A stretch of DNA of 64,000 nt from positions 58,801 through 122,800 of the forward strand of contig JBBSAM010000003.1 in the NCBI GenBank assembly GCA_038252255.1, in the 5' to 3' direction. Position 1 is the first letter of the stretch, and every line of letters starts with the position of its first letter. Of the stretch, positions 1-64,000 are shown in pieces. The notes under the pieces are model-generated. The model saw only the letters and a program-made list of their open reading frames with translations. It was not told the origin of the DNA and did not search any database. The position numbers were made by a program, and so were the translations under genes. The stretch is from Acidimicrobiia bacterium (lineage in GTDB: Bacteria > Actinomycetota > Acidimicrobiia > IMCC26256 > JAENVU01).

Positions 1-449
1 ATCCGTCGGTGTGCGTCGCGGCCGCGCGGCTCTTCAACGTCTACGGCCCCGGCAGCCTCAACCCACATCTCGTGCCCATGCTGATGGACCAGGTCTGGCG
101 CGACCAGCCGCTCCTCGTGGGCAACACCTGGCCCAAGCGTGACTACGTCCACCTGTACGACGTGGCCGAGGCCTTCGTCCGGCTGGCCAAGTGGCGGCCC
201 GGCTTCGCGGCGTACAACGTCGGGACCGGGGTCGGCACGTCGGTCGCCCAGCTCATCGGCCTGCTCACCCGGATGGCCGGCAGCCACCGCATGTACGAGA
301 CCGACCCGCGCCGCATGCGCGCGGACGACGGCCACCTCGTGAGCGACCCGGGCCGGCTCATCACCAACACCGGGTGGCGGCCACGCATCGAGCTGGCCGA
401 CGGACTCGCGTGGCTCGCCCACGACGTGATGAGCCCGAGCGCCCGCTGA
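1..449 (+). CDS. NAD-dependent epimerase/dehydratase family protein, C-terminal fragment (5' end lies outside the window)
   Basis: The ORF is open to the left edge. Its C-terminal sequence (LFNVYGPG...KRDYVHLYDVAEAF...YNVGTG) is typical of SDR-type sugar epimerases. Confidence 0.8.
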   Translation, partial: PSVCVAAARLFNVYGPGSLNPHLVPMLMDQVWRDQPLLVGNTWPKRDYVHLYDVAEAFVRLAKWRPGFAAYNVGTGVGTSVAQLIGLLTRMAGSHRMYETDPRRMRADDGHLVSDPGRLITNTGWRPRIELADGLAWLAHDVMSPSAR

Positions 450-457
450 CGCCCGGA

Positions 458-479
458 GCGCGGTGCACGTGAACCGCGC
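458..479 (+). terminator. Candidate hairpin after the epimerase stop (GCGCGGT-8 nt-ACCGCGC)
   Basis: A perfect 7-bp inverted repeat lies 9 nt after the TGA at 447-449. There is no U-tract. Confidence 0.3.
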
Positions 480-524
480 CCACTTCCCTGCATAGAGTCC
501 GACCAACCGCAGTCGGAGGTTCCC

Positions 525-1484
525 ATGTCCCACCCGCGCCCGTTCCGCTTCGCCGTCCACACCTCGAACGCACCCGACGGGAAGGCCTGGTCCGAAGCCG
601 CCCGCCGCTACGAGGACCTCGGCTTCTCGACGCTGCTGCTCCGCGACCACTTCGACGACCAGCTCGCGCCGATCGCCGCGATGACGGCGGCCGCGGTTGC
701 GACGAGCACACTGCGCGTCGGTTGCCTCGTGCTGGACAACGACTACCGCCACCCCCTCGTGCTCGCCAAGGAGCTGGCCACTATCGACGTGCTGTCGGGC
801 GGGCGCGTGGACGTCGGCATCGGCGCGGGCTGGATGGCTCCCGACTACGAGCAGGCCGGCATGCCGTTCGACCCTCCCGGCGTGCGTGTCTCGCGGATGA
901 TCGAGGGCGTGCACGTGATGAAGGGCTTGTTCGCCGACGGCCCGTTCACCTTCACCGGCGAGCACTACACGATCACCGGCCACGAGGGTCTGCCGAAGCC
1001 GGTGCAGGCACCGCATCCCCCGATCATGATCGGCGCCGGTGGCGAACGGCTGCTGCGCTTCGCGGCACGCGAGGCCGACATCATCGGCATCAACCCGGTG
1101 AAGCGCAGCAACGAGGCGTGGGAGGACCAGAACGTCGCCGACGCGACCGCGGCGGCCACCGACCGCAAGGTCGCCTGGATCCGCGACTCCGCGGGCGCCC
1201 GCTTCGACGACCTCGAGCTCTCGATCGTGGCGCCGTTCCTCGTCATGACCGACGACCGGGTCGGGCTCGCCGAGTCCATCGCCGCCGGGCTCGATGCACC
1301 CGAAGGGGCCGACACCGGGCCGGACGCGGTGCTGTCGAGCCCGTACGTGCTGCTCGGCACCGTCGACGAGATCGCCGACACGCTCGTCGAACGCCGCGAC
1401 CGTTGGCAGCTCTCGTACTACGTCTGCAACGACGACTCGGTCGACGCGATGGCGCCGATCGTGGAGCGCCTCGTCGGGCACTGA
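525..1484 (+). CDS. LLM-class (luciferase-like) F420-dependent oxidoreductase
   Basis: 319 aa. The luciferase-like monooxygenase pattern is present (LLLRDHF, GGRVDVGIGAGW, PPIMIGAGGERLL). GGAGG sits upstream of the ATG. Confidence 0.85.
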   Translation: MSHPRPFRFAVHTSNAPDGKAWSEAARRYEDLGFSTLLLRDHFDDQLAPIAAMTAAAVATSTLRVGCLVLDNDYRHPLVLAKELATIDVLSGGRVDVGIGAGWMAPDYEQAGMPFDPPGVRVSRMIEGVHVMKGLFADGPFTFTGEHYTITGHEGLPKPVQAPHPPIMIGAGGERLLRFAAREADIIGINPVKRSNEAWEDQNVADATAAATDRKVAWIRDSAGARFDDLELSIVAPFLVMTDDRVGLAESIAAGLDAPEGADTGPDAVLSSPYVLLGTVDEIADTLVERRDRWQLSYYVCNDDSVDAMAPIVERLVGH

Positions 1485-1530
1485 TCACCCCGGACGGGTG
1501 AGCGAGCGCCCGGCTCGATAGTTTGGGCCC

Positions 1531-2082
1531 GTGCCGCGCGCTTTCCGGTCCGTCTTCGTCATCGGCCTCCTGGTCGTCACCGCGCTCTCGGCGTGCGACT
1601 CGTCGGGCTCCTCCGGCTCGAGCGCGTCCACTACGTCGAGGCCCGTGAGCCGCGACCCCGCATTACGGGCGCGCGTGTTCTGCAATCGAAGCCTGCAACG
1701 CGAGATCACCGCGAGCATCGGCGTCGCGCCGACCCGCGTAACGAAGGCGCGGCTGGCCGATCACATGTACTCGTGCCGTTACGAGTTCGCGGGTGCAACG
1801 ATCGCGTTGTCGCTGAAGGGCTTCCCCGACGCGACCGCGGCGCGGCACTACTTCGACGAGCAGGCTCGACTGCGAGGTAGGCGGCCGGAGCCGCCCATGC
1901 TCGGTGAAGGCATGCGCGCGTTCGTGACCACCGACGGCTCCATGATCGTGCGCAAGGGGGCGGACATCCTCGACGTCGACGCGCACACGCTCCCACCGCA
2001 GTTCGGCGACCCGCCGCAGGATCGCGCGCTCGTGTCGCTCGCGGTCGCGGTGACCATCATCGGGCACTGGGTGCCCGGATAG
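1531..2082 (+). CDS. Putative lipoprotein, unknown function
   Basis: GTG start. The signal peptide carries a lipobox (LLVVTALSAC-DSSGSSGSS). Confidence 0.6.
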   Translation: MPRAFRSVFVIGLLVVTALSACDSSGSSGSSASTTSRPVSRDPALRARVFCNRSLQREITASIGVAPTRVTKARLADHMYSCRYEFAGATIALSLKGFPDATAARHYFDEQARLRGRRPEPPMLGEGMRAFVTTDGSMIVRKGADILDVDAHTLPPQFGDPPQDRALVSLAVAVTIIGHWVPG

Positions 2083-2085
2083 TCC

Positions 2086-2136
2086 GAAACGCGTCAAGGA
2101 CGTACGTCGCGTTTGTACCAAACGCTCGAAACGCGG
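2086..2136 (+). promoter_or_regulatory. Cluster of four AAACGC(G) motifs forming alternative hairpins upstream of the 2206 gene
   Basis: GAAACGCG at 2086-2093, CGCGTTT at 2108-2114, GCGTTTG-tac-CAAACGC at 2109-2125, and GAAACGCG at 2128-2135. Confidence 0.3.
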
Positions 2137-2205
2137 CGCGCGAAATTGTGAAGAAGCCGCGAGAGGTCCTAGTCGGCAGCAGTCGGTCGTTCTAGGGTCG
2201 AAGTC

Positions 2206-3765
2206 ATGCATGGACGCATGAATCAGCGCCCTGGATGGCGCATCATCATTCTGACCACCGCGCTCCTCGTGGGCACGGCCGCACTGGTCACGCAGGGCGC
2301 GAGCAGCGCGAGCTCCGACGTCGTCACCGCGACGTTGGCGCCCGTCGCCGACGCGTACGTGGACAGCGCGAAGCCGACGACGAACTACGGGACCAACGCG
2401 CGACTCATGGCCGACGCGTCACCCGTGCGGCAGAGCTTCTTGCGCTTCGATCTCACCGCGCTGTCGGGGACGGTGCAAGACGCGCGCCTCCGCATCCACG
2501 TCGCGAACGTCACCGACGCCGAGAGCCCCGCCGGCGGAACCGTCGCGCTCGTGACCGAGACACCGTGGACGGAGAGCAAGATCACGTACCGGAACCGGCC
2601 GACCGGCTGGGGTGCGACCGTGGCGACGATCGGTGCGGTGCAGCGGAACACGTGGATCGAGGTTCCGGTCACCGATGCGGTGACCACCGGCGGCGTGCTC
2701 ACCCTCGGCATCCGTTCGACGAATGACGACGGCGCGTTCTACGACAGCCGCCAGACCAAGGCCACGCCGCCCCAGCTCATCGTCACCACCGCCACGACCA
2801 GCAGCTCGTCCACCACCGACAGCTCCTCGACCAGCTCCTCGAGCTCGTCGACGACCTCCAGCTCGTCCACGACCTCCAGCTCGTCCACGACTTCGAGCTC
2901 GAGCTCCACCACCTCGACGTCGACCACCACGACGACGCGTCCGCCGCCGGACGGCTCCGTGGTCAACGTCGCCGCCGTCGGCGACATGGCCTGCACCCCC
3001 GGGAGCTCGGTCACGTCGTCGAGCTGCCAACAGATGGCGGTCTCGAACCTGATCGTCAACGACCCGGACAACCAGCTCTTCCTGGCGCTCGGCGACCAGC
3101 AGTACGAGAACGGCGCGCTCACCGGGTTCCAGACCTCGTACGAGCAGAGCTACGGCCGGATCAAGAACAAGACCAGGCCCGCAGCGGGCAACCACGAGTA
3201 CGGCACGGCCGGCGCGAGCGCGTACTTCACGTACTTCGGCGCCGCGGCCGGAGAGGCCGGCAAGGGCTACTACAGCTTCGACGTCGGCAACACCTGGCAC
3301 GTCGTCACCCTGAACTCCAACTGCGACGTCGTCTCGTGCGCGGCGGGCTCGCCACAGGAGCAATGGCTGCGCGCCGACCTCGCCGCGACGACGCGACCCT
3401 GCGTGATCGCCACCTGGCACCACCCGCGGTTCTCGTCGGACTACAGCAACACACCGGTCGCACCGTTCTGGAACGCGCTCCAGGATTACGGGGTCGAGCT
3501 CAACCTCTCGGGCCACGAGCACAGCTACGAGCGCTTCAACCCGCAGCTGCCCAGTGGCGCCGCGAGCGCCAACGGGGTGCAGGAGATCGTCGCCGGCACC
3601 GGGGGGCGGAACCTCGACGTGTGGAAGACGCCGCTACCCAACAGCGCGGCGCGAATCTCCGCGTTCGGGGTCCTGAAGCTCCAGCTCGCCGACAACAGCT
3701 ACTCGTGGCAGTTCGTGGACCTCAACGGCACCGTGCGCGACAGCGGCACCCGCGCCTGCCACTAG
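2206..3765 (+). CDS. Secreted protein: N-terminal DNRLRE-like domain, Ser/Thr-rich linker, C-terminal metallophosphoesterase
   Basis: A signal peptide is present. The N-terminal part (LAPVADAYVDSAKPTTNYG...RQSFLRFDL) looks DNRLRE-like. The linker is about 45 aa of S/T. Calcineurin-like motifs follow: GDMAC, GDQQYENG, GNHEY, GHEHSYERF. Confidence 0.8.
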   Translation: MHGRMNQRPGWRIIILTTALLVGTAALVTQGASSASSDVVTATLAPVADAYVDSAKPTTNYGTNARLMADASPVRQSFLRFDLTALSGTVQDARLRIHVANVTDAESPAGGTVALVTETPWTESKITYRNRPTGWGATVATIGAVQRNTWIEVPVTDAVTTGGVLTLGIRSTNDDGAFYDSRQTKATPPQLIVTTATTSSSSTTDSSSTSSSSSSTTSSSSTTSSSSTTSSSSSTTSTSTTTTTRPPPDGSVVNVAAVGDMACTPGSSVTSSSCQQMAVSNLIVNDPDNQLFLALGDQQYENGALTGFQTSYEQSYGRIKNKTRPAAGNHEYGTAGASAYFTYFGAAAGEAGKGYYSFDVGNTWHVVTLNSNCDVVSCAAGSPQEQWLRADLAATTRPCVIATWHHPRFSSDYSNTPVAPFWNALQDYGVELNLSGHEHSYERFNPQLPSGAASANGVQEIVAGTGGRNLDVWKTPLPNSAARISAFGVLKLQLADNSYSWQFVDLNGTVRDSGTRACH

Positions 3766-3944
3766 GCCCACGCCGGCGCTTCCGGGCGGATCCTCGGGTG
3801 CGCGGCAGGTGTCGCGGTGGACGCGCGGGCCACGGTCGCGCCGAACGGCACGATCAATGCCGCCGCCAGCGCGACCAGGAGGATGCAGAGCAGGATCAGT
3901 CGCCGTAGCCGCGAACGCCGCTGCCGCCGGGCGCGTCGGCTCAT
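3762..3944 (-). CDS. Possible small membrane protein (60 aa); weak call
   Basis: MSRRARRQRRSRLRR is followed by one hydrophobic helix. The RBS is poor, and the ORF overlaps the convergent stop by 4 bp. Confidence 0.25.
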   Translation of the reverse strand: MSRRARRQRRSRLRRLILLCILLVALAAALIVPFGATVARASTATPAAHPRIRPEAPAWA

Positions 3945-4243
3945 CGCCACGACCGCGAGCTGCTCCGCCTGCTCATGCCCTGACTCCCGCCCGGTGTTGG
4001 TGCTGAGGAACGAATGGAGTGTTGTCAATCTGTGCGGCGCCTGAAGTCTGGTCAAGGGGACGCTCTGCGCGATTCGACCGGTCCGAAGTCATCGACCTCG
4101 CGGCGTACCGGTCGCCACCGCTCGGGCTTCGGGCGAATACGCCGTAGTCGTCCGGTACCGGCGTTACCTGGCCTATAAGCCAGTAAATAGAGATAGCGGC
4201 AAAAGCCGAAATAGGGCGGATGGATCGTTACGTGCGATTCATA

Positions 4244-4280
4244 TATGCCCTATCCGTGCACGCCGGGTTTTAAGGGCATA
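4244..4280 (+). promoter_or_regulatory. Inverted repeat TATGCCCT-N21-AGGGCATA in an AT-richer region upstream of the large secreted protein gene
   Basis: The 8-bp arms are perfect (11 bp with one mismatch). The repeat lies 60-100 bp upstream of the 4342 start, in the least GC-rich stretch of this neighbourhood. Confidence 0.35.
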
Positions 4281-4341
4281 CATTCCGGACACCGCGGTGC
4301 GACTGGGCACGGACGCCGCGTCGATCCGACTCACCCCAAGG

Positions 4342-7065
4342 ATGGGCAGAATGCTCGCGTCGTTCACTGCGGCCTTCATGGCCGCGGCACTGCTCGTGTT
4401 CGCAATCCCCGCGACTCCCGCGCACGCGGCAACCACGAACGGGGTGCACGCGCCACGCGCGGCAACCGGCCGCCGAACCGCGCCGCGACCGAAAGCGCCG
4501 TTCGTCCGTCCGTCGAAGCCGTTGGCCAGCGCGCGCTACGCGGTGTCGCGGGTAGACGGTCGGAGGACCGCGGGAGCCGTGCGCGCATCAGCCGCGGTGC
4601 GGGCCGCGGCCGCGCAGGAGTCGGCGAGCGCGCCGAACCGGCTGAGTGCCCTCGCCACCGACACCACGCCACCGACCGCGCCGAGCCAGCTCGTCGCGGG
4701 AGCGCAGCAGCTCTCGACGATCACCGCGCAATGGAACCCGTCCCAGGATCCCGAGTCCGGCATCGCGTCGTACGCGTTCGCCGTCGGGACGAACAGCTCC
4801 GGGACTCCGACCGCCTTGGCGAACGTGCGGTGGTGGCAGATCACCTACTCGCCCAACATCTCCGTCAACCTGAGCCTCGACCCGAACCTCACGTACTACG
4901 TGTCCGTCTACGCCTCGAACGGGGCCGGTTTGACCAGCACGGTCGTGACGAGCGCGCCGATCCACCCCGCCTGGACCCAGCTCGGCCAAGCCGGCAACGT
5001 GATGCAGCTGCGCTTGGCGACGACCGGGCTCGACGCGAGCGGGAACCCGACAACCGGGTGGACGCCGGATCAGGTCGCGCTCATGACGACCTTCTTCAAC
5101 AAGATGTACCCGATCCTCCTCGCGATCTACGGGCCTCCGGCGGACAGCTACACCGTGACGGCCGTGCGCGACCTCCGGTACACGAACAGCAACGTGTTCA
5201 TCCCCTCGCTCGACGAGATCCACATGTCCGATGCCTTCTACCCGCAGCTGTTCACCCACGAGCTCGTGCACGCGTTCCGCAACGACCGGCTCCTCTCGAG
5301 CGACGCGAGCTGGAACTTCAACTCGACGCTGTCGCCGTTCGAGGAGTCCTTCGCCCAGGCCGTCAGCTACGACGCGATGAACGCCTACGTCGCCGCATAT
5401 CCCAACGACACCCTCGTGCCCGGCACCTCGCTGTTCGGTTCGAGCAACGACTGGGACTACGACTTCCAGAACGTGCCCGAGCTGCGCGGCACCGACTTCT
5501 GGAGCGACGGCGGGGCCACCGGCCTCTACTGGACCAAGTACGAGATGGGCGCGGCCGCGATGCGCAAGATCGAGCTGGAGTCGCCGGGCTTCTTCAAGCG
5601 CTTCAACGCGGAGTACTACCGCCGCATCAACGCGAACCCGACCGTCGTGCGGCCGACCCGGGCCCTCATCGTCGACATCATCGCGACGTTGGTGCCCCAG
5701 ATCGAGGGTCGCCCGGCCGCGGACTGGGTCGACAGCCAGAACATCTTCTACGCGCAGAACGTCTACGGGGAGAAGATCTTCCACCGGATCCAGGACTACC
5801 CCTACATCGATCTCTTCGCGTTCCAGGACCTGTACTTCCTGAACACGATGTCGTGCGGGAGCGAGTGGGCATGCTTCGACGGCACCGCGTGGACGTACCA
5901 CCGGTTGAACGGCGCGATCGGCAGCGGCCGGCTCCTCAATGCCGCGGGCAGTCCCGTGTGGTCCGGGGGCCTGCAGATCCAACCGACGCAGAACCCGTCC
6001 GACGGCTACTACGGGATCGGCTTCGCGCGGAAGAGCCTGACCACCGCCACCACGCTGCTGCCGTGGCCGGGCGGGAGCGAGAACGACTACGTGATGAACC
6101 TGCGGACGTTCGGCTTGTACAAGTTCGAGAGCACGTTCGCGGATCCCGCCACGCAGGCGAGCACCACGAACAGCATCTACCGGGTGATGGGCGGTGACGT
6201 CGCCAACAACTTCACCGGCGTCTGGGGCGGCGTGCTCGGCCACACCACGGGCACGCTGTACCTGAACCACGAGGGCTACGCGACGGAGCCGGGCATTCCG
6301 GTGACCAACGGCGCGTTCGCGGCGACGAGGACCTGGGCCGGGGTGGCCAACCCGCGCACCGGTGGTCGCGACTCCGTGCCGGGGCGGGTCTTCGCCACGT
6401 TCGTGGACGGCCAGACGGGCCAGAGCTACACCGCGCAACGCAACGTCGACTACGGCAGCGTGAACGGCAACCAGATGTTCCTGTTCGACTTCACCGGTCC
6501 CGGAGTGGACGCCACCGCTCCCACTGTGGCGATCTCCAGCCCGGCGAGCGGCGCGAGCCTCTCGGCCGCGACGACGATCAGCGCGTCCGCATCGGACAAC
6601 GTCGGGGTGACGCGCGTCGAGTTCCTGGTCGACGGCAAGCTCGTCGCCACCGACACGTCGGCGCCGTACTCCACCTCGTGGAACGCGGCCGCGGCGACGC
6701 TGGGCGTGCACACGCTGACGGCGAAGGCGTACGACCAGGCCGGCAACAGCGCGACGTCCACCGCCGTATCCGTGACGGTGGCCGATGCCACGGCGCCGAC
6801 CCTCACCATCACCAAACCGAAGAACGGCAGCACCGTGAGCCGCAGCTCGAGCGTGACGATCGCAGCCACGGCAACCGACAACCGGAGCGTGGCCAAGGTG
6901 CTCTTCTACGTGAACAACACGTTGAAGTGCACGGACACCACCAGCGCGTACACGTGCGGGTGGTCGGTGCCCTCGGCGAGGGGCGTGAAGTACACGATCC
7001 GGGTCCAGGCCTACGACAGCTCGAACAACTTCGCCGAGAGGTCGGTGACCGTCACCTCCAAATGA
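4342..7065 (+). CDS. Large secreted multidomain protein: signal peptide, FN3-like domain, HExxH-containing central region, two C-terminal Ig-like domains
   Basis: The signal peptide is MGRMLASFTAAFMAAALLVFAIPATPAHA. HELVH is encoded at 5257-5271. Two paralogous ~90-aa Ig-like repeats follow (ATAPTVAISSPASG... and ATAPTLTITKPKNG...). The start could instead be 4297 or 4351. Confidence 0.75.
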   Translation: MGRMLASFTAAFMAAALLVFAIPATPAHAATTNGVHAPRAATGRRTAPRPKAPFVRPSKPLASARYAVSRVDGRRTAGAVRASAAVRAAAAQESASAPNRLSALATDTTPPTAPSQLVAGAQQLSTITAQWNPSQDPESGIASYAFAVGTNSSGTPTALANVRWWQITYSPNISVNLSLDPNLTYYVSVYASNGAGLTSTVVTSAPIHPAWTQLGQAGNVMQLRLATTGLDASGNPTTGWTPDQVALMTTFFNKMYPILLAIYGPPADSYTVTAVRDLRYTNSNVFIPSLDEIHMSDAFYPQLFTHELVHAFRNDRLLSSDASWNFNSTLSPFEESFAQAVSYDAMNAYVAAYPNDTLVPGTSLFGSSNDWDYDFQNVPELRGTDFWSDGGATGLYWTKYEMGAAAMRKIELESPGFFKRFNAEYYRRINANPTVVRPTRALIVDIIATLVPQIEGRPAADWVDSQNIFYAQNVYGEKIFHRIQDYPYIDLFAFQDLYFLNTMSCGSEWACFDGTAWTYHRLNGAIGSGRLLNAAGSPVWSGGLQIQPTQNPSDGYYGIGFARKSLTTATTLLPWPGGSENDYVMNLRTFGLYKFESTFADPATQASTTNSIYRVMGGDVANNFTGVWGGVLGHTTGTLYLNHEGYATEPGIPVTNGAFAATRTWAGVANPRTGGRDSVPGRVFATFVDGQTGQSYTAQRNVDYGSVNGNQMFLFDFTGPGVDATAPTVAISSPASGASLSAATTISASASDNVGVTRVEFLVDGKLVATDTSAPYSTSWNAAAATLGVHTLTAKAYDQAGNSATSTAVSVTVADATAPTLTITKPKNGSTVSRSSSVTIAATATDNRSVAKVLFYVNNTLKCTDTTSAYTCGWSVPSARGVKYTIRVQAYDSSNNFAERSVTVTSK

Positions 7066-7119
7066 CCTGCTGGCGGGCGGGCCGGGATGACTGTCACACC
7101 CTCTCGGTAGCCTCGGGCC

Positions 7120-10100
7120 ATGCTCCATCTCTCGGCTTCCGATCGCGTCCGTCCGCTCGCGGACGCGCTCGCCGGGGTGCTGGCGACCCCGCTCCCCGAC
7201 CCGATGAAGCCGGAGTGGGTCGCGATCCCGACCGACGGGATGCTGCGGTGGCTGCAGCTCGAGCTGGCCCGGTCGCTCGGCGCGACCGGCCCGGGCCGCG
7301 GCGACGGTGTCGCGGCGAACATCGAGTTCCGGTTCCCCGACGCGCTGCGCCGGGCGGTGCTCGACGCGGACCGGGCCGACGGTGCCGCCGACCCGTGGCA
7401 CGTCGACCATCTCGTGTGGGCCGTGCTCGACGTGCTCCACGCGAGTCGCGATGACGACCGGCTCGGTCCACTCACCACCCTGCCCGCGGGCGGCACCTGG
7501 TTCGGCCGCGCCCGCCGCCTCGCGGACCTGTTCGATCGCTACGCGGTGCGGCGCCCGGAGCTGATCCGCCACTGGAACGAGCACCGCGACGTCGATGCCG
7601 CGGGGTTCAAGCTCGAAGCGCACGACCGGTGGCAGCCACATCTCTGGCGCCTCACGCGCGCGTGCATCGGCGAGCCGAGCCCGCCCGAGCGCTTCCCCGC
7701 CCTGCTCGACGGGTTGCGCGCCGGCACGCTCGAGCCGGAGCTCCCACCGCGACTCGCGGTCTTCGGCATCACCACCCTGCCCGGCGGCGCGCCGTTCCTC
7801 GACCTCGCGCACGCGCTCGCGCAGCACCGGGAGCTCCACCTCTTCCTGCTCGACCCGTCGCCGTCAGCCGTCGCGACCGTGCACGACTTCGCCCGCGCGG
7901 CCCACCCGGAGGCGGAGCTCCTGCGCACCGACGACGAGTCCGCGGCCGCCGTCCGCCATCCGTTGCTGCGCTCGTGGGGGCGTCCCTACCGGGAGCGGAC
8001 CGTCCTGCTCACCGCGGCCGAGCCCACGGGCTGGCCCGAGCCCCTCCGGATCGGCGACGTGAGCCACGACGACGACGCCGATGCCCGGCCGGCCACGCTG
8101 CTCGCCCGGGTCCAAGCCGACCTGCGGGCGGACGTGGTCCCGGCCGGCGACTTCGCGCTCGCCCCGGGCGACCACTCGATCCAGGTGCACTCGTGCCACG
8201 GGCCCGGTCGTCAGGTCGAGGTCCTCCGCGACGCGATCCTGCACCTGCTCGCGGACGACCCCACCCTGCGCGAGGAGGACATCGTCGTCCTGAGCCCGGC
8301 GATCGAGGAGTTCGCGCCGTGGATCGAGTCGGGCTTCGGGACGTCGGCCGACCGCACGCCCGGCGACGGCGCGCCGGGCCGGCCGCAGCTCGCGTACCGC
8401 ATCGCCGACCGGTCGTTGCGCGACTCGGTTCCGCTGCTCGCCGCGCTCGACACGCTGCTCGAGCTCGTCGCGGGTCGCTTCACCGCGTCGGCGGTGCTCG
8501 AGTTCCTCGCGCTCGCGCCCGTCCGCACCCGGTTCGACCTGGACGACGACGCCATCGCGGCCATCGGCCAGTGGATCACCGAGACGAACGTGCGCTGGGG
8601 TCTCGACGGCGCGCACCGCGAGCCGTGGGGCGTGCCGGCCGGGTACTCGGCCAACTCGTGGCAGGCCGCGCTCGACCGGCTGCTCATGGGGATCGCGGTC
8701 AGCGAGGACGACTGGGCGCTGGCGGCCGGGGAGATCGCGCCACTGGGGGTGGAGGGCGGCGACATCGTCGTCGCCGGACGCCTCGCCGACGTCCTCGCCC
8801 ACCTCGCCGAGATCGCAGCGGACCTGGAACGCCCCCGCGCCGCGGCCGAGTGGTGCACCAAGCTGCTCGACGTGAGCGACCGGCTGTTCTCGGTCGAGTC
8901 CTCGCAACAGTGGCAGCAGGACCGGCTGCGCCGGACCATCGCGGACATCGCCGACGCCGCCGCGGTCGGCGACCGCGCGTCCGGCGTCGAGCTGACCCTC
9001 GCGGATCTCCGCCGCCTGCTGGTGGAGCGACTCCGAGGCGCGCCGCGCCGGCCCGACTTCTTCCGGGGTGGGATCACCTTCAGCTCGCTCACTCCCCTGC
9101 GCTGGCTGCCGTTCCGGGTCGTCTGCCTGCTCGGCCTCGACGAGGACGCGCTCGGTACCGAGGCCGCCGACGGCGACGACCTCGCCGCGCTCGTGCCGCG
9201 CCTCGGCGACCGTGATCCCCGCGCCGAGCTGCGCCAGACCCTGCTCGAAGCGGTGCTCGCCGCGCGCGACCACCTCGTCATCACCCGCACCGGCCACAAC
9301 ATCCTCACCAACCAGGATGTGCCGGAGTCGGTCCCGTTCGCCGAGCTGCGCGACACGATCACGGCCACGTTGGCCGGCAGTGCCCGCAACCCGTTCACGG
9401 CTCAGGTCGAGACCGTCCATCCCCACCAGCCATTCGATGCCCGCTGCTTCGAGCCCGGGGCGCTGCGCCACGGGCCGTGGAGCTTCGACGCCACCGCGCT
9501 CGCCGGTGCGCAGGCGCGGGCGCGCCGCACGGACGAGACGGCGCCGTTCCTCACCCGGCCGCTCGCCGCACCCGCCGACCCGGCCCGGGTGATCACGCTG
9601 GCCGAGCTGCAGTCCTTCCTCAACCATCCCGTGAAGTGCTTCTTCGCCCGCCGCCTCGACGTCTACCTCCCTCGCGAGGAGGGCGGGCTCTCGGACCACC
9701 TGCCGATCTCGCTCGGCGGGCTGGCGGAGTGGTCGGCGGCGCAGCGGCTCATCGAGGCCCGGCTCGACGGGCGCACGAGCGAGCAGTGGGCGCGCCACGA
9801 ACGGGCGCTCGGCACGCTCCCGGCCGGCGGCTACGGCGATCTGGCCCTCGCCCGGATCACCGGCCTCGTCGACGCGCTGCTCTCGACCACCACCGCGCTC
9901 GGAGTCGACCCTCGCCACGACGACCCGCAGCCGATCGACGTCGAGCTCCCGGACGGTACCCGCATCGTCGGTGCCGTCGACCTCCGCTGCGGGTCGGAGC
10001 GCCCGGGTCCGGCCCGGCTGACGTTCAGCAAGGCCCAACCGAAGCATCACGTCGAGTCGTGGCTCGATCTCATGGCGCTCGTCGCGCACGATCCGGAGGC

Positions 10101-10614
10101 GAGCTGGCGCAGCGTGCACGTGCGCCGGAACACCGGCGGCACGAAACCGGACCCGCTCGAGCTCGTCGCGCGCGGCGCGACCGCCGAGACGCGACGCTCG
10201 GACGCACTCGCCGCGCTCACGGTCGTGGTGGACCTCTACCGCCGCGGGATGCGCGAACCGATCCCGCTGTTCACCAAGCTGTCCCGCAAGCTCTTCGACG
10301 GTGACGCCACCACCAACGACTGGCTCAACCAGAGCGGCTTCGCGGAGGGCGCGCAGGACCCGCACGTGCTCGCGTTCGGGACCCTCGAGCTCCACGAGCT
10401 GCGGGCACTTCCTGCCCGGCCCGACGATCCGGTGGGCCCGGCACCCGGGCGAGCGCAACGGTTCGCCGACTCCCTGTGGAGCACGGTCGAGAGCTCCGCG
10501 CAGATCCTGGACCCCGCCACGACGGACTCGGATGCCGACGCGAGCCGGAGACCGCCGGCGGCGCCGGATGCCGAGCCGGCGGACGAGCCGCCGGTCGTCG
10601 AGGCGGCGCGATGA
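7120..10614 (+). CDS. recC: Exodeoxyribonuclease V gamma subunit RecC
   Basis: 1164 aa. The N-terminus is RecC-like (MLHLSASDRVRPLADALAGVLATPLPDP...EWVAIPTDGMLRWLQLELAR). The stop overlaps the recB ATG (ATGA at 10611-10614). Confidence 0.9.
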   Translation: MLHLSASDRVRPLADALAGVLATPLPDPMKPEWVAIPTDGMLRWLQLELARSLGATGPGRGDGVAANIEFRFPDALRRAVLDADRADGAADPWHVDHLVWAVLDVLHASRDDDRLGPLTTLPAGGTWFGRARRLADLFDRYAVRRPELIRHWNEHRDVDAAGFKLEAHDRWQPHLWRLTRACIGEPSPPERFPALLDGLRAGTLEPELPPRLAVFGITTLPGGAPFLDLAHALAQHRELHLFLLDPSPSAVATVHDFARAAHPEAELLRTDDESAAAVRHPLLRSWGRPYRERTVLLTAAEPTGWPEPLRIGDVSHDDDADARPATLLARVQADLRADVVPAGDFALAPGDHSIQVHSCHGPGRQVEVLRDAILHLLADDPTLREEDIVVLSPAIEEFAPWIESGFGTSADRTPGDGAPGRPQLAYRIADRSLRDSVPLLAALDTLLELVAGRFTASAVLEFLALAPVRTRFDLDDDAIAAIGQWITETNVRWGLDGAHREPWGVPAGYSANSWQAALDRLLMGIAVSEDDWALAAGEIAPLGVEGGDIVVAGRLADVLAHLAEIAADLERPRAAAEWCTKLLDVSDRLFSVESSQQWQQDRLRRTIADIADAAAVGDRASGVELTLADLRRLLVERLRGAPRRPDFFRGGITFSSLTPLRWLPFRVVCLLGLDEDALGTEAADGDDLAALVPRLGDRDPRAELRQTLLEAVLAARDHLVITRTGHNILTNQDVPESVPFAELRDTITATLAGSARNPFTAQVETVHPHQPFDARCFEPGALRHGPWSFDATALAGAQARARRTDETAPFLTRPLAAPADPARVITLAELQSFLNHPVKCFFARRLDVYLPREEGGLSDHLPISLGGLAEWSAAQRLIEARLDGRTSEQWARHERALGTLPAGGYGDLALARITGLVDALLSTTTALGVDPRHDDPQPIDVELPDGTRIVGAVDLRCGSERPGPARLTFSKAQPKHHVESWLDLMALVAHDPEASWRSVHVRRNTGGTKPDPLELVARGATAETRRSDALAALTVVVDLYRRGMREPIPLFTKLSRKLFDGDATTNDWLNQSGFAEGAQDPHVLAFGTLELHELRALPARPDDPVGPAPGRAQRFADSLWSTVESSAQILDPATTDSDADASRRPPAAPDAEPADEPPVVEAAR

Positions 10615-13600
10615 GCGAGCGCACGCGCTTCGAGCTCACGGGCCCGTTGCCGGTCGGTCGCGTCGCGATCGAAGCGAGTGCCGGGACGGGCAAGACCTAC
10701 ACCCTGGCCGGGCTCGCGGTGCGGTACGTGGCCGAGGCCGCGGTGCCCGTGGCCGAGCTCCTGGTGGTCACGTTCACGCGGGCGGCCGCGGCGGAGCTCC
10801 GCGATCGTGTCCGGACGCGGCTCAGCGACGCCGCGCGCGCGTTGCGCAGCAGCTCCGAGTCCTTCGACGATCCCCTGCTCGGGCACCTCGCGTCCACGGA
10901 CCGCGAGATCCGGGCGGAGCGCATCGAGGCCGCGGTCACGGATTTCGACGCCGCGACGATCACCACGATTCACGGCTTCGCCCAGCAGGTGCTCACCACG
11001 CTCGGCTCGACCGCGCCGGGCGACCTCGACGCCACCTTGGTCGACGACGCCCGCGAGCTCGTGACCCAGGTCTGCGCCGACGTGCTGGCCGCGGCCGCGG
11101 TGGCCGAGCCGCCCGTCGCCGAGGACCTGCCCAAGCTCGGTCGGCTGGTGCAGCTGGTGCTCACGGTGCTGGGCAACCCGGGCCTGGCGATCGTCCCGGG
11201 GCCCGACCCCGAAGACTCGTCGGAGCTCAGTGCCCGCTACCGGCGGCTGGTCGATCAGGCGGTCGACGAGGTGCAGCGGCGCCGGCGCGACGCCGGGACG
11301 ATGTCGTTCGACGACGTGCTGACCCAGCTCCGCGACGCGCTCCGCGACAGCCCCGCGGTCGCGGCCTCGCTCCAACGTCGTTACCGGGTGGCGCTCATCG
11401 ACGAGTTCCAGGACACCGACCCGGTGCAGTGGCAGATCTTCTCGACGCTGTTCGGCGGGGGGACGAGCCAGACGTCGCTCGTGCTCGTCGGCGACCCGAA
11501 ACAGGCGATCTACGCGTTCCGCGGCGCGAACGTGCACACCTACCTCGAGGCCGCGTACGAGCCGGGCACCGAGCGCTCGACCCTCGGCATGAACTGGCGC
11601 TCGGACCAGGCGTTGCTCGACGCGTTGGAGCACCTGCTCCACGGGGCGACGTTCGGTGATCCGCGGATCGGCTTCGTGGACGTCGAGACCGCGCCCGCGC
11701 ACGTCGCGCGCCGGCTGCAGACCGCGGCCGGCACCCCCCTCCCCGCGCTGGCCGTGCGCGCCGCGCTGGGCGCCGACCTCGAGCGCAACAAGACCCGCAA
11801 GCCGCCGCCGATCAAGGTGGACGACGCCACTCGCGCGATCGCCCGCGACCTCGCGCGCCAGGTCCAGCTCCTGCTGGAGGAGGCCTACCTCCCCGGCGGG
11901 GAGGGCGGGACGGGAGCGGACGGAGCCAGCGCGACGCAGCGGGTCCGGCCGCACGACATCGCGGTGCTCGTCGGGACCCACGCCGACGCGACCATCATGC
12001 AGTCGGCACTGCTCCGGCAGGGCATCCCCGCCGTCGCGCACCGGGGCGGCAGTGTGTTGGAGTCGCCGGCCGCGATCCAGTGGCGGTGGCTGTTGACCGC
12101 GCTCAGCCGACCCTCCGACGCGTCCCGCGCGCGCACCGCCGCGTTGTCGTGGTTCTTCGGCTGGCCCGCGGATCGCATCGACACCGCGAGCGACGAGGAC
12201 CTCGCGGGCGTGCAGGAGCGGCTCTACCGGTGGGCGGAGATCCTCGAGACGCGCGGCGCGGTGGACTTCTGCGCCCACGTCTGGTCCGAGAGCGACGTCA
12301 CCACCCGGGTGCTCGAGACGCCCGACGGGGACCGCAACCTCACCGACCTCGACCATCTCGCCCAGCTGCTCCAGGCGAGCGCGTCCGGCCACCGGCCGGG
12401 TCCGGTCGCGCTGCTCGCCGCGCTCGCGCTGCTCGAGGAGGCGAACAAGATCGAGCTCGAGAACGACGTCACCGCGCGCCGCATCGAGTCCGAAGCCGAG
12501 GCCGTACAGGTCATGACGGTGTACGCGGCGAAGGGCCTCGAGTTCCCGGTGGTGTACGTCCCGACGCTGTGGAAGAACAACTTCTCGCGCCGCGAGTGCA
12601 TCTACCAGGACCCGGACACCGGTGCCCGGACGCTGGACGTCACCAAGGCGATCACCAGGTCCGGCGTGTGGCCGAGCAAGGCAGGGGCCGAGGCGCGCAA
12701 GGAGCTCGCGGAGCGGGAGGCGGTCGGCGAGAACCTGCGGCTCCTGTACGTCGCGCTCACCCGCGCCCGGCACCAGACGGTCGTGTGGTGGAGCCGGGCC
12801 CAGGACAGCGAGGCGACCGGCCTGGCCCGGGTGCTCTTCGCCCGCGACGAGGGCGGCTCGCTCCGGCCGGACCTGTTCGAGGCGGACACGGTGCCGTTGC
12901 CGGCCGATGCCGACGCGGTGGCGTGGCTCGCACCCGTGTTCGCCCCGGTCGGCGACGCGGTGGCGCTGACCGAGACGGGCCGGGCGGACGGGGCCGTCCC
13001 GCGGTGGATCCCGGCCGACGACGCGACGACCCCCGCACAGCTGGAGCTCGCCGAGCTCGGGCGGATGCTCGAGCGGCCCCACCGGCGCTGGTCGTTCAGC
13101 GCGATCAGCGACCGCGCGCACACACTGGACCTCGACCCGGACGACGACACGCTCGGTGACTCCGGCGCGGCCGACGAACCCGCCGATCCCGAGGCGGGCG
13201 AGGCGATGGCCGGAGCCGGGACCGGGGAAGCCACCGGACCGGTCGCCGAGCTGGTCACCGATCTGCCGCTCGGCGCGGTGCCGGGCGGCACGACCTTCGG
13301 GTCCATGGTCCACGAGCTGCTCGAGCACGTGGACTTCGCCGCCGCCGACCTCGACGCGGAGCTCCAGGCGCGCATCGACGAGCGGCGGCGCTGGAGCCCG
13401 TCACCGGTGCTGGGCGAGGAGCTGCGCGCGGGCCTGCGGGCCGCGATCGAGTCGCCCCTCGGCCCGCTGTTCGACGGGCGCCGGCTCCGGGACCTGACCC
13501 GCGCCGACCGCCTCGACGAGCTGAGCTTCGAGCTGCGCCTCGGCGAGGGCGGGCGCCGGGCGACGGACCGGGACATCGGCGCGCTCATGGCCCACCACCT

Positions 13601-14105
13601 CGCCGGCGACGACCCGCTACGACCGTGGGCCGAGCGCCTCGCCGCCGGTCTCTTCGACGTCGAGCTCGCCGGCCACCTCACCGGTTCGATCGACGCGATC
13701 TTCCGGGTCACCGACACCACCGAGCTCTTCGCCCCACACCGCTTCGTCCTCGTGGACTACAAGACGAACCTGCTCGCCGAACGCGGGCAGCCGCCGCGGT
13801 CGGCCGACTACCACCCGAGCCGGCTGCCGGCCGCGATGGAGGAGCACCACTACCCGCTCCAGGCGCTGCTCTACTCCGTGGTCCTCCACCGCTACCTGCG
13901 CTGGCGCGTAGAGGGCTACGACCCCGCCGTGCACTTCGGCGGCGCCGCCTACCTCTTCCTGCGCGGGATGACTGGGGCCGGTACGCCGGTCGTGGGCGGC
14001 CAACCGCACGGTGTGTTCGGTTGGGCGGTGCCGCCCGCGCTCGTCACCGACCTGAGCGACCTCCTCGACGGCCAGCTCCTCGACGTACTGGCGGCCGGCG
14101 CATGA
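10611..14105 (+). CDS. recB: Exodeoxyribonuclease V beta subunit RecB (UvrD-type helicase plus PD-(D/E)xK nuclease)
   Basis: Walker A motif EASAGTGKTYTLAG, then DEFQDTD, and C-terminal nuclease-type sequence (LVDYKTN). The in-frame extension upstream of 10611 is Arg/Gly-rich and overlaps recC. Confidence 0.92.
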   Translation: MSERTRFELTGPLPVGRVAIEASAGTGKTYTLAGLAVRYVAEAAVPVAELLVVTFTRAAAAELRDRVRTRLSDAARALRSSSESFDDPLLGHLASTDREIRAERIEAAVTDFDAATITTIHGFAQQVLTTLGSTAPGDLDATLVDDARELVTQVCADVLAAAAVAEPPVAEDLPKLGRLVQLVLTVLGNPGLAIVPGPDPEDSSELSARYRRLVDQAVDEVQRRRRDAGTMSFDDVLTQLRDALRDSPAVAASLQRRYRVALIDEFQDTDPVQWQIFSTLFGGGTSQTSLVLVGDPKQAIYAFRGANVHTYLEAAYEPGTERSTLGMNWRSDQALLDALEHLLHGATFGDPRIGFVDVETAPAHVARRLQTAAGTPLPALAVRAALGADLERNKTRKPPPIKVDDATRAIARDLARQVQLLLEEAYLPGGEGGTGADGASATQRVRPHDIAVLVGTHADATIMQSALLRQGIPAVAHRGGSVLESPAAIQWRWLLTALSRPSDASRARTAALSWFFGWPADRIDTASDEDLAGVQERLYRWAEILETRGAVDFCAHVWSESDVTTRVLETPDGDRNLTDLDHLAQLLQASASGHRPGPVALLAALALLEEANKIELENDVTARRIESEAEAVQVMTVYAAKGLEFPVVYVPTLWKNNFSRRECIYQDPDTGARTLDVTKAITRSGVWPSKAGAEARKELAEREAVGENLRLLYVALTRARHQTVVWWSRAQDSEATGLARVLFARDEGGSLRPDLFEADTVPLPADADAVAWLAPVFAPVGDAVALTETGRADGAVPRWIPADDATTPAQLELAELGRMLERPHRRWSFSAISDRAHTLDLDPDDDTLGDSGAADEPADPEAGEAMAGAGTGEATGPVAELVTDLPLGAVPGGTTFGSMVHELLEHVDFAAADLDAELQARIDERRRWSPSPVLGEELRAGLRAAIESPLGPLFDGRRLRDLTRADRLDELSFELRLGEGGRRATDRDIGALMAHHLAGDDPLRPWAERLAAGLFDVELAGHLTGSIDAIFRVTDTTELFAPHRFVLVDYKTNLLAERGQPPRSADYHPSRLPAAMEEHHYPLQALLYSVVLHRYLRWRVEGYDPAVHFGGAAYLFLRGMTGAGTPVVGGQPHGVFGWAVPPALVTDLSDLLDGQLLDVLAAGA

Positions 14106-15985
14106 GCGCCCCTGCGCCCATCCTCGACCGCGACACGCAGGTGCTCGAGCCGTTCGTCGCGGCCGGTGTGCTCGACGCGGCGGCGGTGCACGTCGCCGGG
14201 CGGATCGCCCGCGCCGTCGGCGGCCTCGATCCCGCCGTGCTGCTGGGTGCCGCGCTGGCCACGCGCGCACCGACGTTCGGTCACGTCTGCATCGTTCCCG
14301 CGACCGTGGCCGAGTCCATCGTGCTCGACGACCCCGAACCGGTCGCGCTCGACACCCTTCCGTGGCCCGACCCCGGGGAGTGGGCGACGCGTCTCGCCGC
14401 GAGCGGCGCGGTGCGCGGCCCGGACGATCCGGGCAACGGTGTCTCGCTCCCGCTCGTCTGGGACGGCACCCGCCTCTACCTCGAGCGGTACTGGCGGTTC
14501 GAGCGCCGGGTCGCCGACGATCTGCGGCGCCGCGCCGCGACCGCGGGCGGCATCGCGGGAGCGTCGCCCGAGCTCACCGGGATCCTCGACCGGCTGTTCG
14601 ACGCCGGCGGCGGGAGCGGGCCGGATCTCCAGCGCGACGCGGCGACGATCGCGCTCACTCACCACCTCGCGGTGATCGCGGGGGGTCCCGGCACCGGCAA
14701 GACGCGCACCATCGCCCGGTTGCTCGCCGCCGCGCACCACGTCGCGCTCGCCGAGGGCCGGCCCATCGAGGTGGCGCTGGCCGCGCCGACGGGCAAGGCA
14801 TCGGCGCGCATGACCCAGGCGGTGCACCACGAGGTCGCCGAGGCGGGCGAGACCGGCCCGGTCGCGGACCAGCTGCTCGCGACCGAGGCGTCCACGCTGC
14901 ACCGGTTGTTGGGCGCGACGTCGGGCGTGGAGTTCCGCCACGACGCCGCCAACCCACTCCCCCACGACCTCGTGGTGGTGGACGAGACGTCGATGGTGTC
15001 GCTGCCGCTCATGGCCCGGCTGCTCGCGGCGGTTCGCCGGGACGCGACACTCGTGCTCGTCGGCGACCCGTACCAGCTCGCGAGCGTCGAGGCCGGCGCG
15101 GTGCTCGGCGAGATCGTCGGCCCGACCCCCGGGACGCGCGCGCACGGACCGCTGGCCGAGCGCGTCGTGCTGCTCGAACGGGTGCACCGCTTCGGTGCCG
15201 ACTCGGCGATCGCCGCCCTGGCGGACGCGGTTCGGACCGGCGACGCCGACCGCGCCCTGCGCCTCCTGGCCGGCGACGACACCGGTGATCTCACCTGGGT
15301 CGCCGCGGACGACACCCCCGGAATCGCCGCCGTCCAGCGCGACGCGGCCGCGCACGCGGTCGACGTGATCGCCGCGGCACGCGCCGGCGACGCCGAGGCC
15401 GGGCTCGCCCGCGCGGCGGCGCTGAAGGTCCTGAGCGCGACCCGGCTCGGACCGCTCGGCGCGTACCGGTGGGGGGACCGCATCGAGACGCTCGCCGGCC
15501 GGGCCATGCCGCCGGCCGCGATGCAGGGCCGTTGGTACGTCGGCCGGCCGGTCATCGTGACCCGCAACGACTACCCGAACCGCCTGGTCAACGGCGACGT
15601 CGGGCTCGTGGTCGCCGGAGCCGAACGGCCGGTGGTGGCCTTCGGCGGCGCCGAGGGGATCCGGGAGCTCGCGGTCTCCCAGCTCGACGAGATCGAGACC
15701 TGGTGGGCGATGACCATCCACAAGAGCCAGGGTTCCGAGTTCGGCCGGGTCGTGATCACGCTCCCGCCGGCCCCGTCACCGATCCTCACCCGCGAGCTCC
15801 TCTACACCGCGGTGACCCGGGCGAAGGAGCACGTCACCGTCGTGGCCTCCGAGGCGTCGCTGCGCGCCGCGATCGCCCGCCCGGTGAACCGCGCCTCCGG
15901 CCTGGCAGACCAGCTCGCCCACTCTTCAAGATCGCCGGCGCTTCCGAGATCTCCGGCGGCCGAACGGAAGGACCGCGAGCGGTAG
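14102..15985 (+). CDS. recD: Exodeoxyribonuclease V alpha subunit RecD
   Basis: GGPGTGKT, VVDETSMV, and TIHKSQGSEF...YTAVTRAK are present. There is an ATGA overlap with recB. The last ~19 codons and the TAG stop lie inside the repeat array. Confidence 0.9.
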   Translation: MSAPAPILDRDTQVLEPFVAAGVLDAAAVHVAGRIARAVGGLDPAVLLGAALATRAPTFGHVCIVPATVAESIVLDDPEPVALDTLPWPDPGEWATRLAASGAVRGPDDPGNGVSLPLVWDGTRLYLERYWRFERRVADDLRRRAATAGGIAGASPELTGILDRLFDAGGGSGPDLQRDAATIALTHHLAVIAGGPGTGKTRTIARLLAAAHHVALAEGRPIEVALAAPTGKASARMTQAVHHEVAEAGETGPVADQLLATEASTLHRLLGATSGVEFRHDAANPLPHDLVVVDETSMVSLPLMARLLAAVRRDATLVLVGDPYQLASVEAGAVLGEIVGPTPGTRAHGPLAERVVLLERVHRFGADSAIAALADAVRTGDADRALRLLAGDDTGDLTWVAADDTPGIAAVQRDAAAHAVDVIAAARAGDAEAGLARAAALKVLSATRLGPLGAYRWGDRIETLAGRAMPPAAMQGRWYVGRPVIVTRNDYPNRLVNGDVGLVVAGAERPVVAFGGAEGIRELAVSQLDEIETWWAMTIHKSQGSEFGRVVITLPPAPSPILTRELLYTAVTRAKEHVTVVASEASLRAAIARPVNRASGLADQLAHSSRSPALPRSPAAERKDRER

Positions 15986-16140
15986 ACGGCCGCCGGCGGC
16001 TCTCCAAGATCTCCGGCGGCCGAACGGAAGGACCGCGAGCGGTAGACGGCCGCCGGCGGCTCTCCAAGATCTCCGGCGGCCGAACGGAAGGACCGCGAGC
16101 GGTAGACGGCCGCCGGCGGCTCTCCAAGATCTCCGGCGGC
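15929..16140 (+). repeat. Tandem array of a 60-bp hairpin repeat (3 perfect units plus partial flanks)
   Basis: The unit is AGATCT-CCGGCGGCCG-(24 nt, core GACCGCG)-CGGCCGCCGG-CGGCTCTCCA. Units start at 15947, 16007, 16067 and 16127. Confidence 0.95.
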
Positions 16141-16304
16141 GTCCTGGCCGGTTGGGCCGGAGCGATTCACCCGATCCGGGTGACGACGCGCGGCGCGTGA
16201 GGTGGTTGAGTACGGGCGCTGGCCGTTTGGGTCTACCGTGGCCGGGCCGTGCGGAGATCCGAGGGCCGCGCCAGCTTCGAGACACGGACAAGGGAGAGCA
16301 CCAC

Positions 16305-16607
16305 ATGGGCTTGATGATGCGCCGCCGCCGTCCCCTGATGCGCGTGGCCGCGGGTGCGGCGGTCGCCGGGACGGCGTACCACATGGGCAAGAAGAACGAG
16401 CAGCAAGCGACGGTCAACGACCAGGCGCAGGCCGCGTACGCCGCGACCCAGCCGGCCCCGCCGCCACCCGCACCGGCCTACGCGCCTCCCACCCCGCCCG
16501 CGGCGAGCGGTACCGCGGACCTGGACCAGCTGGTCCAGTACCACAACTCCGGCGTGCTGAGCGACGAGGAATTCGTGGCCGCCAAGGCCAAGCTGCTCGG
16601 GCTCTGA
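16305..16607 (+). CDS. SHOCT domain-containing protein with Pro/Ala-rich linker
   Basis: AGGGAGAG RBS is present. The C-terminus (DLDQLVQYHNSGVLSDEEFVAAKAKLLGL) is SHOCT-like. Confidence 0.75.
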   Translation: MGLMMRRRRPLMRVAAGAAVAGTAYHMGKKNEQQATVNDQAQAAYAATQPAPPPPAPAYAPPTPPAASGTADLDQLVQYHNSGVLSDEEFVAAKAKLLGL

Positions 16608-16639
16608 GCCCCCGACCCAACGCATCCAAGGAGCGCACC

Positions 16640-17062
16640 GTGCCGACCGCAACGAAGGAGACCGTGCTCATCCAGGCACTGGAGGCCGCCGTCACCGGCG
16701 ACGGGAGCCGGCTGGAAGAGACGTTCACCGAAGACGTCGTCGGCTGGTCCCCCAACCTCTCCGTCACGTCGCGCGCCGAGCTGGCCGAGGAGTTCGGTGA
16801 CCGCCACGACGTGCTGTCGAACATCGTGATCTCGTTCGACGCCGTGTACCTCGTCGGAGACAACGCCATCGCCGAGTGGCGCGTCGGCGCCGACCACACC
16901 GGCACGCTGCACATCGAGGACGAGCTGCAGATCGAGCCGAGCGGCCGGCGCATCGTGCTCGCCGGGGCGACGTTCGCCGAGTTCCGGGGCGACCAGATCT
17001 GCGCCTTCCGCAACTACTTCGACGACGCAGCCTTGCTGGAGCAGCTGCTCCTCGAGGTCTGA
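16640..17062 (+). CDS. NTF2-like / SnoaL-type (ester cyclase-like) protein
   Basis: GTG start with an AAGGAG RBS. 140 aa with an NTF2-fold-like pattern (FTEDVVGWSPN...IAEWRV...FRNYFD). Confidence 0.7.
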   Translation: MPTATKETVLIQALEAAVTGDGSRLEETFTEDVVGWSPNLSVTSRAELAEEFGDRHDVLSNIVISFDAVYLVGDNAIAEWRVGADHTGTLHIEDELQIEPSGRRIVLAGATFAEFRGDQICAFRNYFDDAALLEQLLLEV

Positions 17063-17082
17063 GGCCGGCACCAGGACGATCG

Positions 17083-17529
17083 ATGGCGCCGCCGGATCTC
17101 GTGGTCGAGGACGACCCGGATCCCGCGGACGTCGCGTGGCTCGAAGCCCGGGTCGCCGACCAGACCGCGGCCGCCACCGGTCACGGTGGTGAGAGCCAGC
17201 TCGCGGTGTTCGTACGCCACGATGGCGCGATAGTCGCGGGCATCTACGGCTGGACCTGGGGTGGGTGCTGCGAGCTGCAGCACCTCTGGGTCGACGAGAG
17301 CCGCCGCGGCGAGGGCCTCGGGAGCAATCTGATCGAGGCCGCCGAGCGGGAGGCGGCGCGCCGGGGCTGCCGCCAGATGGTCCTGCTCACGCACGCCGCG
17401 AACGCCGGCCGCGCCGGGGATCGCTGGACCCGCCGCGGCTACGAGCTCGTGGGCCGGGTGGACGACTACCCGGTCGGCGATGCCGCCCTCTGGTTCCGCA
17501 AGGTGCTCTCGCCGCCGGCGGCCGCGTGA
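17083..17529 (+). CDS. GNAT family N-acetyltransferase
   Basis: LQHLWVDESRRGEGLGSNLIEAAEREAARRGC matches the acetyl-CoA binding motif. Confidence 0.8.
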   Translation: MAPPDLVVEDDPDPADVAWLEARVADQTAAATGHGGESQLAVFVRHDGAIVAGIYGWTWGGCCELQHLWVDESRRGEGLGSNLIEAAEREAARRGCRQMVLLTHAANAGRAGDRWTRRGYELVGRVDDYPVGDAALWFRKVLSPPAAA

Positions 17530-17598
17530 GACGTCCCGCCACTCACGCTGGGTCGAACCCACCCGGGCGCGCGACCACCGGCGCCTAGTCTCCCGGGC

Positions 17599-18051
17599 GT
17601 GAGCTTGCGCGATCTCCTCATCAAGGCCGGCGTCGGCATCCACAAGGCTGCGTTCCAGCTGAGCGGTGGGCGGTTGCTCAACCGGGGCTCCGGCATGCCG
17701 GTGCTCATGCTGACGACCCGCGGGCGCAAGTCCGGCCAGGCCCGCACCACGATGCTCACGAGCCCGCTGCAGGACGGCGACAACCTGGTGCTCGTCGCAT
17801 CGGCCGGGGGCAGCGACCACGACCCCGCCTGGCTCCTCAACCTGCGTGACGACCCCCAGGTCCAGATCACGATGGGCGGCAAGGCCCGGCCGATGACCGC
17901 CCGGATCGCCGACCCGGCGGAGAAGGCGCAGCTCTGGCCGCGCATCGTCGCCGACCACGCCAACTACGGCGGCTACCAGAGCAAGACCGAACGGGACATC
18001 CCCGTCGTCGTCCTCGAACCCACGACCACCGGATCGGCCACCGATGCCTGA
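17599..18051 (+). CDS. Deazaflavin (F420)-dependent nitroreductase family protein (DDN-like)
   Basis: MPVLMLTTRGRKSGQARTTML...GGSDHDPAWLLNLRDDPQVQI...YGGYQSKTERDIPVVVLEP. Confidence 0.85.
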   Translation: MSLRDLLIKAGVGIHKAAFQLSGGRLLNRGSGMPVLMLTTRGRKSGQARTTMLTSPLQDGDNLVLVASAGGSDHDPAWLLNLRDDPQVQITMGGKARPMTARIADPAEKAQLWPRIVADHANYGGYQSKTERDIPVVVLEPTTTGSATDA

Positions 18052-18511
18052 CCTCAAGGACCAGCTCCGCTCCGACCTCACGGCCGCGATGCGCGACCGC
18101 GACGAGGTGACCGTCGCGGCGCTGCGCCTGGCGCTGGCGGCCATCACCAAGCTGGAGGTGGCCGGGAAGGAGCCGGTGGAGCTCACCGACGACCAGGTCG
18201 TCGACGTGCTGCGCAGCGAGGGCAAGAAGCGCGCCGAGGCCGCCGAGCTGTACGAGAAAGGGAACCGGACCGAGCTGGCCGACCGCGAGCGCACCCAGGC
18301 CGCGGTGCTCGACCGGTACCTGCCGGCGGAGATGGACGATGCGCAGCTCGAGGCCATCGTCGCCGAAGAGGTCGAGGCGGCGCGCGGCTCCGGCGCGGAG
18401 GGCGGCAAGGCCATGGGCCAGGTGATCAAGGCGGTGCGCGCTCGCGTCGGCGCCGACGCGAACGGCAGCCGGGTTGCCGCCGCGGTCAAGTCCGCGCTCG
18501 GCCAGGGCTGA
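18044..18511 (+). CDS. GatB/YqeY domain-containing protein
   Basis: LKDQLRSDLTAAMRDRDEVTVAALRLALAAI... is typical of YqeY. It overlaps the upstream gene by 8 bp. Confidence 0.85.
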   Translation: MPDLKDQLRSDLTAAMRDRDEVTVAALRLALAAITKLEVAGKEPVELTDDQVVDVLRSEGKKRAEAAELYEKGNRTELADRERTQAAVLDRYLPAEMDDAQLEAIVAEEVEAARGSGAEGGKAMGQVIKAVRARVGADANGSRVAAAVKSALGQG

Positions 18512-18517
18512 GCCGAA

Positions 18518-19231
18518 GTGGCGGGCATGCCGCGTCCCGAGGCCGTCCTGCTCGATGCCGGGGGTGTCTTCTTCCTGCCCGAGCACGAGCGGATCATCGG
18601 CGCGTTCGAGCGGGCCGGATTGCCGGCGCCCACCGAGGATCTGGACCTGGCCCACTTCCGCGGTGCGTCGCGGTTCACCACCGATCTCGACGTCGAGGCG
18701 GACTGGGCCGGTTGCTGGGATTCCTACCTGGACTCGTACGTCGAGGCGCTGGACGTCGCGCCGCTCGACCGCAAAGAGATCCACCGCCACCTCGACAGCG
18801 AGTTCGCCGACGCCGGGCTCTGGCTGCGGGTGATCCCGGGGTGTCGTGACGGGATCCGCGCGCTCGCCGGCACCGGGGTGCGACTCGGCGTGATCTCGAA
18901 TGCCGACGGGCTCATCGGCGAGCGTCTCCGCAGCTTCGAGCTCGTACAGGTCGGTCCCGGCATCGGCGTCGAGATCGAGTGCGTGATCGATTCCGGAGCG
19001 GTCGGTGTGATGAAGCCGGACCCGCGCATCTTCGAGATGGCCCTCGACGCGATGGATCTCGCCGCGGACCAGGCGTGGTACGTCGGCGACATGCCCGCGA
19101 TCGACATCGTCGGCGCCCGCCGCGCCGGGATGCATCCCGTGCTCGTCGACCCGTACGACCTGCACCACGAGGCCGACTACGACCGGGTCAGCTCCCTCAC
19201 CGAGCTCGCGTCCCGCATCACCACGGATTAG
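18518..19231 (+). CDS. HAD family hydrolase
   Basis: HAD motifs are present: LLDAGGV, GVISNADG, KPDPRIFE, YVGD. Confidence 0.8.
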   Translation: MAGMPRPEAVLLDAGGVFFLPEHERIIGAFERAGLPAPTEDLDLAHFRGASRFTTDLDVEADWAGCWDSYLDSYVEALDVAPLDRKEIHRHLDSEFADAGLWLRVIPGCRDGIRALAGTGVRLGVISNADGLIGERLRSFELVQVGPGIGVEIECVIDSGAVGVMKPDPRIFEMALDAMDLAADQAWYVGDMPAIDIVGARRAGMHPVLVDPYDLHHEADYDRVSSLTELASRITTD

Positions 19232-19239
19232 GCGCGGGC

Positions 19240-19300
19240 TTACCCGCGGCGGGCCCAGACCGCGTAGAGCGGGTCGCGCTTCCCCGCGCTACTCGATGCT
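19240..19300 (-). pseudogene. Putative orphaned 3' remnant of the disrupted SAM-methyltransferase gene
   Basis: The minus-strand frame ends ...AGKRDPLYAVWARRG-stop. I recall DPLYAVWA as the conserved C-terminus of this methyltransferase family. The position is convergent with, and 8 bp from, the HAD stop. Confidence 0.4.
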
Positions 19301-19386
19301 TGTCCAGCGTCGTGACCTTCGGCCCTGGTGACGCGGAAAGGCTTGGGCGTACGATTTTGTGAGTAGGCGGGGCAAGGGGGGTAGTT

Positions 19387-20049
19387 GTGACCGTACGGAT
19401 CGCAGGGCGACGCTTCATTGTCTCGGTCTCTGCGGGGGTCTTGGTACTCGGAGGGTTGGCTGCTTCGGCGGTTCCTGCGTCCGCGGCAACCAAACCTCCG
19501 CCCTTCGTCGCGACCGGTACTGTCAGCTGCACCTATAAGAACCTCGTGTTCAGGCTCACCCCTGGTCTCACGGACACACCGACAGTGCAGTCCACGACCT
19601 TCAAGGGCCACGCAAGCTGTACCGGTACGACGGGCAACCCCGCGGTGACGCTGCGGTCCGCTACCGTCACCGGCTCGCTTCACAACTCGAGCCCCGTGAC
19701 CTGCAACGACGTTCTCGGAGTGCCAGAGGCGAAGGCGGTCTCAGGTCCGGCGGCGAAACTCGACGCGGGTGCCCTCAGCTCGCAATCGCTGATCGGTGGA
19801 CTCGTGCGATGGAAGGCACGGCAAGCCAAGGTGTTCGACTCGCAAGTTTCCTTCGATGCTTACGCCTTCGTGGGCGGCGTGTACAGCGTGCCCTACCCGG
19901 GGGGTAACGCCGGAGTGCTCAGCGGCTCTTACCACGGCGAGCAGTTCAGCTCGACCGCGACCGGGCTTCGCTACACGGGACGCTGCAATCGGAAGAGCGG
20001 CATCAGATCGATGCACTTCGGGATCGCAGCCTTCAAGATTCAGCCCTGA
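19387..20049 (+). CDS. Secreted Cys-containing protein of unknown function, carried on a lower-GC insert
   Basis: GTG start. The signal peptide ends ASAVPASA-ATKPP. Codon GC3 is visibly lower than in neighbouring genes. I recognise no domain. Confidence 0.6.
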   Translation: MTVRIAGRRFIVSVSAGVLVLGGLAASAVPASAATKPPPFVATGTVSCTYKNLVFRLTPGLTDTPTVQSTTFKGHASCTGTTGNPAVTLRSATVTGSLHNSSPVTCNDVLGVPEAKAVSGPAAKLDAGALSSQSLIGGLVRWKARQAKVFDSQVSFDAYAFVGGVYSVPYPGGNAGVLSGSYHGEQFSSTATGLRYTGRCNRKSGIRSMHFGIAAFKIQP

Positions 20050-20617
20050 GCAACAACGCAGAGCCAGCGGCGTATCCCAATCTGACGCTCTCATTCGAGA
20101 ACGTGCACACGAACCGTCCACCGGGTCGCACGACGCGGGCCAGATTCGCGAACACCTCGACGGGCCGGGTGAGGTAGTCGACCGATACGCAGCACACGGC
20201 GTCGTCGAACGCGCCCGCCGCGAACGGCAGCCGCGGGTCCTCGTTGAGGTCGTGCACGGCAGTTGCTGCGGCCATCGGGTTGGCGGCCAGCTCGGCGGCG
20301 TTCATGCCGAGCACGGTCAGGTGCGGGGGCGGGGACCGGAAGTGCGAGACCCACGAGCCCATGAGGTCGAGCACCGTGCCGTCGATCCGGAGCTCGTCGT
20401 AGAGCTCGCCGACCGCCGCGATCGCCCCGTCATCGATGTGGGTCACGAGCCGCGCGACCGCGTAGAACTGGTCGTCCACCGCGGGGTCGGACCGGTCGAA
20501 GAAGCCGGGCAGGAACGGGGTGGGCTCCACGAGCCCCAGTCTGGCCGGACATGACGAGGCCCCCACCGTGCGGACCTGGGCGGGCACACGCAGGGTGGGG
20601 ACCTCGCCCGTGAACAT
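20033..20617 (-). pseudogene. Class I SAM-dependent methyltransferase, apparently 3'-truncated (family-like sequence ends at ...CTFSN near 20093)
   Basis: FFDRSD...LVTHIDD...VLDLMGSWVSHF...VCCVSVDYLTRPVEVF...RPGGRFVCTFSN is followed by unrelated lower-GC sequence (ESVRLGYAAGSALLLRAES). That tail overlaps the 19387 gene. Confidence 0.6.
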
Positions 20618-20723
20618 ACGACGCCACCGGGCTCTGGACGCGGACCCCGACCGCAGGTGACTCCGGTCACCTCCACCTGACGTGAGGGTGACGGCTGCGC
20701 GCGATCGGCGGCATCATGGCCCG

Positions 20724-21389
20724 ATGGTCGAGCGGGTACGGATCACGGTCGGCTCCGGCCGCGTGAGAGTGATCGGCGAGCCACGTCACGACGTGGCGGT
20801 CGACGGCGCGGAGTCATCGGGCTCCGAGGCGGAGCTGGCCGTGCGCGGCGGCTCCGACGACGTCACCGTGCGCGTGCCCTCGGGAACCGAGGTCATCGTG
20901 GGCAGCGGGTCCGGGGACGTCACGCTCACGGGTCTGCTCGGCGCGGTGAGCGTCACCACGGGCAGTGCCGACGTCGAGGCCGAGGACGTCGGGTCGATCG
21001 ACGCGCGCACGGCCTCCGGAAAGCTGACGGTCGAGGAGAGTCGCGGGTCGGTCCGCTTGCGCACGAAGAGCTCCAGGGTGCGGATCGGGCGGGCCATCGG
21101 GGACGTGCACGTCGCCGCCGTGTCCGGGAAGGTCGACGTCGGCGAGGCACGGGACTCCGTGTCGATCAAGACCGTGAGCGGCAACGTCGACGTCACGGTC
21201 ACCGGATCGGGCGCGATCGGCATCGAGAGCGTCTCGGGCAAGATCAAGATCCACGTCCCCGAGCGCGCGCGCCCCCGCGTGGAGCTGCGCAGCATGAGTG
21301 GGAAGCGCAGGGTCGAGTGTGCGACCGGTGACGATTTCGTGATCTCCGGTCGCTCCATCAGCGGCAACCTCACGGTGACGACCGAGTGA
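20724..21389 (+). CDS. DUF4097-type beta-strand repeat protein (putative adhesin-like fold)
   Basis: SG(D/K)V repeats recur throughout (GSGDVTL, GSADVEA, ASGKLTV, VSGKVDV, VSGNVDV, VSGKIKI, ISGNLTV). An alternative GTG start is at 20682. Confidence 0.75.
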   Translation: MVERVRITVGSGRVRVIGEPRHDVAVDGAESSGSEAELAVRGGSDDVTVRVPSGTEVIVGSGSGDVTLTGLLGAVSVTTGSADVEAEDVGSIDARTASGKLTVEESRGSVRLRTKSSRVRIGRAIGDVHVAAVSGKVDVGEARDSVSIKTVSGNVDVTVTGSGAIGIESVSGKIKIHVPERARPRVELRSMSGKRRVECATGDDFVISGRSISGNLTVTTE

Positions 21390-21940
21390 ACGCTCCGGCG
21401 CAGTCCGAAGGCGCGCTCGCGTTCACAGACCTCGTCGGCTTCACGGAGTTCACCGCGACCCGCGGCGATCAGGAGGCGATCGCGATCCTCGGCGCCCAGG
21501 AGCGGATCGTGGATGGCGCGCTCCCGGCCGGGGCCAGGATCGTGAAGGAGCTCGGCGACGGCCTGCTCCTCTTCCTGCCCGACACCGATTCGGCGATCTC
21601 GGTGTGCCTCGAGATCCTGGCCGGCTTCGACCGGGCCGCCGCCGACGATGAGATGCCCCTGTGGGTCCGGGCCGGCCTGCACTGCGGCCGCGCCGCCCGC
21701 CGCGGCGACGACCTCATCGGTCACGACGTGAACATCGCTGCGCGCATCGTCGACATCGCCGCTCCCGGTGAGCTCCTGTGCTCGGGCGCCATGTTGCACA
21801 AGGGCGCGCCGCACGACGGCTCACTCGAGTTCGTCGAGCTGGGACCGGTCGTGATGAAGGGCATCCCCGAGCCGATCGACCTCTACCGGGTGGAGCGGCT
21901 CGACGTGCCGCGCGGCGATCGGGTCTCGGTCCAGCCGTGA
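21386..21940 (+). CDS. Class III adenylate/guanylate cyclase, catalytic domain only (184 aa)
   Basis: FTDLVGFTEF...KELGDGLLLF...GLHCG...GHDVNIAARI. There are GTGA overlaps with both neighbours. Confidence 0.85.
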   Translation: MNAPAQSEGALAFTDLVGFTEFTATRGDQEAIAILGAQERIVDGALPAGARIVKELGDGLLLFLPDTDSAISVCLEILAGFDRAAADDEMPLWVRAGLHCGRAARRGDDLIGHDVNIAARIVDIAAPGELLCSGAMLHKGAPHDGSLEFVELGPVVMKGIPEPIDLYRVERLDVPRGDRVSVQP

Positions 21941-23223
21941 GCTCCCGCGGCGGAGGGAACGACGCGGCCGGCTACTGGCCCAGCCGCTGGCCCGGCGAAG
22001 ACGGCGGGCCGCGGCGCACCCAGTCTCCGCGCGGCGGATCCGGGCCCGGGCTCCGCCCCGGCGCGCACCTCGACGTCGTCTCGCGCGACGCAGCGGCCGC
22101 GACCATGGTGGTGCTGCGGGACCCGGGCGAGGCGTACCTGCTGCGGCACACCGGTGGCGCGGACGCGATCTCGTGGGTCGAACGGTTCGACCCGGTCTCG
22201 CTCGAGCCGGTCGAGCGGTCGCCGGACCTCGCCGGCGGCCCCACCTGGCCGGGCGGCGTCGCGGTGCACGCGAACGGCTCGCTGCACGTCGCGTTCGGCA
22301 ACCATGTCCACCGGCTCGGACCGGACACCGCGCCCATCGCCGCTCGCCGGCTCCCGCGTGAGCGGCCGTACAACAGCTTCGTCGTGCTGCCGGACGGGCA
22401 TCTTGCGATCAAGGACTTCGGCGGCGCGCTCCCGGGAGGCTCTCCCGCCGCCCCGGAGCCGGCCGAGCTGCTGGTGCTCGAACCCGACGGGCTCGAGATC
22501 GTCGCGCGGCTGGCGCTCCCCGAGCGCTCGATCGCGCGTCTGTCCGCCGCAGGATCGGACATCTACGTCGTCGGCGACGCCAGCCTCTTCCGGGTTCGTT
22601 GGGACGGCGAGCAGCTGACCCTGGACGACGGGTTCCAGCCCCGTTACCGGACCATCGAGGGCCAGACCTACGGCTGGGACACGGTGATCGACGCCGGCTC
22701 GGCCTGGTTCCTCGACAACGGTGAGGGCAGCGAGGGGTACGCCGGGACCTTCCGCGGCGTCGGCATCTCGACCGCGCCGCTCCACCTCGTGCGGGTAGAC
22801 CTCGCCACCGGTGCCGTCGGGCTCACCGAGATCTGCGGGCAGCCGAACGGCATCGTCGCGAACCCGCCATCGGTCGACCCCGAGCGGGGCATCGCGGTCG
22901 GTTACGACAGCGGCAACGGCGTGCTCGCGGCGTTCAGCTTCGACCCTTCGGTGCACGGGCCGCTCGAGCCGCGGTGGACGCGTGAGCAGAACCACGGCTC
23001 CCACATGCTGCGCTTCCCCGACACCGGCGAGCTGGTGACCGCCGACCATGACGCGGCCAACCTGTGCGAGCACGTCGTCGTCCTGGACATCGAGACCGGG
23101 GAGGAGATCGCTCGCGCCGAGACGGGGAGCCCGGTGCAGTCCGTGCTGTTCCCCTGCCCGGGGTTCGACCGGGACTTCTACCTCTGCTCGTTCACCACTC
23201 TCAGCCGGGTCAGCGTGACCTGA
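21937..23223 (+). CDS. Hypothetical protein, beta-propeller-like repeats
   Basis: The GTG start overlaps the cyclase stop. 428 aa with repeated strand-rich blocks. I recognise no named family. Confidence 0.65.
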   Translation: MSSRGGGNDAAGYWPSRWPGEDGGPRRTQSPRGGSGPGLRPGAHLDVVSRDAAAATMVVLRDPGEAYLLRHTGGADAISWVERFDPVSLEPVERSPDLAGGPTWPGGVAVHANGSLHVAFGNHVHRLGPDTAPIAARRLPRERPYNSFVVLPDGHLAIKDFGGALPGGSPAAPEPAELLVLEPDGLEIVARLALPERSIARLSAAGSDIYVVGDASLFRVRWDGEQLTLDDGFQPRYRTIEGQTYGWDTVIDAGSAWFLDNGEGSEGYAGTFRGVGISTAPLHLVRVDLATGAVGLTEICGQPNGIVANPPSVDPERGIAVGYDSGNGVLAAFSFDPSVHGPLEPRWTREQNHGSHMLRFPDTGELVTADHDAANLCEHVVVLDIETGEEIARAETGSPVQSVLFPCPGFDRDFYLCSFTTLSRVSVT

Positions 23224-23834
23224 TCCCGAGGGGGATCCTGAACGGTGCCGCCCTGAACGGTGCCGCCCTCGGCCGCCGGACCAGCAGCGATCCGACCGTT
23301 CGGCCGAGGGAGACCCTGAACGGTGCCGCCCTCGGCCGCCGGACCAGCAGCGATCCGACCGTTCGGCCGAGGGGGATCCTGAACGAGCAGGTGCCGGAAG
23401 CGCGAGACGGTGTGCTCGACGACGCGGTCGTGCGCGAAGCGGATGACCGGGGACCCGACGCGGGCGGCGAGGCGCATCGGCCGTTGCATCATCTCCACGC
23501 TCCAGCTCACCGTGGCCCGGGTGCCGTCCCGTTCCGGATCGAAGCGGATGCCGGCCCGGCCGACGAGGTCACCCGAGACGGCGGCTTCGATCAGGCTGGG
23601 GCGTACGCAGCGCACCAGCGCGATGTGCAGGTGCATCCGGTAGGGCACGGGCGGTGCGACCAGCCCGTGCAGCACGCAGCCGGATTCGAGCGGCGTGCCG
23701 TCCACCCTCAGCTCACGCAACCAGCTCCACCAGGACTCGAACTCCTCGGTCCGGGCGACTGTGGACCAGACGGCGTCCGGCGTCGCGGGCAGGCTGAAGC
23801 GTTCGGCGTACTCGAAGATGGGGGCACGCACCAT
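23178..23834 (-). CDS. SRPBCC (START/polyketide cyclase-like) family protein with a repeat-encoded C-terminal tail
   Basis: GGGAG RBS is present. The protein starts MVRAPIFEYAERFSLPATPDAVW... The last ~70 codons read through the 63-bp array (PRPNGRIAAGPAAEGGTVQG twice). The ORF ends 46 bp inside the convergent gene. Confidence 0.65.
   Translation of the reverse strand: MVRAPIFEYAERFSLPATPDAVWSTVARTEEFESWWSWLRELRVDGTPLESGCVLHGLVAPPVPYRMHLHIALVRCVRPSLIEAAVSGDLVGRAGIRFDPERDGTRATVSWSVEMMQRPMRLAARVGSPVIRFAHDRVVEHTVSRFRHLLVQDPPRPNGRIAAGPAAEGGTVQGLPRPNGRIAAGPAAEGGTVQGGTVQDPPRDQVTLTRLRVVNEQR
23225..23385 (-). repeat. Tandem array (about 2.6 units) of a 63-bp variant of the hairpin repeat family
   Basis: Arms CCCTCGGCCG / CGGCCGAGGG lie at 23266-23275/23301-23310 and at 23329-23338/23364-23373. 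Loops are 25 nt and the flank is GGATCCT/AGACCCT. Confidence 0.9.
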
Positions 23835-23850
23835 GTCGCGGCTCCCAACG

Positions 23851-24060
23851 TCAGGCGAGTCGGATGTCGTCGCTGGTGAACGCGCGCGGCAAGACCGCGC
23901 CGTCGGAGCACCGGCGCACTTCGTAGGCACCGTCGCGCCAGCCACTCACTTGAAAGCCGGGCGACCAGAGATTGAGCGAGTTGCGGACCAGCACGCCGGT
24001 GCCCACGTCCAATTGCGGGCGCGGCCTGGAGATCTCGTTGCGCATGGAGGCGGCTTCCAT
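23851..24060 (-). CDS. Small hypothetical protein (69 aa)
   Basis: GAGGAGGA RBS upstream of the ATG at 24060. No recognisable domain. Confidence 0.4.
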   Translation of the reverse strand: MEAASMRNEISRPRPQLDVGTGVLVRNSLNLWSPGFQVSGWRDGAYEVRRCSDGAVLPRAFTSDDIRLA

Positions 24061-24163
24061 CGGAATCCTCCTCGGGAGTCGGGGTGCTGCCGGGGAAGTG
24101 TCGGCGGGGAAGCGGGTGTTCATTGTCCGCCCTCAGTCAAGGGGGACAAACCTCGCGCCGAAC

Positions 24164-24364
24164 TCAGATCTTCGGCTCGGGCCAGAGCACGGCGTGCTCG
24201 ACCATCACCGAGCACCCGAACCGGTGCTCCGCGATCCGGCGCGCCTCGCCCTCGGCCGCCAGCGCGTTCTCGGCATCGACGAAGACCACCGTCATGCCGT
24301 TGCCCTCGGGCCGGTCCAGGGTCTGGACCGCCACGCCGTAGGTATGCGCGTCCTCGTGCTTCAT
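24164..24364 (-). CDS. Small hypothetical protein (66 aa)
   Basis: CAGGAG RBS upstream of the ATG at 24364. No recognisable domain. Confidence 0.4.
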   Translation of the reverse strand: MKHEDAHTYGVAVQTLDRPEGNGMTVVFVDAENALAAEGEARRIAEHRFGCSVMVEHAVLWPEPKI

Positions 24365-24448
24365 CAACTCCTGACAACGCCAGCCACCTTCCAAGTGTTC
24401 CCATCAGCGCGATGACGCGCGCCATGCTCCGGCTCTAACCTCCCGCTC

Positions 24449-25069
24449 GTGGCGTTCGCAGGGTGGCCGGTCGAGGCGATCGAGTTCTTCGAGGGCTTGA
24501 CCGCCGACAACTCGAAGCCGTACTGGCAGGAGCACAAGGGGGTCTACGAGACGTGCGTGCGCGCGCCGATGGACGCCCTCCTCACCGAGCTCGAGCCGGA
24601 GTTCGGAGCCGGCAAGGTGTTCCGGCCCTACCGGGACGTGCGGTTCAGCGCCGACAAGTCGCCGTACAAGACCGCGATCGCCGCGACGCTCGACAGTGGT
24701 GGGTACCTGCACCTGTCGGCCGAGACCTTCGGGGTCGGTTCGGGGCTCTACCGGCCGGAGCCCGACCAGCTCGACCGGTACCGCCGAGCGGTCAGCGACG
24801 GGCGCAGCGGCGCCGCGCTGGTCAAGATCGTGGCCGCCGCCCGCGCCGCCAAGCTCGAGGTCCACGGCCACGAGGAGCTGAAGACTGCGCCACGCGGGTA
24901 CCCCAAGGAACATCCGCGCATCGACCTGCTGCGCCAGAAGGGCCTGATCGCGTGGCGCGAATGGCCGGTCGGTGCCTGGCTCGACACGTCGGCTCCGAAA
25001 CGCCGCGTGGCCGAGTTCCTGCATGCCTCCGAGCCGCTCAGGGCCTGGCTCGCCAAGCACGTCGGCTGA
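24449..25069 (+). CDS. DUF2461 (TIGR02453) family protein
   Basis: NSKPYWQEHKGVYE...FRPYRDVRFSADKSPYKT...LKTAPRGYPKEHPRIDLLRQKGL. Confidence 0.85.
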   Translation: MAFAGWPVEAIEFFEGLTADNSKPYWQEHKGVYETCVRAPMDALLTELEPEFGAGKVFRPYRDVRFSADKSPYKTAIAATLDSGGYLHLSAETFGVGSGLYRPEPDQLDRYRRAVSDGRSGAALVKIVAAARAAKLEVHGHEELKTAPRGYPKEHPRIDLLRQKGLIAWREWPVGAWLDTSAPKRRVAEFLHASEPLRAWLAKHVG

Positions 25070-25104
25070 TCGACGACCGCTCGACGTGACGGCCGGCGCC
25101 GGAC

Positions 25105-26136
25105 CTAGCGCAGCGGGCCGGGAACCTCTTCGACGCGGCCGTCCGCGTGGCGCGCGAAGCGCCCGCGGTCGCGCGTGTGAACGGGATCGTCGGTCGGCCA
25201 GGGCCACCCACCGAACCCCGTCCGGCGGTAGTCCTCGAACGTCTGCTGGATCTCGCCCTGGGTGTTCATCACGAACGGTCCGTACTGCGCGACCGGCTCG
25301 CCGATCGGCCGGCCCTGCAGCACGAGGAGCTCGACCCCGCGGTCACCGGCCGTGAGCGGCGCGGGGTCGTCGGTACGGACCGCGGCACCGGTGTCGGGCC
25401 CGATCTCGTGCTCCCCCACCCGGAGCCCGGAGCCGTCGTAGACGTAGAGCATCCGCACGGTGTCGGCGCCGCGGGCCGGCGGCAGCGTCCATCGCGCGCC
25501 GGGCTCCATCCGGATCACCCAGATCGCCACGTCCGACTCCGCGCGTGCGGCCCAGGAGTTCGGCGGCGGCGCGGGCGGTTGATGGCCGTCGAGCTCGCCC
25601 GCGATGGCCGTGACCTCCGTGATCCGGCCCTCGTCGTCCTTGTGCTCGACCGTCGGGATGTCGTCGTGCCACAGCATCGTGAAGTACGGGTCCGCCATCT
25701 TGTCGGTGGCGGGCAGGTTCAGCCAGATCTGGAACAGCTCGAGCGGGTTCGGACCCTCCCGGTCCAGGAGGGGGAACATCTCGGCGTGGACGATGCCCTT
25801 TCCCGCGGTGAGCCACTGCACGTCGCCGCGCCCGAACCTCGCGGTCGCGCCGAGAGAGTCGGAGTGGTCGATCTGGCCGCGCCGCACGTAGGTCACCGTC
25901 TCGAACCCTCGGTGCGGGTGGCTCGGGAACCCCGGCACTACCTGGCCGTGGTACATGTTCCAGCCGGCGATCCGGTCGAAGTCCGAGCCGATCTGGCGGC
26001 CGGTCAGGTCCGCCACGGGGCCGAGCTGGTCGTTCCCGGCCGGGTACGCGTCGTCGTGGTGGGCACAGAACAGGAACGGGTCGATCGTCGGCCACTGCGG
26101 GCCCAGGGCCACCGTCTGGAGCACGAAGTCGGTCAT
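25105..26136 (-). CDS. Pirin family protein
   Basis: HPHRGFETVTY and WLTAGKGIVHAEM are present. 343 aa from MTDFVLQ. The upstream in-frame extension is Arg/Pro-rich. Confidence 0.9.
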   Translation of the reverse strand: MTDFVLQTVALGPQWPTIDPFLFCAHHDDAYPAGNDQLGPVADLTGRQIGSDFDRIAGWNMYHGQVVPGFPSHPHRGFETVTYVRRGQIDHSDSLGATARFGRGDVQWLTAGKGIVHAEMFPLLDREGPNPLELFQIWLNLPATDKMADPYFTMLWHDDIPTVEHKDDEGRITEVTAIAGELDGHQPPAPPPNSWAARAESDVAIWVIRMEPGARWTLPPARGADTVRMLYVYDGSGLRVGEHEIGPDTGAAVRTDDPAPLTAGDRGVELLVLQGRPIGEPVAQYGPFVMNTQGEIQQTFEDYRRTGFGGWPWPTDDPVHTRDRGRFARHADGRVEEVPGPLR

Positions 26137-26180
26137 CGCCACCAGGCTAGAAGGCCCGTCAAATCGTCCGCGCGCTCCGC

Positions 26181-26705
26181 TCATGCCGGATCGATCGAGC
26201 TCCCGTCCGGACGCCAGTCGGTGACGGGGTGGATCTCCCACTGCGTGTACTCGTGGAGCGGATCGTTGGCGTGAGTGTCGAAGTACGGCGTTCCGGTCTC
26301 CTGGATGCGGCTGCCGAGCGGCGGCTGCTCGAGACCGCGTGCCTGGTCGCGCGGGATGACCTCGGTGATGAACGCGGGGACGGATCCGTCGGTCACGTCG
26401 ACGTGCCAGTCGCCGTCTTCCTGAGGGGCAACGGCGATGACCGTGAGGTTCCTCACGTGGACCAGGACCCCACCGTGGCCCTCCTTGTCGACCGCACCCC
26501 GGAACCGGCCGGCGATGATCTCCTGGAGGGTGGTCTCGATGGGCTTGTTGCGAGGCAGCGGGGGTTTCCGCGCCAGGCCGGAATCGGTGTCCGGATCGCA
26601 TGACACCACCAGGAGGCAGCACACCACGATCGCCAGCACAGCGTGAAGGAGACCGCGAGTCCGGCTCCGGATCTCCAGGCCCGCCCTAGTGGATGAAGCC
26701 ATCAC
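26181..26705 (-). CDS. Putative lipoprotein, unknown function
   Basis: The signal peptide carries a lipobox (CCLLVVSC-DPD). The start is uncertain. It overlaps the M28 gene's 3' end by 20 bp. Confidence 0.55.
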   Translation of the reverse strand: MMASSTRAGLEIRSRTRGLLHAVLAIVVCCLLVVSCDPDTDSGLARKPPLPRNKPIETTLQEIIAGRFRGAVDKEGHGGVLVHVRNLTVIAVAPQEDGDWHVDVTDGSVPAFITEVIPRDQARGLEQPPLGSRIQETGTPYFDTHANDPLHEYTQWEIHPVTDWRPDGSSIDPA

Positions 26706-27858
26706 AGGTGCCGGTGCTCAGGATCTGGACCGATTGGGCGGCGCCGGCGATCACCGCCGCGACGTCGTTGTTGTCGAACGCGGCGGGGCCCGCGGTGACG
26801 ATGGCGTTGAGGGTGTCCCGGAAGGACTGGAGCTGCTGCAGCTGGGCGGCGGTGAAACGCCCGAGATCGGGGAGCGCCGCGTTCGTGGTCGCGGCCAACG
26901 CGGCTGCGTCGTCGAACGTCGCCACCGGGTTCGCGGCCGAGAAGACCGGTGCGGTGCCGTTGACGAGATCCACGCTCAGGCGGTAGGCGGTGTCCACCTG
27001 CCGTGCGAGCTTCGTGAAGTCGACGACCTTCAGCTCGTCCTGGGCCGTGTGGTAGCAGGGACCCGTCGAGTCGCTGAAGAACACATTCGGGATGCCGACG
27101 TTCGTGAAGTTGACGTAGTCGCTGCGGCCCTGGCCGAAGATCGAGCTGACGAGGTGCGTCTGGAGCGGGCCGTTCCCGATCGCGCGCTTCACCGCGTCGC
27201 TCAGCCGGGCGCCACCGGTCTCGGCGCCGACCGCGAAGCTCGTGTTCCGCAGGCTGGGCAGGAGGTTCGCGCCCTGGATGTCGAAGTTCACGTACGCGAT
27301 CGTCTTGGCGAGCGGGACGATCGGGTGCTGGACGTAGTAGTTCGACCCCAGGAGTCCGTCCTCCTCGCGGTCCCACAGTGCCAGAACGACGGTGCGGCGA
27401 GGCGTCCCCGCGGCTGCGATCTTCCGGGCCACGTCGAGCACCGCGGCGACTCCGGCGCCGTTGTCCGCCGCGCCGTTGCAGATCGTGTCGGCCTGATCGG
27501 CGGTGCGGCACGTGTTGCCGAGGTGGTCGTAGTGCGCGCCGATGATCACGTACTCGCCGGCCTGCTGACCACCGGGGATCTTGGCGACGATGTTCGTCCC
27601 GGCGTCGAACGGCTGCTTGAACGCATCGTCGCCGGTGCGCGAGCTGTCGAGGCCCACCCCGACCTGCTTCAGCTGCGCGATGAGGTAGCTCTGTGCGAGC
27701 TCGGAACCGGGAGTCGCGTTGTCGCGCCCGTTCATCGCGTCGCTCGAGATCACCGTCTCGTCGATCACGAGGCGGCTGCAGGAGGCTGCGACCATGGCCG
27801 TGAGCAGGACCACGGCCAGCAGACGGACGCGCGAGCCGCGCGGGCGTGGAGCAATCAT
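26686..27858 (-). CDS. M28 family metallopeptidase (aminopeptidase-like), secreted
   Basis: IIGAHYDHLG, GAADNGAGVAAVLDVARKI and ALWDREEDGLLGS are present, with a signal/lipoprotein N-terminus. Confidence 0.85.
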   Translation of the reverse strand: MIAPRPRGSRVRLLAVVLLTAMVAASCSRLVIDETVISSDAMNGRDNATPGSELAQSYLIAQLKQVGVGLDSSRTGDDAFKQPFDAGTNIVAKIPGGQQAGEYVIIGAHYDHLGNTCRTADQADTICNGAADNGAGVAAVLDVARKIAAAGTPRRTVVLALWDREEDGLLGSNYYVQHPIVPLAKTIAYVNFDIQGANLLPSLRNTSFAVGAETGGARLSDAVKRAIGNGPLQTHLVSSIFGQGRSDYVNFTNVGIPNVFFSDSTGPCYHTAQDELKVVDFTKLARQVDTAYRLSVDLVNGTAPVFSAANPVATFDDAAALAATTNAALPDLGRFTAAQLQQLQSFRDTLNAIVTAGPAAFDNNDVAAVIAGAAQSVQILSTGTCDGFIH

Positions 27859-27933
27859 CGTTCCCCCAAGTTCGCGATGAGCCCCGAGTGTCCCATCCCG
27901 GGGCGGAGGCGTCGAGACGACACCGGCGGCCGG

Positions 27934-29514
27934 TCAGGCGAAGACGGGTTCGAGGTGCTCGCGCACCGAGCAGTCGCGACCGAAAGCGAGGAATCGGTCG
28001 AACGTCCGGAGGAACCAGCGGTCGTGGGTGACCGCCATCACCGTGCCGAAGAACGAGCCGAGTGCCTCTTCGAGCGCCTCGGCCGACGCGAGATCGAGGT
28101 TGTCGGTGGGCTCGTCGAGCAGCAGCAGGTTCGCGCCCGACAGCTCGAGCAACAGGATCTGCAGGCGGGCCTGCTGGCCACCGGAGAGCGTCTCGAACGG
28201 TTGGCTCGCGCACGCCTGCAGGCCGTACCGGCGCAAGGTGGCCATCGCCCGCGCGCGATCGTGCCCGGCCTTCATGACCACCTCGAGCACCGCAACGCCG
28301 CGGAGCTGCGGCTGGTCGTGGGTCTGGGAGAAGTAGCCGGGGAAGACGCGCGCGCCGAGGCGGGCGACCCCGGCGTGCTCGACGGGCTCGCCGGCGAGGA
28401 GGCGGAGGAAGTGGCTCTTGCCGGTGCCGTTCGGGCCGAGCACGGCGACGCGCTCGCCGAACTGGGCCTCGAAGTCGAACGCATCCGTCAGACCGTCGAG
28501 CTCGAGCTCCTCGCACACGACGACCCGGGTCCCGGTGCGGTTTCCACCCAGCCTCATCGAGACCGCTTCCTCCTTCACCCGCTCCGTCGGTGCCGTCGCG
28601 TCGAACCGCTCGATCTTGGACTTCGTCGCCCGCACCCGCGATGCGAAGGTGTCGCTGCCCATCGCGGCGCGGCGCCGGAATTCGCGCAAGGACTCTTCGA
28701 GCCGTTTGCGCTCCTCGCCCCAGCGTCGATGGTCCTCGTCGATACGGGCGATGCGTTCGTCGCGCGCCTCGTGCCACGTTGCGAACGAATCGCCGTGCGT
28801 CCACGCGGTGTGTCCTTCGAGGGTCACGATCTTGTCCCCCACGGCGGCGAGCAGCGCCCGGTCGTGGCTGATGAGCAGGATGGTCTTCGGGCTCGCCCGG
28901 AGTGCCGCTTCGAGCCATTCCTTGCCGGCCACGTCGAGATAGTTGTCCGGCTCGTCGAGCAAGAGGACCTCCGCGTCCGAGCGCAGCAGCAGCTCGAGCG
29001 CGAGCCGCTTCTGCTCCCCACCCGAGAGCGTGGACAATCGCCGGCCGCCGGCCTCGGTCAGCGGCTGGCGGACCGCGATCGTCGTGCAGGTGTCCCACAG
29101 GACCTCGGCGGCCCAGCCGCCGGCATCGCCCCAGGCGGAATGGGCGCGGGCCAGCGCGAACCCCGCCCGCTCCCCGGGCGCGCGTTCGCACGCGGCCTCG
29201 GCCGAGTCGAGCGCGGCCGCCGCGGCGCGCAGCGCCGGCGGGGAGAGGACCAGGAGCAGGTCTCGTACGGTGCGCTGCTCGTCCCGCCAGCCGACGAGCT
29301 GATGCATCACCAGCAGACGACCGTCGACGTGAACACTCCCGCGATCGACGGGGACCTCACCCGTGATCGCGCGGAGCAACGTGGTCTTGCCGGCCCCGTT
29401 CGCCCCGACCAGAGCGACGTGCTCGGCGGCACCTACTCGGAACGTGACGTCCGAGAAGAGCTCGTCGCCACCGGGGATCCGGCATGAGATCCCGTTGACG
29501 TCGACCGAGCCCAC
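27934..29514 (-). CDS. ABC-F family ATPase (two ABC domains, no TMD)
   Basis: GANGAGKTT and GPNGTGKSH Walker A motifs. LSGGEQKRL and LSGGQQARL signature motifs. Confidence 0.9.
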   Translation of the reverse strand: MGSVDVNGISCRIPGGDELFSDVTFRVGAAEHVALVGANGAGKTTLLRAITGEVPVDRGSVHVDGRLLVMHQLVGWRDEQRTVRDLLLVLSPPALRAAAAALDSAEAACERAPGERAGFALARAHSAWGDAGGWAAEVLWDTCTTIAVRQPLTEAGGRRLSTLSGGEQKRLALELLLRSDAEVLLLDEPDNYLDVAGKEWLEAALRASPKTILLISHDRALLAAVGDKIVTLEGHTAWTHGDSFATWHEARDERIARIDEDHRRWGEERKRLEESLREFRRRAAMGSDTFASRVRATKSKIERFDATAPTERVKEEAVSMRLGGNRTGTRVVVCEELELDGLTDAFDFEAQFGERVAVLGPNGTGKSHFLRLLAGEPVEHAGVARLGARVFPGYFSQTHDQPQLRGVAVLEVVMKAGHDRARAMATLRRYGLQACASQPFETLSGGQQARLQILLLELSGANLLLLDEPTDNLDLASAEALEEALGSFFGTVMAVTHDRWFLRTFDRFLAFGRDCSVREHLEPVFA

Positions 29515-29568
29515 GTCGAGAGGCTACCGATGCATGGGTACCATTGGCCCTCTATTAGGGGGAACGTG

Positions 29569-30438
29569 ATGCGTCGTCGCTTGTGCCTGCTCGTCCTGGT
29601 TCTGTCCGTCGTCGCCGCCGGTTGCGGGCTTCCGTACCTCACTCCGCCCGGTGCGGCGCCGCTGCGGTACCGGGACGACATCTTCAGCGGCGTGACCGTC
29701 ACGCACGACGTGACCTACGGGAGCGCACTCGATCAATCGGGCGCGCCGGTCACGCTCAAGCTCGACGTGTACAGCCCGACCGGCGACACGGACACCCACC
29801 GGCCCGCGATCGTGTGGGTCCACGGCGGGGGCTTCAGCAGCGGGAACAAGACGTCACCGGAGCTGGTCGACGAAGCGAGCTACCTCGGCAAGAAGGGGTA
29901 CGTCAGCGTCTCGATCGACTACCGGCTGGCGCCCGGCGGGTGCAGCGCCGCGGGGGCCACGCCGGCCTGCCTCCAGGGGATCACCGACGCGATGCACGAC
30001 GCCCAGGCCGCGGTGCGCTTCCTCCGGGCCAACGCGTCGACCTACGGCGTAGACGTGAACCGCATCGCGGTCGGCGGCTCGTCCGCCGGCGCGATCACCG
30101 CGCTCAACGTCGCCGACAGCCCGAACGACCCGGGCGACAGCGGCAACCCCGGCTTCTCGTCCGCGGTGCAAGGCGCGGTGTCCCTCTCGGGCGCCAGGCT
30201 TCTCACCACCGAGGACGCGACCGACGCACCGATCCTCATGTTCCACGGCACGGCCGACCCGCTCGTGCCGTACGCGTGGGCGCAGGCGACGCTGGCCGAG
30301 GCCCAGGCCGCGGGGATCATCTCGTACCTGACGACGTGGCCGGGCGCGGGGCACGTCCCGTACGTGGACCACCGCCAGGAGATCCTGGACCAGACCCAGA
30401 ACTTCCTCTACTGGGTGCTCCACCTCAACACCAGGTGA
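29569..30438 (+). CDS. Alpha/beta hydrolase (esterase/lipase), lipoprotein
   Basis: Lipobox VVAAGC, oxyanion motif VWVHGGGF, nucleophile elbow GGSSAG. Confidence 0.8.
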   Translation: MRRRLCLLVLVLSVVAAGCGLPYLTPPGAAPLRYRDDIFSGVTVTHDVTYGSALDQSGAPVTLKLDVYSPTGDTDTHRPAIVWVHGGGFSSGNKTSPELVDEASYLGKKGYVSVSIDYRLAPGGCSAAGATPACLQGITDAMHDAQAAVRFLRANASTYGVDVNRIAVGGSSAGAITALNVADSPNDPGDSGNPGFSSAVQGAVSLSGARLLTTEDATDAPILMFHGTADPLVPYAWAQATLAEAQAAGIISYLTTWPGAGHVPYVDHRQEILDQTQNFLYWVLHLNTR

Positions 30439-30492
30439 TCACCGCGCTGCACCCGGCCCGCGAGCAGGACAGGGAGCGAGCCGCGCCTCGGG

Positions 30493-31467
30493 TCAGTGAC
30501 CGAGGACGGGGTGCGGCACGTAGCGCTCTTCGAGGCGCTTCATCTCGTCGTCGCTCAACGTGAGCTGCTCGGCCGCGAGCGCGTCTTCGAGGTGCCCGAT
30601 CTTCGTTGCACCCACGATCGGCGCCGTGACGCCCGGTCGGTGCAGCAGCCACGCCAGCGCCACCTGCGCCGGCGCGACACCACGCTCGCCGGCCACCTCC
30701 ACGACCCGGTCGACCACGTCGAAGTCACCTTCGCTGTAGAGGTACTCGGTGAACGGGTCGGTGTTCGACCGGGTGGTGTTCCTGTCCCCCGACCGCGTGC
30801 GGTTCCCGGCGAGCACGCCGCGCGCCAGCGGGCTCCACGGGATGACACCGATCCCCTGGTCCTGGCACTGCGGGATCATCTCCCGCTCCTCCTCCCGATA
30901 GAGGAGGTTGTAGTGGTTCTGCATCGAGACGAACTGGGCTCCGCCGGCCCGCTCGGCCACGTGCTGCGCCTTCGCGAACTGCCACGCGTACATGCTGCTC
31001 GCGCCGATGTAGCGCGCCTTGCCGGACCGCACCACCTCGTTGAGCGCGTCCATCGTCTCCTCGATGGGCACATTGGGGTCCCACCGGTGGATCTGGTAGA
31101 GGTCCACGTAGTCCATCTCGAGCCGCTGCAGCGACGCGTCGATGGCCGAGAGGATGTGCTTGCGGGACAAGCCACCACCGTTGGGGCCCGGGGTCATGGG
31201 CATGAAGACCTTGGTCGCGATCACGGCCTCGTCGCGGCTCAGGTGCTGGCGCACGAGCCGACCCGTCGCGACCTCGCTCGCACCGGCGGAGTACGTGTCC
31301 GCGGTGTCGAAGAAGTAGATCCCACCTTCGACGGCAGCCCGCACGATGGGCTCGGCGGCGTCCTCGTCGAGCACCCACGGCCGGTCGCTGTCGTTGCCGA
31401 AGCTCATCATCCCGAGGCATACGCGCGAGACGCGCAGCCCGGTCGCACCCAGGTTCACTGATTCCAT
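30493..31467 (-). CDS. Aldo/keto reductase
   Basis: Typical AKR sequence (LGMMSFG...FFDTADTY...GASSMYAWQ). Confidence 0.9.
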   Translation of the reverse strand: MESVNLGATGLRVSRVCLGMMSFGNDSDRPWVLDEDAAEPIVRAAVEGGIYFFDTADTYSAGASEVATGRLVRQHLSRDEAVIATKVFMPMTPGPNGGGLSRKHILSAIDASLQRLEMDYVDLYQIHRWDPNVPIEETMDALNEVVRSGKARYIGASSMYAWQFAKAQHVAERAGGAQFVSMQNHYNLLYREEEREMIPQCQDQGIGVIPWSPLARGVLAGNRTRSGDRNTTRSNTDPFTEYLYSEGDFDVVDRVVEVAGERGVAPAQVALAWLLHRPGVTAPIVGATKIGHLEDALAAEQLTLSDDEMKRLEERYVPHPVLGH

Positions 31468-31476
31468 GCCAGGAAC

Positions 31477-32796
31477 CTACCCCTCGGCCCGCCCGTCCTC
31501 ACCTGTGATGTAGCGGTCGATGACGCGGTGCATGTGCAGGAGGTTGGCCTCTTGGCGCGGGTTGAGGCGCAGCCCATCGAAGCCCGCCGATTTCATCCCG
31601 ATCTGCACCTCGGCCATGTTGGCGTAATCCTGCGTCGTGATCTCGCCCCACTCGTGCTCGGTCCAGTCCGGGTAGAAGCGGCGCTCCACCCGGCGGCGCT
31701 CCTTCCCCGGCCGCGGCCACTCGAGCACCCACGTGTCGTGGATCGCCCGGTCCGGGTCCAGGCCGAACGGTCGGGCCCGGAAGAGGATGGCGCTCCCCGG
31801 GTAGATCGGTCCCACGACGTTCGGGAAGCAGTACACGTCCTCCGCGCTCGACATCTGGTCCGGCTCGAAGCCGGATACGTCGAGCCCGCGCGCCGCGAGC
31901 AGCTCCAACCGCCGCGCCTGGTACGCGGGCAGCAGCTCGCCTCTCGGTAGCCCGGCGGCCCGCAGCTCGTCGACGAGCGCTCGCTCGTCCGCGAGGAACG
32001 CGCCACCGAGGCCGCCCACGAGCGCGGCAAGGATCTCACCTTCGTCGTACTCGTCGCCGCGCGGCCCGAGGCGCGGGCTGGGCCGCAGCTCCCGCCGCGC
32101 GCCGGCGAGCCGGCCGTACCGGGCGTGCTTCCCGAGCTGCTCGTACGCGATGCTCACGTCGTCGGTCCACGCCAGGATCTGCGGGTGCGTTCCCTGCACG
32201 TGGTAGCTCTCGTTGAACGCGTCCACCACGCTCTTCCAGTTCGCCGGGAGCACCGTGCTCAGATGCGCTCGCAGTCGCATGTCTTCGAGGTGGTACGAGC
32301 TGAGCAGCGACGGGAGCGGGTCGAGGAAATCGAGGAGCGGCTCGGCATTCGGGTCGGGATTCACGAACACGAAGCCGCCCCAGCGCCCGACGCGCACTGC
32401 GGCGAGGCACAGGCCCTCGGGCAGGGCGTCGAACTCCGCCGCGTCGACCACCTCGGTCAACCGGCCGTCCAGCGCGTAGCGCCAGGCGTGATAGCGGCAT
32501 TGGACGAAGCCCTCGGTGAAGCACCCCGAGCCGGCCGCGAGGCGGGTCCCGCGGTGCAGGCACGCGTTGTGGAAGGCCGAGATCACGCCGTCGTCACCCC
32601 GGACCACGAGGATCGACTGATCGCCGATCTCGTACTCGACGAAGTCGCCCGGCTCGGCCAGCTCCTCCTCCCGGCACGCGATCTGCCAGACCCGGTTCCA
32701 GAGCCGGTCGAGCTCGAGACGCGCGAAGTCGGCGGAGATGTAGCGCGCCTTCGGAACGCGACCGTCACTCCGGACGAGCACGTCGCTCGAGCCCAT
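31477..32796 (-). CDS. Rieske [2Fe-2S] aromatic ring-hydroxylating oxygenase alpha subunit
   Basis: The Rieske motif is CLHRGTRL...CRYHAWRY. A C-terminal catalytic-type domain follows. Confidence 0.85.
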   Translation of the reverse strand: MGSSDVLVRSDGRVPKARYISADFARLELDRLWNRVWQIACREEELAEPGDFVEYEIGDQSILVVRGDDGVISAFHNACLHRGTRLAAGSGCFTEGFVQCRYHAWRYALDGRLTEVVDAAEFDALPEGLCLAAVRVGRWGGFVFVNPDPNAEPLLDFLDPLPSLLSSYHLEDMRLRAHLSTVLPANWKSVVDAFNESYHVQGTHPQILAWTDDVSIAYEQLGKHARYGRLAGARRELRPSPRLGPRGDEYDEGEILAALVGGLGGAFLADERALVDELRAAGLPRGELLPAYQARRLELLAARGLDVSGFEPDQMSSAEDVYCFPNVVGPIYPGSAILFRARPFGLDPDRAIHDTWVLEWPRPGKERRRVERRFYPDWTEHEWGEITTQDYANMAEVQIGMKSAGFDGLRLNPRQEANLLHMHRVIDRYITGEDGRAEG

Positions 32797-32843
32797 GCGA
32801 AGACAGTAGCGTCCGGCCGGCCGGTTACCGGCGGGGGGTCATC

Positions 32844-34466
32844 GTGAACTTCAACCTCGCAGATCTGTTCGAATGCGTGGTGGATCACGTGCCCGAGCGC
32901 GAGGCCCTCGTCTGGGGAGCGCGCCGTTGCACCTACGCCGAGCTCGACGAGGCCGCGACGCGGGTCGCGCACGGTCTCGCGGATCTCGGGATCGGACCCG
33001 GCAGCCACGTCGGGCTCGCGCTGTTCGACTGCATCGAGCACATCGAGGCGATGCTCGCCTGCTACAAGCTGCGGGCCGTCCCGGTGAACGTCAATCACCG
33101 GTACGTCGCGGCGGAGCTCGCGTCGCTGTGCGCCGACGCGGATCTCGTGGCGCTCGTGTATCCCGCGGCCCATGCCGACCGCGTCCGGGGTCTCGGCATC
33201 GAGCACCTGATCGAGGTCACCCACGAGGAGCCTCCGACACGGGGAGTGCGCAACTACTCCGACCTGCTCGCCGGCTCGCCGGCCCGCGACTTCGGACCGC
33301 GCTCGGGCGACGACCACTACATCCTCTACACGGGTGGCACGACCGGCGCGCCCCGAGGAGTCGTGTGGCGCCACGAGGACATCTTCTTCGCCGCGCTCGG
33401 CGGCGGGAACCCGGGGGGACCGCCGATCACGGAACCTGAGGCGATCGGCCCCGGTGTGCTCGCCAACCCGGCCGGGCGGGTCAGGGCATTCCTACCGACC
33501 GACGATCCGGGCCCGCCGCGGCTCGTCGCGCTAGCGCTCGGACCCCTCGTGCACGCGAGCGGGCAGTGGTCCGCGCTCGGCACCATGCTGAGCGGCGGCA
33601 CCGTCGTCCTCTCTCCCGCCGTGCACCTCGACGTCGCGAGCGTGCTGGACCTCGTCGCGGCCGAGCGTGTCGTCGCGCTCAACCTCGTGGGCGATGCGAT
33701 CGCACGCCCGCTCGTGGAGCTGCTCGAAGCCCGACCCGGCGCGTGGGACACCTCGTCACTACTGTTGCTCGGGTCCGGCGGGAGCATCCTGTCCGGCGAG
33801 GTGAAGGATCACCTCCTGGCTGCGCTCCCGTCGGTCTTCGCGCTCATCGACGGTATCGGGTCTTCGGAGTCGCCCGCCCAGGCCGTCGCGGTCACCACGC
33901 GTGGGAGCGATCCGACGCCGTCGCTGCGCTTCACCGCGAAGCCGACGACGATGGTGGTCGACGACGCGCTGCGACCGGTGCCCGCCGGGTCCGGGATCGT
34001 CGGGCGGCTTGCCACCACCGGGCGCGTCCCGCTCGGCTACTACGGGGACCCCGAGCGCTCGGCGCGCACGTTCGTCGAGATCGACGGCCAGCGGTGGTCG
34101 CTGCCCGGCGACATGGCGACGATCGACGCGGGCGGTGTGGTGCAGCTTCTCGGCCGCGGGTCGTTCTGCATCAACACCGGAGGCGAGAAGGTCTATCCGG
34201 AAGAGGTCGAGGCCGTGGTGAAGTCGCACCCGCTCGTGACCGACGCGGTGATCGTCGGAGTCCCTGAGCCCCGCTTCGGCGAGCAGGTGGCCGCGATCGT
34301 GGCGCCCGTGGGCACCGCGCTGGACCTCGAGGGGCTGCAGGAGCACTGCCGCGCACACCTCGCGGGCTACAAGATGCCGCGCGCGCTGTACCTGGTCGAC
34401 GAGGTGCAGCGGCTGGCGAACGGCAAGGCCGACTACGTGTGGGCCCGCAAGACGGTCGCCGGTTGA
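32844..34466 (+). CDS. Acyl-CoA synthetase (AMP-dependent synthetase/ligase)
   Basis: ILYTGGTTGAPRGVVW and GGEKVYPEEVE are present, with the conserved Lys near the C-terminus (YKMPR). Confidence 0.85.
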   Translation: MNFNLADLFECVVDHVPEREALVWGARRCTYAELDEAATRVAHGLADLGIGPGSHVGLALFDCIEHIEAMLACYKLRAVPVNVNHRYVAAELASLCADADLVALVYPAAHADRVRGLGIEHLIEVTHEEPPTRGVRNYSDLLAGSPARDFGPRSGDDHYILYTGGTTGAPRGVVWRHEDIFFAALGGGNPGGPPITEPEAIGPGVLANPAGRVRAFLPTDDPGPPRLVALALGPLVHASGQWSALGTMLSGGTVVLSPAVHLDVASVLDLVAAERVVALNLVGDAIARPLVELLEARPGAWDTSSLLLLGSGGSILSGEVKDHLLAALPSVFALIDGIGSSESPAQAVAVTTRGSDPTPSLRFTAKPTTMVVDDALRPVPAGSGIVGRLATTGRVPLGYYGDPERSARTFVEIDGQRWSLPGDMATIDAGGVVQLLGRGSFCINTGGEKVYPEEVEAVVKSHPLVTDAVIVGVPEPRFGEQVAAIVAPVGTALDLEGLQEHCRAHLAGYKMPRALYLVDEVQRLANGKADYVWARKTVAG

Positions 34467-34542
34467 CCCGAGAGGCGACGCCACTCGGGCCCCGGCTGGC
34501 AGACTCGCCGCCGACACGGAGTCGCGGGCCGGGAGGGACGCA

Positions 34543-35511
34543 ATGCGGTACGTCGAAGCGGGAGGAGCCAGGGTCTCGTCGATCGGGCTCGGGTGCTGGC
34601 AGTTCGGATCGCACGACTGGGGTTACGGCAAGAGCTACGGCGACAGCACGGCGATCGAGCTGGTGCACTGGGCGCTCGATCACGACGTCAACCTCATCGA
34701 CACGGCCGAGGTGTACGCGCGCGGCGCGTCGGAGGCGATCGTCGGACGCGCGCTCGAAGGCCGCCGTGACGAGGCGTTCCTCGCCACCAAGGTCCTCCCG
34801 ATCTGGCCGACCGCGACGCGCGTCGCGGAGCACGGCCGGATCTCGTCACTCCGGCTCGGCGTCGCGACGATCGACCTCTACCAGGTGCACTGGCCCAACC
34901 CGCTGGTCCCGATCTCCTCGACGATGGAGGGGATGCGCCGGCTCCAGGAGAGCGGCCTCGTCCGCCACGTCGGAGTGAGCAACTTCTCGGCCGGCCGGTG
35001 GGCCGCCGCGGAGCGGGCGCTCGGCGCGCCGGTGTTGTCGAACCAGGTGCAGTTCAACCTGTTGCAGCGCAAGCCGGATCGGGAGAACGTCCCGTACGCG
35101 CAAGGGAACGACCGCATCGTGATCGCCTACAGCCCGCTCGGCCAGGGCGTGCTCGGCGGTCGCTACGACGCGGCGCACCCGCCACCGGGTCCGGCGCGGA
35201 CGAACAACCCCCTGTGCCTGCCGGAGAACCTCGAACGCGCGGGTGCGCTCATCGACACGTTGCGTCGCGTCGCCAAGGGCCACGACGCGACGCCGGCGCA
35301 GGTCGCGCTGGCCTGGCTGATCCGCAAGCCCAACGTCGTTGCGATCCCCGGCGCGAGCTCGGTCGACCAGCTCCGCCGCAACGTCGAAGCAGCCGACCTC
35401 GACCTCAGTGACGAGGAAGCGCGCGAGCTCACGGCCGAGAGCGACCGGTTCGAACCCGTCAACCTCCCCGCCACCGCACGCGGCCTCCTCGCCGCCCGCC
35501 GCCGCAAGTAG
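34543..35511 (+). CDS. Aldo/keto reductase
   Basis: AKR pattern (GLGCWQFG...IDTAEVYARG...GVSNFS). Confidence 0.9.
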   Translation: MRYVEAGGARVSSIGLGCWQFGSHDWGYGKSYGDSTAIELVHWALDHDVNLIDTAEVYARGASEAIVGRALEGRRDEAFLATKVLPIWPTATRVAEHGRISSLRLGVATIDLYQVHWPNPLVPISSTMEGMRRLQESGLVRHVGVSNFSAGRWAAAERALGAPVLSNQVQFNLLQRKPDRENVPYAQGNDRIVIAYSPLGQGVLGGRYDAAHPPPGPARTNNPLCLPENLERAGALIDTLRRVAKGHDATPAQVALAWLIRKPNVVAIPGASSVDQLRRNVEAADLDLSDEEARELTAESDRFEPVNLPATARGLLAARRRK

Positions 35512-35514
35512 ATC

Positions 35515-37887
35515 GTGTCCTGGAAGGCGCGGCTGCACGGGCTGCTGGTCCACCGGCGCGAGGTGGGGCCGAGCCGGCGACGGCCGGGTGACGTCGTCCG
35601 GGTGGTGGTCGGCGCGGCGCTGCTCGCGGGGCTCGCGATCTACTCGCAGGACCATGCGCCACTCGAGCGGGACATCGTCCGCTCGATCGCGGACCTGCCC
35701 CACGACGGCTACTCGTTCGTCGTCCTCATCTACCGGATCCTGGCGGTGTGGGCGATCGGCCTGCTGATCTTCGGCGCGATCCTCGTCCGCCGGTGGCGGC
35801 TGACCCGCGACCTCGCCGTTGCGGGCGCCGGCGCGTGGTGCATCGGACGTGTCCTCGCGTTCTACACGCGCGACGGCCGGCTGTGGAACGCGGTGAAGGA
35901 CACGGCGGACCTCACCGGCGCACCGCGGTTCCCGACCGTGCGCGTGGCCGTCGTCGTGGCGATGGTGGTGGTCGCGTCGCCGTACCTGGCGCGGCCGCTC
36001 CGGCACGTCGGCCAGATCCTGGTGATCGCGGTCGCGATCGACGCGCTCTACATCGGCCGGGTCTTCCCCACCGACCTTCTCGGCGCGCTCGTGCTCGGGT
36101 GGAGCGTGGCCGCGGCCGTCCACTACGGGTTCGGGACCCCCGTAGGCCGGCCGACGGCGGAGTCCGTGACCCGCACGCTCGCCCGGCTCGGCCTCGACGT
36201 GAAAGAGGTCGAGGCGGCCGAAGAGCAGCCGGTCGGCCGGGCCGTCTTCACCGCGACCGGCCCACCGGGCGCGCTGCGGATCACGGCGCTCGGGCGCGAC
36301 GAAGCCGACGCGCAGCTCCTGGCCCGCGCCTGGCGCTACATCACGCGCAAGGACGCGCCGCGAACGTTGCTCTGGAGCCGCCGGCAGCAGGTCGAGTACG
36401 AGGCGTACCTCGAGTTGCAGGCCGGCGAGGTGGGAGTGCGCGTCCCCGGGGTGGTGCTGGCCGGCAACGCGGGAGCGGTGGCCGTGCTTGTCGAGCACGA
36501 CATGCCCGGGCGTGCCCTCTTCGACGCTCCCGTCGACGAGATCACCGACTCCGTCCTCGACGACGCGTGGGAGCAGCTCGGGCGCTTGCGCAACGCACAC
36601 CTCGCGCACGGCAAGCTCGACGGCCACCATCTCCTCGTCGACGGCGAACAGACGGTCGTGACGGAGTTCGAATGGGCCACGACGAGTGCCGGCTTCGGCC
36701 AGGCCGCGGCCGACGCGGCCAACCTGCTCGCGGCGACCGCGGCAATGGTCGGTACCGAGCGCGCGGTCGCCGCCGCCCGGCGCGAGATCAGCGACGAGGA
36801 GCTGCTCGCGGCACTTCCCATGTTGCAGCCACAGTCGATCTCCGGCTGGACCCACGACGCGTTCGGCGGTCGCAGCGGGCTCGACGACCGGCTCGCCGAG
36901 CTCCGCGAGGCAACCGCGCAGGCCGCCGGGACCGAGCCGCCCGAGCTCCGCCAGCTGTACCGCGTGCATCCCCGGAACCTGCTCATGGCCATCGGCGCGC
37001 TCGTCGCGGTCGCGGTGCTGTTCAGCCGGGTGGGCGACCCCGAGAAGTTCTGGCACTCGTTGCGCAACGCCAACTGGTGGTACGTCGCGCTCGCGTTCGT
37101 GCTCGGTCTCGGTACGGACGTCGCGTTCGGCATCACGTTCCTCGGCAACGTCCCCATCCGCATCCCGGTCTGGCCGAGCATCGAGCTGCAATCCGCGATG
37201 TCGTTCTCGAACCTGGCGGTCCCGGTGGCTGCCGACACCGCGATCCAGGTGCGCTTCCTCCAGAAGCAGGGGCTCGATCTGCCCTCCGCGGTCGCGACCG
37301 GCGGGGTGCTCAGCTCCGTCTCCGAGATCATCGTGCAGGTCGCGCTGTTCTTCGTCGCGGTCCGGCTCGCGCCCGACTCCATCGACTTGGGCCGCATCGA
37401 CACCGAACAGCTCGTGGTCATCGCGCTGATCGTCGTGTTCGCGGTGGGGGTCGCACTGGCGATCATCTTCGGCATCCGCCGGATCCGGCACCGGGTGCTC
37501 CCGCCCGTCGCCCGCGCGACACGCACCGTCTGGGACGCGGTGAAGACCCCGAGCCGCATCTCGCTGCTCGTGGTCGGCAACATCGTTGCCCAGTGCCTGT
37601 TCGCGGGATCGCTGCTCGCGTGCCTCCTCGCGTTCGGGGCGAGTGTGAACTTCTGGACCCTGCTCGCGCTCAACATCGGGATCACGACGATCGCGTCGCT
37701 CGTCCCCATCCCCGGCGGGGGCACCGCGGTGTCCTCGGTCGGCCTCGCCGGCCTGCTGACGGCGCTCGGGGTGTCCCCTGCCGCCGCCGGCGCGGCGGTG
37801 CTGTCCCATCAGCTCGCCGTGACGTACCTCCCCGCCATTCCCGGCTGGTTCGCCACCCACGACCTCATCCGCAAGCGGATGCTCTAG
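35515..37887 (+). CDS. Polytopic membrane fusion protein: degenerate PAP2-like N-terminal TM domain, kinase-like cytoplasmic domain, C-terminal LPG-synthase-TM/flippase-like domain
   Basis: GTG start 3 nt after the AKR stop. The central region contains HGKLDGHHLLV (RIO/lipid-kinase-like). The C-terminal ~330 aa has multiple TM helices typical of the flippase-like domain. Confidence 0.7.
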   Translation: MSWKARLHGLLVHRREVGPSRRRPGDVVRVVVGAALLAGLAIYSQDHAPLERDIVRSIADLPHDGYSFVVLIYRILAVWAIGLLIFGAILVRRWRLTRDLAVAGAGAWCIGRVLAFYTRDGRLWNAVKDTADLTGAPRFPTVRVAVVVAMVVVASPYLARPLRHVGQILVIAVAIDALYIGRVFPTDLLGALVLGWSVAAAVHYGFGTPVGRPTAESVTRTLARLGLDVKEVEAAEEQPVGRAVFTATGPPGALRITALGRDEADAQLLARAWRYITRKDAPRTLLWSRRQQVEYEAYLELQAGEVGVRVPGVVLAGNAGAVAVLVEHDMPGRALFDAPVDEITDSVLDDAWEQLGRLRNAHLAHGKLDGHHLLVDGEQTVVTEFEWATTSAGFGQAAADAANLLAATAAMVGTERAVAAARREISDEELLAALPMLQPQSISGWTHDAFGGRSGLDDRLAELREATAQAAGTEPPELRQLYRVHPRNLLMAIGALVAVAVLFSRVGDPEKFWHSLRNANWWYVALAFVLGLGTDVAFGITFLGNVPIRIPVWPSIELQSAMSFSNLAVPVAADTAIQVRFLQKQGLDLPSAVATGGVLSSVSEIIVQVALFFVAVRLAPDSIDLGRIDTEQLVVIALIVVFAVGVALAIIFGIRRIRHRVLPPVARATRTVWDAVKTPSRISLLVVGNIVAQCLFAGSLLACLLAFGASVNFWTLLALNIGITTIASLVPIPGGGTAVSSVGLAGLLTALGVSPAAAGAAVLSHQLAVTYLPAIPGWFATHDLIRKRML

Positions 37888-38013
37888 CGATCGGGCACGG
37901 CGCCCGGGAGCCCGCGCCCTCCGAGCCGTTGTCCCACCCCTGTCCTATGGTCAGGTCAGCCCTTCCCCGGTCCTTCCTCCGTTCGCTGAGCCGTTGCCCG
38001 CGGAGGAGCCGTC

Positions 38014-38478
38014 ATGTCATCGACCGAGCTGCAGTCACAGATCTGGATTCCCTGCCCCGACTGCGCGCCCTTCCACATCCGCGGTCCGGCGGATGCTCTC
38101 GCGCTCGCCACCGCGTGGCCCGAGCTCCCCGAGTTCGAGCTGATGCTGGCGCTGCTGGACGCTGATCGGCGCATCACGCTGATGCTCACGAACCCGGAGG
38201 CCGACCTCGTCTTCTGCCCGGAGCAGATCGAGCGACCCGGGATCCCCCGACCGGTGCGGGGCGTCGCGTTGTTCTCCCGGGTGTGGAGGGAGAACCGGCA
38301 GCTCAGCAGCTGGTCCCTGTTCGAGATCCTGAAGCGCCGCTACCGGGAGGCGGGGATCCGCTTCGTCGACTGGGTGCAGATCGACTTCGACGAGGACATC
38401 TACCGCTCGATGCGGATCAGCACCCGCGATCGGCAGGGCATCGCGCAGGACTACCTCCGGTCCGGGACGTGTGTGTGA
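38014..38478 (+). CDS. Hypothetical protein (154 aa)
   Basis: GGAGGAG RBS is present. No recognised domain. Its stop overlaps a possible GTG start of lhgO (GTGA at 38475-38478). Confidence 0.55.
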   Translation: MSSTELQSQIWIPCPDCAPFHIRGPADALALATAWPELPEFELMLALLDADRRITLMLTNPEADLVFCPEQIERPGIPRPVRGVALFSRVWRENRQLSSWSLFEILKRRYREAGIRFVDWVQIDFDEDIYRSMRISTRDRQGIAQDYLRSGTCV

Positions 38479-38546
38479 GCCCCGACCCGGTGCTCCGCGA
38501 GCTTCCTCCGGCGGCCGCAGCCGGGCATGCCAGAGTGTCCGGCCAT

Positions 38547-39749
38547 ATGGACCGGGTCGACGTGCTCGTGGTGGGGGCCGGCATCGTCGGGCTGGCGACC
38601 GCGCGCGCGGTCCAGCAGGCGGAGCCGGGGCTCACGGTCGTCGTCGCCGAGAAGGAGGACGCACCGGCCCGCCATCAGTCCGGCCGGAACTCGGGCGTCA
38701 TCCATGCCGGCGTGTACTACGCGCCCGGCTCGGACAAGGCCCGGCTGTGCTCGGCCGGGCGGGTCTCGATGGTCGAGTACTGCCGCGAGCGCGGCATCCC
38801 GCACGAGGTGTGCGGGAAGGTCGTCGTCGCGGTGGACGAGGACGAGCGCGGCCGGCTCGTGGAGCTCGAGCGACGATGCCAGGTCAACGATGTGCGGGTG
38901 GAGCGCATCGGGCCGGACCGGCTGCACGAGATCGAGCCCTACACGGCCGGGGTCGCCGCGTTGCACGTGCTCGACACCGGCATCGCCGACTACACCGCGG
39001 TCTGCCTGTCACTCGCGCGTGAGGTCGAGGAGGCCGGCGGGCGCTTGCAGCTCGACACCGAGATCCTGTCGGGCACCGAGCAGGCCGATCGTCTCGTGGT
39101 GGAGACGAACCGCGATGCGATCGCGGCGCGCCGCGTGGTCACGTGCGGTGGCTTGCAGGCCGACCGGCTCGCGGTCGCGGTGAGCGGGCCGGACGGCGCG
39201 GCGGGCCTGCGGGTCGTGCCGTTCCGCGGGGAGTACTACGCGCTCCCGCCCGAGCGGGCGCATCTGGTGCGAACCCTCGTCTATCCGGTGCCGGACCCCC
39301 AGTTCCCGTTCCTCGGCGTCCACCTGACCCGCGGCATCGACGGCCAGGTGCACGTCGGCCCCAACGCGGTGCTCGCGCTCGCCCGCGAGGGCTACTCCTG
39401 GCGTGAGCTCGACCTCGCCGACGTGCGCGACACGGTGCGCTATTCCGGCTTCCGCAAGCTCGCCGCGCAGCACTGGCGCTACGGCGCGGGTGAGATGGCG
39501 CGTTCGGTCAGCAAGCGGCGCTTCGTCAAGGCCCTGAACCGGCTCGTGCCCGACGTGACGGTCGGCGACCTCGAACCGGCCGCGTCGGGCGTGCGCGCCC
39601 AGGCCGTCACGCCCACGGGCGACCTCGTCGACGACTTCGCCTTCCAGCAGGTCGGCCGCGCGCTCCACGTGCTCAACGCCCCGTCCCCCGCCGCCACCGC
39701 GTCACTCGAGATCGGCCGAACCATCGCCGAGAGGTTGTCTCTCGGCTGA
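38547..39749 (+). CDS. lhgO: L-2-hydroxyglutarate oxidase (FAD-dependent)
   Basis: DVLVVGAGIVGLATA...HQSGRNSGVIHAGVYYAPGS. An alternative coupled GTG start is at 38475. Confidence 0.85.
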   Translation: MDRVDVLVVGAGIVGLATARAVQQAEPGLTVVVAEKEDAPARHQSGRNSGVIHAGVYYAPGSDKARLCSAGRVSMVEYCRERGIPHEVCGKVVVAVDEDERGRLVELERRCQVNDVRVERIGPDRLHEIEPYTAGVAALHVLDTGIADYTAVCLSLAREVEEAGGRLQLDTEILSGTEQADRLVVETNRDAIAARRVVTCGGLQADRLAVAVSGPDGAAGLRVVPFRGEYYALPPERAHLVRTLVYPVPDPQFPFLGVHLTRGIDGQVHVGPNAVLALAREGYSWRELDLADVRDTVRYSGFRKLAAQHWRYGAGEMARSVSKRRFVKALNRLVPDVTVGDLEPAASGVRAQAVTPTGDLVDDFAFQQVGRALHVLNAPSPAATASLEIGRTIAERLSLG

Positions 39750-39784
39750 GACCCCTTCGCGGACTCGAGCCGGCGGACTCGAGA

Positions 39785-39836
39785 CCGCCGCCGGCCGCCC
39801 CGCGATCGCGGTCGAGCGATCGGCCGGCGGAGATCT
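39785..39836 (-). repeat. Single copy of the hairpin repeat family
   Basis: The plus strand reads CCG-CCGCCGGCCG(39788-39797)-23 nt (CGCGGTC core)-CGGCCGGCGG(39821-39830)-AGATCT(39831-39836). It is wedged between the convergent lhgO and ldh stops. Confidence 0.85.
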
Positions 39837-39838
39837 TG

Positions 39839-40765
39839 TTAAATCGGCAGGTTCTCGTTCGCCTGGCGCAGCACCGCGAGGGTGTGGTCCCAGGCTTCGC
39901 GCTCGCGGGTGGTCATCAACGGCTGGAGCGGCGCGCTCGGGCCGTCGGGGCCGAGCACGCAGGGGAGGCTGGCGCACACGTCGTCGCCGACCCGCACCGA
40001 CACCGGGATGATCGCACCCGCTTCGTGAGAGATCGCGTGGACCAGCCCGCTGACCGTCAGCCCGATGCCGTGCACCGCCGAGCCCTTCAGGTCGCGCACG
40101 TGGTACGCCGCGCGGCGGACGTCGTGCTCGATCGAGTCGAGGCGTTCGGGTGTCAGCTCCACCCCGCGCTGCGCGGCGAACTCCACCAGCGGCAACGTGC
40201 CCACGGTCGCGCTGCCGAGCAGGAAGACCGAGGAGTCCCCGTGCTCCCCCACCACCCAGGAATGCACGCTGCGCGGGTGCACCGCGCACTCTTGCGCGAT
40301 CCGCTGGGTGAGCCGCAGCGTGTCGAGCGACGTGCCGGAGCCCATGATCGACACCGGCTGACCGGCCCAGCGGCGGGCCAGGTACTCCGTCATCACGTCC
40401 AGCGGGTTGGTGACGACGAGCGCGATGTGCGGCAGCGTGCCCGCCTCCACCGCGCTCGCCATGTCGTCCATCACCGCGAGGTTCTGGTGCAGCGTGTCGA
40501 GGCGGGTGCCACCGGTGACGGTGTGAGCGCCGGCCGCGAACACGAGGATGTCCTCGTACTGGATGTCGTCGAGGCCGCGACCCTGGATCTCGATGCTCGG
40601 GAGCAGCGGGCGGGCGTGGAGGAAGTCCATCGCGACACCTTGCGCGGCCTCGGGCTTGCGGCTGTAGATCGTGACCCGGTTGGCGAGGCCCCGGTGGATG
40701 AGCGCGGACGCGGTGGCCACGCCGACTCCCCCGGCTCCGATGACACCGACTCGAGCTCCCGCCAT
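39839..40765 (-). CDS. ldh: L-lactate dehydrogenase family protein
   Basis: VGVIGAGGVG, VVTNPLDVMT and GEHGDS are present. The upstream in-frame extension is not protein-like. Confidence 0.8.
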   Translation of the reverse strand: MAGARVGVIGAGGVGVATASALIHRGLANRVTIYSRKPEAAQGVAMDFLHARPLLPSIEIQGRGLDDIQYEDILVFAAGAHTVTGGTRLDTLHQNLAVMDDMASAVEAGTLPHIALVVTNPLDVMTEYLARRWAGQPVSIMGSGTSLDTLRLTQRIAQECAVHPRSVHSWVVGEHGDSSVFLLGSATVGTLPLVEFAAQRGVELTPERLDSIEHDVRRAAYHVRDLKGSAVHGIGLTVSGLVHAISHEAGAIIPVSVRVGDDVCASLPCVLGPDGPSAPLQPLMTTREREAWDHTLAVLRQANENLPI

Positions 40766-40974
40766 GGCGCCGAAGCCTAAACGCGCGCCCGGCGGCGAGG
40801 ATCGCTCATGCGCCACCCACCGACTCGAGCGCGAGCGTCGTGTCGACGAGGAGCCGGAACCGGCCGCGCCCCGTCTTCTCGACCTCGCCGGCTCGGTGCT
40901 GACCCCGTCGGACCACCAGGCACTCGCGGCCCGGCTCGATCTCTCGTAGAGGCCCGACCGGTTGGGCATCTCGT

Positions 40975-41004
40975 GGGGGTGCGCGGTCTGGGCCGCGCAC
41001 CCCC
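40975..41004 (+). promoter_or_regulatory. Perfect 12-bp GC hairpin (GGGGGTGCGCGG-tctggg-CCGCGCACCCCC) 17 nt upstream of the FKBP start
   Basis: The inverted repeat was read directly. It is followed by GCTACCTTTCC. Confidence 0.4.
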
Positions 41005-41020
41005 GCTACCTTTCCTGCCG

Positions 41021-41644
41021 GTGAGCCCCAGCCAGAAGCAGAAGCAGAGTCAGAGGCGCAAGTCGTCGACCCCGCCCCCGCAGAGCAAGGCGTGGGTCCG
41101 GATCGCGATCTTCGCGCTGGCCATCGTGTTTGCGTTCGGTTCCGTCATCGCCATCGCCATCGGCAGCAGCGGCAACTCCGGGAACGACACCGCGAGCACG
41201 ACGGCCCCGTCGACCGCTGCCACTCCGGCCGCGGCTTCGGTCGCAGGCAAGCCGTGCGTGGCCGAGACCGGCACGCCGCCGGCGGGTGCACCCGTCGTGC
41301 CGGTGGAGGTCGGCCCGCCGCCGACCACGCTCGTCTCGAAGGACCTCGAAGTCGGAACCGGCCCGACGGTCGCGCCGGGCGCGACCGTCACCGTCGACTA
41401 CATCGGCGTCTCGTGCTCGACCGGCGTGATCTTCGACTCGTCGTACAAGGGCGGCCAGCCGGTGACGCTCCCGCTCGCCAACATGATCCCGGGTTGGACC
41501 AACGGCATCCCCGGCATGAAGGTCGGCGGCACCCGGCTGCTCGGCATCCCACCGGACCAGGCGTACGGGGACAACGGTCAGGGCCCCGACATCGCGCCCG
41601 GCGAGACCCTCTGGTTCGTGGTGAAGGTCGAGAGCACGCAGTAG
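41021..41644 (+). CDS. Membrane-anchored FKBP-type peptidyl-prolyl cis-trans isomerase
   Basis: GTG start. A basic N-terminus and one TM helix precede VTVDYIGV...GVIFDSSY...IPGWTNGIPGMKVGGTRLLGIPPDQAYG. Confidence 0.8.
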   Translation: MSPSQKQKQSQRRKSSTPPPQSKAWVRIAIFALAIVFAFGSVIAIAIGSSGNSGNDTASTTAPSTAATPAAASVAGKPCVAETGTPPAGAPVVPVEVGPPPTTLVSKDLEVGTGPTVAPGATVTVDYIGVSCSTGVIFDSSYKGGQPVTLPLANMIPGWTNGIPGMKVGGTRLLGIPPDQAYGDNGQGPDIAPGETLWFVVKVESTQ

Positions 41645-41650
41645 CCCTGA

Positions 41651-41703
41651 AGATCTCCGGAGGGCGGACGCTCGACCGCGGCTGAGCCGGCGCCCTCCGG
41701 CGG
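41651..41703 (+). repeat. Single copy of the hairpin repeat family
   Basis: AGATCT(41651-41656)-CCGGAGGGCG-24 nt (GACCGCG core)-CGCCCTCCGG(41691-41700)-CGG. It lies between the convergent FKBP and whiB stops. Confidence 0.9.
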
Positions 41704-41721
41704 TCTCCTCCGGCAGCTCGT

Positions 41722-42054
41722 TCAGGCGGCGCGGTGGGGGTCGGACCGCCTGGCCCGGCGGTTGACGCTCGGGAAGCGGACCCGGAACCCGGCGGCGATG
41801 CGTGCCTCCTCGGACTCCCCACCCCAGTACCCGTACTCGCGGTGCTCGCGGGCCCATTCGCGGCACGGGTTCACGACCGGGCAGGAGGCGCACACGAGCC
41901 ATGCCCGGAGCTCGCGCGCCGCGCGGACCTCGGGTCGTTCTCCGGGTGCCGGGTAGAACAGGTCGGTCTTCCCGGCGCACGCGGCGCGCCGGCTCCACGG
42001 ACGCGCGTCGGCAGCCATTCCCGCGCCCAGCGTCGCTACCAACGTCTTCGGCAT
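41722..42054 (-). CDS. WhiB family transcriptional regulator
   Basis: The four Cys are present (AACAGK...CASCPV..PC), followed by GYWGGESEEAR. The start is ATG 42054 or 42018. The rest of the 375-aa ORF is not protein-like. Confidence 0.8.
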   Translation of the reverse strand: MPKTLVATLGAGMAADARPWSRRAACAGKTDLFYPAPGERPEVRAARELRAWLVCASCPVVNPCREWAREHREYGYWGGESEEARIAAGFRVRFPSVNRRARRSDPHRAA

Positions 42055-42186
42055 GCGGATCGGGCTACCCGTTTCCTCAACGGGCGAAACACGCTCAACG
42101 CGGACGTGTGACCCGGGCGCGGCGCGGGTATCAGGACGACAACGCGACGTGCGCGGTGCGGCGGCGCTGAACCGGCGGAGGCACGA

Positions 42187-42768
42187 GTGAACCAGCGAGA
42201 GCCCCGGGTAGCCGACCAACAGGTCGTCGTCGGACTGGCACCGGATCTGGGCCAGGCCCGGCGGGTCTTCGGCTACCTCCAGAACCATGGCATCGATCCG
42301 AACGACGTCCGGCTCGAGCTCGCCGCGGTCGAGCCCGACGCGCAGCCCTCGCTCGACCCCGCGGTTCGTGATCAGCTCGGGCAGGTCACGATCGGCCACG
42401 CCGGCCGTCGGGCCGAAGCGGGCGCGCTGATCGGCGCCCTGGCGGGTGGCGCGGTGGGTGCGCTCGGCGGAGTGCTCGCCACGAGCGGCCACGTGGGTCG
42501 GGACCTGACCACGTTCCTCGCGATCGTGTTCGTGTTCACCGGGCTCGGCGCGTGGGCGGCCGCGTGCCTGACCGCCGCCCGCTCGATGGCCGACGACAAC
42601 GCACCGGCGCGTCCCTCGGAGCACATCGACGGCTCGACGTGGATCGCTGTACGCGTGCATGACGCGCGCGATGTCGCCCATGCCCGCGATCTGCTCGAGC
42701 GCGAGGGCGTAGTCCTGGTGGAGGAGGACACCGCACACGCGCAAGGAGCCCACTCCCTGCGCTGGTAG
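42187..42768 (+). CDS. Hypothetical membrane protein
   Basis: GTG start. There is a central Gly/Ala-rich TM pair. No recognised domain. Confidence 0.5.
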   Translation: MNQREPRVADQQVVVGLAPDLGQARRVFGYLQNHGIDPNDVRLELAAVEPDAQPSLDPAVRDQLGQVTIGHAGRRAEAGALIGALAGGAVGALGGVLATSGHVGRDLTTFLAIVFVFTGLGAWAAACLTAARSMADDNAPARPSEHIDGSTWIAVRVHDARDVAHARDLLEREGVVLVEEDTAHAQGAHSLRW

Positions 42769-42845
42769 GGCCCGCCCGGCGCAAGCGCAGCCCGGCCCGT
42801 GCTCGCGGTCGGGACGGGCGCGAGCCGTCCACCCCGGAGACGCGC

Positions 42846-43943
42846 TCAACGAGGTGAGAAGCCGGCGCGATCGGCATCCAGCGCCGCGACGCGGCCGGAC
42901 GGCGCGATCCCGTCACCGCGGAGCCGGGCCGGGAGACGCGCCACCAGCCCCGCCTCCGTCTCGAGGTGGAACCCGCGGCCGCGGAGCTGCGGATGCTCGG
43001 TCGCGCCTTCGGGAGACAGCACCGGTGTGACGGGCGCGCCGAACGATTCGAGTCGCGCGAGCGCGACCTCCGAGCCGAGCCCGGCGATCCGCTCGGCGAT
43101 CATCGCGTTGATCTCGTCCGTGCGCGCGAGTCGCGCCGCGAACGTGAGCGGAGCGAGCTCCTCGAGCCCCAGGGCGCGGCAGATGGCGTCCCAGAGTCTC
43201 TGCTCCGCGAGCACGCCGAGCGCGATCCACGCACCATCCGCGGCGCGGAACACGCCGTAACCGGGTGACCCCACGGTTCGGCTACCGGCCTCCGCGTTCG
43301 CGGTCCCGCTGCGCGTCCCCACCCACCACGCGACGACGTCGGCCATCGCGACGTCGATCCGCTCGCCCTCGCCGGTCGCGATCCGGTGCGCCCACGCCGC
43401 GCAGATCAACATCGCGCACACCGTCCCACCTTCGAGGTCGGCGACCGGGAGCCGCGACACCTCGGGAGCAAGCTCGGGGCGGCGCGGCGCGAGCGCACCC
43501 GCGATCGCCTGGAAGTTCACGTCGTGGCCGGGCACATCGCGAAGCGGCCCGTCCTGGCCGAAGCCGGTCAGCGAGCAGTAGATGACCGTCGGGTTCGCTT
43601 CCACGACCGTCTCGTAGCCGAGCCCGAGCCGGTCCGCGACACCCGGCCGCCAGCTCTCGCACACCACGTCGGCCGCCGCCGCCAGCTCGAGCGCCCGCGC
43701 GCTCCCGGCCTCGGTGCGGAGGTCCAGCACGATGCTGCGCTTCCCGCGGGCGACCGAGGCGAAGATCTCCGGATAGCCGCGCATCGGGTCGCCACCCGGC
43801 GGCTCGACCTTGAGCACCTCGGCGCCGAGGTCGGCGAGGATCTGGGTCGCGTGCGGCATCGGCCGCCACGCCGACAGATCCAACACCCGCATCCCCGCCA
43901 GAAGCCCAGACACAACCGCTTCTTTACTAGGTACCGCCACCAT
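42846..43943 (-). CDS. CoA transferase (family III, CaiB/BaiF-like)
   Basis: LAGMRVLDLS...ILADLGAEVLKVEPPGGDP. Start choices are ATG 43943 (inside the repeat edge), GTG 43913 or ATG 43892. Confidence 0.85.
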   Translation of the reverse strand: MVAVPSKEAVVSGLLAGMRVLDLSAWRPMPHATQILADLGAEVLKVEPPGGDPMRGYPEIFASVARGKRSIVLDLRTEAGSARALELAAAADVVCESWRPGVADRLGLGYETVVEANPTVIYCSLTGFGQDGPLRDVPGHDVNFQAIAGALAPRRPELAPEVSRLPVADLEGGTVCAMLICAAWAHRIATGEGERIDVAMADVVAWWVGTRSGTANAEAGSRTVGSPGYGVFRAADGAWIALGVLAEQRLWDAICRALGLEELAPLTFAARLARTDEINAMIAERIAGLGSEVALARLESFGAPVTPVLSPEGATEHPQLRGRGFHLETEAGLVARLPARLRGDGIAPSGRVAALDADRAGFSPR

Positions 43944-44087
43944 TCGCCCTCCGGAGATCTTCGGAATGCCGCCGGAGGGCGCCGGGCAACCGCGGTCCAC
44001 CATTCGCCCTCCGGAGATCTTCGGAATGCCGCCGGAGGGCGCCGGGCAACCGCGCTCCACCATTCGCCCTCCGGAGATCTCCGAATT
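43937..44087 (-). repeat. Tandem array (about 2.5 units, 60-bp period) of the hairpin repeat family in a divergent promoter region
   Basis: Complete hairpins lie at 43972-44014 and 44032-44074 (CCGGAGGGCG / CGCCCTCCGG). AGATCT occurs at 43955, 44015 and 44075. Confidence 0.95.
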
Positions 44088-44154
44088 GAAGGATGGCGGG
44101 AAAGGTGGGTTCGCCGTCCTTGTGGTCGCGGGGAGGTGGCCGCACGATGGGGTC

Positions 44155-44793
44155 ATGCAGATTGCCTTCGTGCTCTACGACCAGTTCACGGCGCTCGACA
44201 TCGTCGGGCCGTTCCAGACGCTCGCGGACCTTCCCGGTGTGGAGGCCGTGTTCGTCGCGCCGAAGCGAGGCCCGGTGCCGGACCACACCGGCCGGCTGTC
44301 ACTGACCGCGACCGCGGCACTCGACGAGGTCACCGAGCCGGAGGTCATCGTGGTTCCGGGCGGGTTCGCCGACCGGCACGCCGGCCCGGACGACCCGGTC
44401 GTCCAGTGGATCCGCGCGGTGCACCCGACCACGACGTGGACCACGAGCGTCTGCACCGGCTCGATCTTCCTGGGGCTGGCCGGGGTGCTCGACGGTCTCG
44501 ATGCGACCACGCACTGGACGGCCTACGAGCGTCTCGCCGCGCTGGGGGCTCGTCCCACCGAGCAGCGGGTCGTCGAGCGCGGCAAGGTGATCACCGCCGC
44601 CGGCGTGTCGGCGGGCATCGACATGGGTCTCACCCTCGCGTCGCGCCTGTTCGGAGATGACGTCGCGTGCGCGGTGCAGCTCGCCATCGAGTACGACCCG
44701 CAACCGCCGTTCGATTCGGGCGCGCCGAGCAAGGCATCACCGGAGCTGCTCGCGTTCGTCAGCGAGCTGATGGGCGCCACGGCTCCCGCCTAG
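44155..44793 (+). CDS. DJ-1/PfpI family protein
   Basis: VVPGG...SVCTGSIFLGLAGVLDG...THW...ITAAGVSAGIDM. Confidence 0.85.
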   Translation: MQIAFVLYDQFTALDIVGPFQTLADLPGVEAVFVAPKRGPVPDHTGRLSLTATAALDEVTEPEVIVVPGGFADRHAGPDDPVVQWIRAVHPTTTWTTSVCTGSIFLGLAGVLDGLDATTHWTAYERLAALGARPTEQRVVERGKVITAAGVSAGIDMGLTLASRLFGDDVACAVQLAIEYDPQPPFDSGAPSKASPELLAFVSELMGATAPA

Positions 44794-44807
44794 ACCTCGA
44801 TGCGAGC

Positions 44808-47800
44808 TCAGGTCGCGTCGAGCTCCGTGAGAAGCCGTTCGTACCCGTTCGCCTCTGCCACCCGCGCCACGACGGTGGCCAGCGTCTCGGACGCGTCGTC
44901 TGCCTGATCCGACTGCCGGAGCACCTGCACCGTCCCGGCCTGAGCCTGCGCCACCCAGTACGGCGCCCGCATCGCCTCGGACATCGCGGCCGCGGCCTCG
45001 AAGTGCGCCAGCGCGAGTGACGTGTCGTGCCGGACGGCGGAGAGCGCTCCGAGCCAGTGGTGAACGCATCCCAACACCGCGCCGCCGGCACCGAACACCA
45101 CGACGTGGTCGGCGAACGGCTCGAGCATCTCGATCAGGAGGTCGGCCAGGTCGAGATCCCCGGTCCGGGCCGCCGCACCGGCGAAGAGGGAGATCGCGGC
45201 GAGCCAGAAGCCGTCGCGCTGCAACCGGTGCCCGTCCGGGCCGAGCGCCTGGCGCACGATAGGCACGACGTCACCGGTCCGGCCGGTCTCTGCGCACGCG
45301 ACCGCGGCGAGCGCCAAGCCGGCCCAGTACCCGTGCTGGTGCTCCGGCGCGTTGCTCAGGCCGGTGACGAGCTCGGCGAGCCGGCCCTGCTGGTAGCGGA
45401 TGACGAAGAGGTGGAGCACATGGGCACCGACGACGTCGGTCTGCCCGAGCTCGCGACCACGCGTGAGCGCACCACGAGCCCGCTGCTCCGCCGCGCTCAG
45501 GTCACCGTGCAGCGTCGCCTGCGTCGCCCTCAGCGCCATCGACCAGTAGATGTCCGGTGGGCTCCGCAACGTCGAGGCCTGGCGCTCGTACTCTTCGAGC
45601 CGGTCGTCGAACTCGTCCACCCGACCGTTCTGCAGCAGATCGGAGAGGTGCAGCCGCTCGGCCCGGAGGTGGAGGTGCCGGCAGTCGTCGGCGCGGGTCA
45701 GCTCCACCGTGCGAGCCGAGAGCTCGAGCCGTTCGCATCGCGCCCCGGGCTCGTGGGTCAACCACCGGTGGTACGCCAGGTTCCCGGCCGCCCGGGCCGC
45801 GGTGTCGCCCAGCTCCTCGCCGAGGGCGAGCGCGGCGCGCGCGGCCTCACCCTCACGATCGGGATCGGTGTAGTAGAGCGTCGCCGCCAGGCTGTTGAGC
45901 ACCTGCACCCGGCGCAGCCGATCGGACTCGCCGAGCTGCTCCAACGCATCGTCGAGCAGCGCGAGCACGTCCGACTGCAGGTGGAGTGCCACGCTCCACG
46001 GACCGGTCGCGGCCACACCGATGTCGGCGAGCAGCTCCGGGTCCCCGGCGGTGCGCGCGAAGTCCGCCGCCACCATGTAGGCATCCCGGGCCCGTTCGAG
46101 CTGGCCGCCGTTGTCCAGCGCACGCGCGAGCCCGAACTGGATCTGGCCCAGCTCCCGCGCGCTCCAGCGAGCGGCGCGGCCCAGCTCCAGCGCCTGCTCG
46201 AACCAGGGCGCGGCCTCGGAGAACGCGAACCGGTCCACCGCGTCCTCCGCGGCGCACCGGGCGTAGCGCGCGGCCTTCTCCGGATCGCCGAGCGGGAGGG
46301 CGGCGACGAAGTGCCGGGCCATCTCGGCCGCGCTCGGCGCCGCGCCCGTCGGGTCGGTCGCTTCGAGCGCGATGCCAACCTGCCGATGCAGCTGCCTCCT
46401 GCAGTCCTCCGGGATCTCGAGGTAGACCGCGTTGCGAACGAGCGCGTGGGAGAACTCGAACATGTCGCGGTCGCCGGGGTACTCCGCGAGCAACCTCGAT
46501 GCGAGGCTCTCCTCGACCGCGTCGAGGGTCTCGTCGGCCGTCAGGCCGCAGGCCGCGGCCAGCAGGTCGGCCGAGAAGAGCCGGCCGACGACGGTCGCCA
46601 TGTGCAGCACGTCGCGGCCGCGATCGGAGAGCCGCTCGACCCGCCGGCTCACGAGCGCCCGCACCCCGGCCGGCGCCATCGTGCGCAACATCTCCTCGAG
46701 CACCGCCGCGTCGGAGGTCTCGATGCGGTGCTCGTCGAGCTCACGGAGCAGCTCGCGGATGAACAGTGGGTTGCCGCGCGTCACCGACGCGATGGTCGGA
46801 ACGAGACCGACGAGCGTCTGCACCGCGTCGGGTGGTGCGGTGGCGCGCAGCATCGCCCGCACCTCGGTGTGATCGAAGCCCTCGAGCCGGACGTGCACGC
46901 GCCGGGTCCGCGGCGCGAGCCGATCGATCAGCTCGCGCCGGCTCGAGCTCAGCTCGTCGTCCCGGTAGGTCGCGAGGACGAGGAGCCCTTCGAGCTCGGG
47001 GTCGCGCAGCAGGTGCCGCAGCACCAGCAGCGTCGGCTCGTCGGCCCAGTGGAGGTCCTCGACCGAGAGCACCACGGGCCGCCCCGGGGCGCGCGCGATG
47101 GTGGCGGCGATCGCGGCGAAGAGCTGGTACCGCTGCACGGTCGCGGTGGCATCGGCACTCGCGTGGGCCCCGGTCATCGTCCCCGTCAGACCGAGCACCG
47201 AGAGCTCACCGGGCAGCTCGCCACCCGTGGCATCGAGGCGCGGCACGAGCGCGCGGAGGATCTCCACCCACGGTTGGTACTCACCGGGCGGATCCGGGTC
47301 GCAGCGACCGGTGAGAACGATCGCACCCGCGGCGGTCGCCCGCCGGATCGTCTCGCCGAGCAACGTGCTCTTCCCGACCCCGGCATTGCCGGTGATGAGC
47401 ATGAGCCGTCGCTCGTCCGCCACGGCGGCTCCGTACACGCCGCGAAAGTCCTCGAGCTCCTGGCGCCGACCGATGAACCGCCCGGGGGGCTCCGGCCGCT
47501 CGGGCACCGCGACCGACGACCGGCTCTCCGGCGCCCAATCGAGGCCGGGCCGCTGCAGCAGCACGTCTTCCTCGAGCTTGCGCAAAGCGAGCGACGGACC
47601 GATGCCGAGCTGCTCGTCCAGCCGGCGGGTGAGGTCGGAGCACGCCCGAAGCGCTTCCGCCTGCCGGCCACTCCGGTAGAGCGCGAGCACGAGCTCCTCC
47701 GTGAGCCGCTCGCGCAGCGGAAACGCCTCGATCGCCGTAGTCAGGAGCTCGATGACGACGGCATGGTCGCCGAGCGTCATGCGGGCCTCGGCCAGCTCCT

Positions 47801-48299
47801 CGAATGCGGCGGCGCGCAGGTCCTCCAAGCGGGCGAGGTCTCCTCGCACCGCCCGCAGGTCACGGGCGTCGGCCAGCGGCGGCCCACGCCAGAGCGTGAA
47901 GGCACGTGAGAGATGGCGGACCGCCGCGTCCGGATCACCTTCGGCGTTCGCATCGCGACCGAGCACGAGCAGGCGCTCGAACCGCTCCGCGTCCAGCTCG
48001 TCCGGCTCCACCCGCAGGAGGTAGCCGTGCGGGCTCGCGGGGAGCCGGATGCTCGGCGCGTTCGTGGCCCGCTCGGGCTCCAGGATCTGGCGCAACCGCC
48101 TGATGTGGACCCGGAGCGCCGTTGCCGCGCTGGGCGGCTGATCCTCTTCCCAGAGCTCCTCGATCAGCTGCTCGGCCGGCACCGGCCGGTTGGCGCGCAG
48201 GGTCAGCAGGGTCAGCACGGCTCGGGGCTTGGCCCCTCGCAGCGAGGTCGGCCCGTTACCGTGATCGACCTCGAGCGGGCCCAACACCCGAATCTCCAC
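44808..48299 (-). CDS. AfsR/SARP family transcriptional regulator (OmpR-type wHTH + BTAD + NB-ARC/AAA ATPase + TPR-like C-terminus)
   Basis: GTG start with an AGGAGG RBS. The protein begins VEIRVLGPLEV. ALRVHIRRLRQIL, Walker A GNAGVGKSTLL and a long helical repeat tail follow. Confidence 0.9.
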   Translation of the reverse strand: MEIRVLGPLEVDHGNGPTSLRGAKPRAVLTLLTLRANRPVPAEQLIEELWEEDQPPSAATALRVHIRRLRQILEPERATNAPSIRLPASPHGYLLRVEPDELDAERFERLLVLGRDANAEGDPDAAVRHLSRAFTLWRGPPLADARDLRAVRGDLARLEDLRAAAFEELAEARMTLGDHAVVIELLTTAIEAFPLRERLTEELVLALYRSGRQAEALRACSDLTRRLDEQLGIGPSLALRKLEEDVLLQRPGLDWAPESRSSVAVPERPEPPGRFIGRRQELEDFRGVYGAAVADERRLMLITGNAGVGKSTLLGETIRRATAAGAIVLTGRCDPDPPGEYQPWVEILRALVPRLDATGGELPGELSVLGLTGTMTGAHASADATATVQRYQLFAAIAATIARAPGRPVVLSVEDLHWADEPTLLVLRHLLRDPELEGLLVLATYRDDELSSSRRELIDRLAPRTRRVHVRLEGFDHTEVRAMLRATAPPDAVQTLVGLVPTIASVTRGNPLFIRELLRELDEHRIETSDAAVLEEMLRTMAPAGVRALVSRRVERLSDRGRDVLHMATVVGRLFSADLLAAACGLTADETLDAVEESLASRLLAEYPGDRDMFEFSHALVRNAVYLEIPEDCRRQLHRQVGIALEATDPTGAAPSAAEMARHFVAALPLGDPEKAARYARCAAEDAVDRFAFSEAAPWFEQALELGRAARWSARELGQIQFGLARALDNGGQLERARDAYMVAADFARTAGDPELLADIGVAATGPWSVALHLQSDVLALLDDALEQLGESDRLRRVQVLNSLAATLYYTDPDREGEAARAALALGEELGDTAARAAGNLAYHRWLTHEPGARCERLELSARTVELTRADDCRHLHLRAERLHLSDLLQNGRVDEFDDRLEEYERQASTLRSPPDIYWSMALRATQATLHGDLSAAEQRARGALTRGRELGQTDVVGAHVLHLFVIRYQQGRLAELVTGLSNAPEHQHGYWAGLALAAVACAETGRTGDVVPIVRQALGPDGHRLQRDGFWLAAISLFAGAAARTGDLDLADLLIEMLEPFADHVVVFGAGGAVLGCVHHWLGALSAVRHDTSLALAHFEAAAAMSEAMRAPYWVAQAQAGTVQVLRQSDQADDASETLATVVARVAEANGYERLLTELDAT

Positions 48300-48365
48300 C
48301 CGCACCTCCTGCCGGAAACGGTGGGGCGCGAAGGCTACAACCGGGGGGCATCCGAGCGCCGCGAC

Positions 48366-48387
48366 GCGCTTTACGCGCGCTTTACGC
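48366..48387 (+). promoter_or_regulatory. Perfect 11-bp tandem direct repeat (GCGCTTTACGC x2), candidate SARP operator
   Basis: It lies in the divergent region between the SARP gene and the 48454 gene. A TACAAC -10-like hexamer sits 8 nt downstream (48396-48401). Confidence 0.45.
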
Positions 48388-48453
48388 CCACCGCGTACAA
48401 CGACGACCACGAGGAACCCGTCGCCTCACCACCCCGACCCGAAGGAACTCCCT

Positions 48454-48846
48454 GTGACGCACGAATCCCGTAGGCCCGCGCCCCCGTCCGCTTTGCGTCA
48501 CGCGGAGGCCCCGCTCGTCCTGGCCGCGAACGCCGGCTTCGCCGATCCCCAGTTCCGCGAGACGGTCCGGGAGATGCATCGCCAGGAGTACCCGCTCCTG
48601 CGCATGGTCACCGATCTCGGGCTCGACGACGAGCTGACGGCCGAGATCCGCTCCGTCCTCGAAGGCCTCAGCCCCGAGGTCGTGGCGGGGATCCGTGCCT
48701 CGACGCTGGCGATGCTCGACCGGGAGGAGCAGGCCCTCCCGCTCGACTGCTCCGTCGATCCGGGTGAGCTCCAGCGTGGGGTTCCTGTCGCGGTCGAGGT
48801 CAACGAGGTCGGCGGCACGGACACGATCCAGGTGTCGCGCGCCTGA
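48454..48846 (+). CDS. Hypothetical protein (130 aa)
   Basis: GTG start with a GAAGGAA RBS. No recognised domain. Confidence 0.55.
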   Translation: MTHESRRPAPPSALRHAEAPLVLAANAGFADPQFRETVREMHRQEYPLLRMVTDLGLDDELTAEIRSVLEGLSPEVVAGIRASTLAMLDREEQALPLDCSVDPGELQRGVPVAVEVNEVGGTDTIQVSRA

Positions 48847-48851
48847 CCGCC

Positions 48852-49481
48852 GTGACCGAGCCGATCCGGAAGATCGGCCTGGCGTCGGACGTACCGGAGG
48901 TGAGCTTCGACGCGCTCGAACAGGTCGCTCACGCGCTCCATCAACAGGTCACCCGCGATCTCGGGCCGATCTGGGGCATCGACGCGGCCGTACGCGCGTT
49001 CCCGGGCACCAGCGCGGTGCCACCCGGGTACTGGCCGCTCGTCGTCGTGCGCGACCTCGACGGGGGCTCCGGCCTGCATCGCAACGCGAGCGGCCGGCCG
49101 AGCGGTCTCGTCAAGCTCCGCCCGCTGTGGTCGCTGACGGCCAGCCACGAGTGTCTCGAGATGCTGATCAACCCACTCGGTGATCGCGTGGTCATCGGCC
49201 CGTCGCCCGCGGCACCCGATCGCCAGGTCGAGCTGCTCGTCGAGGTCTGCGACCCGGTGCAGGCCGCCTCGTTCGGCTACCGGATCGGCAACGTGCTCGT
49301 GTCGGACTTCGTGACGCCGAGCTACTTCGACTTCCCGCCGGGCTTCGTCGCCCGGTACAGCTTCCGCGAGACCGTCACCTCTCCGCGTCAGGTGCCGCCG
49401 GGTGGCTGCCTCACCTGGTTCGAGCCGCGGACCCAGCGGTGGCTGCAGCGGACCTTTCTCGGGGTTCGGGAGGTCTCGTAG
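48852..49481 (+). CDS. Hypothetical protein (209 aa)
   Basis: GTG start 5 nt after the upstream stop. It contains SHECLEMLINP. No recognised family. Confidence 0.6.
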   Translation: MTEPIRKIGLASDVPEVSFDALEQVAHALHQQVTRDLGPIWGIDAAVRAFPGTSAVPPGYWPLVVVRDLDGGSGLHRNASGRPSGLVKLRPLWSLTASHECLEMLINPLGDRVVIGPSPAAPDRQVELLVEVCDPVQAASFGYRIGNVLVSDFVTPSYFDFPPGFVARYSFRETVTSPRQVPPGGCLTWFEPRTQRWLQRTFLGVREVS

Positions 49482-49496
49482 ACCTCCGGGCCCGCC

Positions 49497-50024
49497 CTAG
49501 CCGATTCCTTCGAGGCGTTGCTGCGGGGAGGCACCCGGCGGCACGTGGCCTTCGAGCCCGAGCAGGAGGCGCTTGCGCTCCAGCCCGCCGCCGTAGCCGG
49601 TGAGGCTCCCGTCGGCGCCGATCACCCGGTGGCACGGGACGATCACCGCGATCGGGTTCGCGCCGTTCGCGAGGCCGACAGCGCGCGCGGCGGACGGCTT
49701 CCCCACGCGCCGCGCCAGCTCGCCGTAGCTGGTGGTCGTTCCGTACGGGATCTCGCAGAGCGCGTTCCACACGCGCCGCTGGAATGGAGAACCGTCCAGC
49801 CGCAGCGGCACGTCGAACTCGGTGCGCGCGCCGGCGAAGTACGCGGATAGCTGCTCCCGTACTTCCGCGAACGGCTCGTCGGCTCGTTGCCACTCCGGGC
49901 GCAGCGTCACCGGGCGCCGCCCTTCCTGCATGCAGAGCCCCTGGAGCGCGTGCCCGTCGCTGAGCAGCAGAAGGTCTCCGATCGGGCTCGCCACGTTCGT
50001 GTACCAGGTCACCTCGTTGCTCAC
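49497..50024 (-). CDS. ogt: Methylated-DNA--protein-cysteine methyltransferase
   Basis: The PCHRV active site and the YGELA helix are present. There is a GTGA overlap with the upstream ada/alkA gene. Confidence 0.9.
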   Translation of the reverse strand: MSNEVTWYTNVASPIGDLLLLSDGHALQGLCMQEGRRPVTLRPEWQRADEPFAEVREQLSAYFAGARTEFDVPLRLDGSPFQRRVWNALCEIPYGTTTSYGELARRVGKPSAARAVGLANGANPIAVIVPCHRVIGADGSLTGYGGGLERKRLLLGLEGHVPPGASPQQRLEGIG

Positions 50025-51499
50025 GCGGCCACCTCGGCGTCGCCGGCCGGGCCCGCAGTCGCCTGAGCCCACAGATGCTGCACCGCGTAGGCCCGGTACG
50101 GTCGCCACGGTTCGGCGAGCCGCGCCACCGCCGCCGGTCGCGAGTTGAGTCCGAGACCCTCGAGCGCGTGGCGGATACCGAGGTCGGTCGGGAGGAAGGC
50201 GTCGGGATCCCGCAAGACGCGCATCGCGACGTACGCCACGGTCCACGGACCGATGCCGGGAAGCGCGAGCAGCTGTCGTTGCGTCTCGTCGCGCTCCGTT
50301 CCCGCATCGAGGACGATGCTGCCGTCGGCCAGTGCCCCGGTCAGCGCGAGCAACGCGCGACGGCGGGCGGCCGGCATCGCGAGACGGTCGGGGTCGCCCT
50401 CCGCGATCGCCTCCGGTCGCGGGAACACGTGGGTCACGCCACCGAGCGGGCGCGCCAGCGGTGTCCCGTGCTCCGCGACGAGCCGCCCGGCGAGCGTGGC
50501 CGCGCCCGCCAGCGAGACCTGCTGGCCGAGCACCGCGCGCACCGCGAGCTCGTCGCCGTCCACGGCACCTGCCACCCTTCGCCCCGGTTGCACCCGGACC
50601 AGCGGGCCCAGCAGGGGATCGGCGCCGAGCGCGTCGACGACGGCGTGCGGATCGGAGTCCAGGTCGAGCAGCGCACGACACCGTTGCACCGCGGTCGCCA
50701 GGTCGCGGAGGTCGTCCAGCCAGAATCGAGCCCTCACGTGACCGTCTCCGGGGCGCAGCTCGACGATCCCGGCGCCGCGGGGCAGACCCAGGCTGCGCCG
50801 GTACACACCGTTGACTGCCTCTTCGACACCCGGCACCGCGCGGGCGGCAAGGAACGCGAGAAGTGCACCGGCGCCGAGCGGCGCGCGGTACGGAAGGCGC
50901 AGGTCCACCGCACCGCTCCCCTCCGGTCGACCATGGCGGCCGGCGCGGGCGCGGAGCGCGCTCGGTGTGGTGGCGAAGACCTCCTGCACGGTGGCGTTGA
51001 ACTGGCGCACGCTCCGAAAGCCGGAGGCGTATGCCACCTGGGCGATCGGCAGGTCGGTCGTCTCCACGAGCACCCGCGCTGTCTGCGCCCGTTGCGCACG
51101 TGCGAGCGCCAAGGGCCCGGCGCCGACCACGGCGACGAGCTGGCGGTGCACGTGGCGTTCGGCGTAGCCCAGCCGGCTCGCGAGCCCGGTGACGCCCTCG
51201 CGGTCCACGATGCCGTCGGCGATGAGCCGCATGGCGCGGCCCACGAGGTCAGCCCGGCGGTCCCACTCGGGCGAGCCCGGAGTGGCATCCGGCCGGCAGC
51301 GCTTGCAGGCACGGAACCCGGCGGCCTGCGCCGCGGCAGCGGTCGCGTAGAAGCGCACGTTGCGGCGCTTCGGGGTCCGGGCCGGGCAGCTCGGCCGGCA
51401 GTAGATCCCGGTCGAGGTCACCCCGCAGAACACCCAGCCGTCGAAGCGCGGATCGCCGGTCTCCACGGCGTGCCAGCTGCGGTCGGGGTCGAAGATCAT
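50021..51499 (-). CDS. Ada-AlkA fusion: Ada Zn-binding domain + AraC HTH + DNA-3-methyladenine glycosylase II (HhH-GPD)
   Basis: CRPSCPAR...CKRCRP is followed by an AraC-type HTH and an AlkA-type C-terminus (LPGIGPWTVAYVAMR). Confidence 0.9.
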   Translation of the reverse strand: MIFDPDRSWHAVETGDPRFDGWVFCGVTSTGIYCRPSCPARTPKRRNVRFYATAAAAQAAGFRACKRCRPDATPGSPEWDRRADLVGRAMRLIADGIVDREGVTGLASRLGYAERHVHRQLVAVVGAGPLALARAQRAQTARVLVETTDLPIAQVAYASGFRSVRQFNATVQEVFATTPSALRARAGRHGRPEGSGAVDLRLPYRAPLGAGALLAFLAARAVPGVEEAVNGVYRRSLGLPRGAGIVELRPGDGHVRARFWLDDLRDLATAVQRCRALLDLDSDPHAVVDALGADPLLGPLVRVQPGRRVAGAVDGDELAVRAVLGQQVSLAGAATLAGRLVAEHGTPLARPLGGVTHVFPRPEAIAEGDPDRLAMPAARRRALLALTGALADGSIVLDAGTERDETQRQLLALPGIGPWTVAYVAMRVLRDPDAFLPTDLGIRHALEGLGLNSRPAAVARLAEPWRPYRAYAVQHLWAQATAGPAGDAEVAA

Positions 51500-51589
51500 G
51501 CGACCACCGTGCCACGCCCGGACCGGGTTGTCTGGCGGGAATCGGACGGCAATGAGATCGGCCGCGCGCCGGCCGCCGCCGGGCCGTCC

Positions 51590-52468
51590 TCAGCTGCAGC
51601 CGAGGGCCTTCCGGAGCTTGGCGAGGTTCTCGCGCATCACCGAAGCCCAGTCGTCGCCGTGCGCGATCTCGCGGTCGGTGAGCCCTTCAAGCGGGTTGAG
51701 CGTCTCCGTCCTGACCCCGCCGGCCTCGCGGGCCAGGGCGTCCGCCACCCGACGCGACACCAGAGCCTCGGTGAAGACGGTCGTGATCCCGCCCCGATGC
51801 ACCAGATCGGCGAGCTGACCCAGCCGTTGCGCGTTGGGCTCCTCGTCGGGCGAGATGCCGGCGATCCCCTCCTGCCGGAGGCCGTAGCGGTCGGCGAGAT
51901 AGCCGAACGCCTCGTGCGCGGTGACGATCGTGCGGCGCCGGCACGTGCGCAACCCGTTCGCATAGTCGTCGTTCACCTGCCGGATCTCGGCCTGGAACCG
52001 GGCAGTGTTGCGGACGATCTGCGCCCGGCAGCGCGGCAGCGCGCGCACGAGCGATCGCGACACCGTGCCCACGAGCTCCGAGTAGCGGATCGGGTCCAGC
52101 CACACGTGCGGATCGGACGGCCTCGCGTGCAGACCGTCGAGCAGCCCGACGGTGATCCCGTCGCGCTGGTCTGCCGCGTGCTCCACCGCCGGTTGGAAGC
52201 CGTGGCCCATGACGAACACGACCTTCGCGTCCTGGATCGCATCGACCTGGTCCGGGACCAGCTCGAGGTCATGGGGCTCGGCGCCGGCGGGGGTGAGGTT
52301 CTGCACCGCGACGCAGCTCCCACCGACCCGCTGCGCCGCTTCGGCCACCGGATAGAAGGCCGCCACCACCTTGGCCTTGCCGGTCGCGGTCTGACTCGAG
52401 TGCTGACCGCTCCCACACGCCGTGCCGAGCACGGCAACGACCGCACCCAGCACCAGCCACCGTCGCAC
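51590..52468 (-). CDS. Metal ABC transporter substrate-binding lipoprotein (ZnuA/TroA-like)
   Basis: GTG start with a GGAGGG RBS. Lipobox LGTAC, then EPHDLEL and DPHVWLDP. Confidence 0.8.
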   Translation of the reverse strand: MRRWLVLGAVVAVLGTACGSGQHSSQTATGKAKVVAAFYPVAEAAQRVGGSCVAVQNLTPAGAEPHDLELVPDQVDAIQDAKVVFVMGHGFQPAVEHAADQRDGITVGLLDGLHARPSDPHVWLDPIRYSELVGTVSRSLVRALPRCRAQIVRNTARFQAEIRQVNDDYANGLRTCRRRTIVTAHEAFGYLADRYGLRQEGIAGISPDEEPNAQRLGQLADLVHRGGITTVFTEALVSRRVADALAREAGGVRTETLNPLEGLTDREIAHGDDWASVMRENLAKLRKALGCS

Positions 52469-52642
52469 GGGCCACCCTCCATGTTCCCTTGAAGCGTTCT
52501 CCCGAATCGTTCTCTTGCATTGTTGTTCGCTTGAATCCAAGTTCCTTTGAATCTAAGAATCGGTCTCATTACTATCATGGGACGGGAGGCATCTACAATC
52601 CCGAGGCTCCGAAATCGCGAGAGCTGGGAAGGGGACACCACG
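52469..52642. promoter_or_regulatory. AT-richer divergent promoter region of the metal uptake genes; candidate Zur operator(s)
   Basis: This is the least GC-rich stretch seen in the window. It carries four GAATC motifs (52504, 52533, 52549, 52557), CGTTCTC twice, and a TCTCATTA half-site at 52564-52571. Confidence 0.35.
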
Positions 52643-53386
52643 GTGGAGGTGATCGCGGCCGACGGGGTCTGCTTCGCGTACGGCACCGAGCGGGTCCTGG
52701 ACGACGTCGGCATGCATGTCGACGCGGGCGAGTTCGTCGCACTCGTCGGCCCGAACGGCTCGGGCAAGTCCACCCTCGTGCGCATCCTGGTCGGCCTGCT
52801 CACCCCTGACGCCGGCACGGTCCTCGTGTTCGGCGAGACGCCCCGCCGGCTCACCGACCGCGCCCGGTTGGGCTACGTGCCCCAGCGCTCCCAGCTCGTG
52901 GGCGCGCTCCCCGCCACGGTGACCGAGCTCGTCTCCGCCGGCCGGCTGGCCCGCCGGGGCTGGTGGCGGCGACCGGGTCGGGACGACCGGGCCGCGGTCG
53001 ACGCCGCGATCGACGCGGTGGCCCTCGGGGACCTGCGCCGGCGCCCGATCCGCGAGCTGTCCGGCGGCCAGCAGCAGCGCGTGCTGATCGCGAAGGCGCT
53101 CGCGGCCGAACCCGAGCTCCTCGTGCTCGACGAGCCGATCGCCGGCGTCGACGCCGAGTCGCAGCGCCTCTTCCGTGACGCGCTCGTGCACGTGGTACGC
53201 GAGCGGGGCGGCGCCGTCGTCCTCGTCTCCCACGAGCTCGGTGCCGTCGCCGAGGACCTCGACCGCGTCGTGGTGCTGAAGCGCCGAGTGCTGTTCGACG
53301 GCCCGCCCGCCGACCTCGCGGCAACCGGCGTGAGCCTCGGCATCCACCAGGAAGACCTCCCGCTCTGGCTGGAGACGCTGACATGA
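52643..53386 (+). CDS. Metal ABC transporter ATP-binding protein (ZnuC-like)
   Basis: [18 protein letters not shown] and LVLDEP are present. GTG start with a GGAAGGGGA RBS. Confidence 0.85.
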   Translation: MEVIAADGVCFAYGTERVLDDVGMHVDAGEFVALVGPNGSGKSTLVRILVGLLTPDAGTVLVFGETPRRLTDRARLGYVPQRSQLVGALPATVTELVSAGRLARRGWWRRPGRDDRAAVDAAIDAVALGDLRRRPIRELSGGQQQRVLIAKALAAEPELLVLDEPIAGVDAESQRLFRDALVHVVRERGGAVVLVSHELGAVAEDLDRVVVLKRRVLFDGPPADLAATGVSLGIHQEDLPLWLETLT

Positions 53387-54240
53387 ACCTGCCCCTCCCC
53401 TATCCCTTCGACCGCGACTACATGCAGCTCGCGCTCGTCGCCGGGCTGGTCGTCGCATTGTGCGCACCGCTGATCGGGACGTTCCTCGTGGAGAAGCAGC
53501 TGTCCCTGCTCGGCGACGGCCTCGGCCACCTCGCGTTCGCGGGAGTCGCGGTCGGCCTGCTGCTCGCCGTCTCGCCGTTGTGGGCGGCGCTCGTCGTCAC
53601 CGTCGTGGGCGCGCTGGCGCTCGAATACCTGCGATCGCGGGGCCAGGGCTCCGGCGACCTCGTCCTGGCGCTGTTCTTCTACGGCGGCATCGCCGCGGGC
53701 GCGGTGCTCGCCAGCCGTGCGACCGCGGTAGGGCAGAGCGTCAACGTCCTGCCCTACCTCTTCGGTTCGATCCTCACGGTCACACCGGGCGACGTCTGGC
53801 TCATCGTGGCGCTCGGTGCCGTCATCGTCACCAGCATCGCGATCGCCGGCCGCGCGCTGTTCGCGGTCGTCGTGGACGAGGAGGCGGCGCGCGTCTCGGG
53901 CCTGCCCGTCGTCATGCTCAACGGTCTGCTGGTCACCCTGGCCGCGGTCACGATCGTCGCCGCGACCCAGGTCGTCGGGACGCTCCTCGTGGCCGCGCTC
54001 ATGGTGCTGCCCGTGGCATCGGGCCGGTTGGTGGCCCGGTCGTTTCGCACGACGATCGTCGCCGCGGTCTGCGTCGGCCTCTTCTCGGTGATCGTCGGCC
54101 TCGCGATCGCCCGCATCTGGGCGCTCGCGCCCGGCGGGGTCATCGTGCTCGTGTCCGCCGCCGTGTTCCTCGTCACCGTCCTCGCGACCGGCATCCGCCG
54201 CTCCAACATGGCCAACCTGCTCGCGGGGCCTGGACACTGA
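53383..54240 (+). CDS. Metal ABC transporter permease (ZnuB-like)
   Basis: ATGA overlap with the ATPase gene. About 8 TM segments, ABC-3 family-like. Confidence 0.85.
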   Translation: MNLPLPYPFDRDYMQLALVAGLVVALCAPLIGTFLVEKQLSLLGDGLGHLAFAGVAVGLLLAVSPLWAALVVTVVGALALEYLRSRGQGSGDLVLALFFYGGIAAGAVLASRATAVGQSVNVLPYLFGSILTVTPGDVWLIVALGAVIVTSIAIAGRALFAVVVDEEAARVSGLPVVMLNGLLVTLAAVTIVAATQVVGTLLVAALMVLPVASGRLVARSFRTTIVAAVCVGLFSVIVGLAIARIWALAPGGVIVLVSAAVFLVTVLATGIRRSNMANLLAGPGH

Positions 54241-54252
54241 CTGCCTGAGAGA

Positions 54253-54313
54253 CCGCCCGAGGGCGCCTGAGCGATCGCGCTCGGGCCATTCGCCTCCGGA
54301 GACCTCCGGAATC
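54253..54313 (-). repeat. Degenerate single copy of the hairpin repeat family
   Basis: CCG-CCCGAGGGCG-25 nt-CGCCTCCGG-AGACCT-ccggaatc. The arms are no longer perfectly complementary and AGATCT is mutated. It lies between convergent stops. Confidence 0.6.
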
Positions 54314-54776
54314 AGGCGCAGTTCTCGCAGAGACCGAACAGGTCGAGTCGGTGCTGCTGGGTCTTGAAGCCGGTGCGCCGGGCGACCTGGCGGGCGACGT
54401 CGCGCAGTGACCGCTCGATCATCGGCGACGCGGGTACGTCCTCCACGGTGCCGCAGCTCGAGCACACGACGTGGTGGTGGTGCTCGGTGAGCTCTTCGAC
54501 GAGCTCGTAGTACGCGAAGTCGCCGCGGGTCACGACCCGGTGGACGACAGCCGCCTGCTCGAGCACCACGAGGTTGCGGTAGACGCTGCTGACCGCGAGA
54601 TCGGGACGGATCGCGGTGATCTCCGGAATCGTCAACGGCCCGGTGCCCCCGCGGGCGAGCACCTCGAGCAGCGCCTCCCGGTTGGGTGTCAGGCGTTGGT
54701 TGGCCTGCCGCAACCGGCTGCGCACCGTGTCCCGCAAGCCGTCGGTGAGCGGCACGGTCTTCCGCTTCGTCGCCAC
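54312..54776 (-). CDS. Fur family transcriptional regulator (likely Zur)
   Basis: A winged-helix N-terminus is followed by HHHHVVCSSCG...CENC metal sites. It is adjacent to the metal ABC genes. Confidence 0.85.
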   Translation of the reverse strand: MATKRKTVPLTDGLRDTVRSRLRQANQRLTPNREALLEVLARGGTGPLTIPEITAIRPDLAVSSVYRNLVVLEQAAVVHRVVTRGDFAYYELVEELTEHHHHVVCSSCGTVEDVPASPMIERSLRDVARQVARRTGFKTQQHRLDLFGLCENCA

Positions 54777-54816
54777 GCTCCCACTCTACCGGCCGGCGCG
54801 AGACCCGGACGGCAGA

Positions 54817-55440
54817 TCAAGAACCATTCTCGACGAGCTCACGGAGGCTCGTCGCGCACGCGCGGGCGTCCGCGCAGGGCCACCCGTACTCGGGGAGGTC
54901 GAAGTACTCGATCGACAGCTTGCCCTCGTACCCGAGGCGATCGAGGCGGGCGAGGACCGCGCGAAAGTCGACGTCACCCTCGCCCGGTGCGACCTGGGCC
55001 TCACCCACTCGCGCATCTCGCAGCTGGACGTGAGCGGCATACGGCAACAGCTCGAGCACGTCGCCGCCCCATGCGGTCACGTGGCCGGTGTCGATCAGGA
55101 ACCGCACCCCGGGTACCTCGTCGACGAGCGCGCGGACGTGGTCGATGGAGCTCACGGTGCCGCCGGCCCACGGTTCACAGAGAGCCTGCGGCGCGGCCCG
55201 CCACCAACGAACGGTGCGCTCCCAGCCCCCGTCGCCTGCCGGGGGTGCCGGAGTCGAGCACCACGTCGGCGCGGGGCGCGGGAAGGCGATCGGGCACCCG
55301 ACCGGGAGGGCGAGCGCGCGTGCATCCACCTCCAGCGCCACATCGATGTGCGCGAATCCGTCGTCGCGCGCGAGCTCGGCGCGGCGGGCAACGGTCGGCT
55401 CGGTCGCGTACGCCAGGTCGGCCACCCCAACGCTGAGCAT
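54817..55440 (-). CDS. Sugar phosphate isomerase/epimerase-like TIM-barrel protein
   Basis: The xylose-isomerase-like TIM pattern is present (FLIDTGHV...GEGDVDF...LSIEYF). The start is taken at MLSVGV. Confidence 0.6.
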   Translation of the reverse strand: MLSVGVADLAYATEPTVARRAELARDDGFAHIDVALEVDARALALPVGCPIAFPRPAPTWCSTPAPPAGDGGWERTVRWWRAAPQALCEPWAGGTVSSIDHVRALVDEVPGVRFLIDTGHVTAWGGDVLELLPYAAHVQLRDARVGEAQVAPGEGDVDFRAVLARLDRLGYEGKLSIEYFDLPEYGWPCADARACATSLRELVENGS

Positions 55441-55510
55441 TCTGCGAGCGTAGGTGGCAGTACGTCCGGTGAGCGGAGTCCGGCGCGACGAGGGCACCTA
55501 GAGTCGCCGC

Positions 55511-56356
55511 ATGGGTGTCGACATCTCCGGCGCGATCGACCTGCACTGTCATTTCGGTCCCGACGCCCACCGGCAACGATCGGTCACCGCGCTCGAGGCG
55601 GCGGCCCAGGCCCACGCAGCCGGTCACGCCGGCGTGCTGCTGAAGTCGCACACGGAGCCCACCGCGCAGCTCGCCCGCATCGTCGCCGACGCGGTCGAGG
55701 GGATCGCCGTCTACGGCGGGATCTGCTGCGACCACGAGATCGGCGGGCTGAACCCGGCCGCGGTCGAGACCGCGCTCATGCTCGGCGGTCGCATCGTCTG
55801 GTTGCCGACGCTCGCCTCTCGCCAGGACGTGGTCAACGGGGTCGCCGCGCAGCTCGGCATCCCCGGCCCCGGGCTCGTCGTGACCGACGACGACGGCGAG
55901 ATCCTTCCCGTGGTGCACGAGATCGCCGCGCTGTGCCGGGAACACGACGCTGTCCTCGCGACCGGACACGTCAGCGCCGGCGAGCACTTCGCGGTGGCTC
56001 GCGCGTTCGGCGCGGGCCAGCGGGTGCTCGTGACCCACGCGCTCGAAGAGATGGTGGGACCACACCTGACCGTGGCCGAGCTCGAGGAGCTTGCCGATCT
56101 CGGTGCCTGGATCGAGCTCTGCGCGCTGACCTGTGTCGGTGCGCTGGCCTCACGACCGGTCGGTGATCTCGCGGCCGCGGCCGGCCAGATCGGCCCCGGC
56201 CGGTGCACGCTGGCGAGTGACTACGGCCAGGCGCAGAACGCACCACCCGTCGAAGGTCTGCAGCAGTTCGCCGACCTGATGGCGGCCGAGGGCCTGAGCA
56301 CCGACGCGATCCGCACGATGGTCGTGGCCAACCCGGCCACGCTCGTCTCGCGCTGA
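55511..56356 (+). CDS. Amidohydrolase-fold metal-dependent hydrolase-like protein (DUF6282-like)
   Basis: The N-terminus has GAIDLHCHFGPD, followed by TIM-barrel-like alternation. The family assignment is from memory. Confidence 0.55.
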   Translation: MGVDISGAIDLHCHFGPDAHRQRSVTALEAAAQAHAAGHAGVLLKSHTEPTAQLARIVADAVEGIAVYGGICCDHEIGGLNPAAVETALMLGGRIVWLPTLASRQDVVNGVAAQLGIPGPGLVVTDDDGEILPVVHEIAALCREHDAVLATGHVSAGEHFAVARAFGAGQRVLVTHALEEMVGPHLTVAELEELADLGAWIELCALTCVGALASRPVGDLAAAAGQIGPGRCTLASDYGQAQNAPPVEGLQQFADLMAAEGLSTDAIRTMVVANPATLVSR

Positions 56357-56357
56357 C

Positions 56358-56807
56358 TCAGCGGCCGCCGGCGCGCGCCGACGCAACGGCGCCGAGCGCC
56401 CGGGTCAGGTCACCGGCCACGGCCGGCGAGACGTTGCGCCCGAGATGCTCGTCGAGGGCCGCGGTGTACACCGCGTGCGCCCGGCGAAAGCGCGTTCTCC
56501 CGCTACGGGTGAGCGCGACCAGGGTCGCACGCCCGTCATCGGGATCCACGCGGCGTTCGACGATCCCGTCGCGCTCCATCCGCTGGATCAGCCGGCTCAA
56601 GCCGGGCTGGCTGTACCGCACCCGCATGAGCTCCTGCAGCTCCCGGAGCCGCATCGGCTTGCCGGACCGATCCAGGTACGCAAGCACGGAGTACGTCCCG
56701 GAGTCGATCCCGCCGTCCCGCTCGAGCGCGCTGACCACGTCGCGGAGCACCGGCTGGTACACCGCGACCAGCGCGCTCCAGAGCCGGGCGGCGTGTCCGT
56801 CGGTCAC
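56358..56807 (-). CDS. MarR family transcriptional regulator
   Basis: wHTH region (MRLRELQELMRVRYSQPGLSRLIQRMERDGIVER). GTGA overlap with the upstream gene. Confidence 0.85.
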   Translation of the reverse strand: MTDGHAARLWSALVAVYQPVLRDVVSALERDGGIDSGTYSVLAYLDRSGKPMRLRELQELMRVRYSQPGLSRLIQRMERDGIVERRVDPDDGRATLVALTRSGRTRFRRAHAVYTAALDEHLGRNVSPAVAGDLTRALGAVASARAGGR

Positions 56808-57055
56808 GGCCGGCGCGGATCGTCGAGGAGCAGCTCGAACTCACCGGGGACCCGCCGCCCGATCGCGTCGTTGATGGTCCGGGCCAGCTCGTCCGGCGCG
56901 AGCACGCACTCCGCGCAGCTCACGTCGTCGAAGCGGAGCTCGAGGTGGACACGGAGCGTCTTCGGGTCTGCTTCGACGAGCACGAGGTCCGCGCCATCGG
57001 CGCGCAACATGCGCGCCAGCTCGTCCACCGCCCCGGCGACTGCTTCGCGTTCCAC
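56804..57055 (-). CDS. NifU C-terminal-domain-like small protein with CxxC
   Basis: LARMLRADGADLVLVEAD...RVHLEL...SCAECVL resembles the NifU/Nfu C-terminal fold. Confidence 0.55.
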   Translation of the reverse strand: MEREAVAGAVDELARMLRADGADLVLVEADPKTLRVHLELRFDDVSCAECVLAPDELARTINDAIGRRVPGEFELLLDDPRRP

Positions 57056-57057
57056 GA

Positions 57058-58113
57058 TCAGCGGGTGCCGCGCGCCGGCGCACTCTGCATCTGGCTCTCA
57101 CCGAAGCTCGGCAGCGCCACGGCATGCAGGCTGCCCAGCCCACCGCACACGACGGGAACGATCTGATCCGCGCGCGCGGTGAGGTACACGCGGTCGCCGG
57201 GGGCCACCCGCCCCTTCGCCCGCAGGATCTCGCGGTTCGGCTCCGGCCAGAGATCGAGCGGTTGCCAGGCGTGCTCATGGAGGAAGGTCTGGAGGTCGTT
57301 GACCTCCGCGAAGACCGCACCGAACCGCTCGGCCCACATCGGGTTCACGGCCAAGACCACCTCACCGTTCTCGGCATTGCCGAGGAACATGTTCGCGAGT
57401 GGGTACGCGAGGCTCTTCGCCAGCAGCTCCAGCAGGTCGCGCGCGTCGTCGTTGTGGATGTCGGCCATCGGGAAGGTCCCCTTGCCCCCGTGGACGGTGA
57501 CCACGTCGACCTCCGGCGCGTACCCGCGCCGTTCGGCGAGCGACGGCCATGGCGAGCGTTCTTCCCACTCGCCGAAGCACAGCCCGAAGCGAGCGGGCTG
57601 ACCGAACACGGTTCGGGACGTCTCCCCCGCTCGTTGCCCACCGATGTTGCGGAGGCACAGCGAGACCGCGCGGCCGACCGTCATCGATCCGCGGCCGGCC
57701 GCGCCACCCATGCAGCCGGCTCGGTAGTCGATGCCCAGCCGGTCCCGCGACGGCCCGTTCACGATCAGCATGGGGAACACGCTCGACGTCGTGGTGGTGA
57801 GGCCGAAGGCGTTCCACTCGGGCGCCAGGAGCGCGTCGAGCGCGGCCAGCACGAGCGGGAACGCCTCCGGCTGCACGCCCGCCATCGCCGCGTTCGTCGC
57901 CACGAGCTCGACGGTCGCCACCCCGGCGCGCGGCGGCAACACCCCCACGACCTGGTCCGGCGGATCCGGGGTGCAGGCGAGCAGCGCCTCGATCGCCACA
58001 TCCGTCGGGGGCAGGAGCGGCGCGCCGTCCCCCCAGTGCTCGGCCAGCGACAGCTCGTAGAACGCGGCCGCGTCGGCGGAGATCTCGAGCCGCGGGCTGG
58101 ACAGGTTGCTCAC
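57058..58113 (-). CDS. Conserved-looking hypothetical protein (351 aa), unknown function
   Basis: GTG start overlapping the upstream stop (GTGA). The composition is protein-like. No recognised domain. Confidence 0.6.
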   Translation of the reverse strand: MSNLSSPRLEISADAAAFYELSLAEHWGDGAPLLPPTDVAIEALLACTPDPPDQVVGVLPPRAGVATVELVATNAAMAGVQPEAFPLVLAALDALLAPEWNAFGLTTTTSSVFPMLIVNGPSRDRLGIDYRAGCMGGAAGRGSMTVGRAVSLCLRNIGGQRAGETSRTVFGQPARFGLCFGEWEERSPWPSLAERRGYAPEVDVVTVHGGKGTFPMADIHNDDARDLLELLAKSLAYPLANMFLGNAENGEVVLAVNPMWAERFGAVFAEVNDLQTFLHEHAWQPLDLWPEPNREILRAKGRVAPGDRVYLTARADQIVPVVCGGLGSLHAVALPSFGESQMQSAPARGTR

Positions 58114-58655
58114 CGCGTGACGCCGAGGAGGTCCAGGGCGCGGGGGTAGGCGTCCGCCGAGATGGCGAGGAGCTCGTCGTGCGGCCGCGCTTCGAGCGGG
58201 TACGGGAGCACGAGGATGCGGAGGTCACCGTGGCCGAGATGGCCGGCCATGTTGTGCCCGTGCGTCGCGAACTCGTCGGTGACGACCGCGACCACCGGCC
58301 GCCTCCGTTCCTCGAGCGCGACCGCGTCGGCGATCGCGAACGATGTGCACGAGCCGCAGGTGCCGAGGCCGACGATCGCGAAGTCGACGGCGTCGGCCAG
58401 GTCGCCGACGTGGCTCCGGTCCGTCGAGCCCGTGCGACCGACCTGGCCGTGCGTCTCGACCGTCTCGACCGCGAGCACGCCGTCGCGCCGCAGGCGCGCT
58501 TCCCAGTCAGCCGCGATGAGACGCCACGAGCGCCAGGCCGCGTCGGTGCGGATCCCCGCCCGGAGGCCGCGGAGCGGGCCGTCGACCCGGAAGGTCGGGG
58601 CCGCGACCTCGGGGGCGGGTGGAGCGGTAGGCCGGCGGATCCAGATCGTGCTCAC
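58110..58655 (-). CDS. UGSC-family-like protein, Cys variant (motif TCGSC)
   Basis: GLGTCGSCTSF corresponds to the (U/C)GSC motif of the UGSC (seleno)protein family as I recall it. GTG start. About 181 aa. Confidence 0.55.
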   Translation of the reverse strand: MSTIWIRRPTAPPAPEVAAPTFRVDGPLRGLRAGIRTDAAWRSWRLIAADWEARLRRDGVLAVETVETHGQVGRTGSTDRSHVGDLADAVDFAIVGLGTCGSCTSFAIADAVALEERRRPVVAVVTDEFATHGHNMAGHLGHGDLRILVLPYPLEARPHDELLAISADAYPRALDLLGVTR

Positions 58656-58674
58656 CCGCCCAGCCTAGAGATCC

Positions 58675-58686
58675 ATGCGCACGCAT
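58675..58686. promoter_or_regulatory. Palindrome ATGCG-CA-CGCAT upstream of the MarR-linked operon, candidate MarR operator
   Basis: 5-bp perfect inverted arms lie 20 bp upstream of the GTG at 58655, in a 56-bp intergenic region. Confidence 0.3.
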
Positions 58687-58711
58687 ACAACTGGTCCGGA
58701 CGTCCGACCGC

Positions 58712-59689
58712 CTACTGCGTCACCCCCGAGGGGGCGCCGTCGCCGCCGGCGCCGGGCGGGGGCCCGCCGAAGCCGACGAGCGCGCCTTCGCGGATGGAGG
58801 TGGCGGTGATGGTGCCGTTGGAGTCCTGGCCGCGCACCATGATCGTGTCCCCGACCTTGAGGTCGGAGAGCGATCCGGGCTTGGAGACGGTCACCTCGGT
58901 CGACGACGTCGTGGTGACGGTCACCGCGTTGCCGTCGAGCCCGGTGACCGTGAACGTTCCGTCACCCGCGGACTGCACGACCCCACGGGTGAACGTCGTG
59001 CCACTCGCGCCGCCCGGGGCCTGGCCACCGGCGCCGGGACCGCCGAACCGCCGGCCGCCGTAGCCCTGGCCGCTGCCGCCGCCCGGGGGCCCGCCGTTGC
59101 CGCCCGGTCCGGCGAATCCGCCCGGACCGTTCGCGTCGCTCGACACCACACCGTCATCGGTGACCCGCGTCGCCGCGATGTTGGGAGACGATCCCGTGCC
59201 GACGACCGTCACGGTGTCGCCGACCTTGATGTCGCCGGTCGTCCCGCTGGCGGACGTGGTCACCGCCGTCGCGGACGTGGTGACCACCTTGGTGGTCGCT
59301 CCGCTCCGGTCCTTGATGGTCAGCTTGGAACCCTCGATGCTCGCAATCGTGCCGAAGCCGCCGGGTCCGCGCCGGAAGCCGGGTTGGCCACCCTGCGCCT
59401 GTGACTGGCCCGCACCACCCGGCTGGTTCGCGGCCGGCGCCTGGCTCGAGACCGCGGCGTTCGAGGAGTCCGACGAGGTTGCGGCACTGATTCCGAACAC
59501 CGCGGCCGCACCGACCACCGCGGCACCCGCGCCGACGGCGACCCACGTCCGCCACGAGGGTTTCCACGGCTCCTTCTCCGTCGCCCGGGTCACGGGCAGC
59601 CCGGTCTCGGGCAGCCCGGTCTCGGGCAGCCCGAACGTGGGGGTCTCGGGCTCGGGTGGCGAGCTCGGTGTGGTCGTGTCGTCATCCAT
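58712..59689 (-). CDS. Membrane-anchored Gly-rich protein with two DUF5666-like beta domains
   Basis: An N-terminal TM helix is followed by two repeats of the pattern G(T/S)...V(T/K)...T...IKVGDTV/LKVGDTI, separated by GGPGG-rich linkers. Confidence 0.65.
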   Translation of the reverse strand: MDDDTTTPSSPPEPETPTFGLPETGLPETGLPVTRATEKEPWKPSWRTWVAVGAGAAVVGAAAVFGISAATSSDSSNAAVSSQAPAANQPGGAGQSQAQGGQPGFRRGPGGFGTIASIEGSKLTIKDRSGATTKVVTTSATAVTTSASGTTGDIKVGDTVTVVGTGSSPNIAATRVTDDGVVSSDANGPGGFAGPGGNGGPPGGGSGQGYGGRRFGGPGAGGQAPGGASGTTFTRGVVQSAGDGTFTVTGLDGNAVTVTTTSSTEVTVSKPGSLSDLKVGDTIMVRGQDSNGTITATSIREGALVGFGGPPPGAGGDGAPSGVTQ

Positions 59690-59731
59690 CGGTCTTCTCC
59701 TTCGAGAGCGTCGAGGTGTTGCTGAGACTGG

Positions 59732-61495
59732 TCACTGGCCCGGCGCGCCGCGGAAGAACGGGCCGGGCGGCCCGCCGGCGGGAAACCCGCCCGGGCCGGT
59801 CGTGCCCGAGCCCGAGCTGGAGGATGCGGTCGCGGAACCGGGCAGTGGCTGCGAGAGATCGGCGAGGACCACCTGCTGGCCTGCGGTGACCCCGGACTCG
59901 ATCGCCGTCCACGTGGCGCCGATCACCCCGACCTGCACCAACACCCGCCGGGCGGTGCTCCCGTCGAGGACGGTGACCGTGTGGCGGCTGCCGATCGCCG
60001 TGACGGCCGACGTCGGTACCGCGAGGGCGGCGCGCGAGCTCGCGGTGACGATGGCGACGGAGCCGGTCGAGCCATTGTCGAGGTTCGTGCCCTTGCCGGT
60101 CAGACCGATCACGACCCGGTAGCTCGTCGCGGTCGCGTTGTTGTCCGGGGCGATCGAGATCGCGGTGACCGTGCCGGCGAGTGGCTGCTTCCTGCCGTCC
60201 GGCAGGAACGTGGCGGGCTGGCCGACCTTGATCTTGGTGATGTCGTCGACGCTGACCGTCGTGGTGATCTCGTAGCCACCCGTGCCGACCACCACGATGT
60301 TCGCGGTCGAGGACGCGCTCGTAACGGAGTCACCCACGGCCAGGTTGACGGCCTCGACGGTGCCGGCGATCGGGCTGACGATCGTCGCCTGCGCGATCGC
60401 CTGCTGGGCCGCGACGACCTCGGCGGCGGCCGCGTCCACCGCCTTCTGGTCGGCCGCGAGGTCGGCCGACGACGGTGCCGCCGCCGTGGCCGGGCTCGAT
60501 CCGGGCGCGCCGACCGGCGAGCTCCCGCCGGCGCTCGCGCCGGTCCCCGAACCCGCGTTGCCTCCGGACACCGCTGCCGCGGCCTGCTGCGCGAGGAGCG
60601 CGTCGAGAGCCGTCGAAGCCTGCGCGAGCTGCTGCTGCGCGGTGCTGACGGCCGTCTGCGCGCGTAGGACCGATCGCGTCGCGGTCTGGCACGCGGTCAA
60701 CGCACCGCTCGTCGGTGCCGCCGGGCCGGTCGTGCCGACGCCGGCCGCCGCACACACCGTGGCGGCGGAGTCGAGCGCCTCCGTTGCGGTGTTGATCGCC
60801 GCGTCGACGCGCTGCTGCGCGGCGAGCACGGCCTGCTGGGCGTCCGGGAGCGAGGCGCCGGCACCCGGAGCACCGGAGCCGTTCGTGCCCGAGGGCCCGC
60901 TCGCACCGGCCGGGATGGACAGCGCGGTGAGCTTGACACCCCCACCGCTGCCGGACGCGCTCGAACCGCTGCCGGTTCCGGCACCCGACACGCCACCGGA
61001 ACCGGAGACCGATTCGCCGTTCAGCGCCCGGGACAGGACGAGCTCGGCCTGCGCGAGGGATGCCTCCCTGTCGTGCAGCGTCTGGGTCAATGCCGCCGGA
61101 TCGAGCGACGCGAGCGGCTGCCCGACCGTCACGGGGTCACCGACCTTGACGTTCACCGAGGCCACGGTCCCCGACGACGGGAACGAGACCGAAGACTGGG
61201 AGATCGGCTCGACGCTCGCGACACCGTTCAGGAGCGCGTCGACATCGTGCTGGTCGACGACGGCCGTGCGGTAACCGGCATCCGTGGCCCCGAAGGCCTG
61301 CGACGCGAGCACGAGGCTCCCGACGGCGACCACCGCGATCATGCCCACGACCAGACGGCGCTTCCGCTGAAACCACCGCGGCCGCGGGGCCGACGGGTCC
61401 GGGAACAAGGTCGCGAGCCGCTCCCGCGCCGACGCGGAGCGCAGCGGCAGACCCGCGGCGCGAGCGTTCGGGGACGATTGCGCTTCGAGGGCCAT
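59732..61495 (-). CDS. Efflux transporter periplasmic adaptor (HlyD/MacA-like membrane fusion protein) with an Ala/Gly/Ser-rich insertion
   Basis: N-terminal TM, a lipoyl-like hairpin (VKVGDPVTVGQPLASLD), coiled-coil segments and a C-terminal beta-barrel. Confidence 0.8.
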   Translation of the reverse strand: MALEAQSSPNARAAGLPLRSASARERLATLFPDPSAPRPRWFQRKRRLVVGMIAVVAVGSLVLASQAFGATDAGYRTAVVDQHDVDALLNGVASVEPISQSSVSFPSSGTVASVNVKVGDPVTVGQPLASLDPAALTQTLHDREASLAQAELVLSRALNGESVSGSGGVSGAGTGSGSSASGSGGGVKLTALSIPAGASGPSGTNGSGAPGAGASLPDAQQAVLAAQQRVDAAINTATEALDSAATVCAAAGVGTTGPAAPTSGALTACQTATRSVLRAQTAVSTAQQQLAQASTALDALLAQQAAAAVSGGNAGSGTGASAGGSSPVGAPGSSPATAAAPSSADLAADQKAVDAAAAEVVAAQQAIAQATIVSPIAGTVEAVNLAVGDSVTSASSTANIVVVGTGGYEITTTVSVDDITKIKVGQPATFLPDGRKQPLAGTVTAISIAPDNNATATSYRVVIGLTGKGTNLDNGSTGSVAIVTASSRAALAVPTSAVTAIGSRHTVTVLDGSTARRVLVQVGVIGATWTAIESGVTAGQQVVLADLSQPLPGSATASSSSGSGTTGPGGFPAGGPPGPFFRGAPGQ

Positions 61496-61498
61496 GGT

Positions 61499-62731
61499 TC
61501 ACTCGCTCCTGAGCGCGTCGATCGGGGCGAGCCGAGCCGCGCGGGATGCGGGGTACACGCCAAACACCACACCGATGCCCATCGCCATGACGATGGCGCC
61601 GAGGCCGGCGGGGACGGAGAGGATCACCCTCGAGTCCGTGAAGAGCGGCAGCACCGCCGCGCCGATCAGACCCAGGGCGACACCGAGCACCCCGCCGGCG
61701 AGCCCGAGCACCGACGCCTCGACCAGGAACTGGCGGCGGATGAGCCGGGGCCGCGCGCCGAGCGACTTCCGCAAGCCGATCTCGCGCACGCGCTCGGTCA
61801 CGGACACCAACATGATGTTCATCACGCCGATCCCACCGACGAGCAGCGAGATGATCGCGATCCCGCCGAGCATGACGGTCAGGGTGTCGTCGACCGAGTT
61901 GGCCGCGCTGAGGATCGACTGCTGCGTCGCGATCGAGAAGTCGGCGTCCGTGCGCGCCGTGATGTGGTGCGTGTTGAGCAGGAGGGCGTCGGCCTCCTGG
62001 TACGCGGCGGACAGCGTGGCGGCTGACGCCGCCTTCACCGAGATGGAGCTCACCGAGTTCCGGCTCGTGCCGCCGACCAGCCGTTGCGAGTAGGTGCTGA
62101 GGGGCACGATCGCGAGATCGTTGTTCGACGTGGCCTCGGAGGAGCTCAGCTCTCGGAGCACCCCGATGACCTCGAGCTTGACGCCGTTGTAGCTGACGCT
62201 CCGGCCGACGGGATCGCCCGCGGTGAACAGCTCGCTCGCGGTATCGGGTCCGAGGACGACGACGGCCTTCGCCTGGCTCTCGTCGGCCGCGGTGAGGAAC
62301 CGGCCCGAGGACACCCCGCGCGACCGCACCGCCTTCCAGCTGGGCGTGGTGCCCGTGAGCGTCGTCGTCCAGTTCGTCGAGCCGTTGACCAGCGAGACCG
62401 TCGACGTCGACGTCGCGGCGACCGCCTGGATGTCGGGCGCGGCCGCCTTGGACGTGAGCGCGGCCGCGTCCTGCACGGTCAGCGTGGACGCGGAGCCGAA
62501 CCCGCCCCGCGTGCCGGAGCTCGAGGTGGTGCTGCCCGGCGAGATCACGAGCAGGTTCGTACCGAGCTCGTTGATCTGGTCCTGCACCTGCGCCCGCGCG
62601 CCTTCACCGAGACCGACGGTCAGCACGACCGCGGTGATGCCGATGAGGATCCCGAGCATGGTCAGCGCCGAGCGCAGCCGGTGCGTGCGGACGGCTTCGG
62701 TTGCGGTGCGGAACGTGTCGCGCCAGCTCAT
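61499..62731 (-). CDS. ABC transporter permease (MacB/FtsX family)
   Basis: [17 protein letters not shown], a large periplasmic loop, and a C-terminal FtsX domain ([11 protein letters not shown]). ATGA overlap with the ATPase gene. Confidence 0.9.
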
Positions 62732-63474
62732 GGCGCCACGCCGGTGAGACGCGGGCCCGCCGCGGAGGAGTCCGGGGTCCATACCCGCCCGTCACGAATC
62801 TGGATGGACCGCTGCGCGCGCCGCGCGATGTCGGGCTCGTGCGTGATCAGCACGATCGTGCGCCCCTCCTGGTTGAGCGCTGCGAGCAGGTCGAGCACCT
62901 CGCCGGTCGATGTGGAGTCGAGGTTGCCCGTGGGCTCGTCGGCCAGGATGAGCGCCGGCTCGGTGACGAGCGCCCGCGCGATGGCGACCCGTTGCTGCTG
63001 GCCACCGGACAGCTCACCCGGCTTGTGGTCCGCGCGGTCGCCCAGGCCGACCTTGTCGAGCGCGGCCAGCGCGCGCTCCCGTCGTTCGGCCGGGTTGACG
63101 CCGCTGTACATCAGGGGCAGCTCGACGTTGCGCCACGCCGGGAGATAGGCGAGCAGGTTGAACTGCTGGAACACGAAGCCGATGAACAGGTTTCGCACGT
63201 CAGCGAGCTGGTCCTCGTCGAACGACTGCGCGTCGTGGCCGGCCAGGCGGAAGATCCCCGAGGTCGGGACGTCGAGGCAGCCGAGGATGTGCATCAACGT
63301 CGACTTCCCCGACCCGGACGGCCCGGTGATCGCGACGAAGTCGTTCTCCTCGATGCGCACCGAGATGTCGCGCAGCGCGGCGACCTCGAACGCGCCGGTC
63401 CGGTAGATCTTGCTGACGTCGAGCAGCTCGATGATCGCCGGGAGACCGGGGTCGCGCGGGGCGGAGGCGGTCAT
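62728..63474 (-). CDS. ABC transporter ATP-binding protein (MacB/LolD-type)
   Basis: [24 protein letters not shown] and [11 protein letters not shown] are present. Confidence 0.92.
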
Positions 63475-63479
63475 CGCGC

Positions 63480-64000
63480 TCAGCCGCCCGATCCGGGCCC
63501 GAACGTGACGCCGCCGGGGAACCCGCCGCCCTGAATCCCCCCGGCCGGTGGTGAGAACCCGCCCGCGCCGGAGGGCCGGGTGATCGTGACGATGACCTTC
63601 TCCCCCGCCTTCAGGCCGCTCGTGATCTCGGTGCTGCCGTTCGCGACGAGCCCGGTCGTGACGGCCCGGGTCTCGGTCGGTCCGGTCGTGGTGCCGTCGG
63701 TGGCCACCGTGACGGTCGATACCCCGTTCGTCGTGGTGATCGCGAGCGACGAGACCTGGACGACGTTGGCGCGCACGTCGGTCGCGATCGCGCCCGTGAC
63801 GGTCGAGCCGACGTAGAACTCGTTGCCGGTCGAGTCGAAGCTGATCGTCACCGGGTAGGTCGCCACGCCGGAGCTCGCGTCGGCGATCTTGCCGACGTCG
63901 GTCACGGTCCCGGTCGCGCTGGCGGTGCTCGTCGCAGCACCCGACTGGTTCGACGGTGCGCCGTTGGCACCGGAGCTGTTGGCCGCGCCGGAACCCTGGC
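63480..64000 (-). CDS. Second efflux adaptor (HlyD-like), C-terminal part; gene continues beyond the window
   Basis: The frame is open to the right edge. C-terminal beta-barrel-like sequence (GTVTDVGKIADASSGVATYPVTISF...LKAGEKVIV) is followed by a Gly-rich tail. Confidence 0.6.
   Translation of the reverse strand, partial: QGSGAANSSGANGAPSNQSGAATSTASATGTVTDVGKIADASSGVATYPVTISFDSTGNEFYVGSTVTGAIATDVRANVVQVSSLAITTTNGVSTVTVATDGTTTGPTETRAVTTGLVANGSTEITSGLKAGEKVIVTITRPSGAGGFSPPAGGIQGGGFPGGVTFGPGSGG

Follow-up and report, generated by a model that had tools for sequence, protein, structure and literature searches.

The locus lies in a 64-kb window, the whole stretch of DNA that was analysed, and comprises two small genes on the forward strand and a large regulator gene that diverges from them. 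Gene A (48454..48846, plus strand, GTG start, 130 aa) and gene B (48852..49481, plus strand, GTG start, 209 aa), both called as ORFs, are separated by 5 nt (48847-48851), and a gap of 4-5 nt was found in all four loci that carry both genes (the window, L002, L102, and L103). A promoter and terminator scan of the region predicted no terminator between them. The large SARP gene (44808..48299, minus strand, 1163 aa) was recognised by its Pfam domains and translation. On the B side, the locus is flanked by ogt (49497-50024, minus strand) and, beyond it, ada-alkA (50021-51499, minus strand), and on the opposite side by a DJ-1/PfpI gene. These coordinates, protein lengths, spacing, and flanks, as well as the divergent arrangement of the regulator, agree with the original prediction. 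An Rfam scan of the window gave no match.

In this DNA of 72% GC, GC3 and GC2 were 0.89 and 0.47 for A and 0.90 and 0.50 for B. The GC1/GC2/GC3 pattern of real genes was seen in both and was missing from the overlapping ORFs in other frames. Comparison with orthologues gave dN/dS values of 0.27-0.28 for A and 0.15-0.23 for B. A and B are genuine genes, and both are under purifying selection.

The large SARP regulator

The N-terminus of the regulator contained an OmpR-type wHTH domain and a BTAD (Trans_reg_C, 1.7e-10; BTAD, 3.2e-37; both above the Pfam cut-offs), and its centre a P-loop STAND-type NTPase (AAA_16, 2.8e-25, above the Pfam cut-off), with Walker A (GNAGVGKST) and Walker B-like (VLSVEDLHWAD) motifs readable in the translation. 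In the C-terminal ~550 aa, TPR_2 gave a signal below threshold (E 0.0027; 18 bits vs a cut-off of 27). Of the SARP-NB-ARC-TPR architecture originally proposed, the wHTH/BTAD and AAA_16 portions were borne out, and the TPR portion stays at this sub-threshold signal. Judged by its combination of wHTH, BTAD, and P-loop NTPase domains, the protein is a member of the SARP family, of the 'large' class.

The N-terminal ~260-320 aa matched EmbR (2.7e-33, residues 3-260) and AfsR (5e-28) in the PDB. With phmmer, only residues 4-324 aligned to AfsR (8k60), and EmbR scored better; on these grounds, a full-length AfsR orthologue was rejected. A putative -10 hexamer of the SARP gene, TAGCCT on the minus strand (48332..48337), was read from the sequence about 33 nt upstream of its GTG. 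This candidate is kept as GAAGGCTAC in the four loci of the A+B clade, and the other loci have AACGGTAC (TACCGT on the minus strand) at the equivalent position.

Gene A and its linkage to the SARP gene

A is an acidic, soluble protein of 130 aa. Its first 17 aa are predicted to be disordered, and the rest to form five helices and a small three-stranded sheet. Its family comprises 85 clusters among 1.8 billion proteins, with members of 110-135 aa that carry no annotation. Searches with A gave no match in Pfam, NCBIfam, PHROGs, or PADLOC; a Pfam search with all 62 members of the A alignment and a Foldseek search against the PDB found nothing, and in the PDB the A profile came no closer than a non-significant likeness (per-domain E ≥40) to the helix at the N-terminus of haemocyanin units. 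BLAST of A against plasmids gave no match. The A profile also hit large proteins, FAZ1 and an adhesin, which were rejected as spurious, repeat-driven matches; internal repeats were not seen in the A alignment.

Linkage was scored starting from A loci, 17 of which had adjacent DNA: the window, L002, L102, and L103, the P0136 contig, nine metagenome loci, and three distant loci. In all 17, A adjoins an orthologous SARP/AAA_16 gene of ~1100-1170 aa, down to ~28% identity. The nine metagenome loci all have the SARP gene beside A, at a SARP identity of 47-68%. Among the three distant loci, where A is 28-35% identical, two have a tandem SARP→A order (L099 and L100) and one is divergent (L101). In the tandem loci, the SARP gene and A are 48 nt apart, with a ribosome-binding site in between, and there are no boxes before A (see below); the short gap, the ribosome-binding site, and the missing boxes are consistent with co-transcription of the two genes.

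Neighbours other than the SARP gene and A vary between lineages. B is missing from every A locus outside the immediate clade of the window, and at least 12 loci have A without B. Conversely, neither A nor a large SARP was found at any of 80 distant B loci. Judged by gene neighbourhoods, the conserved unit is SARP plus A, not A plus B. Linkage with the SARP gene across genomes had been named beforehand as a test of the proposed module, and A shows it throughout; the tight A-B pair, which the original prediction had treated as the unit, does not survive this comparison.

The promoter of gene A

Upstream of A, a repeat search found two candidate SARP-box repeats with the sequence TTTACGC, 11 nt apart (48370..48376 and 48381..48387, plus strand), each conserved in 15 loci. 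The upstream box is included in a perfect 11-nt tandem repeat, CGCGCTTTACG x2 (48365-48386, plus strand). A -10-like hexamer, TACAAC, follows at 48396..48401 (plus strand), and TAnnnC/G is present at the same offset in 14 loci. Read from the sequence, a Shine-Dalgarno-like GAAGGA (48441..48446, plus strand) precedes the GTG of A by 7 nt and is shared by L002, L102, and L103; the leader of A in the window clade is ~46 nt.

All 15 divergent loci have TTTRCN-N5-TTTRCN upstream of A, and the TAnnnC/G hexamer follows 9 nt after the repeats in 14 of them (10 nt in L088). These hexamers end in C/G instead of the usual T. Since the ATG of A in L089, L090, L094, and L096 lies exactly 6 nt after the hexamer, it is probably the -10 element of a leaderless mRNA. 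With this hexamer as the -10, the 8-bp cores of the two repeats would fall at about -29..-22 and -40..-33.

In published SARP targets, the direct repeats are spaced at 11 or 22 bp and the 3' one lies 8 bp away from the -10; the afs box of AfsR extends from -19 to -40 with two 11-bp repeats, the first 8 bp of each being contacted (PMC10936776). Here, 8 nt separate the downstream repeat from the -10-like hexamer when the repeat is taken as a heptamer, and 9 nt when it is taken as a hexamer; the published '8 bp' is reached only with the heptamer. The afs repeat consensus CGTT(T/C)ATCGNN (PMC10972967) resembles, over CGTT(T/C)ATCG, the repeat core CGTTTACG of the A promoter.

The exact box motif occurs once in the 64-kb window, where ~0.2 occurrences would be expected by chance even with 2 mismatches. 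The window and each locus checked also have its degenerate form only once; the exception is L101, with a single further occurrence on the opposite strand. The DNA around the boxes is not conserved. What is kept down to 28% protein identity (L101) is the pair of repeats with its 11-nt phase, together with the hexamer. The promoter scan found no standard sigma-70 promoter in the region, as expected for an activator-dependent promoter. By these measures, the A promoter has the canonical geometry of a SARP box, in the register of the afs box of AfsR, and SARP control of the A/B cassette is strongly suggested. We infer that the SARP binds the repeats and activates the promoter and that A and B are co-transcribed. 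The small SARP-controlled module that was originally proposed gains conserved boxes before A, unique in the window, and loses B as a part of its conserved core. Literature searches for TTTACG together with SARP, and for large orphan SARPs with small partners, returned nothing relevant.

Gene B and its family

By sequence, B belongs to a separate family from the SARP-A module. This family comprises more than 1100 clusters in 268 species of many phyla, as well as plasmids, and has no Pfam entry. Its members are normally ~280 aa long, with an ORF for a small helical partner downstream. The 209-aa B of the window is a short form without the ~70-aa C-terminal tail of the family and without the partner ORF, and no copy of the small partner is encoded elsewhere in the window. 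Among the neighbours at B-family loci, only generic ABC ATPases recurred when ORFs ≥70 aa were considered; the small partner ORF surfaced once this size limit was lowered. Some B homologues are carried by plasmids or lie in variable or conflict-type neighbourhoods; in one, a PLD-like domain is fused to the protein. A was considered as the missing tail of B or as its usual partner and rejected in both roles (HHalign probability <8%).

B gave no match in Pfam, NCBIfam, PHROGs, or PADLOC. A Pfam search with all 121 members of the B alignment and a search of the PDB with the B profile found nothing, and BLAST of B against phage genomes gave no match. Both proteins are therefore without recognised domains, as first described, and the homology to well-characterised families that had been named as counter-evidence was found for neither by profiles, structure models, or Foldseek.

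The structure model of B (pLDDT 94, pTM 0.90) shows the order β-α-β-β-β-β, followed by a helix that carries H99, E100, and E103; the C-terminal half is mostly β, and there is neither a Met-turn nor an αC. The protein is soluble and has no signal peptide. The SHECLEML segment, S98 to L105 of B (codons at 49143-49166, plus strand), lies in the model on helix 93-106, after a five-strand/one-helix unit. It had been noted as resembling a metal site without being HExxH, and this reading is upheld: H99, E100, and E103 are invariant in the alignment of 121 sequences, where G110 is also invariant and D107 nearly so, and the motif is HExxE, with HExxH absent. Where the literature search returned 'HEXXE', it proved to be a loose spelling of HEXXH.

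Zincins such as snapalysin (M7) and astacin have motifs of the type HExxHxxGxxH/D. The predicted order of B, β1-αA-β2-β3-β4-β5-αB with H-E-x-x-(ligand) on αB followed by D107 and G110, is like that of a zincin or mini-zincin. B differs in that the second His is replaced by an invariant Glu and in that it has no Met-turn or αC, no signal peptide, and no significant structural or profile match. Foldseek against the PDB gave no significant match (all E ≥0.09, TM ≤0.38); the best non-significant neighbours were the metzincins leishmanolysin, snapalysin (probability 0.66), astacin, and ADAMTS4, and BRCT and flavodoxin-like folds scored similarly to them. Assignment of B to the zincins is thus weak; the model and the motif make it possible that B is a metal-dependent hydrolase with a zincin-like arrangement. 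Its sole significant structural neighbour was the Caudovirales phage protein A0A6J5KQ96 in BFVD (Foldseek E 1.1e-7, TM 0.60-0.63 over ~200 residues); this protein is 14% identical to B and unannotated, and it adds no functional information.

Discussion

We consider it probable that the locus is a self-contained regulatory module of the AfsR→afsS kind, with A as its output and B as a lineage-specific passenger. By analogy with AfsR, the large SARP would be a STAND-type switch whose TPR-like region and P-loop domain sense a signal. Two SARP protomers would then sit side by side on the TTTACG(N) direct repeats, 11 bp apart, which replace the -35 before A, and the bound SARP would recruit RNA polymerase to the weak TACAAC -10 for transcription of A. 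The product, which is small, acidic, and cytoplasmic and represents a new family, would serve as the conserved output or partner of the module. In the window lineage, B would ride on the A transcript and be translationally coupled to A, 5 nt after it. B itself is pictured as a hydrolase of the cytoplasm that probably depends on a metal and whose invariant HExxE helix sits in a zincin-like arrangement; it may have been captured from a family that normally has its own C-terminal tail and small helical partner. The loss of both here suggests that B expression was placed under the SARP.

The closest known counterpart is AfsR-AfsS of Streptomyces coelicolor. Its regulator has the same order of wHTH and BTAD and P-loop STAND NTPase, followed, as perhaps in the window regulator, by a TPR-like C-terminus; both regulators lie outside biosynthetic clusters, and the target of AfsR is the adjacent small gene, as we propose for A. 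The target promoters are also alike, with a poor -35 and a pair of 11-bp direct repeats that spans about -40 to -19. However, the window regulator is 170 aa longer than AfsR and aligns with it over the N-terminal ~320 residues alone (5e-28). AfsS has 63 aa and contains short repeats. On this description it differs from A, which is twice as long, is predicted to be a helical bundle with a small sheet, and shows no likeness to such a protein. The SARP/A order is mostly divergent instead of tandem, and B has been added in the window lineage.

The original prediction had assumed that large AfsR-type SARPs usually sit near biosynthetic clusters, which proved too strong: a 2024 SARP review describes AfsR as a global regulator that acts directly on the small gene next to it, afsS, and as the only SARP so far known to regulate globally and outside a cluster (PMC10972967). 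The cluster-situated large SARPs PolY and RslR3 and the SARP-LALs PimR, SanG, and FilR likewise have a SARP domain and heptameric direct repeats over the -35 of the target promoter, and PimR-type regulators also act on a single regulatory gene (PMC10972967). Unlike these systems, the SARP lineages seen here have no biosynthetic cluster beside the gene, and A is the sole conserved companion.

A could alternatively be mainly a physical partner of the SARP (a co-sensor, an anti-activator, or an adaptor at its TPR/NTPase part), with the boxes forming a feedback loop and the real regulon lying elsewhere in the genome. The co-inheritance of the two genes across deep divergence and two gene orders, together with the apparent co-transcription in the tandem loci, fits a partner as well as a mere target, and regulator-target and regulator-partner pairs look the same to comparative genomics. 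TPR domains usually mediate protein-protein contacts (PMC10972967), and the small size and acidity of A count toward this role as well. The conserved SARP-type promoter before A nevertheless makes A at least a target, and a partner role is itself compatible with an AfsR→afsS-like module; as an account of the main function of A, we regard it as rather unlikely.

A conventional role for the SARP, as the activator of a secondary-metabolite cluster outside the window with A and B as unrelated neighbours, is improbable. Most characterised large SARPs, such as PolY and RslR3, are cluster-situated (PMC10972967), and the portion of the genome examined is 64 kb. However, the large ORFs of the window include no PKS, NRPS, or terpene genes; L002, the syntenic relative, likewise shows none within ±10 kb, and L099-L101 have no biosynthetic genes either. 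Apart from each other, SARP and A have different neighbours in each lineage, so no cluster travels along with the pair, and a SARP-type promoter lies directly before A.

Similarly low is the probability that the TTTACG repeats serve another regulator or are ordinary -35-like elements, kept only through the relatedness of the loci. TTTACG matches TTGACA at 4 of 6 positions, some conservation is expected from the orthology of all the loci, and PhoP also binds the afsS promoter at overlapping repeats (PMC10972967). Against this, the spacers from the repeats to the hexamer are 9 and 20 nt, neither of which is workable as a -35 distance. The repeats, phase, and hexamer stand out within intergenic DNA that is otherwise not conserved, and the repeats vanish before A exactly where A appears to join the SARP transcription unit.

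Least likely of all is a self-contained system of the two proteins A and B (a toxin-antitoxin pair, or an enzyme with its chaperone or inhibitor) to which the SARP is incidental: the short A-B gap at four loci, the small partner ORF usual for B homologues, and their conflict-type, plasmid, and PLD-fused contexts point that way, but the distribution largely refutes it, each gene occurring apart from the other, the A-SARP linkage being far deeper than the A-B linkage, A being unrelated to the usual partner or tail of B, and PADLOC recognising neither protein.

Returning to the AfsR→afsS-like module, a fuller version of it can be put forward tentatively, as a rather unlikely reading. SARP and A would together be an unrecognised, cluster-independent signalling module of soil actinobacteria and a second paradigm of the AfsR-AfsS type, in which a new class of small acidic protein, bearing conserved His42 and Cys99, would act at once as the only dedicated output of the SARP and as its partner. 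B would be a new HExxE variant of the zincin-like hydrolases, normally checked by its C-terminal helix and small partner and here, instead, by SARP-dependent transcription.

Neither the SARP-A nor the B findings alter a major concept. The B family is well suited to be described as a new domain family and to be studied biochemically, since it is sizeable and unannotated and combines a confident model with an invariant metal-site-like motif and a conserved small partner ORF. The conserved boxes supply a testable promoter-regulator pair. If the proposed module is real, it would be a second, unrelated large-SARP lineage that is always tied to its own small protein, and the 'STAND-SARP plus small effector' design would then be general, not a peculiarity of AfsR.

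Genes A and B and their setting

At a G+C content of ~72%, most long ORFs in the window are spurious. Gene A (48454-48846, plus strand, 130 aa) and gene B (48852-49481, plus strand, 209 aa), separated by 5 nt, nevertheless carry the codon-position signature of real genes, with G+C fractions at the three positions of 0.78/0.47/0.89 and 0.71/0.50/0.90, respectively; the signature is absent from overlapping alternative ORFs. Comparison with the orthologues of two other loci carrying both genes (L002 and L103) gave dN/dS ratios of 0.27-0.28 for A and 0.15-0.23 for B. The two closely spaced ORFs of the original prediction are thus real genes by their coordinates, codon-position G+C, and dN/dS.

The gene divergent from A (44808-48299, minus strand) encodes the predicted 1163-aa SARP with an NTPase domain: Trans_reg_C, BTAD, and AAA_16 were detected, together with a weak TPR signal, and the N-terminal 260-320 residues matched EmbR and AfsR in the PDB. 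The flanks are also as first described, with DJ-1 on one side and ogt and ada-alkA on the other; a CoA-transferase gene accompanies DJ-1, and a ZnuA/ABC zinc-uptake set lies on the ogt side. Searches of Pfam, NCBIfam, PHROGs, and PADLOC returned no match for A or B, in agreement with the earlier failure to recognize domains in either. No biosynthetic cluster was found in the window, the products of its large ORFs being RecB/RecC-type proteins, an Ig-domain protein, an LPG synthase, an acyl-CoA synthetase, and transporters, and none accompanies the SARP-A pair in other lineages. DNA-repair genes are abundant in the window; besides ogt and ada-alkA, two large adjoining genes (7120-14105) encode a RecC-like protein (Exonuc_V_gamma and RecC_C) and a UvrD/RecB-like helicase.

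The conserved unit is the SARP with A

The original prediction treated A and B as the unit, and this did not hold. In L002, a relative at ~76% identity, the entire neighborhood is syntenic and therefore provides little functional information. Scanning metagenomes with the A alignment yielded 12 loci, nine of them with upstream DNA; in all nine, A and an orthologous SARP of ~1160 aa (47-68% identity) are transcribed divergently, and B is missing, including from those with 0.8-4.6 kb of downstream sequence. What follows A varies between these loci, examples being a histidine phosphatase and a class III cyclase, and a further contig (P0136) has the same divergent SARP beside A with different flanks again. 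Three A relatives at only 28-35% identity likewise adjoin a large SARP: in L099 and L100, A directly follows the SARP gene in the same orientation after a gap of 48 nt, and in L101 it is divergent. The linkage of A to the SARP thus extends down to 28% A identity and was seen in 17 of 17 loci, all gathered from the A side. Conversely, neither A nor a large SARP was present in any of 80 distant B loci. A short B follows 4-5 nt downstream in each of the four loci with a 130-aa A (the window, L002, L102, and L103). Since the SARP always adjoins A and B is lacking from distant A loci, the deeply conserved unit is the SARP with A; B is of separate origin and joined it only in the immediate clade of the window, where A also gained 17 disordered residues at its N terminus, as well as a 5' leader that includes a ribosome-binding site.

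Proteins that bind cNMP are encoded next to the SARP-A pair in L090 (2-385), L099 (2965-3522), and L100 (2964-3548), and a class III cyclase-like gene is convergent with A in L094 (2173-2742). These cyclic-nucleotide genes recur in differing arrangements and could be a hint on the input signal or an actinobacterial coincidence.

Promoter architecture upstream of A

The 154-nt SARP-A spacer of the window contains a perfect tandem 11-nt repeat (two copies of CGCGCTTTACG, 48365-48386). The spacers of the divergent loci could not be aligned except for one common architecture: TTT(A/G)CN, 5 nt, TTT(A/G)CN, 9 nt (10 in L088), and a TAnnnC/G hexamer, found as TACAAC, TATAAC, TAGAAC, TAGAAG, TATCAC, TAGACC, or TACACC. 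The repeats occur in 15 loci, including L101 (A at 28% identity), in which they lack a clear TAnnn hexamer on their 3' side. The ATG of A is exactly 6 nt downstream of the hexamer in L089, L090, L094, and L096, a position that marks the hexamer as the putative -10 element of a leaderless mRNA and would place the 8-bp repeat cores at about -29 to -22 and -40 to -33. The repeats lie 9 and 20 nt from this -10, neither distance being workable for a -35 element, and a generic scan found no sigma-70 promoter upstream of A.

In SARP-dependent promoters, the direct repeats are spaced by one turn of the helix and 8 bp separate the 3' repeat from the -10; in the cryo-EM structure of AfsR with RNA polymerase, two 11-bp repeats span -19 to -40 and only the first 8 bp of each are contacted (PMC10936776). 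The afs consensus, CGTT(T/C)ATCGNN (PMC10972967), is close to the CGTTTACG core upstream of A. The conserved geometry upstream of A is that published for SARP-dependent promoters.

In the window, the motif has a single exact occurrence; chance alone would give ~0.2 matches even if two mismatches are tolerated. The degenerate form likewise has one match in the window and one in every related locus that was checked, L101 alone having a second, on the minus strand. The box pattern recurs in the window just once, with two mismatches (TCTACGACCAGTTCACG, 44174-44190), around the start of the DJ-1 gene and beside the end of the CoA-transferase ORF. This match is compatible with chance (~0.2 expected; at least two matches in 7 of 100 shuffles).

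No TTTACG-type boxes precede A in the tandem loci. Instead, direct repeats with 11-nt spacing lie 40-50 nt upstream of the SARP start, ATTAAC…GTTAAC in L099 (3545-3562) and TTAACT…CTAACT in L100 (3556-3573); they weakly suggest an autoregulated SARP-A operon and may form an autoregulatory site of diverged specificity. A second conserved element, ~33 nt upstream of the SARP start, reads TAGCCT on the SARP strand in the window clade and TACCGT elsewhere, and is a plausible -10 of the SARP gene.

Two local features were also observed. In L097 (~232-283), an 11-codon mini-ORF begins with an ATG in the leaderless position, 6 nt past the -10-like hexamer, and its stop overlaps the ATG of A (ATGA), suggesting translational coupling via a leaderless uORF in that lineage. 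In the window, an imperfect 21-nt direct repeat (ACAACGACGACCACGAGGAAC, 48397-48417, and ACCACCCCGACCCGAAGGAAC, 48428-48448; 71% identity, 31 nt apart) sits in the predicted 5' leader of A.

Protein A

The A family is rare, with 16 clusters in an indexed search and 85 when 1.84 billion representatives were searched exhaustively with an HMMER profile. Its members are almost all stand-alone proteins of 110-135 aa; two large proteins matched by the profile were repeat proteins and were rejected as spurious. A 223-aa product on an 88,748-bp ENA contig (P0128) starts as A (87% identity, residues 1-86) and ends as a B-like sequence (PPGYWPLVVVRNLD); a frameshift or misassembly at the A-B junction is a more probable origin than a true fusion. 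In the model of A (pLDDT 80), five helices pack on a three-stranded sheet. A is an acidic protein (median pI of the family 4.6) without hydrophobic segments, and H42, M51, L55, L72, V77, I80, R81, P96, and C99 are nearly invariant among its relatives. No significant match was obtained with Foldseek against the PDB, with profile searches against PDB sequences, or in Pfam. Profile positions 56-96 (window residues ~62-100) showed weak, non-significant similarity to the start of the molluscan haemocyanin functional unit, an N-terminal helix and 'P..C' (summed E 0.04, per-domain E ≥40), which is probably due to chance.

Protein B and its usual partner

The B family is widespread, with more than 1185 clusters of homologues, presence in 268 of ~185,000 species-representative genomes (Acidobacteriota, Proteobacteria, Actinomycetota, Planctomycetota, Verrucomicrobiota, Chloroflexota, Bacteroidota, Gemmatimonadota, and others), and 10 large plasmids. 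The high-confidence model of B (pLDDT 94, pTM 0.90) has the order β-α-β-β-β-β, helix 93-106, and a mostly β C-terminal half, a strand and helix order that would be the same as that of the zincin N-terminal subdomain. The SHECLEM motif was correctly judged not to be HExxH: zincins have HExxH, whereas B has HExxE, with H99, E100, and E103 invariant on helix 93-106. H76, D134, and D152 are also invariant, and D78, D107, and C133 nearly so. The best PDB neighbors in Foldseek were metzincins (leishmanolysin, snapalysin at probability 0.66, astacin, and ADAMTS4), none significant (E ≥0.09), and BRCT and flavodoxin-like folds scored similarly. The sole significant neighbor was an uncharacterized phage protein in BFVD (E 1e-7, TM 0.6). 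B is possibly, though somewhat doubtfully, a zincin-like metal-dependent hydrolase, a lead rather than a family membership because the PDB matches are non-significant, other folds score alike, and no literature precedent for the HExxE variant was found.

Nearly all B-family members are ~280 aa long because of a helical, poorly conserved C-terminal tail of ~70 aa, which the window B lacks. At least 54 of 81 B loci have a small ORF downstream of B (median 68 aa; for example L003 8848-9051 and L105 6940-7149), which usually starts within a few tens of nt of the B stop. The product is charged, has the conserved motifs RAxRLREQIExL and SPREFIxRRMREL, has no Pfam match, and is labeled hypothetical by PGAP; its first helix is similar to the one that ends the B tail (HHalign probability 79%). 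B and this ORF look like an undescribed two-gene unit. The window B is also without the partner, having only 15 nt to the convergent ogt, and no copy was found elsewhere in the window. A was rejected as either the tail or the partner, being unrelated in HHalign. Loss of tail and partner where B came under SARP control suggests, as speculation, that the two normally restrain B.

Several B neighborhoods are distinctive. In L002 (11025-13028), a 667-aa PQQ-like beta-propeller gene, missing from the window, lies between B and ogt on the opposite strand and overlaps the B stop by 4 nt. A Rhizobium sp. Pop5 plasmid (pRsp_Pop5_3; L104, 5995-8454) encodes an 819-aa fusion (WP_258155631.1) of an N-terminal B domain with intact TASHECIEML, a ~450-aa unannotated linker, and a C-terminal PLD-like (PLDc_2) domain. 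In three Acidimicrobiia MAGs (L003-L005, 1-8843), long-form B adjoins a 262-aa BTAD-only protein and contractile-injection-system genes (sheath, gp19-like tube, T4 baseplate, and Pvc16_N), an arrangement confined to this lineage among 80 loci. In Singulisphaera sp. GP187 (L006, 1-8969), DO-GTPase1 and GAP1-N1 genes, of families that belong to NTPase-based conflict systems, precede B by a few genes, and many unannotated small ORFs surround it.

Proposed regulatory module

The best-supported reading, by analogy, is a module resembling AfsR→afsS. The STAND-type SARP would bind the two repeats as a side-by-side dimer and bring RNA polymerase to the promoter of A, the small gene beside its own, and in the window lineage, B would lie on the same transcript. 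The data show that the genes are real, that the SARP-A linkage and the promoter geometry are conserved, and that B has a separate origin; SARP binding, promoter activation, co-transcription, and any biochemical activity are inferred. It is just as likely that A is a physical partner of the SARP, a reading compatible with A as its output and indistinguishable from it with these data.

The regulator class and its promoter logic are already known. In the searchable literature, neither the dedicated pairing of a distinct large SARP with a small protein at the family level nor the A and B protein families have been described. The finding is a clean, testable regulatory module with two candidate new domain families, and it holds no conceptual surprise.

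Follow-up and report, generated by a model that had tools for sequence, protein, structure and literature searches.

UGSC proteins have been listed since 2005–2008 among the most abundant selenoproteins of aquatic metagenomes, with their function given as unknown (Zhang and Gladyshev, 2008; PMC2398784), and a 2026 review still describes it in the same way. What, then, does a UGSC protein do when it is encoded in its Cys form as the first gene of a tightly packed operon, together with a 351-aa protein of an unnamed family (X351), a small NifU-like protein and a MarR regulator? The operon (Table 1) lies in the window, that is, the whole 64-kb stretch of Acidimicrobiia DNA that was analysed, and represents a tractable selenium-free handle on the function of the UGSC family.

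Operon layout and conservation

Reading of the ORFs from the sequence places the four genes on the minus strand, and their coupling is as tight as the initial annotation, drawn up from the letters alone, had described it: start and stop codons overlap as GTGA at 58110–58113 and at 56804–56807, and a 2-nt gap at 57056–57057 separates the X351 and NifU-like genes. The genes for UGSC, X351 and the NifU-like protein are kept in about 75–77 of 80 related species-level genomes, in two gene orders, with the NifU-like gene found in 77 of the 80 loci. Single-linkage clustering of neighbouring ORFs returned one low-complexity cluster and no widely kept neighbour beyond this triad. Broad co-conservation holds for the triad across the 80 genomes but not for MarR, which is specific to one clade. 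Since the arrangement is kept across 80 species-level genomes and its first two genes are fused to each other in other lineages, it is well beyond chance.

Table 1. Features of the UGSC operon and its surroundings in the window
Feature	Position	Strand	Remarks
DUF6282 gene	55511..56356	+	PF19799, 190 bits; convergent, ends 1 nt from the MarR stop; outside the operon
MarR regulator, 149 aa, last operon gene	56358..56807	-	MarR_2 41.8 bits (cutoff 27), MarR 31.7 bits (cutoff 24.6); start overlaps the NifU-like stop by 4 nt
NifU C-terminal/Nfu-like protein, 83 aa, C47-x-x-C50	56804..57055	-	Pfam NifU (PF01106) 23.6 bits, just under the cutoff of 27
X351, 351 aa, unnamed family	57058..58113	-	no family match; fused to UGSC elsewhere
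Cys-form UGSC protein, 181 aa, C100-G-S-C103	58110..58655	-	Pfam PF24696; GTG start at 58655
-10-like hexamer TAGGCT	58662..58667	-	spaced 17 nt from the -35 and 6 nt from the GTG; TA kept in 28–30 of 35 sites
Predicted operator palindrome ATGCG-NN-CGCAT	58675..58686	.	single occurrence in the window; extended consensus T.TATGCG..CGCATA.A
-35-like hexamer TTGTAT	58685..58690	-	TTG kept in 30–34 of 35 aligned sites, window included

The DUF6282 gene is not a member of the operon and is possibly a functional associate of it. Such a gene adjoins the operon also in loci L002–L007, and DUF6282 homologues share an operon with UGSC/X351 in three haloarchaea (Natrinema, Halorientalis and Haladaptatus).

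The UGSC–X351 pair and the NifU-like protein

The 181-aa protein, which contains IVGLGTCGSCTSF, had been assigned to the UGSC family in its Cys form, and the profile searches agree: it matches Pfam PF24696 at 104.2 bits (cutoff 25), with residues 9–178 covering profile positions 5–171 of 172. Against the NCBIfam equivalog NF041046 it scores 69.5 bits, under the cutoff of 125, in an alignment of residues 75–177 only. C100 and C103 of the C100-G-S-C103 motif are invariant in 67 UGSC orthologues, and both the window protein and all 66 extracted orthologues have Cys, and no Sec, at the first motif position. The Cys form is permitted by the family definition, and in RefSeq the homologues of haloarchaea and Roseovarius bear the name 'UGSC family (seleno)protein'. 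Cys-form versions are known in cultured organisms (Yinghuangia, Embleya, Roseovarius and haloarchaea), while other relatives have Sec at the position of C100, in a U-G-[SG]-C motif with an in-frame TGA.

Where the genome encodes selenoproteins, UGSC has Sec and usually forms a single polypeptide with the 351-aa domain. In these rosetta-stone fusions, predominantly Sec forms, an in-frame UGA falls on the U of the UGSC motif and a conserved SECIS-like hairpin comes after it, and public gene callers systematically cut the Sec forms in two at the UGA. The 2008 paper (PMC2398784) already lists a fusion named 'UGSC/Unknown_1', although we do not equate Unknown_1 with X351 here; in the literature on UGSC we found no description of the extent of the partner family, of the NifU-like and MarR genes or of the operator. 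UGSC is almost always accompanied by this structurally unmatched domain of ~350 aa, adjacent or fused.

The structure model of a natural fusion (P0154) has a pLDDT of 90 and a pTM of 0.87, which implies a defined interdomain arrangement. In its UGSC half the motif sits between a β-strand and a helix, and Foldseek matches in the PDB for this half include azoreductase, lumazine synthase, the flavodoxin domain of a flavodiiron protein, PTS-IIB and RpiB. A Trx-like fold has been proposed for UGSC in the literature; instead, the model, which is of a homologue and not of the window protein, gives flavodoxin-like matches, with no thioredoxin in the top 50. We therefore predict, on the basis of this model, that UGSC is a flavodoxin-like redox domain. 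Sequence and profile searches of the PDB with UGSC itself produced only spurious matches to RCC1 repeats (UVR8) and weak P-loop-like ones.

X351, for its part, had appeared to contain no recognisable domain, and we could match it to no known enzyme family or solved fold: searches of Pfam, NCBIfam, PHROGs and PDB sequences and profiles gave no match, scans of 54 diverse relatives against Pfam, NCBIfam and PHROGs gave none either, and Foldseek found no credible fold match in the PDB for either model of the domain (stand-alone or in the fusion). The family comprises ~4,456 clusters at 50% identity (E < 1e-3), with D29, E69, N74, T108, C179, E182, E184 and H330 conserved throughout, and X351 is presumed to be the catalytic or substrate-binding partner of UGSC. 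A redox-active UGSC is not always needed, because in some fusions the UGSC domain lacks both Cys (P0179, with WSGV) and Haladaptatus has X351 but no UGSC.

The genomic contexts of UGSC/X351 include catabolic genes for CoA-transferases, CoA-ester lyase, ECH and acyl-CoA dehydrogenases, and transport genes for TctC/TRAP/TAXI carboxylate-binding proteins. Other neighbours handle amino compounds (D-amino-acid-dehydrogenase-like, asparaginase, amidase, sarcosine-oxidase-like and 3-keto-5-aminohexanoate cleavage genes) or di- and tricarboxylates (MmgE/PrpD, aconitase X, ICL/PEP-mutase and HpcH aldolases). A bona fide trxB directly follows X351-UGSC in Roseovarius, and a TrxR-like gene lies within the Variovorax operon; as TrxR-like neighbours occur in 2 of 101 loci, their enrichment has no statistical meaning.

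Could the pair then be an aerobic counterpart of the glycine and D-proline reductases, with a carboxylate bearing an amino or other substituent as its substrate? UGSC would play the UxxC role of GrdB/PrdB and attack a substrate bound to X351 in a Stickland-like reductive cleavage, with recycling of the thioredoxin type, which would be a more specific version of the oxidoreductase system that we propose below. PrdB is tabulated with the same type of UxxC motif (PMC2398784), Sec/Cys interchange is typical of nucleophilic redox catalysis, and both trxB in Roseovarius and the amino-compound-processing neighbours would fit. The motif may also resemble those of GrdB/PrdB beyond UxxC. However, neither GRDB (PF07355) nor Gly_reductase (PF09338) matches any of 54 fusion or split members at E ≤ 10 or the window proteins at E ≤ 0.1, and analogues of GrdA, GrdC and GrdD are absent. 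X351 also lacks a conserved Ser/Cys self-cleavage site, as C134 is variable and only T108 of the TTTTSS stretch is conserved family-wide. All in all, we consider a Stickland-like reductase unlikely. X351 as a pyruvoyl enzyme was rejected, there being no family-wide Ser/Cys cleavage dipeptide and no Gly_reductase match.

The third member of the triad, the 83-aa protein containing VSCAECV, had been described as NifU-C-terminal-like, and the searches are in line with this: the window copy scores below the Pfam cutoff, but 15 of 15 diverse orthologues match NifU (best E 7.8e-8). The profile built from the orthologues reaches the solved 2z51 and 1xhj, with matches to NifU-like PDB chains at E 6e-4 and 2e-3, and C47 and C50, invariant in the orthologues, align with the CxxC of 1xhj. 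Its gene goes together with a distinct form of X351. At three positions V/I, V/I and A change jointly to C, H and C (C153, H208 and C323) exactly in the NifU-linked subfamily, and a NifU-like gene is adjacent to 70 of the 75 X351 copies with this trio and to 0 of 15 other copies, a correlation drawn from one lineage. Replication of the link in a second lineage failed in locus L089, where a NifU-like ORF sits with a divergent unit from which the trio is absent.

Nfu-type domains are Fe-S carriers, and with the NifU-like assignment backed by profile matches one may ask whether X351 of the window subfamily is a dehydratase, isomerase or lyase with an Fe-S or other metal centre at C134/C153/C323/H208, installed by the NifU-like carrier. 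The part of UGSC would then be to hold the ligand Cys in the reduced state or to gate the active site, with no net redox change in the reaction on the carboxylate. The joint switch of the trio is in line with this, as are the neighbouring enzymes acting on di- and tricarboxylates; moreover, the stand-alone model of X351 is of low confidence in its best-conserved loops, as is often the case at cofactor sites. On the other hand, most family members, and among them every Sec-form fusion, lack the trio, so it cannot be the core catalytic device. The use of Sec indicates redox or nucleophilic catalysis, and the trio-less unit of L089 also speaks against a metal centre of this kind, which leaves it, in our opinion, a doubtful proposition.

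MarR, its probable operator and a predicted promoter

The window MarR has no equivalog-level match in NCBIfam (the best, BilQ, reaches 34.6 bits against a cutoff of 125), and the OhrR model gives it 16 bits (cutoff 200). The family often responds to redox signals or electrophiles, as the initial annotation pointed out, but this does not carry over to the present regulator, since it contains no cysteine and neither do 26 of its 31 orthologues. The lack of Cys makes sensing of thiol oxidation unlikely, and a thiol switch of the OhrR/MgrA type is ruled out by the absence of the sensing Cys. To judge from its sequence, MarR more likely binds a small-molecule ligand, and it is probably an autorepressor of the operon.

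The regulator bears directly on the idea that the operon serves in stress response or detoxification, as a MarR-controlled thiol system against an electrophile, oxidant or metal(loid), in the manner of OhrR/Ohr or arsenate reductase. MarR control of two CxxC proteins would suit such a role, and genes for GST, nitroreductase and universal stress protein are found near the unit in a few loci, as are DsrE, TusA and cysteine desulfurase genes near the Paracoccus unit. We find this reading very improbable: besides the missing Cys in MarR, genes for efflux or peroxidase are absent from the conserved unit, the contexts are dominated by catabolic genes and carboxylate transporters, and metabolic regulators of the LysR, IclR and GntR types take the place of MarR in other lineages.

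Where would MarR bind? The palindrome reported about 20 bp upstream of the first gene is indeed there, 19 nt before the GTG, and reads ATGCG-TG-CGCAT on the coding strand and ATGCG-CA-CGCAT on the plus strand. The sequence ATGCGNNCGCAT occurs once in the window, and the predicted MarR operator site is TTGTATGCGTGCGCATGGAT. In the 859 kb of the 80 loci the palindrome occurs 35 times, and all 34 listed occurrences precede the UGSC gene by no more than 150 nt; the aligned sites differ in the spacer but never in the arms. It is present in 28 of 31 loci with a downstream MarR and in 1 of 31 loci without one (Fisher p = 7e-13, with phylogeny ignored). Since the palindrome also lies between conserved -35-like and -10-like elements, ATGCG-NN-CGCAT is likely to be the MarR operator, as predicted from these alignments. 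A generic scan for the sigma-70 consensus called no promoter at the operon, and we infer the promoter hexamers from their conservation and spacing. The -10 is so close to the GTG as to imply a leaderless or near-leaderless mRNA.

A proposed function and its relation to known systems

What is the role of the operon then? The explanation that we favour, at about even chances, is a thiol- or selenol-dependent oxidoreductase system that serves organic-acid catabolism under the control of a Cys-free MarR responding to a ligand. A thiol-based redox or metal-handling module had been suggested at the outset, and support for redox by thiol or selenol comes from the fusion of Sec-form UGSC to the 351-aa domain and from trxB next to the pair in Roseovarius. 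The analysis itself establishes how the genes are coupled and co-conserved, that UGSC and X351 are fused elsewhere, that Sec and Cys interchange and that operator and MarR co-occur; what follows on redox chemistry, on the part played by the NifU-like protein, on the class of substrate and on the direction of regulation is inferred. The operon products would form a cytoplasmic enzyme system that depends on thiols (on a selenol in relatives), in which X351 would be the substrate-binding catalytic component, with C179, H330, D29, E69, E182 and E184 as the candidate active site. UGSC would be a flavodoxin-like redox module docked on X351, its Cys100-x-x-Cys103 pair (Sec-x-x-Cys elsewhere) alternating between dithiol and disulfide. 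The NifU-like protein may either shuttle between thiol and disulfide as a dedicated recycler of UGSC or supply X351 with an Fe-S or metal centre at C153/H208/C323. As substrate, a small carboxylic acid or a catabolic intermediate of the acyl-CoA type is probable, and the Cys-free MarR would block the leaderless promoter via ATGCG-NN-CGCAT until a small-molecule ligand frees it.

Beyond the window, we tentatively suggest, with somewhat less than even confidence, that UGSC and X351 make up an unrecognised class of Sec/Cys-dependent enzymes with a new catalytic fold, common in aerobic soil, freshwater, marine and hypersaline microbes, for a reductive (Stickland-like) or Sec-nucleophile step in the catabolism of small carboxylic or amino acids. 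The window operon would be its Cys-form, NifU-assisted and MarR-regulated variant. If true, such a class would explain the abundance of UGSC among aquatic selenoproteins. The partner domain, the split gene calls, the selenium-free versions and the MarR operator together already open a selenoprotein that has long lacked a function to direct enzymological tests; with an operator so sharply defined in one clade, the ligand of MarR can be expected to point to the substrate.

How does this compare with systems already known? With the UGSC family (PF24696/NF041046) the window protein shares a full-length Pfam match and the (U/C)GSC motif, but it differs in its Cys form, in a divergent N-terminal half and in its NCBIfam score below the equivalog level. 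The NifU-like protein has the size of Nfu and NifU C-terminal domains (PF01106; 1xhj, 2z51), aligns with them end to end and has its CxxC at the same position, whereas it is highly divergent, with C-x-[ED]-C in place of the C-G-[ST]-C of the aligned 1xhj, and its gene is found inside an operon of catabolic type and not in an isc, suf or nif cluster. As in autoregulated MarR operons, the regulator has a winged-helix domain and is co-transcribed with its targets, and an 18-bp pseudo-palindrome lies between the -35 and the -10; unlike characterised MarR proteins, it has no equivalog match, is Cys-free and is not a redox sensor of the OhrR/MgrA type.

The Stickland reductases (GrdB/GrdE and PrdB/PrdA) offer a functional analogy to UGSC/X351: a UxxC selenoprotein subunit is paired with a substrate-binding subunit, and electrons from the thioredoxin system and small carboxylate substrates would be further points in common. 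In contrast to them, UGSC and X351 belong to neither sequence family and have no pyruvoyl-type partner and no GrdA, GrdC or GrdD; X351 has no relative of known structure, and the hosts of the pair are mostly aerobes (Acidimicrobiia, Proteobacteria and haloarchaea).

Operon layout and the conserved core

The four minus-strand ORFs that the initial annotation described are present at exactly the coordinates listed in the table, and the tight packing read there also holds: adjacent stop and start codons share GTGA at 58110-58113 and at 56804-56807, and 2 nt separate the gene for the 351-aa protein (X351) from the 83-aa gene. The G+C content of the window is ~71% and its nearest relatives are Acidimicrobiia MAGs. 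The placement of the 181-aa protein in the UGSC family, whose (U/C)GSC motif is here in the Cys form, is borne out by a match to Pfam PF24696 that covers the entire domain (104 bits, cutoff 25); the score under the NCBIfam equivalog cutoff (69.5 vs 125) is due to a divergent N-terminal half. Residues 127-169, segment GHNMAGHLGHGDLRILVLPYPLE, give E~1e-5 matches to RCC1-repeat proteins (UVR8), which we rejected as spurious because they are produced by a GxLGHGD motif. Within it, H132 and H142 show little or no variation across the actinobacterial subfamily, unlike in the fusions described below. The 83-aa protein scores slightly under the Pfam NifU cutoff (23.6 bits, cutoff 27), all 15 diverse orthologues match NifU (15/15), and a profile built from them picks up 2z51 and 1xhj, NifU-like domains of solved structure, with the CxxC motifs aligned. 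NCBIfam has no equivalog-level match for the 149-aa protein, a generic MarR.

The X351 profile retrieved 80 loci (L numbers), each from a different species, in Acidimicrobiia, other Actinomycetota including cultured Yinghuangia, and Myxococcota MAGs. In 75 of these 80 the gene directly upstream of X351, in the same orientation, is UGSC (of the exceptions, three are truncated by a contig end), and the NifU-like gene is found in 77/80. Two gene orders were seen, UGSC-X351-NifU(-MarR) and NifU-UGSC-X351; MarR is confined to the first and the flanks are variable. The triad of UGSC, X351 and NifU-like genes is therefore the conserved core, whereas MarR, listed by the initial annotation as a fourth member, is a clade-specific addition.

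Features of the operon, its surroundings and homologous loci
Feature	Position	Strand	Basis or remark
UGSC gene, 181 aa	58110-58655	minus	ORF
X351 gene, 351 aa	57058-58113	minus	ORF
NifU-like gene, 83 aa	56804-57055	minus	ORF
MarR gene, 149 aa	56358-56807	minus	ORF
-35-like hexamer TTGTAT	58690-58685	minus	sequence, extended consensus
17-nt spacer, holds most of palindrome	58684-58668	minus	sequence, extended consensus
-10-like hexamer TAGGCT	58667-58662	minus	sequence, extended consensus
Start codon GTG, 6 nt past -10-like hexamer	58655-58653	minus	sequence
DUF6282 gene	55511-56356	plus	convergent neighbour of operon
Fur-family regulator	54312-54776	minus	
ABC-3/Znu-type permease	53383-54240		
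ABC ATPase	52547-53386		
Gly/Pro-rich DUF5666 protein	58712-59689	minus	
HlyD-type adaptor	59732-61495	minus	
MacB/FtsX permease	61499-62782	minus	
DUF6282 in haloarchaea	L093:9663-10514; L096:1859-2755; L097:1802-2698		same operon as UGSC/X351
Split Sec-form UGSC calls	L082:5674-7293; L084:5647-7260; L086:7662-9275; L090:6456-8068; L094:8004-9661		in-frame UGA
Second divergent X351-UGSC pair	L009:2824-4349; L034:2673-4221; also L037, L057, L061, L064	minus (L009, L034)	

Probable operator and regulation

The palindrome noticed upstream of the first gene reads ATGCG-TG-CGCAT on the coding strand and was found at 58675-58686, 19 nt ahead of the GTG start; ATGCGNNCGCAT occurs once in the window. 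Across 859 kb of the 80 loci ATGCG-NN-CGCAT occurs 35 times, and 34 of the 34 sites listed lie within 150 nt upstream of a UGSC gene. Its arms are invariant and the 2-nt spacer varies freely, which reads as a classic footprint. Counting solely loci with enough flanking sequence, the exact motif is present in 28/31 loci with a MarR gene, the remaining three being one base off, and in 1/31 without (Fisher p = 7e-13, phylogeny ignored). The extended consensus, aTTGtATGCGnnCGCATatATC..TA, contains promoter-like hexamers, and the proximity of the -10-like hexamer to the GTG implies that the transcript would be leaderless. A generic sigma-70 scan called no promoter at the operon.

The initial annotation noted that the MarR family often responds to redox or electrophiles. 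The window MarR has no cysteine, like 26 of its 31 orthologues, which makes thiol-oxidation sensing unlikely and a response to a ligand more probable.

X351, its fusions to UGSC and the NifU-linked subfamily

The lack of any recognised domain in X351 was confirmed in Pfam, NCBIfam, PHROGs and PDB sequences, whether it was searched as single sequence or profile, and a scan of 54 diverse relatives at E<=10 gave no consistent family except UGSC in fused members. The family is large, with 4,456 clusters at 50% identity at E<1e-3 and 838 at E<1e-30. X351-family proteins of ~530-570 aa carry a complete UGSC domain at the N-terminus, with CGSC in P0154 and P0166 and a degenerate WSGV in P0179, so UGSC is not always redox-competent. 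Many others, of ~415-430 aa, start within the UGSC domain; reading of the DNA revealed that these are Sec-form fusions cut in two by gene callers. In L082 and L084 a single frame runs across TGA, at GSGD*GGCTSW and GSGD*GSCTSW, and a conserved hairpin beginning 11-14 nt past the UGA is consistent with a bacterial SECIS. Public calls break the Sec form there, so that a ~96-aa 'UGSC' gene is annotated ahead of one 410-430-aa UGSC-tail/X351 fusion (L082, L084, L086) or, in L090 and L094, ahead of two genes, a short UGSC tail and X351; the 120 closest relatives of P0154 are mostly such truncated calls. The complete and the Sec-form fusions thus show UGSC and X351 to be physically linked partners; lineages that use selenoproteins usually have them as one ~540-aa selenoprotein. 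A Haladaptatus operon has X351 (L097:6022-7029) without any UGSC gene.

The model of stand-alone X351 is of medium quality (pLDDT 72.5, pTM 0.76), least confident in the most conserved loops, and no PDB entry matched it below E = 0.5. For the natural fusion P0154 the model is confident (pLDDT 90, pTM 0.87), an argument that the two domains hold fixed positions relative to each other. All its PDB matches align with the UGSC half and are flavodoxin-like alpha/beta domains (azoreductase, lumazine synthase, flavodiiron flavodoxin domain, PTS-IIB, RpiB); the X351 half matched nothing credible in the PDB.

Family-wide, X351 keeps D29, E69, N74, T108, C179, E182, E184 and H330 (C179 in 117/118 and H330 in 111/112 fusion relatives). 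C153, H208 and C323 are invariant solely in the window subfamily, other members having V/I, V/I and A. A NifU-like gene adjoins 70 of 75 X351 copies with this trio (three more have one ~3 kb off) and none of 15 without it. From this correlation, drawn from a single lineage, one may propose that the subfamily has its own metal or Fe-S site, or else a redox relay, which the NifU-like protein serves; in L089, however, the trio is missing from a very divergent fused unit beside which a NifU-like ORF (CEEC) stands. A rival reading would make the system a non-redox Fe-S or metal enzyme.

X351 is often paired: some family members are tandem X351 duplications (P0175, P0199 and P0238, ~710-740 aa), and in haloarchaea two X351 paralogues flank UGSC (L095:4840-7539; L096:5983-8645). 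The protein may thus work as a (pseudo)dimer. Near the main triad, several Actinomycetota genomes have a second X351-UGSC pair that is far more divergent, in reversed gene order, with no NifU-like gene and lacking C153 and C323.

Genomic contexts and a proposed enzyme system

In Betaproteobacteria, genes for TctC/Bug carboxylate-binding proteins adjoin or sit close to the units (L087 has three), with MmgE/PrpD, HpcH/HpaI and LysR regulators also nearby; other members are surrounded by acyl-CoA dehydrogenases, CoA-transferases, enoyl-CoA hydratases, thiolases, Mo-hydroxylases and ABC or MFS transporters. A detoxification module is disfavoured, as these contexts are catabolic and the MarR is Cys-free. 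Contexts in cultured organisms were read from annotated plasmids and chromids. Roseovarius has X351-UGSC-trxB, with trxB over the thioredoxin reductase equivalog cutoff (392 vs 343 bits), and Variovorax has a TrxR-like gene, TctC and the fusion, in this order. TrxR-like neighbours occur in just 2/101 loci. On Paracoccus ferrooxidans pFER4 (L094) selA and selB flank the Sec-form UGSC and X351 pair, which may be a principal client of the Sec machinery in this organism; DsrE, TusA and cysteine desulfurase genes adjoin the pair.

DUF6282, the convergent neighbour in the window and in L002-L007, shares the operon in three haloarchaea: Natrinema has UGSC-X351-DUF6282-NAD(P)-binding-MFS on a single strand, and Halorientalis and Haladaptatus have DUF6282-LLM-CoA transferase-CoA ester lyase-X351(-UGSC-X351)-TAXI TRAP. 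The association is seen repeatedly in both bacteria and archaea. The N-terminus of DUF6282 is of HxH type; the family gives a weak dihydroorotase-like match and is mentioned in no paper that we found. Elsewhere in the window, 52547-54776 resembles a Zur-type metal-uptake locus, with a Fur-family regulator beside transporter genes. Immediately upstream of the operon (minus strand, 58712-62782) lie DUF5666, HlyD-type and MacB/FtsX genes; DUF5666, syntenic in L006, L024 and L028, has a sub-threshold and probably meaningless match to ExtJ of a selenite/tellurite reduction operon (E = 0.02, 15 bits, cutoff 52.5).

What could the operon do, then? The best-supported reading is a thiol-dependent enzyme system, selenol-dependent in relatives. 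Beyond the observed gene coupling, co-conservation, fusion, Sec/Cys interchange and operator/MarR co-occurrence, we infer its chemistry, partner roles and substrate class as follows. X351 would be the catalytic core that binds substrate, probably a small carboxylic, amino or acyl-CoA-type catabolite, and UGSC a (U/C)xxC redox module docked on it. The NifU-like CxxC protein would serve as a subfamily-specific redox shuttle or donor of a metal centre, and the Cys-free MarR would repress the leaderless promoter until released by ligand.

Stickland-like reductive cleavage, another rival reading, offers a functional analogy only, because tests for membership of the GrdB/PrdB and GrdE/PrdA families were negative. 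In the accessible part of the literature the UGSC family and its fusion to an unknown domain are always "function unknown"; the 2008 GOS paper (PMC2398784) mentions a "UGSC/Unknown_1" fusion, in which Unknown_1 is probably X351. Several points appear to be described here for the first time: how large the X351 family is, how it is delimited and that it has no relative of solved structure; that gene callers systematically break Sec-form fusions; the Cys-form variant that is linked to NifU and carries an additional Cys/His trio; the probable MarR operator; and the association with DUF6282.
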